Made by a program: the position numbers and the translations under genes. From assembly GCF_001194135.2 (NCBI RefSeq), contig NC_068988.1, forward strand, positions 45,963,668 to 46,027,667: a stretch of DNA of 64,000 nucleotides, in the 5' to 3' direction. Origin of the DNA: Octopus bimaculoides. Taxonomy: Eukaryota. Below, piece after piece: positions 1-64,000 of this stretch (the stretch's first letter is position 1; each line of letters opens with the position of its first letter). The notes under the pieces are model-generated. The model did not search any database and was not told where the DNA came from. It saw only the letters and a program-made list of their open reading frames with translations.

Positions 1-1
1 C

Positions 2-85
2 ATCACTAATCTCCAACCACTGTTTGAAAATAATGATGCCATGATAACATCATATGTAAAAGAAAATTTTGTAGACCGAAGTTGA
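2..85 (+). CDS. Possible 3' end of a coding exon running in from the window edge (ITNLQPLFENNDAMITSYVKENFVDRS*)
   Basis: Frame 2 is open from the edge to TGA at 83-85 with protein-like composition, followed by AT/GT-rich sequence. No family recognised, and it is short enough to be chance. Confidence 0.25.
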   Translation: MTNLQPLFENNDAMITSYVKENFVDRS

Positions 86-647
86 AATCCCTTTGTTGTT
101 GACTGGATTTCGATTTATTGACATTTTGCATAGGGAGAGAAGGGGGTGAAAATAATTTTTTTTTTCAAATTACACTATACTCCCAGAAATATGTGCATGT
201 GTGTGTGAGTGTGTATTTGTATATGTCTCTGTGTGTACTTATGTGTGTTAGTGTGTATTTGTATGTTTCTGTGTGTGTGTGTGCATGTGTAGATAATTTA
301 GCTTTAGAAAATTACTGCCACATTGTCTAATTTTCAATCAGTTATAAATTCAGTCATATAGCAAAGACTTCTCTTTTCAAAATGTCATTTTGAAAATGCA
401 ATCATTGTATCATACATTATATCATGCCTTGTGCTGAAGAACTCTAGCTTTCTGGGGGCAAAGAGACATCAAGATGGTTCTTGAATTGAAGAAGAATTTT
501 ATGAAGACAGTGCAATTTATAATTTAAAATATTAGTAATATTTATAAACGTGCCTGTAAACATAGTTTCTTATTGGTTTGTGTGCAGTTGTTGAATTTTA
601 TATGCAGAACATGTATGACTATGAAATTCTTAAGAGCTTGCTTGCTC

Positions 648-648
<1 letters not shown>

Positions 649-696
<48 letters not shown>
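649..696. repeat. (GT)n microsatellite
   Basis: Perfect GT run read directly from the sequence. Confidence 0.95.
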
Positions 697-697
<1 letters not shown>

Positions 698-746
698 TTG
701 TTTGGATGTGGGTGTAGTTGAGTTGTTATAAAATTTGCTGTGCAAG

Positions 747-2010
747 CTGTGGTCCAGCCTTTCCACATACTGCATCACAGTGATTAGGCTTATGAATTGC
801 ATTAAGTATGCATGTGTCTAAGACATATTTAACCCTCACTGCACTGATTAAATTTTTGCTGGTGATGTAACATGCTAATTTTATGCAAATCAGTTCTTGC
901 ATCCTCTTTCTCTTGGTCAGTGAAATTAGAATGCACATGCTACATCAAATGAAAGGCAAAGAATCTCAGAAAGTACCCAGCAATCAAAGACAAGTAAACT
1001 CAGATCCAGTGTCTTAGGTCTAATGCACAGAAACAAATGTAAGCAGTTCCCATGCAATAAAGAGTTAACGACCAGATACATCTTTCATCATCGTGGAGGC
1101 GCAATGGCCCAGTGGTTGGGGCAGCGGACTCGCAGTCATAGGATCGCGGTTTCAATTCCCAGACCGGGTGTTGCGAGTGTTTATTGAGCGAAAACACCTA
1201 AAGCTCCATGAGGCTCCGGCAGGGGATGGTGGTGAACCCTGCTGTACTCTTCCACCAGAACTTTCTCTCACTCTTACTTCCTGTTTCTGTTGCACCTGTA
1301 TTTCAAAGGGGCCAGCTTTGTCACACTGTGTCACACTGAATATCCCCGAGAATTACGTTAAGGGTACACGTGTCTGTGGAGTGCTCAGCCACTTGCACGC
1401 TAATTTTACGAGCAGGCTGTTCCGTTGATCGGATCAACTGGAACCCTCGATGTCGCAAGCGACGGAGTGCCAACAACAACAACATTTTTCATCAAACTAA
1501 CAAATGCTCATCTTTAAAACAAATTCAGACTCCATCATATTCTTTTACTGATTTGTGTCACTCTCCTTGGTTACTATCTTGAAAAGTACAGTCTGTGCAT
1601 TATAGTGTAACACACAGATGAAATAGCAACTAATAACAACACACCAGTAATTCTCTGAAATTGGAAGAAATATCTTTTCAGTGTGAGATGTATAAAAAGA
1701 AACGTAGAAAACATATTTGATATTTTATGCCTTCATATATGTATAAATATGAGTATTTGTGTGTGTGTGTGTGCGTGTGTTATTTTTTTATTGCCCAGAA
1801 GGGGCTAAACATAGAGGGGACAAACAAGGACAGACAAAGGGATAAAGTCGATTACATCTACCTCAGTGCATAACTGGTATTTAATTTATCGACCTCGAAA
1901 GGATGAAAGACAAAATCGACCTCGGCGGAATTTGAACTCAGAACGTAATGACAGACGGAATACCACTAAGCATTTCGCTCAGCACGCTAATGTTTCTGCC
2001 AGCTCACCAT

Positions 2011-2047
<37 letters not shown>

Positions 2048-2976
2048 TTGTTTTTGTGTTTGTTGTATGCAGTTATTCTAATGAGTTAATCAAGCTCCTC
2101 TTCAGTACATCAGAAAAAAAAAATACAATTTTCAATTCTCATTACAGCTTATACACCTGGAGCCTGGCAAAATATACTCAAAATGCCTTGTAAAATAAAT
2201 TAGTAACAATAACCAATGAATATGCACTCTATGAGCCAAACAGAGAAAGAGAGAGAGAAAGAGAGGGCATACAGGGAGATGTAAAAGGGAGAAGAATAGG
2301 TAAATAAGGTTGTGACAAAGAAAGATAAATTAAAGATGAAATATTTAAGTGATCTTGATAGCTAAAATATTAATAACAATGGCAATGAGGTCATAAGAGC
2401 CAACCTAAAGATAGATGAAAATGTGTACATTAAAACTGTATATGGAAAAATAATAATAAAAACAAAATGAAATCTGAAGTACTTCTGTTATATGAAAGGA
2501 AAAAAGTGCATAACAGACAGGAAAAAAATGAATAAAGAGACTGACAATTTAGTTTTCATCAGCTGTCTTGGTAAAGATTCTGGTTGTTGAATCTGGTTGT
2601 TGCAATGCAGTTATTAGCTTAGTGGTGTCATCAGTCAGAAGGTACAGTTAGAAGTAATTAATACTGTGGAAATGAAACATTAAAGCATATAATTGAGTCT
2701 TAGCGACTGGGATAAAGAAAAACGAGGATGTATGATCAGTTATGGGCAACTTGCAGCTTGCGGGGCTTTCTGTATAACATGCCTAAAGAAAAATTATCCT
2801 TAATGAGGAACTGGGAAATATACATCTGCTTACGATGAAACTTAAATAAAACATAAGTCTTTTGTCAATTAAATAAAACATCATTCAATTTTGATATAAA
2901 CAAAATGATTCAAAATGACTGCTTAGGTATACACACTCATGTATAGCAGTGTGCACACACACACATACAGGCTCAT

Positions 2977-3010
<34 letters not shown>

Positions 3011-3513
3011 TGTATACATAAGATATGCATATAGCGAGTGACATTAATGTAGACCTATGCACACGAAGTTTGTGTTATCCTTTAGTACCGCCATTATTTT
3101 TCTTATAGAAGTTTTGAGCTTTTTGTATGAACAATTAATAATTGTCTTTTTTCTGTTTTAAGAAGTCATCACTTGCCACAAGGATTTCCAATGCTCCATT
3201 TAAACAATCAACTGCTGTGTCTTACTCCTGTCTTACTTAAGGATCTACAGTACGTAGTATCAGCCATTTTAATTTATAGTCTCTATTTTAAAAAATTTAA
3301 GTCATGTATATATTGAGATGCATGAGGGCGTCTTCTTTCAGAAAAGTAATTTTTATGCAAGATCATTTAAAAAAAGATCTTGGTAAATGTTCCAGTAAAA
3401 AATTTTATTGTTGAGTGTTAAAACATTGCTTTAGCAGACCATATTCTTACACTGTAATTCCCATTCAGAAGCAAGTTAAGGGATCTCAGCAGTTGCTGCA
3501 GATTACATCTATG
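747..3513 (+). CDS. Cluster of weak candidate small exons: 747-805, 921-993, 2148-2189, 2563-2641, 3163-3249, 3469-3513
   Basis: Each has an AG acceptor, a GT donor and an open frame. Examples: ctctttctcttggtcag|921..993|gtaaac (EIRMHMLHQMKGKESQKVPSNQRQ); tcttttttctgttttaag|3163..3249|gtacgt (SHHLPQGFPMLHLNNQLLCLTPVLLKDL); cccattcag|3469..3513|gtaagt. Several neighbours are phase-compatible. No homology recognised. Confidence 0.25.
1093..1481 (+). mobile_element. tRNA-derived SINE, family D, full length
   Basis: tRNA-like head with A box (TGGCCCAGTGG) and B box (GGTTTCAATTCC), and a (CAA)n tail. Near-identical second copy at 30042-30429. Imperfect 13-bp TSD ACATCTTTCATCA (1078-1090) / ACATTTTTCATCA (1482-1494). 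Confidence 0.9.
1782..2009 (-). mobile_element. tRNA-derived SINE, family B (probably one of the Octopus OR/OK-type SINEs)
   Basis: The reverse complement starts GGTGAGCTGGCAG...GAGTTCAAATTCC (A/B boxes). More than 10 related copies occur in the window. Confidence 0.9.
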
Positions 3514-3560
3514 GTAAGTTGATTGATAAAATTATTATTATTATTATTATTATTATTATT

Positions 3561-4114
3561 GAGTGAGAAAGCAGTGCATGCCATCAGAATGACACTGGAA
3601 TACAATTATGCAAAGCCCAATATACCCATCATGACTACCCGTCGGATAAGGGTACACCAGGCACATGCATCACAAGCATATGTGCATGACATGGTGATCT
3701 TATGGCAAGGTAAATGGCAAATGACCTTACAAGTGGGACCCAGTTAGAATTTTCTTCAGGTTCAGTAGCCCATCCCACCCAAAAGGTCCCTGAATAAGGT
3801 TTGTTTAAGGATGATGAACGAAACACCAATGTTTCCAAAGGTGAATTATTCAAACCCTAAAGAATTCCTATCAACACATGACTATAATGCTTCCCCACTA
3901 CTTCTGCTCGTGATCAGAGATGCACTTATCATCAGCCACCAAAGAACATGCTCAACTGGTTAAGGTCAAACAACTAACAAGCAAATCTATGGTATTAAGC
4001 AGAATATTTGCTGTAGCCCATCTTTTTATACCAAGACAAAACAATGTACATGATAACACTTCCAATCAGTTAAGGTCAGAAACCATGAGAGCCACTGCCT
4101 GGCATCAGGGCATT
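3561..4114. mobile_element. About 550-bp interspersed repeat embedded in (TTA)n, probably a LINE 3' UTR or SINE-like element
   Basis: GC-richer block bracketed by (TTA)n arrays on both sides. It resembles a common octopus repeat from memory, but there is only one copy in this window. Confidence 0.5.
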
Positions 4115-4125
4115 CATTATTATTA

Positions 4126-4209
<84 letters not shown>

Positions 4210-4381
4210 TTGCTGTTGTTGTTATTGTTATTATTATCATTATTATTATTATTATTAGTAGTAGTAGTAGTAGTAGTAGTAGCAACAGCAGCAAAAGAAG
4301 AAGTAGTAGTAGCAGCAGCAGCAGCAAAAGAAGTACTAGTAGTAGTCGTAGTAGTAGTAGTAGTAGTAGCAGCAGCAGCAA
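4115..4381. repeat. Compound trinucleotide microsatellite (TTA)(GTA)(GTT)(TTA)(GTA)(GCA)
   Basis: Read directly from the sequence. Confidence 0.95.
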
Positions 4382-4394
4382 TATTGACATCAGT

Positions 4395-5460
4395 CCCTCA
4401 TGTTGAGTTCATAGGTTTTAGTTTATGGTCATTTGCATAAGTTCTGTTGCTAGTTAAATTTGCTGTAGTCAAGTGCAGATATTCAACAGTAGATGAGCTG
4501 AATATTTTGTAATACTTGTGCTGGCATGAAAGCTTTTCTTTAGGATAAAAAAGAATAGTTTAGAAATACTAGTGTTAAGTAGAAACGAGAAGATGGGATT
4601 AGATAAATAAAGATAAAAAAGAATAGTTTAGGAATATTAGTTTTAAGTAGAAACGAGAAGGTGGGTGGCATTAAACCATGTTACACCACATTTCTTAGTC
4701 TTATACTTTTTATTTTTAATTGTATTCAGTGGATAGTTAGCTGTAGTATTGTCAATGCTTCTATGATTATTGTTAGTTTTACTAGGATCTATATTTACAT
4801 TGATACAATTCATATCTATCAAATAATTTTTTGCCGAGTTGAAGATCTCTTTTCTATTGGTGGTTGGTTTGCCATTGGTAATGTTAGATTTTCTATTATT
4901 ATTATGAATACTCATTAAGTCAGTTTTGAGGATTACTTTTCCTCGCTGATTATTTACGTTATTTATATCCTTTCTGTGGTCCTCTTTATCTGGTGTCTTA
5001 GCATTCTTCTTCTTATCATTTATCTCTTTGTTGATGAGAGTTTTAATTAATATTGTCTATGTAATTGATCTGTTTGTTTTAACCGCTTCGGGGTAAGATT
5101 TCATCATAATACCAGACTTTCTTACTGAAGATGTGCTTATTTGCTGATAAGTTAGATATTCTGATCGTTGTGTTTTTGATTAGTCCATTAATGAATGATC
5201 TTGGATGGTTAGGAAGTTTATTTATATAGTTTAGATTTTCGTTAGGTTTATGATATAGGGAGTAAAGGCCGGTCTGTATGTCAAGTATAACGTCTAAGAA
5301 ATTCACGATCTTTCTATCTTTTGAAAATTCACTCGAAATATTAAAGCATGTAAAGAATTCGCGTAGTTATTTTACAAATTCTTTCGATATTGGCAGCTCA
5401 GGAGTTTTTTTTTTTTTGTTATCATTTGAGTGTCGTTTTCAACAAAACAATGCTTAGAAC
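4395..5460 (-). mobile_element. Degenerate Penelope-like retroelement, RT C-terminus/thumb and linker; GIY-YIG domain not seen
   Basis: VNFLDVILDIQTGLYSLYHKPNENLNYINKLPNHP...RISNLS...ILPRSG (5079-5306) matches the PLE FLDV...Y.KPN..YIN..SNHP...RIS.LS signature. Frameshifted WFNPP.FS..LKTNI.KLF (about 4620-4680) and HKYYKIFSSSTV (about 4490-4525) match the PLE linker motifs. Confidence 0.85.
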
Positions 5461-5558
5461 TTGTTTGAATGCTTTATAGATGTTTATTGATATATTATTT
5501 TGTACCCTCTAATGATATGTGCCTATCAAATGCTTATTAAATTAAATTATTTTCAGAT

Positions 5559-7257
5559 ATTTCATAAAAAATGGGTAGAAAAAGGAAGTGTGCAGTATCA
5601 ACTTCAAGTGATAGTGCCAAAAGCTTTAGTGGTCAGCCTTCCCCTTTAGATAAAACTGAGCCTCTTACTCTCCAGCAAGTTATTCAGTACAGTTATTTCC
5701 TTCATAAGACTATGATATGCTAAAATAATAGCAAAGGATGTAATTGGGATTTGGCAGACAGTGAACGCACAGCTGCCCCTATATGAGGAATATTATGTAA
5801 TGAAATTAGTGGATAAATTGTGCTTCATGAAAGCAAAAAAGATAAACCACAAATCTCTTTCCAAAGTCAAGGAACAGAATTTGAACGAAATGCTGGATAA
5901 AATTTTTGACATTTCTGCTTGCACCTATCTGCTATGTCTTTGTTCTTTTGATGACAGTGCTGTGAAGTGCAAGAAAGAAAATTCTGCAGGTGTCCTGCCA
6001 GTAAGAAGGTAAAGCTACTTTTTTTTAACTTTTAATTAATCTTACTTAGCTTAATTAGTTGCCTTTTAAATAGAAGAAAATCCCATGGATGTAATTGGAA
6101 AATATACACATTTTCCTCCTGTAATCTACCTTTGCCCTCTGATATAAAAAAAATAATTATTAATCTCTTATTTTAAATCCGCTGCTCAATATACTTAAAT
6201 ATTTCAAGTTCCAGTAGCGGAGAATGAATACTTAAGAGATCAGAGAGCCAAGATAGACACATGGGTTCTTTTGCAGCTCGGCTCTGTGGATAAAGCTGTT
6301 GTGAAGAGGAACCAGAAGAGAAGGCAGAAAAATTACAGAGACAAATTCAACAGCAGAAGGAAGTGGATTTGGCCGCACTTACCTCCACATCCTCACAATA
6401 TATTTCCTTGGGATCTAGCTCGGGAGAATCAGATGTAATATTTTTTCTCTACATCTGAATCCATTTTTGATTTAATTTACCTCTCTACTTTTTGTCTCTT
6501 ATTCTTCCTCTCTTCCTCATTTTCTCTTCAGTAATTTTGTTTTCGTTTTTTTTTTATTTCAGTCATCTAATGATGGCGATTTCAAGCCAAGGAGGCACCC
6601 AAGTGGAGCTTAAAGCTTTTTGAAACCCCACCCCAGATAAGCCATGGAATTGATCAGGTGTGGTGTTTCTTCCAGTCTTGGGGCAAGTCTTGCTTATGCC
6701 CTCGTCCTTGACTTACAAGCTATGGACCCGCTTAAGGCTTGCCTTGATGTGAAACAGATAATAGTTGAAAAATCGAAATTGGACAGAGAAAAAAAAACAG
6801 AATGAAAGTGAGACGCAATGAAAAGCACAAAGAGAGACTGTTTATGGACTCGAATCAAGGCACGAACACATTCTGGCCAAAGCCCTAAGCTGCCGTAAGA
6901 GGGTTTCCTTCGCTTCTAAGGGCTCTTACAGTGAAACTTATGATGATTTTTGGTATCTAAGCTTGTCTTTCTTGACTCTATAGAGTTTTTATATCTTTTT
7001 ACTCGTTTTCAATAAAGATGCAACATTTCTTTTTGATTTTTCAAATGACAATAACATGTATTTTTCGACCGAAAATGGTGAAAATGCGATGTTTTTTGGT
7101 TACCGTATTTTGAAGTTTTGTGAAACAGCTTCCTCAAAAAAACAGTTAAAGCTAGAGAGATAGACTTTTTTTGTTAGTTATTATCACATTAAGCCCCCAC
7201 TATCTCGATTAATTCAAAGTCATTAACTACAAAAGTATGGAAAATCAATCTGCCCTA
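5559..7257 (+). mobile_element. Decayed, intron-containing hAT-superfamily (hATm-like) DNA transposon, internally deleted, right end retained
   Basis: ATG at 5571 (MGRKRK...). Segments read LDKIFDISACT (5761-6012), VPVAENEYLRDQRAK...LGSVDK (about 6209-6300) and AMELIRCGVSSSLGASLA...IVEKSKLDREK (about 6640-6795), separated by GT-AG AT-rich introns. The element ends ...GGAAAATCAATCTGCCCTA at 7257, a TAGGG-type terminus. Stops and frameshifts are present. The subfamily name comes from recalled motifs. Confidence 0.7.
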
Positions 7258-7460
7258 ATATATATACACTTACATGCATATATACATATATACAAATATA
7301 TACACATATTTATATGCATATATACACATTAGCGAATCGCTAAATCATCCAATTACTTGAATGACGAAAACATAAACATTAATGGCGAAGCTAGTCCGGA
7401 AAGAGCCGAACAACCAAGCAGGCTTAACTGATGAGGCAGCCAAATATTTTGTATTCGAAT

Positions 7461-7979
7461 TTATTTCATGTAAAAAATTGTCTTATTTCGATAATTTCAA
7501 CCAATCACTGACAAGTATTCAGTTGTTTATATTTACTCCTTTGGCTGATTAAGCGATGTAAAGCGTATTTAATCCCCATACCTTCGTTTTATAGGGTTAG
7601 GGTTAATTGTTTCAGAATCGTTTGTTTATGTAGTCGGCACTTAATGTATATCGGCTGAATAGACGTCAGTGATTGGTTGAAATTACAGAAATACGACAAC
7701 TTTAACATGGAATAACTTATGGACTTCTTTTTTTTTTAAAGAAGACTAAGAGAAAAAGATGTTTTATATGACACATTCTACCAGTGTTCCAAGTTTCAAA
7801 GTGTTTCGTTAATGAAAAATGTGGCCCCCGTTTTAAAAAAGATCCAAAATAGATAAGTATACGAAGTTTGAAAGTCTTTCCGTACCAAAAACACTACGTA
7901 AAACATTAATGAAAAATGTGGCCCCCGTTTTAAAATAGATTCCTTATTTCTAGTAATGTAAGTGTTTCTTAACACCCTA
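7461..7979. mobile_element. Non-autonomous DNA-transposon-like fragment with about 70-bp inverted arms around a (TTAGGG)-like core and a 30-bp direct repeat
   Basis: Arms 7461-7531 and 7647-7717 share the core TAATTTCAACCAATCACTGAC and its exact reverse complement. TAGGGTTAGGGTTA lies at 7592-7605. TTAATGAAAAATGTGGCCCCCGTTTTAAAA occurs twice (about 7808 and 7906). The segment ends ...AACACCCTA at 7979. Confidence 0.6.
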
Positions 7980-9039
7980 GTCACGTTTAGTGGCATGTGT
8001 AATTCTCCTTTTTGGTAAAACAGTGCAAACTGCTGTTTATGAAAGTTTTATATGCATATATATTTATGTATGTAAACATATTTGCACATTGATAAATGTA
8101 TGCACCAACAATATTACATATATGTTGCCTATATAGTTACACTGTCACAAACAAGTATATACACAGAAACGTATATATTTATATTTTTGTATATATTTGT
8201 ATTTATGTTCATGAACGTGCATAGTATTGTATGTCTTTATGTCTTATGCTGGTTTAAACCATTGTATCACAAAAGCTCTTTCACTCTTTGACTGACTCTG
8301 CTTTTTTATATTTATTATTGCGTTGTTGTTTTTATTATCTCATCTTTTCTGCTAATTACCTTTGTTATCCTTATAGTCTTTCTTTTTTTGTTAAATATAT
8401 TGCAAATATTTCTATAGTTCATTTTTCAATGATCGTAAATTGATTTATAAACATTTTACTGGAAGCTGATCTGCAATGGTTGTAGTCTTTTGTAATACAA
8501 TACCAGAGACATGAGAATTATATTGTTCTAGGATTTCTTTTAAAATTTCAACAGATAACATTTTATCTGAAGACTTCCAAAGGCAAAGCTATTGTAATCC
8601 TGTGTCTTTACACAACTATCAACTAATGAATTTTTTAGAAGTTGTCTGCTACTTGTTTTTATTATATCGGTGTATGTTGAAGTTTGGTACTTTACTTTTA
8701 AGAAGCTTTCAGTTATTTAAGTGTCTCTCCCTCTCTTTTTCTCCTTCTTTCTATCTTTCTCGGACTCTCGCCTTCTCTTTCTCTTTTTCCGTCTCAATGT
8801 CTTCTCAGCATTAGAACATAAATACCTGGTCTTGCTCCTAATAAATGATTTTTTTGTTTGTTTGTTTATAAAAGATCTCCGAAGTTACAGACTTATGGTT
8901 CCCAGCTGTAAGCAATTGTTAATCAGAGCTATTGCATGATTCCTGGTGACTGGTTGATATCCAGTACATCCTAATTACTTGTTGCCATGCAGAGTTCTTG
9001 CATATTAAATATCTCGAACGCTTTTGTAATAATTCTTTC

Positions 9040-9246
9040 TAATAATGGCACAAGGCCTGAAAATTTGGGGGGTGAGAAGCAGACAATTACATCTACCCCA
9101 TACTACCTGATTGATACTTATTTTATTGACTCCAAAAAGATGAAAGATAAAAGATCTCAGTAGAATTAAGTCAGAACATAAAAATGGATGAAATACCGCT
9201 AAGTATTTTGTTCAGCATGCTAACAGTTCTGCCAGTTCATTACCTT
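9040..9246 (-). mobile_element. SINE family B, degenerate copy
   Basis: Similar to 1782-2009 and 62915-63122. Confidence 0.75.
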
Positions 9247-9334
9247 AACTTTTTTCATAATAATGCAAGTGAACTGAACCTACATATCCTGAATCTCAAA
9301 TAACATGAACACCTAATAGGGATATTTGACTTAC

Positions 9335-11755
9335 ATGGTACCTGCCTCATATCTTGTCCAACTCCGTGACTTCCTTATTCGAATTTCTTAGAGCTCTCTT
9401 GAACGTATCAACAAAGTGTTCTGCTTGTCCATTAGATCTGGAATGGTACGGCAGGTAGTTAATATTCTATAGCGAAAATTTTACGAAATGTTTTTAACTA
9501 AAAAGACGCAAATTGTGTTCCATTATCAGATACTATAGTATCCTGGATGCCAAATCTCACAAACAGCACATGTAAAAAATTTGCATAATTGCGGAGATTA
9601 ACTTTTTACACTTTCAAATTTCTGACCATTTAGAGAAAATATCTACTACCACTAAGTAGTATAAACCGTTTAAAGGACCACCAAAATCGCTGTGTAGTCT
9701 TGAACACGGAACATCTTTTCACCAAGGTTAACTTTTAATCGTCCGTAATTTTGCTACTAGGGCACATCCTCTACAACCTTTCACCAAATTTTCAATTTCT
9801 CTAGCCATTTTTGACCAGTACATATAGTTACGCATTAAAGCTTTCATCCACGAAATACCAGGATATCCAGCATAGAATTACCTCAACATTTTCTTTTGAA
9901 ATGCTTCAGTATTACTACACTCTGTGCATACATCAGCACACTATAAAAAAAAATTGAGTATAGCTTCACGTCTTCATTTCGTTTTTCACCAATCTTGTTC
10001 CTACTTACTTTTCCTACCAACAGTTTCTTTTCATTTCTTTTAAGAATTTGTCCTTTTCCGCATTTAGTTCTATGTTTTCTAGGGCCACCGGTAATTTGCG
10101 TACATGTTCCACGTTACATTTTTTATTTATTCTTCTGATTTTAATGCTGCGACTACCGTATCTTTGAATGGCTCACAATGTTTTCGTATCAGTCTGGACA
10201 AACCATCCGCATGCCCTAGTTTTTTTACCTAAATATTCCATTTTGAAATCATAATTCAATAACGTAGTGCCCATCGCTGTAATCTCTTAGTTGTGTGTGT
10301 TGGTATTCCTTTTTTAAGAACAATGTATCGACAGTAGTGGATGATGATCCATTTGTTGACAGAAACGTCTTCCATGGATAAATCTAAGGATTTTTTTAAT
10401 ACCGAATATAATTGCTAACGCTTCCTTTTCTATCTGGCTGTAGGCCTTTTCTGCTGGTAATAACAATTATGACACCTTTTTACTCCTATCATCAGATTTG
10501 GGCAGAAGCACTGCTCCTACACCGTAATGACTTGCGTCTGTAGCCAATAAAATATCCAGCTTTGGATCGAAATGCGTTAACGATAAGTTAGACGTCAAAA
10601 TGTTTTTTATTTCGTCAAATGCCTTCTGGCACTTATCAGTCCAGCTCCATTTTGCATTTTTCTTTAACAAATCATTTAGTGTGGCCCTAACATTGTGCAT
10701 ATTGGGAATATAAATTTGGTAGCAATTTACTAACCCCCAAAATGCTTCTAGCACAGTCACATTATTGGGCGTGGACATTTTTTTATCGCAGTTGCTCTGG
10801 GTGGATCTGGTTTCCCTCCGTTTTTATCTATTATCTGTTCCAAGTATTTATTTATATTTTTCAGAAAGAACACGCATTCATCTTCACTTAGCTTTAAGCA
10901 ATATTCTCTTATCTTTTCAGATACCCTTTTTATGTGCGCTACATGTTCGTGTGATTCACTATTTATTAGGCTACCGTCTAAATAGGCGATAGGAAAATCA
11001 CAGTGTGCCAGCATTGTATTCATTACTTGTTGAAATATGAAAGGAGCCACTTTTACACCGAAAAATACGCCCATAAGTGTTTTGTGTGGGAATATAGTCG
11101 GTTCAGTTGAAGGTTTGGATGTGACCGAGGGATTGAAACAAAAACTAAAACGTAATTGCTGTAACGCTCATGTTCTCATGTTACCAGTTTTCTTAGGATT
11201 ATACATGTTTTCATCATCTCAATTTTTGCACTCTTTAATGAAGATCTGCTCGTACCTTCTATAGTATGCCTCGAAGGTAACTCCTTCATCTGGTTCATAC
11301 TTAAATTCCATTGTTGAGTTTGCGACATAATCTGATGAGAAGATCTTTTCAGCATTTTTTTACTAGTTTTCATTAATTGCAACGTTTATTGCTGTAATAG
11401 TAATTGTTGCTGTTGTTGTTCTTACAGTTGTTGTTGTTGTTACTGCTTTTGCAACTCGAGAAAACAGGCAAAAATTCTTCCATAATTTTACGATTTTGTG
11501 TACCGTGAAATTCACACAAAAAACGTTTGTAACTCCTTGTGAGTTTGTTTAATCTGCACGAGTTAGTTGATTCCTCGTGAGTTTGTCAATTTCTCATCGC
11601 TCCTGTTGTAATCCAACGCCGGACTGTTGTAACATCCACTCTGGCATAGCAGTATAGTCAGTTAGACAAGTAAAGACACGACTATCTGTGAATGACTTTG
11701 CCGACTTCTCAACCACTCGACTTCCTACATCGCAGTATTTGTAACGACTATCACA
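9335..11755 (-). mobile_element. Ty3/Gypsy (Mag-like) LTR retrotransposon remnant: putative 5' LTR, gag N-terminus, deletion, then RT, RNase H and integrase
   Basis: RT FGVKVAPFIFQQVMNTML...YLDG; RNase H DASHYGVGAVL and HADGLSRLI; integrase zinc finger GISWMKALMRNYMYW...CRGC and core HSDFGGP..YLVVVDIFSKW, RFGIQDTIVSDNGTQF, PYHSRSNGQAEHFVDTFKRAL; gag FEAYYRRYE. A putative LTR end ...TTACAACA at 11604 is followed by a degenerate PBS (GGAGCGATGAG). Many stops; no 3' LTR seen. Confidence 0.92.
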
Positions 11756-11783
11756 TACCACTCGTCATGTGGGAGGGGTATTC

Positions 11784-11786
<3 letters not shown>

Positions 11787-11837
<51 letters not shown>

Positions 11838-11854
11838 CATTATTATTATTATTA
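11787..11854. repeat. (ATT)n microsatellite
   Basis: Read directly from the sequence. Confidence 0.95.
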
Positions 11855-12119
11855 TCCCCATGACACAGTCATGCCTGAGTTCAAATCCCTCCAATGGCAA
11901 ATTTATTTTGCATTATTCTGGAGCAGTTGATGAATAATTAGCAGTCTTAAGATACTACACACTTACAGCCAAATATGTAACCTCGTGATGGCCACTACCA
12001 TCGATTTCGACATATGATTGTTTGAAGGAGAGGATTTATGAAAAAAAAAGAAAGAGAAAAAAGCAAGACAAAGAAAAATTAACTTTAAATATAAAAGAAT
12101 AAAAGAAGTTGCATGTATT

Positions 12120-12330
12120 TGTTATGGATGTGAGAATGTAATTTGAGTCCAGGGGCACTGATGATTTTGATTTTGTCTGGGATTGAGCAAATGTGTCGGT
12201 TGATAGCAGGATATAATTCCTTTATTGTTTTGTTTCTTTAACTCAAATTGATTGGATGCATCACGGCACATTTTATGCCATGCAGATCGATCTAGGAAAT
12301 GACTTTTCTGAGGTGCATTGTATCTGTACT
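12120..12330 (-). mobile_element. Possible RTE LINE C-terminal fragment
   Basis: Translation LDRSAWHKMCRDASNQFE resembles the RTE C-terminal DRSAWR.....G...FE motif. Single short motif only. Confidence 0.35.
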
Positions 12331-13016
12331 CAAAATAATTATTTTAGTCTTGCTCGTTTTTATATTTCTATCTATATCAAAGTTTAAAAAAAAATTGTAA
12401 TGAGAATATCAAGGATATATTAGAAAAAAAAACCCCTCAAAAACTAATAGATAATTACCCCGTTTCTTCTGAAGAATCGAAAAACAAAACCAAAAACAAA
12501 AAACGACATAAATGGGGTAAAAAGTAAGAGAAGTAATTCTGAATAACTAGTATCTGGTAATTAAAAGAGGCAAAAAATTAGGACAATTTTTCCATTAACT
12601 ACAAAGTTAAACAATCAAATTCTCATCTACATCATTTTACCATCTTCCAGAACCACCCAAAAATATTACGATACTGCTACTATGCATCTATAGCATCAAT
12701 GCAATTCACTTCTTCAAAAGCACAACTCTTCCATATACACTTTCCATGAATAATAAATGGAGAGAAAGAAAAAAATATATATAAAAAACAAACAAAAGCA
12801 AGCAGCAATATGGAATGAAATAAAAGGAAAGAAAATTAAATAAAAACAAATGAAATACTCCATTTTAGATTATCACTTCAAATTAAGATAAGTGATGTTT
12901 TCAAATAAAGGTAAATTATTTCAGCTGAACAAAATTAAGCATTTCTTTCAAAAGATCTATCTGTAAATTCTGAGGAGGATTTCTTGGCAGAAGATGAAAT
13001 ATAAATAGCATCAATG

Positions 13017-13604
13017 ATAATAATAATAAGAAGAAGAAGAAGAAGAAGAACAATAACAACAACAATAATAATAATACTGATAATAATAATAATAATGATG
13101 ATAATGATAATAATGATGAAGATGATGATGGTGATAATAATAATAAGAATAATGCAAAGAAGATGAACAGTAACAACCTCTACAACAGCAAAAACAACTA
13201 CAACAACAACAATAATAATAGCAACAACAGCATCACCAACAATAATAAAAGAAGAATAATAATGAAGAAANNNNNNNNNNNNNNNNNNNNNNNNNNNNNN
13301 NNNNNTTTTTTTTTTTTTTAAATTTGTTTTGCTTTGGCTTCATTGATAAGTGAAAAACCATTTAAGTTTTGCAAAGCTTTAAATTGCTTTCATTTTGAAG
13401 CAGTTGATTGTGGAAATGATAGCTGGAAGTTTCGGAGGGCCTTATCAACATTTATTCATCTCTTCTGGTCAGCGATATTGGCAAATGATATTTCTTTATT
13501 TACCCAATATTTTCACCACTTAATATTAAAATATTAGTAGTATCAGCATTATCAATAGTAATAACAGTAATGATAACAACAACAACAACAACAACAGCAA
13601 CAGC

Positions 13605-13639
<35 letters not shown>

Positions 13640-13678
13640 TGACAATAATAATAATAATAATAAGAAGAAGAAGAAGAA
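13017..13678. repeat. Compound (AAT)/(AAG)/(AAC)/(GAT) microsatellites flanking an assembly gap (N 13271-13305)
   Basis: Read directly. A short unique segment (13320-13540) lies between the arrays. Confidence 0.9.
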
Positions 13679-14599
13679 TGGGGATGTTTTTATTTTAGGA
13701 AAGTATTTTGTTATTTATGAATTTTATTTTATTTTATTTAGATTAAGTGTTCTGGAAGCTGGAGTTCACAAGTTTCATTTAAAGGGGTCTGTGAAATAAA
13801 GATGCAAATTTATGTTTGGATGATGATGATGTTTGCAAACAGAAATGTTCTAAATGTAGAGGAATGAGTTTTCAAGTTGCACTCAATAATAACTACACTG
13901 TGCAACATAATTTTGCTATTATGTTTCCATGGTGTTAGTGATTATAACATATAGGTCTCTGAAAGTGGTTTTTGCAAGATTGTTAAACTATCCATAAAGA
14001 ATAAATTTCTAAAAAGAAGAACATTTGTGGCAGTAAAATAATAACAGAAAAATAATATTGCTGAGAGGCTATGCTGAGAGATCAGCTCGAATTACATTAA
14101 TATATATAAACATATAAATATAAATTGTACAATTTACTTTGTATGAAAATAGGACTGCACCATCTCATTCAATAAAAAACTTATTATTGCAAAGTAATAA
14201 ATTGATTTGGTCGACAATAAAACAATGATGCTACTTTCACAGGTAATTTGTTTCTATCCTGTTGTGGAATTTGCATGAAATCTGAATGACCTATATAAGC
14301 ATAAAGATATCTTTGTTATAGACACATGATGGCCATCAGTTATTTCTATGTAGGTTAGTTTCATCATTATTATCCATTAACACTCTGGTATGGTGTTTGA
14401 TCAATGATGTTTGACCCTTCAGTAACTAATATTTACTTGCATCCGTATGACTTAGATAAAATAATCCAAAATAATTAAACCTGAAAAACCGACCAAGTTT
14501 TTTTCTGCTTCAATGGATAGGGGAGGATACAAGCATGAAATCTGATAGAGATGTGGAAACATGGAGTTGGTATCTCTTTACCTAAATAGGTCGATGTCA

Positions 14600-15110
14600 C
14601 TGACCCTGTTAACTTCTAATCTACTAATACTAGTCAACATCTTCAGTAATATCAGGGCAAACGTAAATAATCACATACTTTATAACTCTATCTACCAATC
14701 CTACTCAGAGACCACTAGCATTTCTCATAATGGTTTTGCTTTCCTACACAACATCTCATTGTTTTATTGCTCTTGGGAAGTCTGGAAAAGATAATGTTCT
14801 TTCCACATGTCACCAGCAAAATCTTTCATCATATCTAGCATGTGAATCACTGAATACTGTTATGGCAGGGAAAAGGATACATTACCTATTTCTTATCTCT
14901 GGCACCAAAAGTCTGCTTGTCATACTGTTACAGCCTATTGTTCATACAGCTTATGTCAATCCATATACTGTCAATCTGGGAGTGCCTCAAACTTTAATTA
15001 TATTTCTCTTTATTCTGTATTCTATGCATTAACAAGCTGTTTACTCAATGCTATTTTTATCTACATACACTATGACGATAATTCATCTCTTTACTCATCA
15101 AACATCAACC
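14600..15110 (+). mobile_element. Highly degenerate CR1/Jockey-group LINE RT fragment
   Basis: VNLGVPQTLIIFLFIL followed about 70 nt later, in another frame, by TATGACGAT (YDD), as expected for the GVPQG...YADD RT motifs. Otherwise very decayed. Confidence 0.4.
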
Positions 15111-15762
15111 AGACTATTATGAATAAATATCTTAAGAATATCATCCATCGGAGATATGACAACCTTGCCTTCAAAACCCAAGAAGAAATCCCAATATAAC
15201 AGACAAAACATTTTGTCTTTGAAAATCCAGATTTTATACCAAAAGAATATTTGATAATACAGTTTTTAGTTTAGCTAGAAATGTCTGATTGTCATAAAGA
15301 GTTAGTGCAGTTTTGGAGTAGTTCATGTTCAGTCCTAATTCAAGTTCTCTGATGTATAAAAACTGAACTGAGTGATTGAAGGTGATCCACAATGCCAGTG
15401 AGGCAGATATACTATTATTTCATGCTAGGTTAAGGTCCCAAATACACTTACTAATTTTTCAGAAATTTACCCCTAGATAATGGCATGCTATATAGAAGTA
15501 GAATGTATTGAAAGTCTACACACACACACACACGTGTACCATCAACACTGACACATATATAAAACTATATTTAATACAAAGTATGCTTCTGTTGAATGTC
15601 TGCCTACAAATTCTTTGCATGAAGCACAGGTTCGCTCAAGGCTACAACACAAAACACTTGACCAAGACAACATGCTATGCTATGAGACTGAACTTAAAAC
15701 TACATTGTTAAAAGGCAAACTATAATGATATATATGTATGTTTGTGTGTATGTATGTATGTA

Positions 15763-15830
<68 letters not shown>

Positions 15831-16479
15831 CCTTGGCAATGCAGAGATCACACATGCATAGACAAGGTCTTAGCTATTTTGTATATATATATGTATATAT
15901 GTATGTATGTATGTATAAATTTACCATATTATTAAAAAGCAATCTATCTATTTACCTATCTCTGTATCTATCTATACATATATATATGAATATGCACTTA
16001 TAAATATGTATATATATCTGTATATATACACTCACATTTGTACAAACCCATATTAGCACAAGTATTATTAGCTAGGAACCGAAGTAAACATTACATACTC
16101 GAATCTACTTGCAAAGAAATCAAAACAGTATTCGTTTACCTGGATATACAAACGTAAATAAACATACAGGATACTTAGATACATACATTTACACAAAGTA
16201 ACAATGGAAAACACACACACTAATGCCTACTTTTGGAATTTGGAGTGTGAAAACTATTTCAAATTATCTATCTTTCCAAAATGAGTCTGTACAAAACAAA
16301 GCAACTCCATCTAGATCTGTTAGTATTTTCATAATTACAAAATTAAGGACAGCAGAAAATAACTTTGCTATTACTAAATGGAAGAATAAAGATGAGTACA
16401 AATGCATCTTTCTCTCTGCATTAGTTGCATTTTAAAAGCATCTTTTAATGACATGTATCTATATGCTGTTGTGCATTTC

Positions 16480-16548
16480 CACATATATATATATATATAT
16501 GTATGTATATATATATATATATATGTATGTGTGTATATATATATATAT

Positions 16549-16594
<46 letters not shown>

Positions 16595-17177
16595 NNNNNN
16601 NNNNNNNNNNNNNNNNNNNNNNNNNNNNNNNNNNNNNNNNNNNNNNNNNNNNNNNNNNNNNNNNNNNNNNNNNNNNNNNNNNNNNNNNNNNNNNNNNNNN
16701 NNNNNNNNNNNNNNNNNNNNNNNNNNNNNNNNNNNNNNNNNNNNNNNNNNNNNNNNNNNNNNNNNNNNNNNNNNNNNNNNNNNNNNNNNNNNNNNNNNNN
16801 NNNNNNNNNNNNNNNNNNNNNNNNNNNNNNNNNNNNNNNNNNNNNNNNNNNNNNNNNNNNNNNNNNNNNNNNNNNNNNNNNNNNNNNNNNNNNNNNNNNN
16901 NNNNNNNNNNNNNNNNNNNNNNNNNNNNNNNNNNNNNNNNNNNNNNNNNNNNNNNNNNNNNNNNNNNNNNNNNNNNNNNNNNNNNNNNNNNNNNNNNNNN
17001 NNNNNNNNNNNNNNNNNNNNNNNNNNNNNNNNNNNNNNNNNNNNNNNNNNNNNNNNNNNNNNNNNNNNNNNNNNNNNNNNNNNNNNNNNNNNNNNNNNNN
17101 NNNNNNNNNNNNNNNNNNNNNNNNNNNNNNNNNNNNNNNNNNNNNNNNNNNNNNNTATATATATATATATATATATG

Positions 17178-17227
<50 letters not shown>

Positions 17228-17230
17228 CAT
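16480..17230. repeat. (TA)n array with assembly gap (N 16595-17155)
   Basis: Read directly. Similar TA-flanked gaps at 24165-24264, 37685-37843 and 52048-52240; another gap at 31807-32439. Confidence 0.95.
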
Positions 17231-17588
17231 ACATGTATATATAAATATAACCATACATACATATATACTTGTCATACAGACATATGCATGTGTGTATAGA
17301 TGCGTGTGTGTGTGGGGGGGTACATGCTTTTAACAGTATTAGTTATATGTTTATTTATATGAATTGAATTTTAAAGCTAAGGATACACAAATAAATCTGA
17401 AAATATAATTCAAGAATACATGTAAAGCAACAGACATGTTCTTTAATGATTTAGTGATATGTATATTATTTTATATATGTACATATATGTACATATGTAT
17501 GCTTGTGTGCATATATGTATATAACATACACACACATATGCATATACATATATATGTGTGTGTATATGTATAAATCTATCTATCTATC

Positions 17589-17626
<38 letters not shown>

Positions 17627-17896
17627 TAGATATATATATATACACACATATATACATATGTAAATGTGAACATAACTGATAGACTGACAGATAATTCAGT
17701 CAAGAACTCAAGGGAATTGAAATATGAAAGGATTGAGTTAAAAATGATAAAATTAGTAAGAAATGAGATGTAAATGGAGAATGAGAAAAATGAGAAGCGG
17801 AAAACGAGACCACACTTACAGAGACACACATATGCACACACATGCACATATGTATATACACAGACATATATATATGTGTGTGTGTGTATCTATCTA

Positions 17897-17969
<73 letters not shown>

Positions 17970-18542
17970 ATATATATATACACACACACACATATATATT
18001 TACACATATATACATACATATATTTATATATGCATGTATGTATGCACATATTTGTGTGCTAGAGAGGGAGGGGGGAGAAATAGAGAGAGAGAAAGAGAAG
18101 CAAAGAGGTTCCAGAGATAAAAAGTAAAGGCCCTAATGTTAGTGATATAATCTTTTAAAAGTAGGCAGAAAATGTATATAGACAGCTCTTACTGTTAATT
18201 AAAAATTTGCTAGGAATCTTAATGGTATTCCTTTTTTGTTGCTTTTGTCTTTTGCACATGATTTATGTTGCTTATAGTTTAATGTTTTGTATGTATAGAT
18301 GTGTTGTTGTCAAACTGACTAATTTTGGCAATCATATATACTATTATTATGACCACTTAATTTCTGTCGTTTTCAATGATTCAAATGAAGTTTGCAAAAG
18401 TCTTACCAACTCTATTGCCTATAGAAAGTTTCTGTAACTGACTGAATCGATAATGTAGATTCTATTAACTGGCAGGTTGTTAGTTCACATTCCATCAACT
18501 CTGCTGGCTGAAAACATTTCACTCATGCTTTAATGCTGGCTC

Positions 18543-18632
18543 ACTTTAGGAAATCTAGCAATGAACTACATCAAGCCATAGGTATACTGTACACTATAGC
18601 TTGTTGTAGCTCATTGCTAGACATCCTGGAAC
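18543..18632 (-). ncRNA. Candidate pre-miRNA-like hairpin
   Basis: 28-nt arms 18554-18581 and 18594-18621 give 25/28 Watson-Crick pairs; two of the three mismatches become G-U on the minus strand. The loop is 12 nt and the lower stem extends about 10 nt further. The hairpin lies in unique sequence and was not recognised as a conserved miRNA family. Confidence 0.45.
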
Positions 18633-19373
18633 GTCTATAGTGAAACTGGTTTGAAATATAAAATCAATATTTTTTTCATAATCATAAATTCTGATAAGTT
18701 CAGTAATCAGATATGTGTTGAAAGAAGTATTAATAGTCTACAGATTCTATTTTGATTCCTTTTTGATAAAAAATGTAGAGCATGTAGTGACATCATTTTG
18801 AGGGTCTCCAGCATGCATGCGCAGATTTGGAACCTTCTGGAAGTCCTGCCGAAAGGCCCCTGATGTACATGTGCAGAAAATTAGCAGCAGCTGAACTATG
18901 TATCTTGGACTCGAGATGCAGCAGCTAAACTATGCAGACGTGTCCTCAGCAGCTCTCTGTTTGTCTCTGCTACTGACCTGAGATGCTCGATATTTGAACA
19001 GCTCTGTGTAGCTGGAGTTCTGTGAAGAATGGCTTCACAAAGTATGACTTGCTGCTTCCACACCAGACCTGGCTACTGATTGTCCCAAGGTGTAAATCTT
19101 GTACATACAAAATAAAAGGATTGTTTTTATGTTCGGATGTTTTCTTGTTCCAATATTTTTCCTTCTAACATTTATGTAAGGGATTGTGTGGTACCCTTCC
19201 AGTGCCAACCATTTTCCTCTTTGTTCTTTTTGGTGGGGAATGTTTGCATGTATCAGTTTGAAAATCATTGATACAGTGTGTGCAGCTTTATGAGACATAT
19301 GTTCTATCAAACTAACTTGATATATAATGTTATAATGTCACATTAATATGATCTCCAGTGAGATACAAATTTA

Positions 19374-19790
19374 GCTGTGTGGTTGTGTGGTAAGAAGCTT
19401 GCTTTCGAACCACATGGTTCTGGGTTCAGTCCCACAACATGGAACATTGGGCAAGTGACTTCTACTATAGCCTGACCAAAGCTTTGTGAGTGGATTTGGT
19501 AGATGGAAACTGAAAGAAGCCTGTCACATATATATGTATACATAGATGTATGTATATGTGTGCAAGTATGTCTTTGTGTTCATACCCCATCAACACTTGA
19601 CAACCGGTGTTGGTGTGTTAACGTCCCTGTAACCTATTGATTCGGCAAAAGAGACTGATAGAATAAAGTACTAGGTCTTAAAAAATAAGTCCTGGGATCA
19701 ATTTGTTTGGCTAAAACCCCTTAAGGAAGTGCTCCGCATGGCTGCAGTCAAATGACTGAAACAAGTAAAAGAATAAAAGGATAAAAGAAT
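19374..19790 (+). mobile_element. tRNA-derived SINE, family A (Octopus OK/OR-type), full length
   Basis: Head GGTTGTGTGGTAAG...GGGTTCAGTCCC, internal (TA)/(TG) tract and (TAAAAGA)-type tail. Homologous to 28215, 42627, 50825 and 52600. Confidence 0.92.
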
Positions 19791-20441
19791 GTGGTTAAAG
19801 TTGATCTGTTATAAGAAATGGTAATGAATGATGTCTATGACACTATTTTATCTCTCACTAGAAACTGTTTAGCTCTACTTGTGCTAATACATAATACGTT
19901 ATAGAAGTACACTGACCCAACACTAGAAAGCATTAACTGGTATCTCATTATGGTCCCTTTATGTAACTGTTCCTCTTCACTTATATTTCTTTTGTCGATA
20001 TGAAAATGCCAGGAACATTCCAATACAGAAGTCATCTTTCCCTAAAGCTGTCAGTACTTAAGTTTATGTAATAATAAAAAACGTGCTTGTAAAATGAAAT
20101 CAGGGAAAAAGCATACTCTGCTGAAACTAAAACTGTTATTAGTTAAAGATCTTTCTCGTTTAGTGAATCTCTCTGTTTCTCTACCAGAAATGCTAATTTT
20201 CACCACATCTCACAGTATCCTGACATATATCTGCTCCTATTTCTATTTTACTTTATATTGATATAAATTATTATTTACTTGTTAAACTGAGTGACAATCT
20301 TCAAGAATATGATAGTGTTCCTTTTTCTCCATTAGTTAGAATTCCATTAAAGACTGTAATTAGTATAATACATATAAAATAGAAGAGCTTCTTTTTAATA
20401 TATAAATTGCTAGTAATATTATGAAACAGGTCTTCTTGAAA

Positions 20442-20960
20442 TACAGTGTGTGAGTGGTATTTGAGGATGCTTAATTATCAGTATATTACTCTCTTCAAAC
20501 CAATAACAAGATTTTTATTGCTTTCAGATCTCCCTTGCTAGATAAAACGCTAATAAAAGAAAGACAAAGATATGCAGTCATTGTTGACCTGTGTGCAGAA
20601 CGTAGCAATTTAGTAATTGTTAACTTTCTAAATGTGACAAGAGTTTCTGTGCATAAAATTTTGGTGGAATTGAAAGCCTCTGGCAGGAATGTTTTAATTG
20701 TGTCAAAGACAAAAAAAGCATTCTAAAAGTTCAAACATTCTAAGGACAACACAATTCATCCAGTGAGTTCAAAATGTTATCTGATGATCTTGGAAAATCA
20801 ATGAGGGACATAAACAAAGAATTTCAGTGGCAGAGTCCATTATCAGAATAAGGGTGCATACAGACATTTGATACAAGTTGTATGCATTAAGAAGCCAATT
20901 TATGTCTGCAAAGTGCGAGAAAAGTCATCTGATCCGTGCCAAGCAGTTAATTAACAAGGC
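20442..20960 (+). mobile_element. Tc1/mariner (DD37D/maT-like) fragment, transposase N-terminal HTH region
   Basis: Starts TACAGTG. Translation RQRYAVIVDLCAERSNLVIVNFLNVTR...LKASG, then frameshifted GKSMRDI...IRIRVH..I*YKLY...QFMSAK...HLIRAKQLINK, typical of a mariner N-terminus. Confidence 0.75.
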
Positions 20961-21155
20961 TAAAACCCTCATTGAGGGGTGACTGCAGTGAATGGGAAAT
21001 AAGGAGTGGGGTGCTATTGATGAAACACATGAAATGGGGATGGTTGGTAGGGGAGAATTGGAAATAACTGACAGTACATAAAAAGAAGGTAGGAAAGAAT
21101 AGCAAGAATAATATTAACTAAATAGTTGACAGAGAAAGGATGATAGAATGAGTAA

Positions 21156-21196
<41 letters not shown>

Positions 21197-21614
21197 GACA
21201 TATGGTTGAGAGCAATTGGTGTAAAAAATTAGGGGAAAGGATATTATTAAGATGAAAGAAGGATAACAAGTGAAATGGTTCAGAATAAGAAGAAAGGTAA
21301 GTGGTATTAGGGAAAAGCTGGTGAAGCCTGGTTGCAGTTTTCTCAGTTTTGCCAAGGTGGGCAGGTCATCTGTTTATCAATTAGCTTTGCCGTTTCTTTG
21401 TTTTCTTTGTAGATGCAAGGTCTTGAGATCAGCCTTAACAACTCCATATTATATCTTATTTGGTCTTTCTCTTTCACATACTTCATCTTTATTAAGTGAC
21501 CAGCATCTCTTTATACAGCTGTGCCCCATCTTTATTTATTTCATGTCCCTTTAGCATAGTCTTCTATTTTGTAAACCATATATGATTCCTCTTGTGCTAA
21601 GTTTTTCTCTCTAC

Positions 21615-22350
21615 AAATTTGTACTTTATTTACATTAGTTACATTTGACGGATATTTTTCCTCATCATGTAAATGGTTGTAATGGATCCTCTCATGGACG
21701 AGGGCATGTCCTGCCATTTCTGCTACTCTTCTAGCTTTATATGAATCCACTGGTGTCATTATATTCAAGCCAGGTGGCATTAGCTTTGAGTCTCTACATC
21801 TACACAAGAAAGTTAGATGGTTTGAAAGACGAGCTAGTTTTTGGATGGAGCTTCTATATGTCTCCATTGAAGTGTAATGTTGGCTCTGTACTGCTTAGAC
21901 AATACAGTTCAATATTTAAGAAATGAGGAATTATGTACATATTTAAGAGATGGGGGAAAAATATCCATCAAATGTAAATAATGAAAATAATGTACATAAT
22001 TCCTCATCTCTTAAATATAGAACTGTATTATCTAATCGGTACGGAGTCAACATTAGACTTCAATGGAGACATATAGAGAAACTCCATCAAAAGCTGGCTC
22101 ATCTTTCAAACCATCTAACTTCCTTGTGTAGATGTAGTGACTCAAAGCTAATACCACCTGGCTTGGATATAATGACACCAGTGGATTCATATAAAGCTAG
22201 AAGAGTAGTGGAAAGGACAGGACATGCCCTTGTCCATGAGAGGATCCATTACAACCATTTACAAGATGTGGAAAAATATCCGTCAAATGTAAATAATGTA
22301 CATAATTCCTCATCTATTAAATATAGAACTGTATTAAATTTGTACTTTAT
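21615..22350. mobile_element. Penelope-derived insertion of two inverted copies of (terminal repeat + ORF N-terminus), flanked by a 15-bp TSD
   Basis: Arms about 21631-21940 (-) and 21990-22300 (+) both encode KLA.LSNHLT.LCRC.DSKL.PPGL.IMTPVDSYKARRV...GHALVHERIH, a PLE N-terminal motif. AAATTTGTACTTTAT occurs exactly at 21615-21629 and 22336-22350. Confidence 0.85.
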
Positions 22351-22384
22351 CATTCATGCACACTTATATTACATATACAGTGAA

Positions 22385-22745
22385 TCATACTAGCATCATT
22401 TCTTGCTAGTCTTCACAAGTTCTTTGCATTCAAGACTCATGGTTCACTACCATGCAACCTCATACTTCTAACGTTTGTGGTATAAAATCTGCCATTCACT
22501 CTGAAGGAAAATACATTTATTGCCAGCTGTGCAAGTAAACCCCTGCACTTTTTTCAACCAATTCTTTCCTTTGTTTTTATAATTTTGGAGCTACTATCTC
22601 CCCTACTTATTACATCCCTTAAGTAACAAAAGCTATCAACTATTTCTGGTGAAATATCCAAGCAGTGCAGAAAATTTATCTCTAGTGTGTTCATAGCACA
22701 TATCAAATCATTAAAATCTTGACACCATGAGATTAAACACAATTA
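22385..22745 (-). mobile_element. RTE LINE RT C-terminal fragment
   Basis: EIVDSFCYLRDVIS...RIG...FRVNGRFY...VRSMRLHGSEP*...RLARNDASM matches the RTE-type ...FCYLGD...HGSETW...RNEASM motifs. Confidence 0.8.
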
Positions 22746-23074
22746 ATTCAAAACAATGCAAATAAATAAATACTACATTTGACAGAGTAATCTGAATGCT
22801 AAAGGGATAAAGACTGTACTGGATGCATTTTTTCATGACACCAGCATTAGTGAGGTAGCCATGTTTTGAAGTGACTTAAAGATTCCTTGTAAAAATGATG
22901 TTTACTTAATGTTCGTCATTTATTTGAATATATACAGTAAATAAATATACTTTAAAGTATAAAACTGATTGGAATTCAGGAAGTGAAAGATATGATTTAT
23001 ATAATGAGCTGCAAATGGAAAGTGCCTTATTAACATTTTTGGAAGTGTTACTTATATGTTTACACTCACGTGCG

Positions 23075-23335
23075 CATACACACACACGTAGGCACACACA
23101 CACACACACACACACATACACAGATGGCAATTAAGAAGACAATGACAAAGATGATGATGGTGGTGATGATGATGATGATGATGATGACAAAGATGACGAT
23201 AATGATAATGATGACAATAATGACAGTAATGTTGATGATGACCTTGATGGTAATGATTGTGATGATTATGATGATGGTGATGATGATGATGACAATGACA
23301 ATGGTGATGATCACAATGCTGATGACGATGATGAT
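23075..23335. repeat. (CA)n plus degenerate (GAT)/(GAC)n microsatellite
   Basis: Read directly. It is the source of the poly-His/Met/Ile pseudo-ORFs. Confidence 0.95.
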
Positions 23336-24121
23336 CCAATGGAAAACTTCATTGAAATAAATAAAACTTCCTTCATCTCAGCTCTTAATTCAGTTAACAA
23401 TTGAACGTTCATAGTTATATATCAGTGCCAAATCTGAATTTAAGATCTATCACATTCAACTTTATATTACATACAGCCTCTGCGAAATTTCTGCTGACCA
23501 AAATGACAACAACAAAGAAAAGGAAAACGAGCGAGAGAGAGAGTGAAAAAAAAAAAAACACGTATCTCCATTCTACTAAATCCTAAGACTTAACTAAGCC
23601 ATGTTGATTACTCTATCACAACGAGACATATCGACAATACATCGCAGAAAAGTAATTTATTTATTTATTTATTGATAGATTGCTTTACTTATTTTTCTTT
23701 CTAGAATTCTATTGGAATATTCATGAATTTTCTGATTTGCTTTTGCCTATGTAATCACTACCATAGCACCACGGTACAGTACTGGACTGAAAATAACAGT
23801 GGCTTTCACATCATATATTAATCTAGCTACATAAAAGTGTATTTTTTTGTTAGCTTAAACACACACACATACACACACACACACTTGTACACAAATACAG
23901 GCACAGGTTCATATACATTCATGTAGAGCTGTACAATAAATAAGGAAGTGAATATGGCTGGAAGTACTGTAATATCACTCTAATTTCATATAACCCGACA
24001 CACATACATCTCCACATGTGCACAAAGATGCATGCCAGTGTGTGCATTTATTGGTTGGGCATGTCCAATTACATGAAACTGTTTGTATGCACACTGCTAG
24101 GTTTCAGTATCCTGGTGTCCA

Positions 24122-24164
<43 letters not shown>

Positions 24165-25274
24165 NNNNNNNNNNNNNNNNNNNNNNNNNNNNNNNNNNNN
24201 NNNNNNNNNNNNNNNNNNNNNNNNNNNNNNNNNNNNNNNNNNNNNNNNNNNNNNNNNNNNNNNNTATATATATATTTATATATATATATATTCATATATA
24301 TATATATGTATATACACATGCAGTATATATATATTTATACACATGTATATGCATATAAATACATTATATATATATGTGTATGTATATAATGTATATATAC
24401 ATACATACATACACACACACATATATATACACATATATATATATACACACACATATATATATATATATATGAAATTTGCATCTAACTCTCTCTATGATTA
24501 AACACACATATATGTATACCCATACAGGTATGTTTATATCTGCACTCATATACATATAAGTTTACGTATTCATTTGTAGTTCTAAACATATACACATATA
24601 CGTACATGAACATACAATTACAAACAACCTAGAGAGTATCAATATTGCATTCTTGTAGCAAACAATATTTGTCACATTTAAATAGAAGTGTGAAGCAATT
24701 CCATCGAAAAATTTGGAATTTATAATAATGGTAGACAGATGAAAAATAAGAATAAAAAGACAAAGAAAAAAGTTTTTAAAAAATGATAAAAGTTGAGTGT
24801 ATGAGAAGCGTGTGGAATTTAATTTGTGTCGATGAATCCTTGGAAAATTCACTGAGAAATGTGATTAATTAAGAATGCTATTAATTCCAAAATACTGTGA
24901 TATTGAAACAAAAAGTAGAAATAAACAAAGGCCAAGTATATAACTTGATAATCAAGAATCCAAGAAGTTAGAAAGAATTAATATTAATAATGTCAATAAT
25001 AATAATGATTTAGATAATATTAATGATAAAGATAATAAAAAATAATGATTTCTAACTTCCTCATTTAAGGCCATATATTTGTAAGGGAGAAGTATATTCA
25101 ATTGAATTGACTCAAGTAAAATGAATGGTGGTTATTTTATCAATAGTAGAAGGGTGAAAAACGAAGTTGACCTCAGCAGGATTTTAACTCAAATCATAGA
25201 GAACTAAAATTAAATGCTGTAAGGCATTTAGTACAGCCATCTATTGTTTCTATCTCTTTATTGCCTAGATAATG

Positions 25275-25321
25275 ATTACAACAACACCACCAGTAGTAGC
25301 ACCACCACCACCACCACCACC

Positions 25322-25367
<46 letters not shown>

Positions 25368-25405
25368 ACATATACAACAGCAACTTATACAACGATAATA
25401 ATTAT
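25275..25405. repeat. (CAC)n(CAA)n compound microsatellite
   Basis: Read directly from the sequence. Confidence 0.95.
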
Positions 25406-26178
25406 CATTTCCGAAATAAACACAAGAAATATAAGGGATGGATTAGTTGATATTATTAATTCTAGTACTTGACTAGTACTTAATCTTATAGACTCTGGAG
25501 GGATGACAGACACAGTTGATCCCAATTGGATATGAAAATTCAGAATAAATAAGGCAAAGTATTTTGTCTGACACTCTGACAGTTCTACCATTCTATCCAT
25601 TTGAAGACCTGCCACCATACAGCCATGATAAGATGTATGCTAAATTGTTGATCGTTATGCATATACGCATAACAACATTATATTTGTATAATATATACAT
25701 ATGACATTATATATATATATTTTATACAGATTTATGTCCATTCTTTTTCTTATTTTACACCTGCTAGATTTCCATCTGTTGCTGCTCTTACTTATTCAAA
25801 AGCCAGTCATTTCTTTATAACTCTCACTACCATGCATCGCATGTATAAAGCAAAACATAAAATGCATCTATAATCAATCCCTTATACCATAATTTCACAA
25901 CCCTTTTCTCCCTCCTGAGTAATGCAGGATTAAATTTAATCTGTTAATATCAATAAACTACTCCTTTATCTTTTGCTGCATCTCAGAATTTTGTCAGTGA
26001 GCAGGTCACAGTCTCAAAATGACGAAAATCTTTTGGCAAATTAAATTCAAATGTTGAACTGAATCTAACAGTTTTTGTGTGTTTCTTAAATGGCTTATAA
26101 ACACCTTCTACGCTGCAATTGTTTTCATTCTAGCACACGATCTCAGATCAGGTCACTTGCTATGCAAGTACAGCTCCG

Positions 26179-26227
<49 letters not shown>

Positions 26228-26822
26228 TGTATGTATGTATGTATGTATTCTAATATCACTCCCCTGCTAATCTTTGTGATTCAGCCAAAAAAGTCCTCTG
26301 AATGCCAGCAGTCAACTAACTGTATTTCAATTCCTCACTCTATCTTGCTTTATTCATATACACATTCTTTCTCTCCCTTGACCAAACATATTTCTCCACC
26401 CCCTCCCCTCCAATTTTTTTTTTCTTCAAATACTAATCCCCTTACTAAATTCTGTGATTCGACCAAAACAGCTCCAATGTTTAATACCAGTCAATTGACC
26501 TTACTTACATTCCTCTCACTCCCTTATATTTTCTCCTTATCCCATTTTTGCCCCTTCTTCTAATACTTATTTCTCCTTACATTTATATTTCTCTTATACA
26601 TTTATATACTGTGTTCACTACACATTCTGATTGAGTCTTCTATATATCAACATGTACATCTTTGCGACAGCGTAACCTTTAATTCAATCAAGATATCCTT
26701 GGCCTGAAGAGCAGCTGATGGTACACACCACACTTAAATTTTGACCGCTTCTGAGGTTCTGCCTGCTATGAAACATATAGAGCCCAGATCTTACCTACTC
26801 TATTCCATAACTCTCGTATATG

Positions 26823-26897
<75 letters not shown>

Positions 26898-26899
<2 letters not shown>

Positions 26900-27080
26900 G
26901 CACCATGCTGGCACCAAATAAAAAGCACCCTTTACACTCTGTAAAGTGGTTGGGATTTGAAAGGGCATCCATCCATAGAAACCATGCCAAAACAGACAAC
27001 TGGAGCCTAGTGCAGCTCTCCAGCTGACCAGCCCTGGTCAAACTGTCCAACCTATGCCAGTATGGAAAAACAGACATTAA

Positions 27081-27130
<50 letters not shown>
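26898..27130 (+). mobile_element. Family C short retroposon or RTE-like 3' end with (GAT)n tail
   Basis: ...GGTTGG.ATT.GAAAGGGCATCC...GTCCAACC.ATGCCAG.ATGGAAAA...TTAAATGATGATG is shared with about 9 other copies. Confidence 0.85.
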
Positions 27131-27131
<1 letters not shown>

Positions 27132-28214
27132 GTGATGTGTGTGTGTGTGTTTGTGTGTGCGTGTGTATGTGTGTTATTTATGAAAATGTTAGACACTCTT
27201 ACCATGCACATAATGAGTGTAAAATATATGAGAAAAGAAATGTAATGGTTGGAAACAGTTTCAAGAAGTTCTTGAGTACGTGACCATGTACTTCAGCTGG
27301 TCACTCTCATTTTCAGTATATTAGATAGTAGAGATGAATACAAGTAGGCCTTCATGTCCATACAAACACACAACTGGATTAAAATATTTATATCCATCAC
27401 TCCCTCCTCCCGTCAATTTTTTTTACTGTGACTATAAGGAGTTAACCACCACTTTTGCTGTTGCCATGCATACAATGGGATTTCAAATTCACATTTGAGT
27501 AAATTTGCTTGAATTCATTTTCTGTTTTAAATAACAGAAAATTACAATTGCATTTCATTCCTACATTTATTATTATTATTATTTATTTTGTTTGCTTTCC
27601 TCTCTCATTCATTGTCTTTTTTTCTTTTTCAGTCATTCTCATTATAGCTATCTCTAATTGTGATTTCTTTCTGTCATTTCCATCATTAATTATTTTTCGC
27701 CACAACCTTTGTTTTCATATTTTCCGTTATTGAAGCATTACTAATAATCACTAATAAGCTTATGTGTCAGATCTGTTTTCAATATTCATCACATTTTGTA
27801 ATTACAATTTCATTGCTTTTGCTTTTGAAATGCATAATATAGTTAGATATACTGTTGTATACTAAACAATTAGCACTCCAGGTAAATATAGATTCTGTAT
27901 TCTAAATGTTTGATGACTATCACAAACATAATCCAGCTATGTTACTCAGAATTCTGTTTCCACACTTTCCATTTCCAAAGTATTGTGCAACCTTTCCTTA
28001 TTACAATTCGCTTTCCTGCAATAGTTTCCCAAAATGCTGGAAATAGCTGATACTTTCTTATTTAATAAAGTAAATGGTAGATCAAATGATTAGTAAAACA
28101 ATCAATTAAGTAATTAGTTAATAAGTTGAGTTGTTGGTTTATAATAATAAACAATAATGGAGAATAATACAAAAGAAATGTTAGAATCATTGAACTATGA
28201 TGTACCTAAATATC

Positions 28215-28580
28215 TGGCTGTGTGGTAAGTAGCATGCTTACGATCCAAATGGTTCCGGGTTCAGTCCCACTGCGTGGCACCTTGGGAAGTGTCTTCTACT
28301 ATACCCTCAGGCCGACAAAATCCTTGTGAGTGGATTTGGTAGACGGAAACTGAAAGAAGCCCGTTGTATATATGTATATATATATATATGTGTGTGTGTG
28401 TGTATGTGTCTGTGTTTGTCCACCTAACATCGCTTGACAACCAATGCTGGTGTGTTTACGTCCTTGTAACCTAGTGGTTCGGCAAAAGAGACCGGTCCTG
28501 GGGTTGATTAGCTCGACTAAAAAGGCAGTGCTCCAGCATGGCCACAGTCAAATGACTGAAACAAGTAAAAGAGTAAAGAG
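28215..28580 (+). mobile_element. SINE family A
   Basis: Homologous to 19374-19790. Confidence 0.92.
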
Positions 28581-29139
28581 TATAAAGGAACAACAAGCAT
28601 CATACAAACCTTCACACATGCACACATGCACTTACACATACACACACACACATACATACACATGTGTGTAAACATGCACACAGTTAAATTGTAAGCCAAG
28701 AGCACATACATTCACACACTTACACGCGTACCAAAATCTATGATAAATACAGAAAATAAAACACAGCACATCTGCTTTCAATTGTATTGTGACAGAACTG
28801 GAGTATGGGAGCATGTCAGTGATGAGCTTGCAAAGGGTGATGAAGGACTCTGACAAACCTATTGTTTGATAGAAAGCTCAAATGATTAGTCGGGCACTCA
28901 ACTAGTCAATTGGCTAGATACCTGTTCTTGTCTCTCTCTCTCTCTATCATACTTTAGCCTCTAAGCACCTGGCATAAAGACCATCTCCCCTTCCTCCCCC
29001 TTCCCCCTTCACCCCACACAGATGAAGTATTGAAGGCCAGTCTCAAAACACTGCACCTTACAAAAGGAAATGACAAAGGACCGAGATATCTAGCACCTTG
29101 CTGTACTCATGTAGACCCGTCCACCACTGCAGAATTAAT

Positions 29140-29645
29140 ACCAGTGCTGGTGCCATATAAAAAGCACTTACACTAGTGCTATGTTAGAAGCCCTGGGGCT
29201 GGTGCCACATAAAAAGCACCCAGTACACTCTGTGGAGTGGTTGGCATTAGGAAGAGCATCCATCCACAGAAAGCATCCCAAAACAGACGATGGAGTCTGG
29301 TGCAGCCCCTTGCCTTACCAGCTCCGGTCAAACTGTCCAGCTCATGCCAGCATGGAAAATGGACGTTAAATGATGATGAAAGCAACACACTTAGCATGGT
29401 TGGGGCTTTTTTCTTGTCTGATCTTTTCAGCCTTGCAGCTTGCTCAGTTTCCCCACTGGTGCCAGTGACACAATAAAAGCCCCCATTACTAACTCTAAGG
29501 TGGCTGGCATTAGTAAGGGTATCCAACCATAGAAAATATGACAAAGTTGCAGCTGGAGCTTGGTGCAGTCCTGCAGTTTGCTGGATTCTGTCAAATCAGT
29601 CAACCCATGCCAGCATGGAAAATGGATGTTAAATGATGATGACGA
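29140..29645 (+). mobile_element. Two tandem family C copies (29140-29380 and 29455-29645)
   Basis: Both end in ...CCAGCATGGAAAATGGA.GTTAAATGATGATG. Confidence 0.85.
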
Positions 29646-30041
29646 AAAGCTGAGCTGGAAAATGATAGATTATTTGTAGTAAAGAAATCAAATACAAACG
29701 TTGTCAAATAAAAATGTTAGAATTCAGAGAAAATAGAATTAAAAACGTTTATCAAGAAAAGAATGGAGCACGTGGAACAAGAACACACACGAAAGCGAAG
29801 AATGTCACGGAAGAGGTCACAGATGTGTGACAAAAGATTTCCAGACAATGGACATGAGTTAAAAAAATAAAATAAGATCAGTAATAAATGAGTGAAGAAA
29901 AAATATATAGAGTGCGTGTGTATGTTAGGCAAACAAAAATAATAAAAAAACAGATATAAAAATAAAATGACCATCCTGAAATACAGCAATAGAATTAAAA
30001 ACTTTATGTTTGTTGAATATTGTCAGTATGCTTCATCTATA

Positions 30042-30429
30042 GTGGAGGCGCAATGGCCCAGTGTTTAGGGCAGCGGACTAGCGGTCATAGGATCGCGGTT
30101 TCAATTCCCAGACTGGGCATTGTGAGTATTTATTGAGCGAAAACACCTAAAGCTCCACGAGGCTCCGGCAGGGGATGGTGGCGAACCCTGCTGTACTCTT
30201 TCACCAGAACTTTCTCTCACTCTTTCTTCCTGTTTCTGTTGTGCCCTTGTAATTCAAAGGGCCAGCCTTGTCACACTGTGTCACACTGAATCTCCCCGAG
30301 AACTAAGTTAATGGTACACGTGTCTGTGGAGTACTCAGCCACTTGCACGTTAATTTCACAAGCAGGCTGTTTCGTTGATCGGATCAACTAGAACCCTTGA
30401 TGTTGTAAGCGACGGAGTGCCAACAACAA
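30042..30429 (+). mobile_element. SINE family D, full length
   Basis: Near-identical to 1093-1481. Imperfect 12-bp TSD GCTTCATCTATA (30030-30041) / GCTTCAGCTATA (30430-30441). Confidence 0.92.
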
Positions 30430-30785
30430 GCTTCAGCTATAATGCTGAATTATTCTTCCTTAATTTCTATTTCTGAAATATAATGCAACATTGAATTATC
30501 ACAAATTCCTTTCCTGTAATGGCTGTCCAACATGCTAGAAATAACAGCTAGAGCACCAGAAACCAGACAACTTTTTTTCGCTGTATAGTCAGTATTACTG
30601 TTTGTTGTTGCTTAGCCCAAGGTCAGCTTTGATGAAGCAGATCTATGATGAAAGACATCCTGTTTGTCTTGCCCTTTTGCTTTTTCTAACAAATATATCT
30701 AGAAGTACCTTACAATCCAACACTACTTTCTTTCTAGAAAAATTATTGTGTGATATAGCTATGTTTTGGTTGCTATATTTAACAG

Positions 30786-30880
30786 ATCAGAGGACGTATT
30801 TCAATCTCTCTCATTGACTTGTGAGCAATTACTGTATATTTGTGAATACTGGGTTGATCAAATGACAAAAAAGAAAGAAG
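30786..30880 (+). CDS. Candidate internal coding exon of an unidentified gene (SEDVFQSLSLTCEQLLYICEYWVDQMTKKKE)
   Basis: Acceptor gttttggttgctatatttaacag and donor AAG|gtaaaa. Only one of three frames is open. Phase 2 in, phase 1 out. Confidence 0.45.
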
Positions 30881-31496
30881 GTAAAAAACGTTTATTGAGT
30901 CAATGCTGAGTTGTTTATTTTGCTAGAGAGCATGTTTTATTATCACAGGGATTTCTCTTTGTTTTCAATACTGAGAGAAGAACAGCTAAGGTGTGAGCTT
31001 CTGTTTACTCTAGTAACCACCTTTAGAGTTGTAAAAGTAAGATGCAATGAAATTTAGTTTCAATAAACATATTATTATAACAGAATGCAGTCTAATCGTA
31101 TACAAATAACAGGTGTGTTGAAGCAGACAACAACAAAACGAACAGTTATTTAAATCTGTTAATATGAAAACAGGAAAGAAAAAATTTCTATAAATTATTA
31201 AAATCAAAATAACTAACAGCTAATAGAATTAATAAGCGCTTGCATCAACTTAAAATAAAAAACTCTGAAGATGTCTACAAATGTGGTCAAAAATACAGCT
31301 GAACATTTTTGCTCTTTTTTTGTCTGTTATTATGTGAAATATTGTGGACTCCTTTTGTACAATAATCAATTAATATACAGTTAGAGAATATCAATTGCTT
31401 GATGTTGCTTAGGTGAAGTGGGAAGATATGGTGTAGAGCTTTCCATCCCATTCTAGTCTAGGAAAATTATGTGTTAAAATAATACTGATGATAGGT

Positions 31497-31656
31497 ACAG
31501 GTATGGCTGTGAGGCATGAAGATTGCTTCTTAACTACATGGTCCCAAGTTCAGTCCTCCCACTGCATGGCATCTTGGACAAGTTTCTTCTGCTATTGTCT
31601 CGGGTCAAACAAAGTCTTGTGAGTGGATCTGGTAGAAGGAAACTGAAAGAATCCCA

Positions 31657-31660
<4 letters not shown>
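31497..31660 (+). mobile_element. SINE family A, 5' half
   Basis: Head and body up to the (CA)n tract match the other family A copies. Confidence 0.8.
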
Positions 31661-31696
<36 letters not shown>

Positions 31697-33074
31697 TCGT
31701 TTATATTTATATAAGGGGCATTACTATAGAATAATGCCACACGCTGGACTTCCCAAAATAAACACATTTAGTACTGAATGTGAGGAAAAACAACCAACAG
31801 CAGAAGNNNNNNNNNNNNNNNNNNNNNNNNNNNNNNNNNNNNNNNNNNNNNNNNNNNNNNNNNNNNNNNNNNNNNNNNNNNNNNNNNNNNNNNNNNNNNN
31901 NNNNNNNNNNNNNNNNNNNNNNNNNNNNNNNNNNNNNNNNNNNNNNNNNNNNNNNNNNNNNNNNNNNNNNNNNNNNNNNNNNNNNNNNNNNNNNNNNNNN
32001 NNNNNNNNNNNNNNNNNNNNNNNNNNNNNNNNNNNNNNNNNNNNNNNNNNNNNNNNNNNNNNNNNNNNNNNNNNNNNNNNNNNNNNNNNNNNNNNNNNNN
32101 NNNNNNNNNNNNNNNNNNNNNNNNNNNNNNNNNNNNNNNNNNNNNNNNNNNNNNNNNNNNNNNNNNNNNNNNNNNNNNNNNNNNNNNNNNNNNNNNNNNN
32201 NNNNNNNNNNNNNNNNNNNNNNNNNNNNNNNNNNNNNNNNNNNNNNNNNNNNNNNNNNNNNNNNNNNNNNNNNNNNNNNNNNNNNNNNNNNNNNNNNNNN
32301 NNNNNNNNNNNNNNNNNNNNNNNNNNNNNNNNNNNNNNNNNNNNNNNNNNNNNNNNNNNNNNNNNNNNNNNNNNNNNNNNNNNNNNNNNNNNNNNNNNNN
32401 NNNNNNNNNNNNNNNNNNNNNNNNNNNNNNNNNNNNNNNGATGATGGTGGTGGCGCTGGTGTTGATCATGAAATATATCAATTATGACTATATGATTCAG
32501 AGATATGTAGGGGACAAAAATGATCAATGTTAATTAATTTCTCTTTGATTACAATTTACATTGCCACCTGTTTCCCACACCTTATCTTGCACCCTACTCC
32601 ACACGTTCTCACCACATCAAACTAAAGTATACACAGCACTGTACACCTACACTTTCTTTCACTTTTATAGCAAAAACCAATAGGCTTGTCATTCATTATA
32701 CAGAAACACCTTTGTTTGAAATATTTTTTTTTAATTTGTCAAATTAGTTTTGTCAGTGATCACCAGCAATTGACGACAGCAGTGACAAGAACAATTTGTT
32801 GATCTAACTTACAATCAATCAGCCAATATACATAGTGTCATTGAGGGTGAGAAGTTGGTTCAATCAGTGTAGTATTAAATTAAATACTAAATAATTGAAT
32901 TTTTGTTTCTCTTCTTTCTGATTTCAAATCTTTTGATGACTGATATTTTCATTTCATGCTATTAATGTTAATAAAATAAAATACCAGTAATATGCTGGTC
33001 ACTTTAATTGAAGCAGGCATACTTCACACATTGCGCTCATGTATTGGAGACAAAGATGTAATATACAAGACAGA

Positions 33075-33477
33075 AGGTGGCGAGCTGGCAGAAACGTTAG
33101 CATGCCGGGCGAAATGCTTAGTGGTATTTCGTCTGCCGTTACGTTCTGAGTTCAAATTCCGCTGAGGTCGACTATGCCTTTCATCCTTTCGGGATCAATA
33201 AATTAAGTACCAGTTATGCACTGGGGTAGATATAATCGACTTAATTCCTTTGTCTATTCTTGTTTGTCCCCTCTATGTTTAACTTCTTATGGGCAATAAA
33301 GAAATAAGAAACGTTAGCACATCAGATGAAATGCTTAGTGGTATTTCGTCTGTCTTTACGTTCTGAGTTCAAATTCTGCTGAAGTCGACTTTGCCTTTTG
33401 TGGTCGATAAATTAAGTACTAATCGACTGGTCCCCTCCCCCAAAATTTTGGGCCTTGTGCCTAGAATAGAAAAGGAT
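33075..33477 (+). mobile_element. Dimeric SINE family B
   Basis: Two tandem tRNA-like heads (...GAAACGTTAGCA...GTTCTGAGTTCAAATTC) about 235 bp apart, each followed by a different tail. Confidence 0.9.
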
Positions 33478-33589
33478 ATGATCATAAAATATCAACTGTC
33501 TTTTAAATAACTTTCTTATGGTAAGATTTGAGTTTGCTGTCTTATCAATTCTACAGTATTATTTTCTAACAATAATAATAATTGTTTTT

Positions 33590-33990
33590 ACCATAGGCAC
33601 AAGGACAGACATTTCTGAGAGAGTAAGCAGCCAGTTATATCTATTACCTAGTATTAGACATGTACTTATTTTATTAACTCTGATAGGGAAGATAGCAAAA
33701 TTGATCATGGTGGGATTTGAACTCAAAATATATAGAACCAGAAAAAAAAAAAAACTTCGAGATTTTTTTCATTGGTGCACTAACAATTCTACCATCCTCT
33801 TACCTATTTAGCAATAATAATGGTTTCTTAATTTTGGCACTTTGACAGGTAATTTTTTTTTATCGACTTTAAAAGGATGAAAGGCAAAGTTGAACTTGGA
33901 GGGATTGAACTCAGAATATAAAGAGCCAGAAATACTGCAAGATAATGTTTTTCCAATGCTCTAATGACTCTGCCATTCTACCACCTTGTT
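33590..33990 (-). mobile_element. Two degenerate SINE family B copies
   Basis: GATTTGAACTC/GATTGAACTCAGAA B-box complements and the GGATGAAAGGCAAAGTTGA body are present. Confidence 0.75.
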
Positions 33991-35243
33991 TGGCAATAAC
34001 AATAGTATTAACTGTCATGGAATCTATTTATTGTTAGGTGGAATTTACTAACAACAGTTCAATGCCTTGATCTTTGACATAATATATTACTAGCAATAGG
34101 ATACAGAGTGTTGATGTTTCATCTGTTAAAGCAACATTGTACAGATTCAGTTAAATACAACTCTCTGAGCTCTAAAATTTGTCGATAATCAGTAACTATT
34201 TAACTTTACTACAATGATACATTGTAAATAGTTAATGAGGCTGTTATTACACACTGAATCATTGATATATTTCTGTTTGGGGCTTTTATTTTCCAATGAT
34301 TTTAAAATTGTTTTTGTGTGCTGATATGTATACATTTATGACACTATGTCTGTAGGTGCATTTGTGATAATGGACATGACTGTGTCTTTGTTAAGTGATT
34401 TTGCTTGAAAATTAAATGTCTCAGTCGAAATGTTTAGATACGTACATATATATGCATATACATATTTCTGTGTCTATGTACGAATCTAAGTATGTGTACA
34501 CATGCATGTGTGTACATTTTTTAATCCTGTGTGAATGTGTTTTGCTTGTTTAAATAAGTATTTGTGCTTGTATGATGCAAAATGTCGTTTGTGTAACTTC
34601 CTATCATTGTTCAATGCAGTTTTGAATGACTCTCTGTTTGTGCATATATGTGTTTGTAAAGAAGTTAGGGGATTTTTATTGACTTTAAAAATCACTTGAT
34701 AATCTTGTGCATACAGCTGTGAATGTATTCCCTCACTGAGAAGGTTAATGTTTGCATTTATCTGTTTTATTTAGCTTTTAGCAACATATAAAGATGATGA
34801 GTTTACGTTATGTTTGAGAGAGCAATGAAGGGAACCAGGAGACCAAAAATTTTTTAATAAACAATAAAAATTCCTGCTGCATAAACAATAAAATAAACAA
34901 TGAAAAAATTCTAAAAATTAAAATATAAAACCCCTTCATAGTTTCCTTGAAATGTTGTTCTTTGTTTGCAGCCCACTATACATGCATGTCCAGGTTTCTT
35001 GACATGTTTTTATATATATGCAGTTTGGTAGACTGCGGGAATTATTATTATTCTTAGAAACAAGCGAGTGTTGATATCAGGAAAGGTAGCAAGCCATAAA
35101 AAAAATTGTGCCTCAGCATAGTCTCATCTTATTCAATCAAGCATGGAAAAGTAAACATTGAAGATGATGATGATAATGATGACACAAACACACACACACA
35201 CACACTCACACACACACACTCACACACACACACACACACACAT

Positions 35244-35281
<38 letters not shown>

Positions 35282-35310
35282 TTGAAGGTTTGGAGGTGAT
35301 GTACAGGTAT

Positions 35311-35650
35311 TATATATTAGAAAAAATAATAAGGTACTCAGATATCTGGATGGTTGTACATTTACAGATTTTTATTAATATGTCACATGTTTTTATAAAT
35401 CATATATTGNNNNNNNNNNTGGTTGTACATTTACAGATTTTTATTAATATGTCACATGTTTTTATAAATCATATATTGGTGCTTGCATCTACTCTAATAG
35501 ATTCTTCAGATTTAAAATCTGAGGAATCTATTAGAGTAGATGAAAGCACTGATATATGATTTATAAAAACATGTGACATATTAATAAAAATCTGTAAATG
35601 TACAACTATCCAGATCTTTGAGTACCTTATTATTCTTTTTCTAATATATA
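35311..35650. mobile_element. Foldback or MITE-like near-perfect palindrome with about 130-bp arms and a 1-nt spacer
   Basis: Centre CAGATTT-A-AAATCTG at 35514. The arms pair out to TA-rich flanks. It contains a 10-N gap (35410-35419) with a duplicated 59-bp flank. Confidence 0.8.
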
Positions 35651-35704
35651 TATATATTATATATGTTTGTGTGTGTGTGTATTCATCAAAGTTTGCATGT
35701 CCCT

Positions 35705-36340
35705 TGCACTATGGAATAAAGGTGCAATCACCAGCAAACAGCACTTCCAAGAAGGACATATGTTTGGTCTCAGTCTTAGCTTTTAGTTGAAATATCTTAA
35801 ACATTTGGCACTCAGGACTTTTCTGTATCTATATCCATGTTGTTCTACTGCATGATTCTCCAGGCAGCAGACAGTTTGGTATAATTTTAATTTCCCAACA
35901 TTATTCATAGGACTTCTTATAAAAGATTCAAGGGTTAATAATTTTACACACACTAGTAACATTTTCTTGGTGAACTGGGGTAAGCACAGCAAATAGGGGA
36001 AACCAAAACATACTGATTTTACAGATATGGCTAAGTCTGATCAAGATACATCCTCAGTATGATGTATTTCCACCTCTTTGACTTCTATTCAAGGAGTTAT
36101 GAGAAGTTAAAGTCCATCATATGCCATCTTAATGGTGTGAGATGTTGTTTGATAATCTAGTTGGCAGGGAGATACCCTTTGATTCCTCTAACTTCTTCTA
36201 GTGTCTGGAAATCAGCCTCATTATCAGGTAATCTTAGAGAGGTTGTCAATTTCGTTGCTGGTAGCCCAACGCTGCACTGATTGGACTTGCTTCCTGATTA
36301 TCAGTAGCTAATCTCTAGTCAGCAGATATCTGATCAGATA
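35705..36340 (-). mobile_element. Degenerate RTE (BovB-like) LINE RT fragment
   Basis: MFKIFQLKAKTETKHMSFLEVLFAGDCTF corresponds to the RTE LFNL.RL.AKTK......ELLFADDCAL catalytic region. Many stops. Confidence 0.65.
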
Positions 36341-36344
36341 TGTT

Positions 36345-36385
<41 letters not shown>

Positions 36386-36386
36386 G

Positions 36387-37278
36387 CGGGGTGCAGTGAA
36401 TAAACTATTGTCTAAATTACACAAAAATGAAAAACACACTGACATCTCATTTTAACAGATGTATTTACCAAAATTACATTAAAATATCTTGAAATACTAA
36501 TGAGTAAATTTATTCTGTAAAATCGTCATTGGCTTTAACCACAGCATCCAGACGACTTCAAAATCTCCTGCAACTCTTCTTGATGGTCTCCTTGTTTAAG
36601 TTGGTGAATGTTGTCATAATCCTTGCCTTCAGTCCATCTTTGGTGTTACAAGGAGTTTTATTGGTCTCTTGCTCAACTGTGTCCTACGCATAATAATCAA
36701 GGGTATTGCAGTCTGTGGGGTCAGGTGACCAGATGTTAGGGGTGATGTGGTTTCAGAAATTGTCTGAGAGCCATGTCTGGGTTCTCCTGCTTGTGTGGCA
36801 TGGGGCAGAATCCTGTAGCCAGACATAGGGTCTTCCAGCAGTCACTCTCTTGACCCAGGGCAGCACTACCTCCTCTTGGCACTTGATGTAGCCCTTCATG
36901 TTGAGTCTGAGGCTGTGTGGGAAGATGAATGGCGGCATAATGTTGCCATCACTAGTGATCACTCCAAACACCATGATGTTAACTGGATGTCTGATTTTTA
37001 TCACTCTTGGTACATGTCCTCAGATTGCACTATCCTCAGATTGACTCCCAAACACTCTGAAATGTTCATATTGGAGCCTCTGGTGTGAATGCCGAGCAAT
37101 ACAGCTTGTTGCTTCTAATTTTCTGGCAGAGTGAATTGTGTTATGGTACTGTTTTTCTTCTCACAGACAGTGCCCAACTGACCCTACTATACTGTGTAAA
37201 CAATAAAATCAAAACCAAGCAATGCTCATGCACAAAATTAAAAGTATAAAATGGTGACAATTTACTCACTGCACCCTG
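36387..37278 (-). mobile_element. Internally deleted mariner (DD37D/maT) transposon with both TIRs
   Basis: TIRs CGGGGTGCAGTGAATAAA / TTTACTCACTGCACCCTG with TA at 37279-37280. Translation IMVFGVITSDG...WLQDSAPCHTSRRTQTWLSDNF*NHITPNIWSPDPTDCNTLDY has 37 residues between the second and third catalytic Asp. Confidence 0.92.
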
Positions 37279-37304
37279 TATGTGTGTACATACATACATA
37301 TATA

Positions 37305-37684
37305 TCATCATCATCATCATCATTGTTTAATGCCCGCTTTCCATGCTAGCATGGGTTGGACAATTTGACTGAGGACTGGCAAACCAGATGGCTGCACCAG
37401 GCTCTAATCTGATCTGGCAGAGTTTCTACAGATGGGTGCCCTTGTTAATGCCAACCATTCCGAAATGTAGTGGGTGCTTTTACGTGCCACCGACACGAGG
37501 GCCAGTCAGGTGGTACTTGCAATGGTCACGCTCAAATGGTGTATTTTATGTGCCACCTGCACAGGAGCCAGTCCAGTGGCACTGGCAATGACCTCGCTCA
37601 AATGTTTTTTTTCGTGCCAGCGGCACAAGTGCCAGTAAGGCAATGCTGGTAATGATCACACTCAAATGGTGCTTTTTACGTGCC
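37305..37684 (-). mobile_element. Family C retroposon with tandem 63-66-bp units at its 5' side, running into a gap
   Basis: (CAT)n tail at 37305. The unit GGTGCTTTTACGTGCCACC..CAC...GCCAGT...CTGGCAATG..CACGCTCAAAT occurs at least 3.3 times. Confidence 0.88.
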
Positions 37685-37843
37685 NNNNNNNNNNNNNNNN
37701 NNNNNNNNNNNNNNNNNNNNNNNNNNNNNNNNNNNNNNNNNNNNNNNNNNNNNNNNNNNNNNNNNNNNNNNNNNNNNNNNNNNNNNNNNNNNNNNNNNNN
37801 NNNNNNNNNNNNNNNNNNNNNNNNNNNNNNNNNNNNNNNNNNN

Positions 37844-37899
<56 letters not shown>

Positions 37900-38814
37900 T
37901 ACACACACATAGGCACACTCATTTGCTTATACTCAGATTGGATGTGATAGTTGGATATTGTTCCTAATGTTTTTGTATTGGATTATTCAAACTACTACTC
38001 TGTTCATAACCTCTGTAAATACTTCTATTAGCATATTTTAGCCTTATTATATTATCTTGTCTTAATCACAGCTGGCAGAGTTGGCAAAATGTCAACTTAA
38101 GGTGTAAACTGTTAATGTCCTATCACCTATGTTGTGTTTTCTGTTGACGATCAAGTCTCTTTTGCTAGATGAATCTATCTTGATAGAAAAAAAGGATGAA
38201 GCTTATAGCTATTAGCAGCATCAATGTCAGACGTGTATAACCGATAATTTTTCAGTGACTTACTGTACTGAGCTCAAACCATATCATAAACGTAATTTTG
38301 AGACCACTTTCCTGATTAAGGCATCCAATTAAGAAAAGCCAAACAATTGACAAATAAACTATCTATTGATGCAACTAATTAAGCAAAATTAAAGCATTTC
38401 ACTTTATTTATTGCAGCTGGTTAAAATGAATGGATATTAATTATTTTCCCTTAGGCATAAGACTCAGTTTGTCAAGAAAATATTAAGTTAATTGAATTGA
38501 CAAAATATTGTTTTTCTTTCCTTTCCTGTTACTGGTACTTATTTTATCTTCTGAGTGACAACAAACATAATTTCAACTCTCTTTCTTCCTCTTTGACTCT
38601 CTCTCTCTCTCTTTCTCGGTCTCTTCTCTTTCTCTGTCTCTCTCTCTTTCTCTCTCTCCCTCCCTTAAATGGAAGGTCTGTCTATAACTGTTAGATTTCT
38701 CTTTTTTCTGCAACATATGAATTCATCCTTTCTCAACTACTTCCTGAATAATATTGATTGGATTCTCTTGTTTTGAGCTTATTAATATTTAGATCTTAAA
38801 ACTCTTTCTGCTAA

Positions 38815-39212
38815 AGGTACAAATCCTGAAATTTTGTGGGAAGAGTCTAATCGAACACATTGACCCCAGTGCTCAACTGGTAATTATTTCATCAACCCCA
38901 GAAGGATGAAAGACAAAGCTGGCTTTGGTGGAATGCTAATGATTCTGCCAGTTCACTGCCTATTTAGATTTTAATACAAATACAAGTTAGTAAGTATTCT
39001 TTTCCACACTAGGCACAATGCCCGAAATTTGGGGGAGGGGGCCAGTCAATTAGATTGACTCTAGTATGCAACTGGTACTTTATTTATCAACCCTGAAAGG
39101 ATGAAAAGCAAAGTTGACCTTGGTAGAATTTGAACTCAGAACATAAAAACAGACGAAATACCGCTAAGCATTTCACCCAGTGTGCTAGCGTTTCTGTCAG
39201 CTCACCACCTTC
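38815..39212 (-). mobile_element. Two SINE family B copies
   Basis: Homologous to 62915-63122. Confidence 0.85.
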
Positions 39213-39619
39213 AAGATTGTAAATATTGAAACTATACTGTCTGTTAAACAAAATTAGCATTGTTATAATTTTCAGTTCTTCTTCTCCTTGTTTTACTTGG
39301 TAGTTTCACTTCATATGAGTAGCTGTTTAGGGATTTCCAATGGAGTCTGATAAAGGCTGTGCTAACATACATACATACATATGAATTGCTACATAAAGAA
39401 ATTGGGTAGGCAGTGAGATTAATTCAAATACTCATGTTTATTTTTCAATTAATGGTATACAACTTCTGCAAAAGTTAATTTTATTTTCCAACTCTTCTGG
39501 AGTGGATAAAATAAGTGTCAGTCAAGTACTGAGGTCAATATGTATTCGAATATTCCTTTCCACAAAATTTTTGGCTTTCAGTTTGTATAAGATATCAACA
39601 CTATTATCATATGTTCATA

Positions 39620-40180
39620 AGGCGGTGAGCAGGCAGAATCGTTAGCACGCCTGGCGAATTGCTTAGCGGTATTTCGTCTGCTGCTATGTTCTGAGTTCAA
39701 ATTCCACCGAGGTTGACCTTGCCTTTCATCCTTTCGGGGTCAATTAAATAAGTACCAGTTATGCACTGAGGTCGATATAGCCAACTTAATCTGTTTGTCC
39801 CCTCTATGTTTAGCCCCTTGTGGGCAGTAAAGAAATAAGAATCATTAGCATACTGGGCAAAATACTTAGTGGTGTTTTGTCCGTCTTAAAATTCTGAGTT
39901 CAAATTTCACCGAGGTCGACTTTGCCTTTCATCCTTTCAGGGTTGATAAACTAAGTACCAGTTGCATACTGGAGTTGATCTAATCGACTGGCTTCCTCCC
40001 ACAAAATTTCGGGCCTTGTGCTTAGAGTAGAAAAGAATATTTTGAATTCCAATTCTGCTGAGGTCTACTTTGTCTTTCATGCTTTCAGGATCAATAAAAT
40101 AAGTACCAATTGAGTGCTGAGGTTGATGTAATCAACTTAACCCCTCCAATGAACTTGCTAGCTTGTGCCAAAATTTGAAA
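39620..40180 (+). mobile_element. Multimeric SINE family B (dimer plus a third partial unit)
   Basis: Three successive units containing GAG(T)TCAAATT..GAGGTCGACTTTGCCTTTCATCC-like sequence. Confidence 0.9.
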
Positions 40181-41119
40181 CCGTTATTATCATATGTTTG
40201 TAATTTACTTTTACTGACTATATTCATGTAGATACTACTAACACTACTGCTGTTGCTGCTACTACTACTACTTCTACCACTACCACTACCACTACTACTA
40301 CTACTACTACTATGTGGCCAAAACAACTTGGTTATATGAGCTATTAATTGCAAGTTGATGTAGCTGACAGTCCAAGAATTTGATTTTAAATGAAATTAAA
40401 ACTTAGGTATATGAAAAGAACCTTTGGTAAATATTGAATTAAAATCAGATACGTTAAGAATTGCAATTACAAGCGATTTGTTGTGTCATCTAGATAATTA
40501 AAACCTGTATTTATTAACTGCAACCACTTATGTATGGACTATATGGAAAATCAGTAGACATTGAATAGATAAGCACAGTATGTAACTGTTGACTGACTGA
40601 ACAGAAGCAATCTGTAGATGTTAACTGGACAAACATGGTCTATAAGTGTTGACTAAATAGAAACTGACAATAATTAATGGTTGAATAGACAGTTTATTGA
40701 TACTGGCTGCACTGATATAGTCTGCTGGATATACACTATATAGACACATACAGTCTGCAGCTATTTACTAGTCAGAAAAATTTCAGTAAATATTCACCTA
40801 TTAGGCTATTCACTGGTCAAAACATTCCTGTAAATATTCACCAGGTAGACTTTGAATGATGTATGTATGCTTTGTGGGTGTCCACCAGAAACAAAAAAAA
40901 GAAGTTCATAGTTGCCTGACTAAATAAATACAGTTTATGGGTCTCTGACTAGACTGACATGGTTTAGAGGTGTTAACAGGATAGACATTGAATCTAAAAT
41001 TGTGAATAAGATAAACACCTGTATTTAGGGACTGGAAAGGTATGGACTGTGAGGGTAAATACATATACCAAAGTCTGTACGAGCTGACCCTTGTTATTTA
41101 TTAGCTATCTTATTCCTAG

Positions 41120-41194
41120 AAAGTAGGGGCTATCAAGGTGGTACTTCTGGAGAACTACAAGCAGTAGTGACAATAGAAAATAAGTTCATGATAG
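41120..41194 (+). CDS. Candidate 75-nt symmetric (phase 1-1) coding exon (SRGYQGGTSGELQAVVTIENKFMI)
   Basis: Acceptor tatcttattcctag and donor TAG|gtattt. Only one frame is open, and it is phase-compatible with 30786-30880 and 42432-42513. Confidence 0.5.
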
Positions 41195-41520
41195 GTATTT
41201 GCTTATTTATTTAATGTTTATTTGCCATGATATCTTACATTTAGACAAAGAGTTGTTTGAGGTGGGATTTTATAGCAGGGTGCACGTCTTGTAACACCAA
41301 CTACCTGTTTCTCAGGTAAAAAAATTTCTTTCTTCCACAAGTCTTTGAAAGTACAGTGCTACCAGTCATAATGTCAACAAGGAATATCAACTTCAACACT
41401 TCTTTGCTCAATCAGTGACATACATGGGCATATAGCAATGGTGGTTAAGAGCATGGGCTACTAACCTCAAGATTCCAAGTTTGATTCCAGGCAGTGACCT
41501 GAATAAAAATAATAATGATG

Positions 41521-41554
<34 letters not shown>

Positions 41555-41604
41555 CAACAACAACGGCAACAACAACAACAGCAACAACAACAACAACAAC
41601 AACA

Positions 41605-41760
41605 ACATTGAAAAATACCTTAGGAATGAGAACTCAGGCTCGAAATTTCCCCCAAGACACCTGATGAAGGCTGGGGGGAATATCAGCCGAAATGTGTTAT
41701 CAGCAAACAAGATGAGGACAAATATCCGTCAAATGTAAATAATGTAAATAATATAGAACT
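41605..41760 (+). mobile_element. Penelope terminal-repeat (pLTR) fragment with a degenerate hammerhead motif
   Basis: GACAC-CTGATGA-A-GGCTG...CAGCC-GAAA-T-GTGTT at 41656-41698. The downstream GATGAGGACAAATATCCGTCAAATGTAAATAATGT is the same tail as in 21615-22350. Confidence 0.8.
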
Positions 41761-42431
41761 CTATAAACATACATGCACGTTGACGTGCACACACAAACAT
41801 GCATGTGCATACAATAGGCTTTCTGCAGTTTCTGTCAATCAAACTACCTCACATTACATTGGTTGATCTGAGGCTTAGTCTATAGTAAATGATAATACTT
41901 ATCTTAGGTACTGTTCAGTGGAACAAATCATGCAAATTGAACTTCTTAACCACACAGCCATGCTTGCACCTATTGCATTCTAGTTAACAGTACATCCAGG
42001 ATGCTTCACTTAGCCTTAGTAAACCAAAGTAATATTGACAATTCTAGATTGGAAGCATGAGTTCAATATTGGAGTGATATTTAGCTAAAAAGTTTAAAAG
42101 TAAAATGGCTCTATGTCTTACTTTTTGGCTGAATACAAGATCGTGAAAAATGTGAAATAACATAAAATATGATATAAGATAACAATACTGATCAGCAGAA
42201 TCATAGGTGTGCTAGACAGAGTTTTGTATTTGCTTTGAGTTGAAAACTTACTGAGGTCAACTTTGCCCATCATCACTTGTCTGTCAGTAAAATAAAGCAT
42301 TAATCAAATACTGGAGTTGATTTAATTGATTAGCATATATGTGCTGATATATAATATGTTTGCATTGCAGAATAGAGAAGAGAATAGAGGCATAAACTAT
42401 TCAAATGACTTGTTTTCTTGTTGATCGGCAG

Positions 42432-42513
42432 AACTAGGAACCAAGCTCCATCCAGCTATAGCACTAGGATTAGAGCAGATGCTATACTACAGGGGCTGCT
42501 GGTCACCAATCAG
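42432..42513 (+). CDS. Candidate coding exon (LGTKLHPAIALGLEQMLYYRGCWSPI; alternative frame TRNQAPSSYSTRIRADAILQGLLVTNQ)
   Basis: Strong acceptor cttgttttcttgttgatcggcag and donor CAG|gtatgt. The 82-nt segment is GC-richer than its flanks. Two frames are open. Confidence 0.5.
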
Positions 42514-42626
42514 GTATGTGCAACAATATCTCTTAGTACCAAAAAAGAAACTGAGACTATTACGAAAATTGGTAATTGGGCACTCAAAACCAAAAGTTAC
42601 GGAGAGATAAGATGAAAACATTTATG

Positions 42627-42798
42627 AGGCACAGGAGTGGCTGTGTGGTAAGTAGCTTGCTTACCAACTACATGGTTCCGGGTTCAGTCCCACTGCGTGG
42701 CACCTTGGGCAAGTGTCTTCTACTATAGCCTCAGGCCGACCAAAGCCTTGTGAGTGGATTTGGTAGATGGAAACTGAAAGAAGCCTGTCGTACATACG

Positions 42799-42829
<31 letters not shown>

Positions 42830-43020
42830 TTGCGTGTCTGTGTTTGTCCCCCCACCATTGCTTGACAACCGATGGTGGTGTGTTTACATCCCCGTAACTT
42901 AGCGGTTCAGCAAAACAGACCGATAGAATAAGTCCTGGGGTCGATTTGCTCGACTAAAGGCGGTGCTCCAGCATGGCCGCAGTCAAATGACTGAAACAAG
43001 TAAAAGAGTAAAACAGTAAA
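42627..43020 (+). mobile_element. SINE family A, full length, little diverged
   Basis: Complete head AGGCACAGGAGTGGCTGTGTGGTAAG through to the (GTAAAAGA)-type tail. Confidence 0.95.
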
Positions 43021-44427
43021 GAGAGGCAGAGAAAGAGAGAGAGAGATGGTTGATTTAATGGATCGATTGCTACTCATTACAATTATTAATATATTTATTA
43101 ATATAACATCTAACATAGCTTGTATTGTTGTTTAATAGATTATCCTTTAATATCTTTTTAAAGCGATCTGCAAGTTAAAATACAGTACTTAAATATCTCA
43201 TTCCATGTTCTGAGGAAAATATCTTTAAGAAGGGTTTTTTATCTTTTGTTAAGCAAACATGTGGAGCACTTAATATATTTCTATTCTGTCTTGGTAGGAC
43301 AGTCTGCAATTAAGGTAGCCTTAAGGAAGATTTTATAAAAAAATGTCAGTAACTTATTTATCTATGAAGACGCATATACATAAGGAGGCATTGATATTGA
43401 ACGAATCCCTTATAGTTAGAATGACAGTCTTCTTCATCTTCTTCTTCTTCTTCTTCTTCTTTTCCGCTTTCCACCATCTTCTACTTCTTTTCCTTCATTT
43501 ACTTCTTCAATAGTTCAGAAGAACTATTATATTTTTTTTATATGTGATCCTTATTGCTGTTTTCTGGAGTTAGCACGTTTTGCTTGCATCACCTGAAGCA
43601 AGAATATCATAATTTAAATGTAGCAGCTAAAGGGATAAAAAAAAAAGTAATAAATGCATTTACAGGAATACATTTTTTTATTTATTAGGGTTATTATTAT
43701 TATTATTATTACTATTGTTGTTGTTGTTGTTAGCGGTAGTAGTAGTAGTAGCTAGAAGAGATAGCTCTGAAAAATTTAAGTTGATTAGATTATATGATAG
43801 GAAATGGCGGGGACACTTAATTTTGACATTTATTTGTACAACCAGAAAAGAATGTGATGTAGCATTACAGCCCACCTTTCCCAACACACACAAGCCTCTA
43901 GTATTTTAAAAATGTTTTATTTATATATATATTGAAAGTCCAATGGAAAACGGATATAAAATGATGATGAGTGGGTGAGCTATGACTGCAACAATAGCAG
44001 TAATAGCTAAGCCAAGTGAGCTATATTCTTTTTGCCTTTGTGTTTTGATAGTATTGTAGGTTTGTTAATTTTACATAAACCAGTTTGTCATAATAATTCA
44101 GCTACACATAAAAAGTAGTTAGTCAGTATTAAAATACATGAAACTTTAAAATGCTGAATAAAAATAAATATGCAGTAAGGAAAACAATATTATTCAATGT
44201 TATTATTATTTCTATTTTTTATTTTTTCCCAGCAAGCACACTAAACATTCTTCAGTATTATTTTGACCTCATCATCATCATAAAAAGAAAAAAGTGAACA
44301 CTAAAGCATTTGCTAACTAAATATATTAAGCTGTACGTTTATTGGTAGAGAAATATAGAATTGTTTAGACTTATATAATCGAAGATGCAATAAAAACAGT
44401 AATAAAAAGGCATTGGAGGGGTGATGC

Positions 44428-44740
44428 ATACCCTGCACACACACAAGGATAAAATAGAATTTAATCTAATGATCTCAGACGAATTAATATTTCAACAAAA
44501 TGACATCAAGAGTTATTTCCCCTGCATATCGCTTAAGAATATGTAACAAAGAAAAATATACACCTTGATTCACCAGGCCAAAATTTAATGAGTTCAAGCC
44601 ACTCACCCAATGAGTATTTCTGCCAAATTTGGTGAAAATCAATTCAGCCATTTTCCAGTAATTTTGCAAACACACAGACAAACAGAAAAAGTTAAGTGAC
44701 TACAATACCCTGCTTTCGTTTACACGTGCAGGGTTATAAT
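44428..44740 (+). mobile_element. Helentron-associated non-autonomous element (HINE/DINE-1-like)
   Basis: ATACCCTGC occurs at both the 5' end (44428) and subterminally (44705). A 3' hairpin ACCCTGC...GCAGGGT (44707-44734) is followed by TATAAT, and an ACAGAC-type tract precedes it. This matches DINE-1 architecture. Confidence 0.6.
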
Positions 44741-45416
44741 TAGATCACTTTTCAGTTTCCCACCAAAGTTATCTTGACACCATTTTCACTAAGTACAGTT
44801 GTATCATCAGAAATATGGAATATTTCCCTGAAGAGGTCACAGGATGTGAGAAAGAAGATCTTTGACAAAGAAACTAAAGTAATAATAATAAAGCTGAAGT
44901 GAAGACGAAATATATAGTGCATATATTTAATTGTCAAAATATGACCATCGTCAAGGAATATATAATGTTTTCTGGTAATTATTTCATGAACAAATCGTCA
45001 TCATCATCATCATTGCTTAATGTCCCCCTTCCATGAGCAGAAGAAAAGGGACATTTTCCTGGGCCTCTAAAACTAGCAGGGGGAAAGGAGGAAATTTTCT
45101 TCAGACAAGAGCCCAACTTAGAATGTTTATAGTAAAGTGGGCTCTGCTACAACTACATAAGGAGCACGTAGTGGTTTTAAGCTGGGTGATGGAATAAGTC
45201 TACAAAATATCACTCATAATGCTTAGGTGCAAACTTTCCCAAATTTCTGTTATTGAATCAAATACAAAACCTCGTAATCGTGAAATGAACGTACAAACCA
45301 CACAGTTATGCCTATACCCATATGTATTGTTTATGTAGATGCCAAAGAAAAGTTGCCAAAATTGTGTATACCGATACATTTTATCTGATGGGTAACATTT
45401 AAACCATATATTGCTT

Positions 45417-45720
45417 TCATCATCATCATCATCCAGTGTTTTTAATCCAGGTTTTGTCCCCGTTAACAGGGGTGGCCAGATCTACCTCAATGCCATAGTA
45501 ACTGAGGCATGTAGGTACAGCCTGACCCAACTTTTGGGCAGGCTGGTGCCCATTATCCTTTGCTATCTTTTTTGGAGCTGGGTTTTCTATGGGGAGCATG
45601 CCCTTGCTTACCCCCAACATCAGTTTCTAGACATGAGTGGTCCCGAGACTAAGGATTCTACCATGATTTTTAAGAAATGTGGTGGAAAAACTAGCTCAGG
45701 AAGGCAGGGCCGCTACACCC
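45417..45720 (-). mobile_element. SINE-like or LINE-tail repeat ending in (GAT)n
   Basis: GC-rich block with a (CAT)n tail on the plus strand; the minus strand contains GGGGTAAGCAAGGGCATGCTCC. Single copy in this window. Confidence 0.55.
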
Positions 45721-45749
45721 TGAGGCTCTTTCGAAGCTCCCTATGTATG

Positions 45750-46140
45750 TTTCGTATAAACTATAAATCTATTTGTGCACAGACCACATTTACAGGCTAC
45801 CTACACAAGGAAACAAAAATATTAAAAATAGAAGACTACCAGGACATTTCAGAAGCACATACTTGGTTGTTGCCACAGCAAGCTTCGATACCCCACAGTT
45901 CTTCTCAATACATAAAATCCATCCCTAAACATCACAACAGATTATCCAACAGTACTACAATAGAAGCATAATAACACTCTATAACTAAATTGCTTTCACA
46001 CAGGAATATGAATAACCTGAAACACTGTGCTGGGATATACACCACCAACAATAAGAGCAAAGAAAGAGCAACAGCTGTGTCCTGACTAAGTTCACTTTAC
46101 CCTCTTCTGTTGCAGCCACAATAGAAATAGACTGGACCGT
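45750..46140 (+). mobile_element. Degenerate non-LTR retrotransposon (I/Loa-like) RT C-terminal fragment
   Basis: YLHKETKILKIEDY resembles the HLH.ETKIL.I.DH motif of I-group LINE thumb regions. Weak beyond that motif. Confidence 0.4.
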
Positions 46141-46699
46141 GGAGAGAGTATAGTATGTCTAGATGGCCACACAATATCCAACACAATTTATCACAGTTTG
46201 TCAGCATGCAGTATGGTACTGGACTAGACAAAAGCATAGCACAATGAAAATAAAATATGCTGACTGTGCTTAGTTTTTTTCATCTGACAACCTATGTGCA
46301 GTAGGTTTGTTCAGTGTGAGATTACCTGTGACAACAACACTAATTATACACAAATGCATTATTTATGATTTGCATCTCTCCAGTCAGCATTTATCTGTCT
46401 GTGTCTGTGCTGTCAAAAGTTCATTTTTTGTGTGTATACAATCAATACCTATTAATTGTCTAGCAAGTTAAAATCCATATTTAAAAATCTCTCACTCATT
46501 AAAAAACGATTGCTTGAAGTCTACACAACATTTAAATGTTGTGTTCCACCAGTCACTATTCCAAGTAAGTACATGTTCTTCCAGTTAACTACATGCTATC
46601 TTGTGACTCATGCTTGACTTGTATCTCTTCTATAATCATGATCCGAGAAAACATACTCCAAAAAAAGACAACATTGTTTTTTTTTTACCAATGGCACTT

Positions 46700-47025
46700 A
46701 CACAAAGGCAAATGGCTCAGTGGTTACAGCATTGAGCTTGCAATCATGTGGAAGAGAGTTTGATTCCTGGACCAGGCTGTGTGTTGTGTTTTTGAGCATG
46801 TTACTCCAGTTCACTCAGCTGTAAAAATGAGTTGTGACATCACTGGTGCCAAGTTGTATTGGCTTTTTCCTTTCCCTTGGGTAACATCAGTGGTGTGGAG
46901 AGGAGAGGTGGGTATGCATGGGAAACTGCTTGTCTTTCACAAACAATCTTGCCCAGGAGGGTAACTTTCTAGGTGCAATCTTATGGTCATTCATGACTGA
47001 AGGATGTCTTTACCCTTTACCTTTT
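46700..47025 (+). mobile_element. tRNA-derived SINE with CORE-like body (family E)
   Basis: A box TGGCTCAGTGG, B box GAGTTTGATTCC, body CCAGTTCACTCAGCTGTAAAAATGAGT and tail CTTTACCCTTTACC. Confidence 0.75.
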
Positions 47026-47747
47026 GCTTACACAGAATTACTAAACATATGAAGGAAAAATATTGTACTGTACATTCCCTACATATGAGTAGCCTACAAC
47101 AAAAGTCTTCAAATTCACTCCATTAGGCCTTGCTTTCTTTGATGGCTTTATTGCCTTTCTCATGGTGGCAGCCATAAATGTATAACATGACAAAAACTTA
47201 TATCAAAAATATAGGTTTCTTCAGAGCCAGAAAATACTTTAGTTCTGGTCAGTTACTGACCATTTACAAAGATCAAAAGAAACACAAACTGGTGTATTTC
47301 TCGATCTTATAATTAAGCTATAACTAACATTATATGAGATTAACAACAATGTTATTTGGTCTATTGATAATCATTATTAATTAATTAAACATTGTTACTT
47401 TTCTCACTCTCATCTTTCATTACTAGTATAGCTTACTCTCCTTTGAAGTAACAAGCTGTATGCCAGTACTGTCCAGTCTGGTTTGTACATCTTTTACTTT
47501 CTTTTCCAATGTCTACACTGTTTTACATCACAATTCCCACACTAGATATTTAGATTTTGAATTACAGCTATCTTCAACTCTTTCCTTTTCAAAACTTTTC
47601 TTACTAAACATCAAAATGGACTATCAACTATATAGGCCCTCACTAGTTTGCGATAATCCATTTACAAAATTATTGGGCATGGGTCCTCTTCCTCTCACTT
47701 ATGAATAATAAAAACTGATACTTGTAGAGCATCTATCGATCTATAAT

Positions 47748-47975
47748 CATCATCATCATCATCCTTTAATGTCTGTTTTCCATGCTGGCATGGGTTGGAC
47801 AATTTAACCAGGGCTGGCCAGCTGGAGAGCTGTACCAGGCTCCAGTTTGATTAGGCATAGTTTCTATGGCTGGATGCCCTTCCTAACAGTAACCATTTTA
47901 CAGAATGTGCTGGGTACTTTTACATGGAACCAGCATGAGTGCTTTTACCGTGGCACTGGCACAATTACTTTTAGT
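47748..47975 (-). mobile_element. Family C retroposon
   Basis: (CAT)n followed by TTTAATGTCTGTTTTCCATGCTGGCATGGGTTGGAC. Confidence 0.85.
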
Positions 47976-48065
47976 GTGACACTTGTACAGGACTCTTACA
48001 AGCCAATCCTCTTCACTTAGGAGAGCTGCCTTAATAATACTACTGTTGAGTACAGGTCTTTGAAC

Positions 48066-48105
<40 letters not shown>

Positions 48106-48155
48106 CTCTGTCTGTCTGTCTCTCTATCTATCCCTCTCTCTCTATCTATCTATTA

Positions 48156-48204
<49 letters not shown>

Positions 48205-49366
48205 TACATACACACATAAATATTCGGTCTAACTTTTACTAACTTAATACTAAATCAACACTTTATCTTTCTGGTTGACACATGTATGCTGTGTCTGTCT
48301 AGTTGAAGTTGGCATTGTGTGACGATCCAGTTAACATCTTCTCAACAAGCCTATTGATTCAGTCAGTACTAACGTTGTATTATTCCATTGTTAACATTTC
48401 CAACATCCATCTTATGTCTATATAACCAATGCCAACTGGTATGGTAGAGAACTGTGAACCAGTGACAGAATAAAAGAGAAAACTCTATAATTTATGAGCA
48501 GCTTGATAGCTTACATCTCTGAATCTGAGTTCTCATTATGACTGTTCAACCATTCCTAACTAATAATAACAACCAATGACCGTTGATCAAGGAATTAATC
48601 TAACAATGAGAACACTAGCTGCAAGAAGAGCAATCACATCAGTATAAAATGGTTTCTCCAAGACACACTGTCTGATATAGAGACATACGTTCATGCATGC
48701 ACACACATATGTACAGATGTTCAAAGTTATACACATTTTCTATTAAGTGAAAAATATTCTCATTTGGTAGAAAGAGACAAGGAATTACACAATTTCCTTA
48801 CTGATAATTTACTTCTATTTTCTAACAGGAGATAGGGTAAAATGAAATGAAAGAAAATAAATAAAACAACAAGAATACAGAACCCCCCCCCCAAAAAAAA
48901 AAGAAGCAAGCAATAAAACAAAAACAAAATTGCAAAATAATAATAATAATAACAACAACAATGCACACACATAAGCACAATTACTAACACTAGACAAGAA
49001 CATTATATTAAGTTCTTTAACTATTTGAAATGTTAAATAGACCATTTATCAAAAAAAGTAATAGTTCTATCATGTTCAAACAAGTGAGAAATAGCTACTA
49101 AAAAGCATCATCATCATCATCATCATCATCCTCTTCACCATCATCACCTTTACCATCATCGTCATCATCATCATCGTCGTCATCATCGTCATCATCAATG
49201 TTATCACCATCAGCAGAAAAGAAACAATAACAAGATATAAGTAACTACATTGATAATGATATGTTGATAGTAATGTTGGTGGTAGTTAAGAAAAACCCAG
49301 GAGAGAATTATTAATCGAAGTGGATAAATGATGATAGATCTTTTGAATGATTATAGAAAACTATAT

Positions 49367-49409
<43 letters not shown>

Positions 49410-49639
49410 TGGGAGATGGGCAGTAAAATGTCTGAGTAGGCAAGCTATCAAGACTACCAACTCATGCACTCAGTGTTCAAACCTGGTGGAAATGTTTCAT
49501 TTTATGTTCTAACATCTTGAAATAGTTCACTGCATGGTTTTTCAGTCCACCAACCTGTTAGTTTAGGGCTACCATCGGTCAGTGTTGACCATGCATCTGC
49601 AGGCCTGAAGAAGACTTTTGGAGGCGATTTTGCTGTACT

Positions 49640-50235
49640 TGAGAAGATACATCAAACTAAATAAAATTGCTGTTGTCCATACGTACTGACAGGCTTGTCC
49701 TTTATGGGTGCCGGTACCCCATAAAATACACTTGTGTGGTTGCTTCTTAAACACACCCATGCTAATGGCCTGTAAAAAATGCACCCAACACATTCTGTAA
49801 AGTGGTTGGCATTAGGAAGAACATCCAGCTATAGAAACCATGCCACAACAGGCAATTGGAGTCTGGACAGCCTTGTCAAACCGTCCAACCCATGCCAGCG
49901 TGGAAAACGGACGTTAGACAATGATGATCATGATGATCATGATAATCATGACTAGCAGTTGACCATATGGGAAATACTCTTCCCTCCAAAACACAGATGT
50001 GTATCCAAAGGAAAGTTTACCAATTTGGCACCAGCGTTAATCATTATCATTTATTGTCTGTTTTTTAGGCTGACATGGGTTGGACAGTTTATGAAGATCT
50101 AGTGAGCTACAGTGCTGCACTGTGCCACAGGCTGCATCATGCTAAGTCAGCTTTGGTATGGTTTCTATGGCTGAATGAGCTTCCTAGTACTGTGTACTGA
50201 GGGCTTTTTTCATGTCACTGGCACTAGTGATGTTG
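49640..50235. mobile_element. Inverted pair of family C copies (49640-49950 plus, 50035-50235 minus)
   Basis: ...CCGTCCAACCCATGCCAGCGTGGAAAAC versus ...GCTGACATGGGTTGGACAG; the two tails are about 90 bp apart. Confidence 0.75.
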
Positions 50236-50339
50236 CCAAGTAACTTGTTAAAGAGAAAAGAACAAGGAAAGGGAAAAAAGAAAGAGAAAAGCTCTCTTGA
50301 TTTAATGCCAGAGAGAGTCATATAGTGACTAACCATTAG

Positions 50340-50555
50340 AAAAGTAACATATAATTGCCAACCAAGTGTGGTATCCTATACAGGACAGTGCTACTGATGT
50401 TTATAGCCCCAGGAAGACATCTCCTCCAGCTGGATAACAACACCCATTCTGTGTCCGACCAGTATTTGCGAGAGGAGGTCATCGCTCCCATCTCTAGCCT
50501 TACTTGATACACACAGGCTCGAGTTTCTGGGTGGTTACCCGTCCTCAGCATGTGT
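50340..50555 (-). mobile_element. Old SINE-like element, possibly with a Nin/Deu-type central domain
   Basis: The minus strand contains GTCTTCCTGGGGCTATAAACATCAGTAGCA...GGATACCACACTTGG, resembling a recalled Nin-domain consensus. Not verifiable here. Confidence 0.4.
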
Positions 50556-50824
50556 TAATCACAAGCTAGTGATGAAAACTCATTCCACACACAAAAGACT
50601 ATCAGTATTTTCCAGCAAAAAACTCTCGCTGATCTCGAAAAAGGAGAAATAAACTGTATTAAATCTCTAAGCAAATTTCTACTCCTGTTTATATCTCACT
50701 CATAGATTTAATATAGCTTATTTCTCCTTTTCCATTAAAAAGGTATTCCATATTTTTATGATATTCCATATTTCAATGAAAGTGTGTGGGGAGCGGGGGA
50801 GGCCCTTTCAGATTTAATTTAAAG

Positions 50825-51195
50825 GTGTAGGTGTGTTTGTGTGGTTAAGAAGCTTGCTTTGTAACCACATGGTTTTGGGTTCACTCCTAACATGTTTCAC
50901 TTTCGGCAAGTGACTTCCATTATAACCTTGGGCTGATCAATGCCCTGTGAGTGAATTTGGTAGACAGAAACTGTGTGGAAGACAGTCGTGTGTGTGTGTG
51001 TGTGCATGTATGTGCATGTGTGTGTATGTGTGCTTGTGTATGCGTGTGTGTGTGTGTTTGTGCTTGTTTCTCACCCTCTTGACAACTGGTGTTGCTTTGT
51101 TTATGTCCCAGTAACCAAGTGGTTCATAAAAAGAAGCTGATTTAAGAAATAAGTACAGGGGTTGATTTTTTTCAACTAAAAACCCTTTCAAGCTG
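50825..51195 (+). mobile_element. SINE family A, diverged
   Basis: Homologous head, (TG)n tract and 3' body. Confidence 0.85.
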
Positions 51196-52599
51196 GGTTA
51201 CATTACAATGTCATTCTAAAAACAAAATCTCAAAGTTACAAGATAATTCCTATGAATAAGTAGGCATGCATTTGACACAGTAAGCTAAATGCTAAAAGAG
51301 TAAACTCTAGCTTATTCCATAGTGACTTCATTCACCGTGGTTCACCTCCTCTCAAAAGATGGAAACACATCCTGTCTCCATTTTTAGCCCTTTGAATGTA
51401 TGAGTAAGCTTTAATGGGTGTGATTTTCTCTGATTATCTCTAGAAGATGCAAAAGTGGATGGCCATATGATTTTGTGTTTATTGGTAGAAACTAGATTAT
51501 TTTCAACTGTAAACACAAACCATGTGGCCACTTATTTCGTCAAATTCCAGGGGTATAATGAAACAAAAACTAAAATTGTTTAAGTGTATACATGTGTTCA
51601 AAGGTTTATACCTAGATTCAATTCTTTATTACTTTTTCCCATTAGTTTAACTTATCCTGATATTGCTGTCATAATATTTTTATAGCAATTACAATTTTTT
51701 AAAGAAATGAAGAAATATTGTTCAAGGAAAACAAATCAAGCTACTTTCACATCTTACTTTTCTATAGCTCCTGATTTTTCTTATAAATATTTAAAAGTTA
51801 TTAAGTGTTTTAAAGTTATTTCACTATTCCATGTATTGTTGGAGTTTTTGCTGTAAACGTTTAAAAGTTATTTGAATAATTTTTTTCATTCTTATTTCAT
51901 ATTTCACCATTCAATATGTTTTGATCTTTCTTTCAAACTGAGGAAATGACATATTAAACAATATACCACTGCAAATCTATATGTGTGTGTCTGTGTGCAT
52001 ATGCATGGACGTATATATGTATAAATGCAAATATATATATATATATANNNNNNNNNNNNNNNNNNNNNNNNNNNNNNNNNNNNNNNNNNNNNNNNNNNNN
52101 NNNNNNNNNNNNNNNNNNNNNNNNNNNNNNNNNNNNNNNNNNNNNNNNNNNNNNNNNNNNNNNNNNNNNNNNNNNNNNNNNNNNNNNNNNNNNNNNNNNN
52201 NNNNNNNNNNNNNNNNNNNNNNNNNNNNNNNNNNNNNNNNATATATACATATATATATATATATATATACACATGCATACGTATGTATTTATGTATGTAT
52301 AGAAAGACAAGATAATATATGTTACCTTAACTAGAAGAAAGCCGCCTGGAGAGTGCTGTTTCGCTTAGTAACTTAAATGCTAATTAACTCATTCTTTTAT
52401 TGGTTATCAATCATTTGTCTACTTGAAGATACATTCAGTAGCAAGAACGATTGCATTAACCTTCTTAGGATAGTGGTTATTCACAAGAAATAAAGCAAAG
52501 AAAATTGCATATGCAGTTATCTATTTTGCTCTTCAAAAGCAGCAAGTTGCATACCAACTCCTCTCAGGCCTACTATAACAAACTTATCTCTCAAACCTC

Positions 52600-52666
52600 T
52601 AGCTTCGGGCCGACGAAAGCCTTGTGAGTGAATTTGGTAGACGGAAACGGAAAGAAGCCTGTCGTA

Positions 52667-52725
<59 letters not shown>

Positions 52726-52935
52726 TTGTGTGTCTGTGTTTGTCCCCCCCCCCTCGCCTGACAACCGATGCTGGTGTGTTTACGTCCCCGTAACTTAGCG
52801 GTTCGGCAAAAAGTGAGCGATAAAATAAGTACTAGGCTTACAAAGAATATGTCCTGGGGTCGATTTGATTCGACTAAAGGCGGTGCTCCAGCATGGCCAC
52901 AGTCAAATGACTGAAACAACTAAAAAAGAGTAAAA
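52600..52935 (+). mobile_element. SINE family A, 5'-truncated
   Basis: Starts at ...CGGGCCGACGAAAGCCTTGTGAG and runs to the tail. Confidence 0.92.
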
Positions 52936-52936
52936 G

Positions 52937-53170
52937 TGTGGAGGAGCGTGGTTTAGTAGTTAGGGTGTTGGACTCATGATTGAAAGATTGTGGTTTTGAT
53001 TCCTGGACCAGTTGATGCATTGTGTTCTTAAGCAAAGCACTTCATTTCACATCTCTCCAGTCAGCCCAGCTGACAAAAATGAGTGATCCTGTGATGGACT
53101 GGCGTCTCGTCCAGGTGAGAATATATACACCTTAAAATTAGGGAACCAGCTCTTATGAGTCAATATGATT
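52937..53170 (+). mobile_element. tRNA-derived SINE with V-domain-like motif, directly abutting the family A tail
   Basis: A box TGGTTTAGTAG, B box GGTTTTGATTCC and CCTGTGATGGACTGGCGTCTCGTCCAGG (V-SINE-like). Confidence 0.65.
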
Positions 53171-53419
53171 TGAGAAGGTAACTTTACTGATTTTACCTTG
53201 TAGTAAGTGTATCTATCTGATTTTATAAGAATTGTCACTTTTGATGAACAGTAACAACTACCTTTATTGGTAAGACAAGGTAATAAGAACATTGAAGGAA
53301 TTTTTGTATGATTGCTTGATCTCATCTTAACTTGTTTGTAGCATTCAAATCTGTTTTAGTAAGCATTATTTTAAAAAGAACTACATGCCCCAAATTGCTT
53401 CAAATCCTGCCTCCTTTAA

Positions 53420-53641
53420 CCCTTTCGATACCAACCTGGCTGAAACTGCCTCTGGCTCTGTAGTACAAATGCCTTGGTTGCATAAGTTTTGAATTAAACT
53501 CTTCCACCAAACCTTAGTCACAATTTATGTTCATAACACTAGCTTAATGGTAACTAAGTTATTTTACTAAATTCTTTGTTATATTTAAAATTAATTGCAA
53601 AAAACACAGAGCATCTCAAAATAAATTCAGTAACGAAAGGG
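53420..53641. mobile_element. piggyBac-type MITE (222 bp)
   Basis: TTAA at 53416-53419 and 53642-53645. TIRs CCCTTTCGATAC / GTAACGAAAGGG match at 11 of 12 positions. Confidence 0.88.
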
Positions 53642-56437
53642 TTAATCATAGTTGCATATTGAAGACAGGATGACAATGATAGTCCCAGATTATGGTTTAA
53701 TCATTTAGATCAGTCCCATGGTTCAGCAACACCTGAGTTGAAAAAGCTTCCCAATAACAGTAACAACTATTTTTTGTGTCATATAATGATACAGTAAATA
53801 AACTGTAATGTTTTATTACAATAAATTTGGTCAGTGAATGCAGAGCATCTGCTATAGTTGAATGTTGTGTGAATTTAGTATGTTAATTGTAAAATAATGA
53901 TTGCATGCAATTGTGTTACAAAAACTGTTGCATATCAAAGATATTAGTCAGTGTTTGCTAGAGGGAACATCGTGCTATTATGGGTTTATAATGCATTAAG
54001 TTGTAAATTCATTTTAAGAGTAGGTTTCTCTTATCACTTTCAGTTTGGGTTGCAGAAAAGCGTTCATTTCCAAGTTGAAGAAACCTTTGTTGTGTGTAGA
54101 GATAATTAAAATTTAATGATAATAGTAATTATCTTTATCATTATTTAATTATAATTCAGCAGAATGTCACAAATTTGTAGCACAAGGGTATGGTTGATTT
54201 AGCTAATAAAGTACTTAGAGATGCCATATCCTTCAAAATAGTATCTATATACAGAACCTTAAAAATCTTACTTGATAAAATTATGAGGTGAAGAAAAAAT
54301 ATAAAATAATGACTGATGTTATAGTAATTGTTCTGGCAAGCAGGAAAGACAGCGTCAGTCATGTTTGAATCTTATTAAACCTCTTCAGGGAAGCAGAGAC
54401 TTCCTCGTACTTGCTGAAATAGTGCTGACAGAATCACTGAAATAGTACTGACAGAATACAGTTTTGTACATGAGTAGGCCTTAAAAATTAGCATAATTTA
54501 TACATGTTCTAAGTCAGCACTGGCTGAATAAACTCACAATCAAATGCTTGTATAGTGACGTCTTCTTTCAATCTGAATTTTAGGAATATGCTCATTTTTG
54601 AAGCGTAGTCACCAAAACAAATGTATTCTACGAAACTTTATTCTGCTGCAGAATGACTAATATAATATAATGTAATTATTGTGTATAGTGCTACAGCTTA
54701 TCAAAGGTACATGTACAGTACATAAAATTATGTACAAAAGTCAGGAAGGGGAAACAGTGTATGAGTCATGATATACATGTGTGCATGTGTACACCAAATT
54801 TCTTTGAAAATTTTTGATCTTTTTTTGAAGTTCACCGAAATTCTATGAATACCCCATAAATATGTAAATTTTGCCTTCCTATCCTAAATTTTGTGTCAAA
54901 GACTATTAACTAAGATAATTGGTGAGAGGATTAAAAACTATTAGTAAACTAACTTTAATTTTTGCCTTTTTCAGGTAATTGAATTTTATACATTTTTCAC
55001 TTTATTTTAATTAAGTACCAATTTGGTTTTCTATCTTTTCTGTCAGAATATGCCTCCCTTCATCTAATGTATCTCCTGCTTTAAGTTTTAAAGAATATTA
55101 AAACTGAATTAATCTTAGAAGGGCTGAATAAACTATTAAAAGTATATTAAAAACTAGTGAGTAAAGTAAATGAAAATACGTAAAGGAAATAGAGAAAATA
55201 AAAATACACATGCATGTACATACACACATACATATACATATATATATGTGTGAGTGTGAGTGTGTGAGTGTGTGTGTATGGGTACATGAATGAATGCATT
55301 TCACGTTAGTGTAAGAGGGAGAGAAAGGCAAAAGGGTATGCAGATTGAAAAGTGGAAGAAATATTTAAAGTAAAAGCTTATAAATTTAATGAGATGGGTA
55401 ATAATGCAGGTGAGAAAAATGTCTTGTAAACAAAATAGTGGGTATTAATATCCAGTTCTGTGGGTACAAAATAGTCACATGAGAAAAAGATTGTACTTTA
55501 TATATTTAAAGAACATTCTATTTTACTTTTTTTCTTAATTAGAAAATTAATAAAATGTTAAGAAGAAAAAAAATATGTTTGATATAGAATTTTAAAATGA
55601 AAGGAGAAATAATTTAAATAAATTAAGCTAAATTAAATTAAACTAACTTAAATCAATAAACTAATTAAATTAAGAAGAAATCTGTGCAAAGTTGATGATG
55701 AAAAAAATTTAAGCAAAAACAGTAAAGGAATTGAAAATATTTGGATATTAAGGGGGAAGACAACTCAAGGTTAAATAGGCTTTCAAGGAAGTTAATAATG
55801 TTGCGAATAAGGAAGAAAAAATATGCATTAACTGGGGAGTTGACTAAAAGAGAGAAAAGGCCGGTGGGAGATAATTGAAAAATCAAGGAAAAAGCAATAT
55901 AGGGATTAAAAGTGTGAATAATTGTAACAGGTAGGGTGGAAGCAAAAATGTTAATAACTAATATTATTAGGGCAGCTTAGCCAATAGATTAGGTTGAATT
56001 TGAGAGTATTTGTTGGAAATACATAGGCAGGGGTAGATTGGAAGTATAAAGGGTTAATGAGTGAAATATGCAACAGAAATACTTTGCCCCAAGCAGGAGC
56101 TACAGGTGGTACATAATGATGTTCTAGGATCTTCCGCTTTATGGTGATCAAAGCAATTGCATTGATGAGAATGCTTCTCTATCATCAATGAGTATCACAG
56201 GGCCATGAGCATGTGATCACTTAGCCTATATGCTTTACAAGAGAAAGGCAGTGAGGGATGAATTAAACTACTTCTTCAGTCGTATTCCATCTGCAGTTGC
56301 TTATCGACCATAACCATTTTTAATCAGTTTCAGCTGCTATGGCTATCACTTTAATAGCTTTCTTCAGTAAAAGTTGCATATAAGAGCAGATGGTCTATAA
56401 AATAAGTTAAACATGTATGGAGACAATTATATATATA

Positions 56438-56660
56438 AATGGCCGTTGCCAGTACCCCCTGACTGGCCTTCGTGCCGGTGGCACGTTAAAGCGCCCACTA
56501 CACTCTCCGAGTGTTTGGCGTTAGGAAGGGCATCCAGCTGCAGAAACTCTGCCAAATCAGATTGGAGCCTGGTGTAGCCATCTGTTTCACCAGTCCTCAG
56601 TCAAATCGTCCAACCCATGCTAGCAGGGAAAGTGGAAGTTAAATGATGATGATGATGATG
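56438..56660 (+). mobile_element. Family C retroposon, low divergence
   Basis: Reverse complement of the 37305-37530 segment, with a (GAT)n tail. Confidence 0.9.
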
Positions 56661-57267
56661 AAAAATAATGGGTTAAATGGTTAAAAGGTAAAAATAGAAT
56701 AACTAAGACAATCAGTATATCTATGTATTAATTAAAACATCATACGAGGATACTGTGAATAAAGATGGATGGATATGAGAATATTATACCAGATTTAAAA
56801 ACTATGGCAGCCGGAACTCTCCTCTTATAATAAGACAATATACCATAATGTATTTGCAGCACCAGTGTTGATTCCAACTAAATTGCACATCAAAAATACA
56901 ATCTGTAAGTGGAACAGTAAAAATATGCAAGACTTTTCTTAAGTTTAAAATGCGACAGTATTTTTTTTTGTTATCTACATTCCAACGATGGAGCTTTGTA
57001 TCTTCGTTATAAATAAACCAGCTATTTTTGTAGGGGAAGAACTTAAATAATTAAAAACAGAGCATACATATACTTACACACACACACATATATATGATAT
57101 GATATAATATGATATAATGTAAATACACACGCACATACATATATACACACAAGTACATATATATATATAATATATACAGATATATGTGAGTGTGTGTGTG
57201 TATATATATATGCTTATATATATATATATATATATAAATACATATATATATATATATAAATACATAT

Positions 57268-57317
<50 letters not shown>

Positions 57318-57940
57318 GAAATTGCTTATAAACGTATGAGTTACTATGAGGAGATATTGGCGATTGTACTGTGGACTGTATGGTGCTTTCTTTACCTGCA
57401 AATATCAAAGTGATTGATTACTAAATTACTTTAAAAATTACTGTAATATAGATGTATTTACACACACATACACCTGCACACACACACACACTCGTATATG
57501 CACAACATACTTATATACACACATCCAACACACACGTCATACAAAACAATCAATCAATGAAATTTTTAGTAATTCTTTAGGCCAATGTTTTCTCTGTTCT
57601 TTGTTTTGGAATATTACTATGTTATTGTTGTTGATTTATGTTTCTGCTGTAACGTCAAGCCTCATTGTCGTTGTGTTTTCTTTCAATATATTTTGTTGCT
57701 GTTTGGCCCAAGTCAAAACTTTTCTTCGAGGTTGATTGTGTAAATATAAACTACTATAAAAGTTGTAAGAGTTGATGAAGAACGAAACCGAAAACAGTAA
57801 ATATTCTCTATAATTTTGTTAGTAACGCTATATTAAATACAACTCTGGAAGCCTATCATAAATAAATAAGTGTGTCCATTTTTTGTATTATAGTGCATTG
57901 TTGTCCCATTCAAAACATTTTATTCTTTATAAGTTTTGTG

Positions 57941-58670
57941 ATTTAGAAATAATACATTTCTAAATCTCTGAGAGAGATTTATGCAGTAGTGATACGATGA
58001 AGTAGTTGTATGCTGTCAACTTAATGTGACAGTCCCCTGAAGGGAATAATACTACTGTTGGTTAGACCTAGGGAGCTGCACCACTTCCTGTCAGCCTTGA
58101 CACATTTCCTGTGTCCTTATGTTTACAAGGGGGAGACAAGCACCTCCACTTAGCTAAGCCTGCATCCAGAGACATGTTCCTGAGTCTTTGCTCATCATCA
58201 GTCTGGAGTAGCAATGACCTGCTAGTTGGAGATGCTTGTCAAGCTCTTGTAAACATAATAATTCTAGTGAAACACATTCACTGATTTCAAATTTAGAAAT
58301 AATACATTTCTAAATCTCTCAGAGAGATTTATGCAGTAGTGATACAATGAAGTAGTTATATGCTGTCAACTTAATGTGACAGTCCCCTGGTTTGTATGAC
58401 ACGTGTGCTGGATGTGTGTATATAAGTATGTTGTGCATATATGAGTTTTGAGTGTGTGTATGTGTGTGTGTGCACGTGTGTGTGCATGTGTGGGTGTGTC
58501 AGTTTGTGTGTGTAAATATATCTATATTACTGTAATTTACTGTCAACATAAGGACACAGGAAATGTGTCAAGGCCGCCAGGAAGCAGTGCAGCTTCCTAG
58601 GTCTAAACAACAGTAGTATTATTCCCTTCAGGGGACTGTCACATTAAGTTGACAGCATGCCACTACTTCA
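57941..58670 (-). mobile_element. Penelope-type terminal-repeat complex with a 99-bp direct repeat (350-bp period), a 126-bp inverted repeat and a hammerhead
   Basis: 57941-58039 equals 58291-58389 with 3 mismatches. 57998-58123 is inverted at 58545-58670. A hammerhead lies at 58165-58207. A related diverged copy occurs at about 62345-62450. Confidence 0.8.
58165..58207 (-). ncRNA. Minimal type I hammerhead ribozyme motif with one core substitution
   Basis: Minus strand reads TCCAGA-CTGATGA-TGAG(CAAAGA)CTCA-GGAA-CATG-TC-TCTGGA: 6-bp helix I, 4-bp helix II, palindromic ACATGT helix III and a GUC cleavage triplet, with GGAA in place of GAAA. Confidence 0.8.
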
Positions 58671-58724
58671 AGTTTTGTGATGTTTTCCATTTATATGTAC
58701 TAACTTTTACAAGGGAAACATCGA

Positions 58725-58766
58725 CAGTGACTTCAAAGTTTCGGTTTACTCAACATCATCAGAATG
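58725..58766 (-). ncRNA. Second type I hammerhead motif, at the 3' end of another PLE-like fragment (about 58700-59130)
   Basis: Minus strand reads CATT-CTGATGA-TGTT(GAGTA)AACC-GAAA-CTT(TG)AAG-TC-ACTG. The core and GUC are intact; helices I and II are imperfect. Confidence 0.6.
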
Positions 58767-59482
58767 GGTTTTACTTGGGTTCCTTTTGACAAATTGTTTT
58801 CTTTTGGGTGGGAGGTAGGGAGGGTAATGGAGCTGTATGAAGGATAATTATGTATGGTGTTGGACACTGGGGTGGTAGTTGTGTAGGAAGAGGAACAACG
58901 GAAGATAGGAGGAAAAGATGTGTTTTTTAAGGGGTTGATTGATTGAAAGTTATGGTGAGGAGATTTATTTTGGCTTCATGTAAGAATTTTATTATATTGT
59001 TTGGGGTTCAGTTAGATTTGGACTATGATGAATAGGAGAGGTTTTGGGAATGAGCCTCGATGGACTTAAATTGTCACATTAAATTCCTTACTGAAATCAT
59101 TGTTGACTATCACTTTACTTACTGCATCTTTGTACATAAATTGTACAACCCTGGCAAGCAATATACCTACACTTCATTTCCTTAGTGGTAACCAAATTAC
59201 TAAATGCCTTTTCTAAGTCAACAAATGTCAGAAATAGGGGTTTGCTTTTAGCCAAGTACTTCTGAAGTTGCCAAACCAGGAATATTACATCAGTTGTACA
59301 TCTTCTAAGGATGAGGCCAAACTACATCCAACATATAAACAACAGCAAGAAAATTGATAAATTGTTGTTTTGAACAAAGTACCTTTTTATTTTGAATTAT
59401 ACAGATAATCTCTTGCAACTCTCACACACATAAATGTAATGAATCCAGTAGTTGATGATGCTACTGTTTAGAGAATGTAGAA

Positions 59483-59598
59483 CAAATAATTTTAAAATAA
59501 AATCATATTTATTTTAAATTGTTTCAAATTATTTTAAAATAAATTCATATTTATTTTGAATTATTTCAAATTATTTTAAAATAAATTCATATTTATTC
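59483..59598. repeat. 42-bp AT-rich tandem repeat, about 2.8 copies
   Basis: CAAATTATTTTAAAATAAATTCATATTTATTTTGAATTATTT-like units start at 59483, 59525 and 59567. Confidence 0.85.
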
Positions 59599-61563
59599 AG
59601 TTGTGTTCTAAAGCAATATATGTTATATGCCTTGTCTCAGTCTAATTAAATGTAAGTATGTAACATTCTTATTTAAGTGGTGTTTGGGTATATTGCTGTA
59701 GCATTGAATTTGCATGGTGTGTGAACCACACAGCCACACAGAGCAGCTACTTTATATAAGTATGCTATACTTGATATAGCCAAATGTATGTCACATAAAA
59801 AAAAAAGGCTGCCAATTTGGCTACCATACAGGGCAGCCAAAATGCACACAATGCCACTGGGTGATTAACAGATATCAAAATTAGAAAGATAATTTCAAAT
59901 GTTCATATAAAATAATTAAAAACCAATAGATGTTTCTTATATGTGAAAGATCTATATAAAGATGTATACATTATAATATTAAAGTATATGTTCAGGCAAG
60001 TAGTAAAGAAAAATAACTTAATTGGCTGGCTTCCTGTTGAGATTGGCCTTACTTTTTGTTCTTACGGAAGAGATAAAATGTGTGTCAATTAAATATTGTG
60101 GTTCTCTTTCCCCTTTCAAATGTGTGCTCATATACTAGTGTCATAAATCAATATTATTTTTATCAGCAGAGTTGTAAGAGAGCTGGATTGAATGCAATGA
60201 ATAATTTGGTTCAACTCTCTGTAAGCTGAGCTAAAGGTCAACTTTGCCTTTATCCTTTCAAAGTTAATAAAAAAGAGTGTACCAGTCCAAGATTGATTGG
60301 TAGACTTGTGAGTATGTAAGACAGTTTGTTTTGAGATGTGTTCTATATTTGTGCATGTTGAGTTCAATTTTATCCTCTTTTCCTGAAAACTATAACATTT
60401 CTGCCAAAAATTATGACTAACAGATGGTAGCAGTTTGAAAATGCAACAGAAACATAGTTTCCTTGGTTGAATTAGAAGATCGTCTGCCATCAGCTGATAT
60501 CGGTAAAGACAATAAACTGCGGACAAATCATTCATTATCAGAAATCTTGTACACAAGGATAAACTTTGTTATTTACTAAGATGTTAGCAAGAAAATAGTG
60601 CATTTGCTGGTGAAAAATAAGCAATATTTTGGAAATATATATTAAAATGGGACATGATCCTATATGATTTATAGACAGCTGTATGATGAAAGCATGTAAA
60701 TTAATCAAAACTTAGGATAAAAGATGCTAAGAAGTTGTTGGTCTGAAGTGACATGATGGCATGTTCAGGTCATGTCAAACTGATAGGCTTTACAAGTAAT
60801 TTTAAACCTGATCCTACACAAGCAGAGACTGAATAATGGGTAGTTCACTAAAAGAGCCATAATTCATAACCAATTTATAAGTGTTTTATATTAACATTTC
60901 TAAGTTTGTAAAGAAGTGTTCAATTTATGCTAGCAATGGAAGTAATAAGGGAGTTTGTTTGAATTAAACAGGTGAACTGTAAATTAATTTCAGGTATTGG
61001 GAATCGCTCAAATTCCAACTTTTACATTATTAAATGGTGTAAATAATAGCAATTGTAAATACACAGGAAAATAATGAAGAAATATCTTTGAATTTATTTT
61101 TGCCTTTCAACTGAAAATTTGAATTTAGCAATGTTACAATTATTTTTCAATCTAAGATGTCACCTAGGGATGTCATAATGTCGTGACACAAATCTAAGAA
61201 GAAACTATTATGCAGGTTGCATTTTTAATTTAGAAAGCTGGATTACAGATTGAATTTTGGGGAACTCTATGTGTATCGTAAAGTTTTACTATTGCCTTCA
61301 AAGACTACTATCACATCTAATTAGTAGCATCGAACATGTTAAGAACATATTTAAATGTTAAGTGCTTGTCAGGTTACTCTTGAGTGCTACTGGTAACATG
61401 TAACCTAATACAACCTGTCGCATGGTTGGGTTGTTGGTGACTAAACCAGAAACCCCACCAAGCTTGCATGGTGAGAAAGGTTATTTGGACATTCTGTGGA
61501 ATGAAAGACCAAACCCATCAGAGGGCTGAGGAACTCATAAGAGTCAAAAACCACCCAATAGTG

Positions 61564-61612
<49 letters not shown>

Positions 61613-62914
61613 TCATTTGATGTATTATCTTCATTCAGCAAAACTACATGATGCAGTTTGAGTAGAAGAGCCTCTTCAGTCAATGGAAAGTCTAGGGTCA
61701 ACCTATCTAGTTAGTGGATTACTGTCAAATGATAGAACTGATAATTTATGAACTCACTAGCAACTTGAAAGCACTATGGAGTCCTGGAATCTCATAATGT
61801 CACCAATTGAAGTTGGACAACTAATAATATTTAACAAATGCTTGGATTTTCTAGAAATTTTGGTTTGCTGAAAGACTGTAGAAAGATTGTTATTATAGAT
61901 AGCAGAGCCATCAGCTAACATATGATCCCTTCTTTTCCCTTCTGTTTTATGACTGGTACCCATATTCAGAAAATACAAGATTATAAGAAAACCTCTTCAG
62001 GTTCCTAACTTCTATTATTGTTTTTCATGAGATCTATTGTGTTAGATATCAACGATTACTGACTGAATCATAATTTTCACAAGTCTACATTAGCATAATA
62101 AAATCTGTATTTTCAGCAGACTGCAACACAGATTAATTGTCATCTTCAGTTGTTATAGCACTCTCTACACAATAAACACTGAACTAACAACTTCAAGTAA
62201 CATGTCAACACCTGAATAGTAAGCAAACTCATTTTTTCAAAGCCCTTCCAAAATCTGTCACTAAGGTCTACATGAAGAAGATAATTGAACTTAGTAGAAG
62301 CACACTTTTTAACTAGAATTTCATACTGAAAAGCAAAGACCATTTTCCGATATAATGTGACAGTCCTGGATGGGATGAACGTTACTGTTGTTCAGCCCCA
62401 AGAAACGTTGTTTCCAACTGGCTATACAACACAGTATCTGTGTCCTTACATTTTCGAACATGTGTCTTTTCATACTGAAACCTTTCTCTGATATGACACC
62501 ACAGAAGCAGTAAAGAAATTCAAAATATTAAAAGTTTCAAGATTCAACAAGATCTCAGAATTTTTTTACATAAAACATTAAGAATCCGAAGAAATAATTG
62601 CATTCACTATTATCTTCAGTTACATGTACCACCACTACAAATTCACAGGAACTGGGAAAAACTGGGAAAATTTTGAAACTGGGAAAAATCATTATGAAAC
62701 TAAGACTCAGTTGAAATAGCAACAGACTGGGACATTACCATCACAGATCCTAAAAAGAATCCTCTTTGACACCACCAGAGCACATTATTTTCACATCTCA
62801 GAATGGGTTCAGATTCAAACAACTTGAAATACTTTTGATTTCGTTCTTCACTGCCTATATATCCTTAGACGCAAAATACTAAAATATTAAGAAACAACAC
62901 AAAATATTCTTTTC

Positions 62915-63122
62915 TACTCTAGGCACAGGGCCCGAAATTTTTGGAGAGGGACCCAGTCAATTAGGTCAACCCCAGTATGCAACTGGTATTTGATTTATTG
63001 ACCCTGAAAGGATGAAAGGCAAAGTCGACCTTGGTGGAATTTGAACTCAGAACGTAAAGATAGACAAAATATCACTAAGAATTTTGCCTCATGAGCTAGC
63101 GTTTCTGCCAGTTTACCACCTT
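62915..63122 (-). mobile_element. SINE family B
   Basis: Full monomer, homologous to 38995-39212. Confidence 0.9.
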
Positions 63123-63202
63123 AAAAACAACATAAAATATTGGTAAGGAGATTATTTCAAATAATAGGTCTGCTTGATCATGGCTGACCTAAGACTAAGC
63201 AT

Positions 63203-63204
63203 CG

Positions 63205-63240
<36 letters not shown>

Positions 63241-63660
63241 CCATCATCGTCGTCGTCATCATCAGCAGCAGCAATAGTAATAGAGAGTAGTAGCTGCAGT
63301 GGTAGCAACATCAGCATCAGTGGCAACAGCAACAACTATAACAACAACAACAACAATGACAGTAACAATGACAATAACAACAACAATAATGACAACAACA
63401 GCAGCTACTACTACTACTACTACTACTGCAGCAGCAGCAGCAGCAATAGCAGTGATAGCAATAGCTGCAACAACAGTAGTAGCAGCAGTAGTAGCAGCAG
63501 CAGCAGCAGCAGCAGCAGTAGCAACAATAACAACAACTACAGTAATAACAACATCAACAGCAACAGTAACACCAGCTGCAGCAGCAACAACAACAGCAAT
63601 AATACTAACAAAGGCAGTAATACTAGGAACAATCATGATGTTGGCAATGACAACAAGAAC
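63203..63660. repeat. Long compound trinucleotide microsatellite (CAT)(GCA)(ACA)(CTA)(GTA)
   Basis: Read directly. It is the source of the poly-Thr/Ala/Val pseudo-ORFs. Confidence 0.95.
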
Positions 63661-64000
63661 AACAAATTCACTACAACAAACGTTTTCTCTACAATTGCTG
63701 ATGCACCAGGAAAAAAACAGCCGAGGTATTTTAAAGCCGTTAGCTAAACAGAATATTGGAATGACAAATATTTATGATACATTGAAACTCTAGAATTTCT
63801 TAACACTATTTTGATTGATTAACATCCAACCTCTTTAGGAGAATCTGCTCAGCCATTTGATATTACTGAGAGAGAACTGCAGCAACTTACAGTCTGCAAA
63901 ATGATGTATAATGATGTATATGACACGTACACAACCACACACACACATATTTGTATGTGCATATATATATGTATGTATATATATATATATATATATATAT

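What the first reader, a model, noticed from the sequence alone, without database searches (positions are those of the whole stretch)
18543..18632. Pre-miRNA-like hairpin in unique sequence
Seen: 28-nt arms with 25 Watson-Crick pairs and a 12-nt loop. Two of three mismatches (A-C, C-A) become G-U on the minus strand, which hints at selection on an RNA from that strand. On the minus strand the loop begins at a GUG/UGU junction, the lower stem continues about 10 nt, and a CNNC (CAGC) lies roughly 17-19 nt past the likely 3p end. Established: UGU/GUG and CNNC are Microprocessor motifs, and coleoid cephalopods have a large lineage-specific miRNA expansion. Inference: candidate novel miRNA; I do not recognise it as a conserved family.
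Basis: partly seen in the sequence, partly recalled or inferred. Interest (0 to 1): 0.7.

Follow-up and report, generated by a model that had tools for sequence, protein, structure and literature searches.

The report
Single-copy miRNA-like hairpin, evolving neutrally
A real, unusually stable, single-copy DNA palindrome has the shape of a microRNA precursor, but it mutates as fast as its surroundings in two related species and shows no sign of transcription, so it is most likely an ordinary neutral inverted repeat rather than a gene.

Summary
The hairpin exists as described. The arms are 18548-18581 and 18594-18627: 34 nt, 29 Watson-Crick pairs, plus 3 G-U pairs on the minus strand, with a 12-nt loop. 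It folds far better than its shuffles (z = -6.8 on the plus strand, -8.6 on the minus strand). It is the second-best non-repetitive hairpin in the window and is single-copy in whole-genome runs.

The miRNA reading gained no support from any test I could run:
- No Rfam family reaches its threshold.
- No indexed RNA run holds the hairpin's words.
- Three RNA-seq runs gave zero reads over 18250-19069.
- The stem changes at 6.3% against 4.2-4.9% in the flanks in the orthologous loci of two related species.
- There are no compensatory changes, and four pairs are broken in at least one species.
- The G-U strand bias is not significant, and one relative's change favours the opposite strand.
- CNNC and apical GUGU are present on the minus strand, each about 10% likely by chance. 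The basal UG is absent.

Small-RNA data, the decisive test, could not be reached because the read tools were withdrawn.

Best reading: an old, neutrally decaying inverted repeat, at most a proto-miRNA. It is not a MITE: there are no other copies and no target-site duplication. Interest is low.

The parts
18548..18581 (.). Left arm of the inverted repeat (5p arm on the plus strand, 3p arm on the minus strand). Positions 18554-18579 are identical in all three species.
18582..18593 (.). 12-nt spacer or loop (plus GUAUACUGUACA, minus UGUACAGUAUAC). It is partly self-complementary, so the predicted terminal loop is only 3-5 nt.
   Evidence: (I2)
18594..18627 (.). Right arm of the inverted repeat. 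It carries most of the between-species changes (18604, 18616, 18620, 18625).
18591..18594 (-). GUGU at the stem-loop junction on the minus strand (an apical UGU/GUG-like motif). About 10% expected by chance.
18535..18538 (-). CAGC (CNNC) downstream of the minus-strand 3p arm. It is at +16 to +18 only if the 5p arm starts at stem positions 9-11. About 10% expected by chance.
18006..18812 (.). Single-copy island holding the hairpin: one 807-nt unitig, whose ends I inferred from the contig coordinates. It lies between a TA/TG microsatellite and repeated DNA that starts at about 18783.

Best explanation
This is a single-copy, fairly old inverted repeat: an 80-nt near-palindrome in repeat-rich, apparently untranscribed non-coding DNA. 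It was most likely created by a local inverted duplication such as a replication template switch. It has since been decaying by ordinary point mutation under no detectable constraint. If it were ever transcribed it would fold into a pre-miRNA-shaped hairpin, so it is raw material for a miRNA (a 'proto-miRNA'), but nothing indicates that it is a working miRNA gene.

Shown: the hairpin, its uniqueness, its presence at the orthologous locus in two related species, its flank-like substitution rate, the pair-breaking changes, and the absence of RNA-seq signal.

Inferred: the template-switch origin, the age, and the lack of function.
For: - Structure and uniqueness.
- The orthologous contigs of organisms B and C are about 5% diverged over 551 nt (28 and 25 substitutions). 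Both still carry the hairpin, but weaker: core minus-strand MFE is -50.9 in A, -37.3 in B and -34.7 in C.
- Substitution density is 5/80 in the hairpin against 23/471 (B) and 20/471 (C) in the flanks.
- Of the 34 stem pairs, 27 are invariant, none shows a compensatory change, one switches between GC and GU, four are broken in at least one species and two are never paired.
- The flanks contain longer invariant runs (66, 64 and 47 nt) than the hairpin's longest (26 nt).
- RNA: no RNA run holds any sampled word of the hairpin. Depth is zero over 18250-19069 in three RNA-seq runs of about 12 million records each, while the neighbouring repeat at 19398-19438 is read at about 40-54x per orientation.
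- No Rfam family reaches its gathering score anywhere in the window.
- Base rate: template switching produced more than 6,000 suitable hairpins in primates, of which 18 became miRNA genes (PMC10710096). Other large palindromes occur in this same window.
- My inference on age: 5 non-Watson-Crick pairs of 34 in A implies about 7% per-site decay from a perfect palindrome, which is more than the 5% A-B distance. That fits an origin before the species split.
Against: - The stem length (34 bp plus a weak extension), the 12-nt spacer, the minus-strand CNNC at the right distance and the apical GUGU are what Microprocessor prefers. Having both motifs on one strand is roughly a 1-in-100 coincidence per strand and cut register, before allowing for two strands and several registers.
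- The arm 18554-18579 is invariant in all three species.
- Organism A's version pairs better than those of B and C, which could reflect improvement in that lineage.
- Small RNA libraries were never examined. The poly-A type RNA-seq was only about 6% sampled and of unknown tissue, so weak or tissue-specific expression is not excluded.
Confidence: 0.65

Rival explanations
1. A young, lineage-restricted canonical miRNA gene transcribed from the minus strand. Drosha would cut about 9-12 bp above the base of the 34-bp stem and Dicer would cut near the loop. Plausible products are UAGCAAUGAGCUACAACAAGCU (5p) and GCUUGAUGUAGUUCAUUGCUAG or a neighbouring register (3p).
For: - The geometry fits a pri-miRNA: a stem of about 35 bp, a 12-nt spacer, and a strong fold with z = -8.6.
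- The minus strand gains 3 G-U pairs, giving 32 of 34 paired.
- CNNC lies at +16 to +18 and GUGU at the apical junction.
- It is single-copy and present at the orthologous locus in two related species.
- The candidate 3p arm (minus strand) 18554-18579 is invariant across the three species.
- The octopus miRNA survey states that its catalogue is an underestimate and excludes species-specific miRNAs (PMC9699675).
Against: - There is no excess conservation, no compensatory change and four pairs are broken.
- The candidate 5p arm carries changes, including one at its 5' end (18616).
- 18625 C>T in the relatives favours the plus strand.
- There is no basal UG.
- The predicted terminal loop is only 3-5 nt.
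- There is no pri-miRNA signal in RNA-seq or in the RNA index.
- Neither Rfam nor the literature holds a match.
- None of 12 candidate seed sites is listed as an annotated octopus seed, and one is explicitly a 'Non-seed kmer' (the files are truncated).
- The prior is low: such hairpins vastly outnumber miRNA genes.
Confidence: 0.2
2. A relic of a mobile element, either a very short MITE or foldback element or an internal palindrome of an old transposon, whose other copies have diverged beyond recognition.
For: The region is repeat-rich. Reverse transcriptase and RNase H fragments lie at 10467-11074. An extremely abundant SINE-like repeat lies about 750 nt downstream at 19357-19438. Other inverted TE-like duplications lie at 21853-22077.
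Against: - The hairpin is single-copy at 80% likeness or better in the contigs of three DNA-like runs (X1, X3, X4).
- A sensitive blastn finds no diverged copy in the window.
- No consistent target-site duplication flanks the repeat.
- The arm consensus has no exact match in metagenome contigs.
- At 80 nt it is shorter than typical MITEs.
Confidence: 0.1
3. The palindrome works in some other way: as a DNA-level palindromic binding site or cruciform, or as a double-stranded RNA substrate (for example for ADAR) inside an unannotated transcript.
For: Only the strength of the palindrome itself.
Against: There are no reads on either strand, substitution is flank-like with pair-breaking changes, and there is no nearby coding exon.
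Confidence: 0.05

Closest known systems
Canonical animal pri-/pre-miRNA hairpins (MirGeneDB criteria; Microprocessor motifs of Auyeung 2013 and Fang & Bartel 2015, cited from my own knowledge)
   Same: A stem of about 35 bp, more than 16 paired nt between the arms, a 12-nt spacer, CNNC downstream and UGU/GUG at the apical junction on the minus strand, and a strongly negative folding z-score.
   Different: There is no read evidence, no basal UG, an almost bulge-free duplex and a small predicted terminal loop. There is no excess conservation, no Rfam family and no detectable primary transcript.
Hairpins generated by template-switching mutations, the raw material of de novo miRNAs (Monttinen, Frilander & Loytynoja 2023, PMC10710096)
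   Same: A short, near-perfect inverted repeat in unique sequence that instantly has pre-miRNA geometry. Most such hairpins never become genes because they lack a promoter.
   Different: The creating event cannot be reconstructed here, because the hairpin was already present in the common ancestor of the three species available.
MITE-derived miRNA-like hairpins
   Same: An inverted repeat that folds into a long, nearly perfect stem.
   Different: Single-copy, no target-site duplication, no family.
Sub-threshold Rfam hairpin hits (MIR1222 39.6 bits against a gathering score of 90; mir-6536 34.0 against 100)
   Same: Generic hairpin shape.
   Different: The scores are far below gathering, and the families come from unrelated taxa. 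The hits reflect structure only.

Membership tests
Canonical animal miRNA gene | Hairpin with at least 16 complementary nucleotides between the two arms | tested here: met
   29 Watson-Crick pairs of 34, plus 3 G-U on the minus strand
Canonical animal miRNA gene | Stem of about 35 bp flanked by single-stranded segments, with an unstructured apical loop of 8-10 nt or more | tested here: inconclusive
   The stem is 34 bp with a weak extension and the spacer is 12 nt. The spacer is self-complementary, so the MFE terminal loop is 3-5 nt.
Canonical animal miRNA gene | Reads of 20-26 nt from both arms, with 2-nt 3' overhangs and homogeneous 5' ends | not testable with these tools
Canonical animal miRNA gene | A primary transcript covering the hairpin | tested here: not met
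   No RNA run in the index holds its words. Depth is zero in X19-X21 over 18250-19069. Only about 6% of each run was read and the tissues are unknown.
Canonical animal miRNA gene | Mature arms and stem conserved above background in related species, with changes compensated | tested here: not met
   6.3% in the hairpin against 4.2-4.9% in the flanks. No compensatory change, and four pairs broken.
Canonical animal miRNA gene | Microprocessor motifs (basal UG, apical UGU/GUG, CNNC at +16 to +18) | tested here: inconclusive
   The minus strand has CNNC and GUGU but no basal UG. The plus strand has no basal UG and no junction UGU/GUG, and reaches CNNC at +16 in only one of six cut registers. Each motif is about 0.1 likely by chance.
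Known miRNA family (Rfam 15; annotated octopus seeds) | A score at or above a family's gathering threshold, or a shared seed with an annotated miRNA | tested here: not met
   No gathering-level hit. None of 12 candidate seed sites is listed as an annotated seed in the truncated supplements. MirGeneDB itself could not be searched.
MITE or foldback transposon | Many dispersed copies | tested here: not met
   Single unitig at unique depth, with no other contig at 80% or better. No copy in the window.
MITE or foldback transposon | Target-site duplication flanking the terminal inverted repeats | tested here: not met
   Only inconsistent 4-nt coincidences among 256 boundary combinations.
Template-switch-generated hairpin | A cluster of changes on one branch that copies one arm from the other in a single event | not testable with these tools
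   The hairpin predates the split of the three species, and no outgroup is available.

The most novel reading that the evidence does not exclude
The hairpin is a genus-level, recently born miRNA caught early in its life. It would be made from the minus strand, still evolving almost neutrally, with organism A's lineage having tightened the stem (pairs at 18616 and 18625). It would be expressed too weakly or too tissue-specifically to appear in the RNA data examined, and it would have been excluded from curated catalogues by their two-species rule.
Probability: 0.15. Interest if true: 0.4.

Novelty: new member of a known kind. Interest (0 to 1): 0.15.

Why it matters
If it were a working miRNA, it would add one lineage-restricted gene to an already documented cephalopod miRNA expansion. 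That would be a modest increment and a possible example of miRNA birth from a palindrome.

As it stands, it mainly illustrates why hairpin geometry and Microprocessor motifs alone are weak evidence. Genomes hold far more miRNA-shaped palindromes than miRNA genes, and a simple comparison of stem and flank substitution rates in congeners already tells them apart.

Tried and rejected
- **Rfam.** The permissive search gave only generic sub-threshold hairpin hits. It also gave spurious mir-297 and mir-3149 hits on the TA/TG microsatellites. I rejected these as low-complexity artefacts.
- **Literature.** Full-text searches for 10- to 12-mers of the arms found only unrelated primers. The supplements of the octopus miRNA paper and its preprint hold no full miRNA sequences, and no supplementary text is held for MirGeneDB 3.0. 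The seed-site look-ups were negative but the files are truncated.
- **Public contigs.** The metagenome scan for the arm consensus found nothing.
- **Host organism.** I tried to identify the host through the reverse-transcriptase ORF, through the abundant repeat in the literature and with ARAGORN. None was informative, so the cephalopod premise stays unverified. From memory only, the downstream SINE-like repeat resembles an abundant octopus repeat.
- **MITE hypothesis.** Rejected: single copy and no target-site duplication.
- **G-U strand bias as evidence of selection.** Rejected: two-sided chance 0.25, and contradicted by 18625 C>T in the relatives.

Full report
**1. The observation**

The sequence at 18543-18632 contains an inverted repeat with arms 18548-18581 and 18594-18627. 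The arms are 34 nt and 85% complementary, with 12 nt between them.

Their three mismatches are A-C at 18565/18610, T-T at 18571/18604 and C-A at 18577/18598.
- The outer six positions add four pairs, an A-A and another A-C (18553/18622).
- All three A-C-type mismatches become G-U on the minus strand. That strand therefore has 32 of 34 positions paired.
- A 130-nt stretch folds at -49.1 kcal/mol on the plus strand (z = -6.8) and -54.5 on the minus strand (z = -8.6). None of 200 dinucleotide shuffles folds as well on either strand.
- I folded every 100-nt window of the 64-kb sequence on both strands. Outside low-complexity DNA the mean is -16.5 ± 6.0 kcal/mol. The candidate, at -51.4, is second only to a long palindrome at 35422-35606.

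**2. Uniqueness**

- The arm sequence occurs nowhere else in the window, even with three mismatches or by short-word blastn.
- In DNA-like runs of the same organism (X1, X3, X4) the locus lies on one 807-nt unitig at single-copy word depth (15.2, 7.9 and 10).
- At a likeness threshold of 80%, no other contig of X1 or X4 lies on 18307-18648; at 95% X3 shows single-copy depth there. Repeated DNA begins only at about 18783.
- No consistent target-site duplication flanks the repeat.
- A scan of metagenome contigs for the arm consensus found nothing.

The MITE reading is rejected at the sensitivity available.

**3. Known families**

- No Rfam 15 family reaches its gathering score anywhere in the window.
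- With permissive thresholds the hairpin gives only generic hairpin hits, such as MIR1222 at 39.6 bits against a gathering score of 90.
- The neighbouring TA/TG microsatellites give spurious mir-297 and mir-3149 hits.
- Full-text searches for arm 10- to 12-mers found only unrelated primers.
- The octopus miRNA survey (PMC9699675) does not hold precursor sequences in the files available.
- None of twelve seed-site 8-mers for plausible mature products is listed there as an annotated seed. One, CATCAAGA, is explicitly a 'Non-seed kmer'. The files are truncated, so this is a weak negative.

**4. Transcription**

- A word-index search of RNA runs for the 130-nt hairpin returned no RNA run holding any sampled word. 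The only holder, X3, behaves like DNA.
- Three 2026 RNA-seq runs of the same species were examined, about 12 million records each, roughly 6% of each run. They give zero depth on either orientation from 18250 to 19069. The abundant repeat at 19398-19438 is read at about 40-54x per orientation.
- This argues against an appreciable primary transcript or an expressed host intron in those samples. It says nothing about 22-nt products.
- Small-RNA libraries could not be reached, because both read tools were withdrawn for this window and I did not try to get round that.

**5. Comparative test**

Two other organisms (B in run X14, C in run X15) carry the orthologous locus on single contigs. Over 551 nt they differ from the window by 28 and 25 substitutions plus a few indels, about 5%. 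They differ from each other at about ten sites, so I infer they are sisters relative to A.

The stem changes are:

| Position | Change | Species | Effect on pairing |
|---|---|---|---|
| 18553 | A>G | B, C | turns the A-C into G-C |
| 18580 | A>T | B | breaks a pair |
| 18604 | T>C | B, C | falls at the T-T mismatch |
| 18616 | G>T | B, C | breaks a C-G pair |
| 18620 | G>T | C | breaks a pair |
| 18625 | C>T | B, C | G-U on the plus strand, C-A on the minus strand |

- Substitution density is 5/80 (6.3%) in the hairpin. In the flanks it is 23/471 (4.9%) for B and 20/471 (4.2%) for C. Fisher p is 0.58 and 0.39.
- A formal count on the three-species alignment covers 34 pairs. Of these, 27 are invariant, none shows a compensatory change, one switches between GC and GU, four are broken in at least one species and two are never paired.
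- Two changes can be polarised because B and C disagree and one of them matches A: 18580 and 18620. Both destroy Watson-Crick pairs.
- The rebuilt hairpins still fold, but more weakly. The core minus-strand MFE is -50.9 in A, -37.3 in B and -34.7 in C.
- One arm (18554-18579) is invariant in all three species. At a 5% divergence that has a chance of about one in four, and the flanks contain longer invariant runs of 66, 64 and 47 nt.

The hairpin is therefore older than the species split and shows no sign of purifying selection on sequence or structure.

**6. Motifs and the strand argument**

- On the minus strand a CNNC (CAGC, 18538-18535) lies +16 to +18 from the 3p end if the 5p arm begins at stem positions 9-11. 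GUGU sits at the stem-loop junction.
- There is no basal UG at -14 on either strand. The plus strand lacks a junction UGU/GUG and reaches CNNC at +16 in only one of the six cut registers tried.
- In this composition each of the two motifs that are present has about a 0.1 chance of occurring within a 3-nt span. Allowing for two strands and several cut registers, finding both gives moderate support, not strong support.
- Three of three transition mismatches giving G-U on one strand has a two-sided probability of 0.25. The 18625 change in the relatives goes the other way. The hint of selection on a minus-strand RNA is not supported.

**7. Explanation**

The most economical account is a local inverted duplication that happened before these species diverged and has drifted since.

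- Replication template switching is a documented way to create perfect hairpins of exactly this size in one step. In primates it produced more than 6,000 suitable hairpins, of which 18 became miRNA genes (PMC10710096).
- My inference on age: five non-Watson-Crick pairs of 34 in A correspond to about 7% per-site decay from a perfect palindrome. That is somewhat more than the 5% A-B distance, consistent with an origin before the split.
- Base rate: this window alone yields one or two such hairpins per roughly 40 kb of non-repetitive sequence. Extrapolated to a large animal genome, that is orders of magnitude more than the 162-164 miRNA genes reported for octopuses.
- The motifs raise the prior for any one such hairpin being a miRNA gene. 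The neutral substitution pattern and the lack of transcripts lower it again.

My estimates are:

| Reading | Probability |
|---|---|
| Neutral palindrome, at most a proto-miRNA | 0.65 |
| Processed young miRNA | 0.2 |
| TE relic | 0.1 |
| Other function | 0.05 |

**8. Comparison, novelty and verdict**

The hairpin has the shape of a pri-miRNA, but membership in the class fails or is untested on its defining features. Reads were not testable. A transcript was not found. Conservation was not met. A known family was not met.

It is an undescribed instance of a known kind of sequence, a miRNA-shaped inverted repeat. Interest is low unless small-RNA data show precise processing.

The premise that the host is a coleoid cephalopod could not be verified with the tools.

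Noticed in passing
window 35422-35606 (N gap at 35410-35419): The strongest palindrome in the window: 92-nt arms, 96% complementary, 1 nt apart, MFE -63 for 100 nt. It abuts a 10-N assembly gap, and about 30 nt (atgtcacatgtttttataaatcatatattg) is duplicated on both sides of the gap. It may be an assembly artefact or a real foldback.
   Followed up: partly
window 21853-21940 / 21990-22077: Inverted duplication with 88-nt arms (91%) and a 49-nt spacer. Its two sides encode similar peptides in ORFs 21541-21867 (-) and 21950-22393 (+). There is no Pfam match, so it is probably two head-to-head copies of an unclassified repeat.
   Followed up: partly
window 19357-19540: An extremely abundant SINE-like repeat. 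Word depth in DNA-like run X3 reaches about 6.6x10^5, and it is read on both orientations in RNA-seq. It has a B-box-like GGTTCAGTCCC, but ARAGORN calls no tRNA. From memory only, it resembles a very abundant octopus repeat. No literature match was found.
   Followed up: partly
window 10467-11074 (-): Two adjacent ORFs in different reading frames, overlapping by about 20 nt, match reverse transcriptase (PF00078) and the RT-associated RNase H-like domain (PF17919). This is a decayed LTR-type retroelement fragment.
   Followed up: partly
window 17500-18060 and 16374-17330: Long TA/TG microsatellites, one spanning an N gap. They produce many sub-threshold Rfam 'miRNA' hits (mir-297, mir-3149, mir-466 and others) that are low-complexity artefacts.
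   Followed up: yes
window 18783-19233: Moderately repeated DNA immediately downstream of the single-copy island, with word depth of about 15-590 in X3 against about 8 for unique sequence. Its family was not identified.
   Followed up: no
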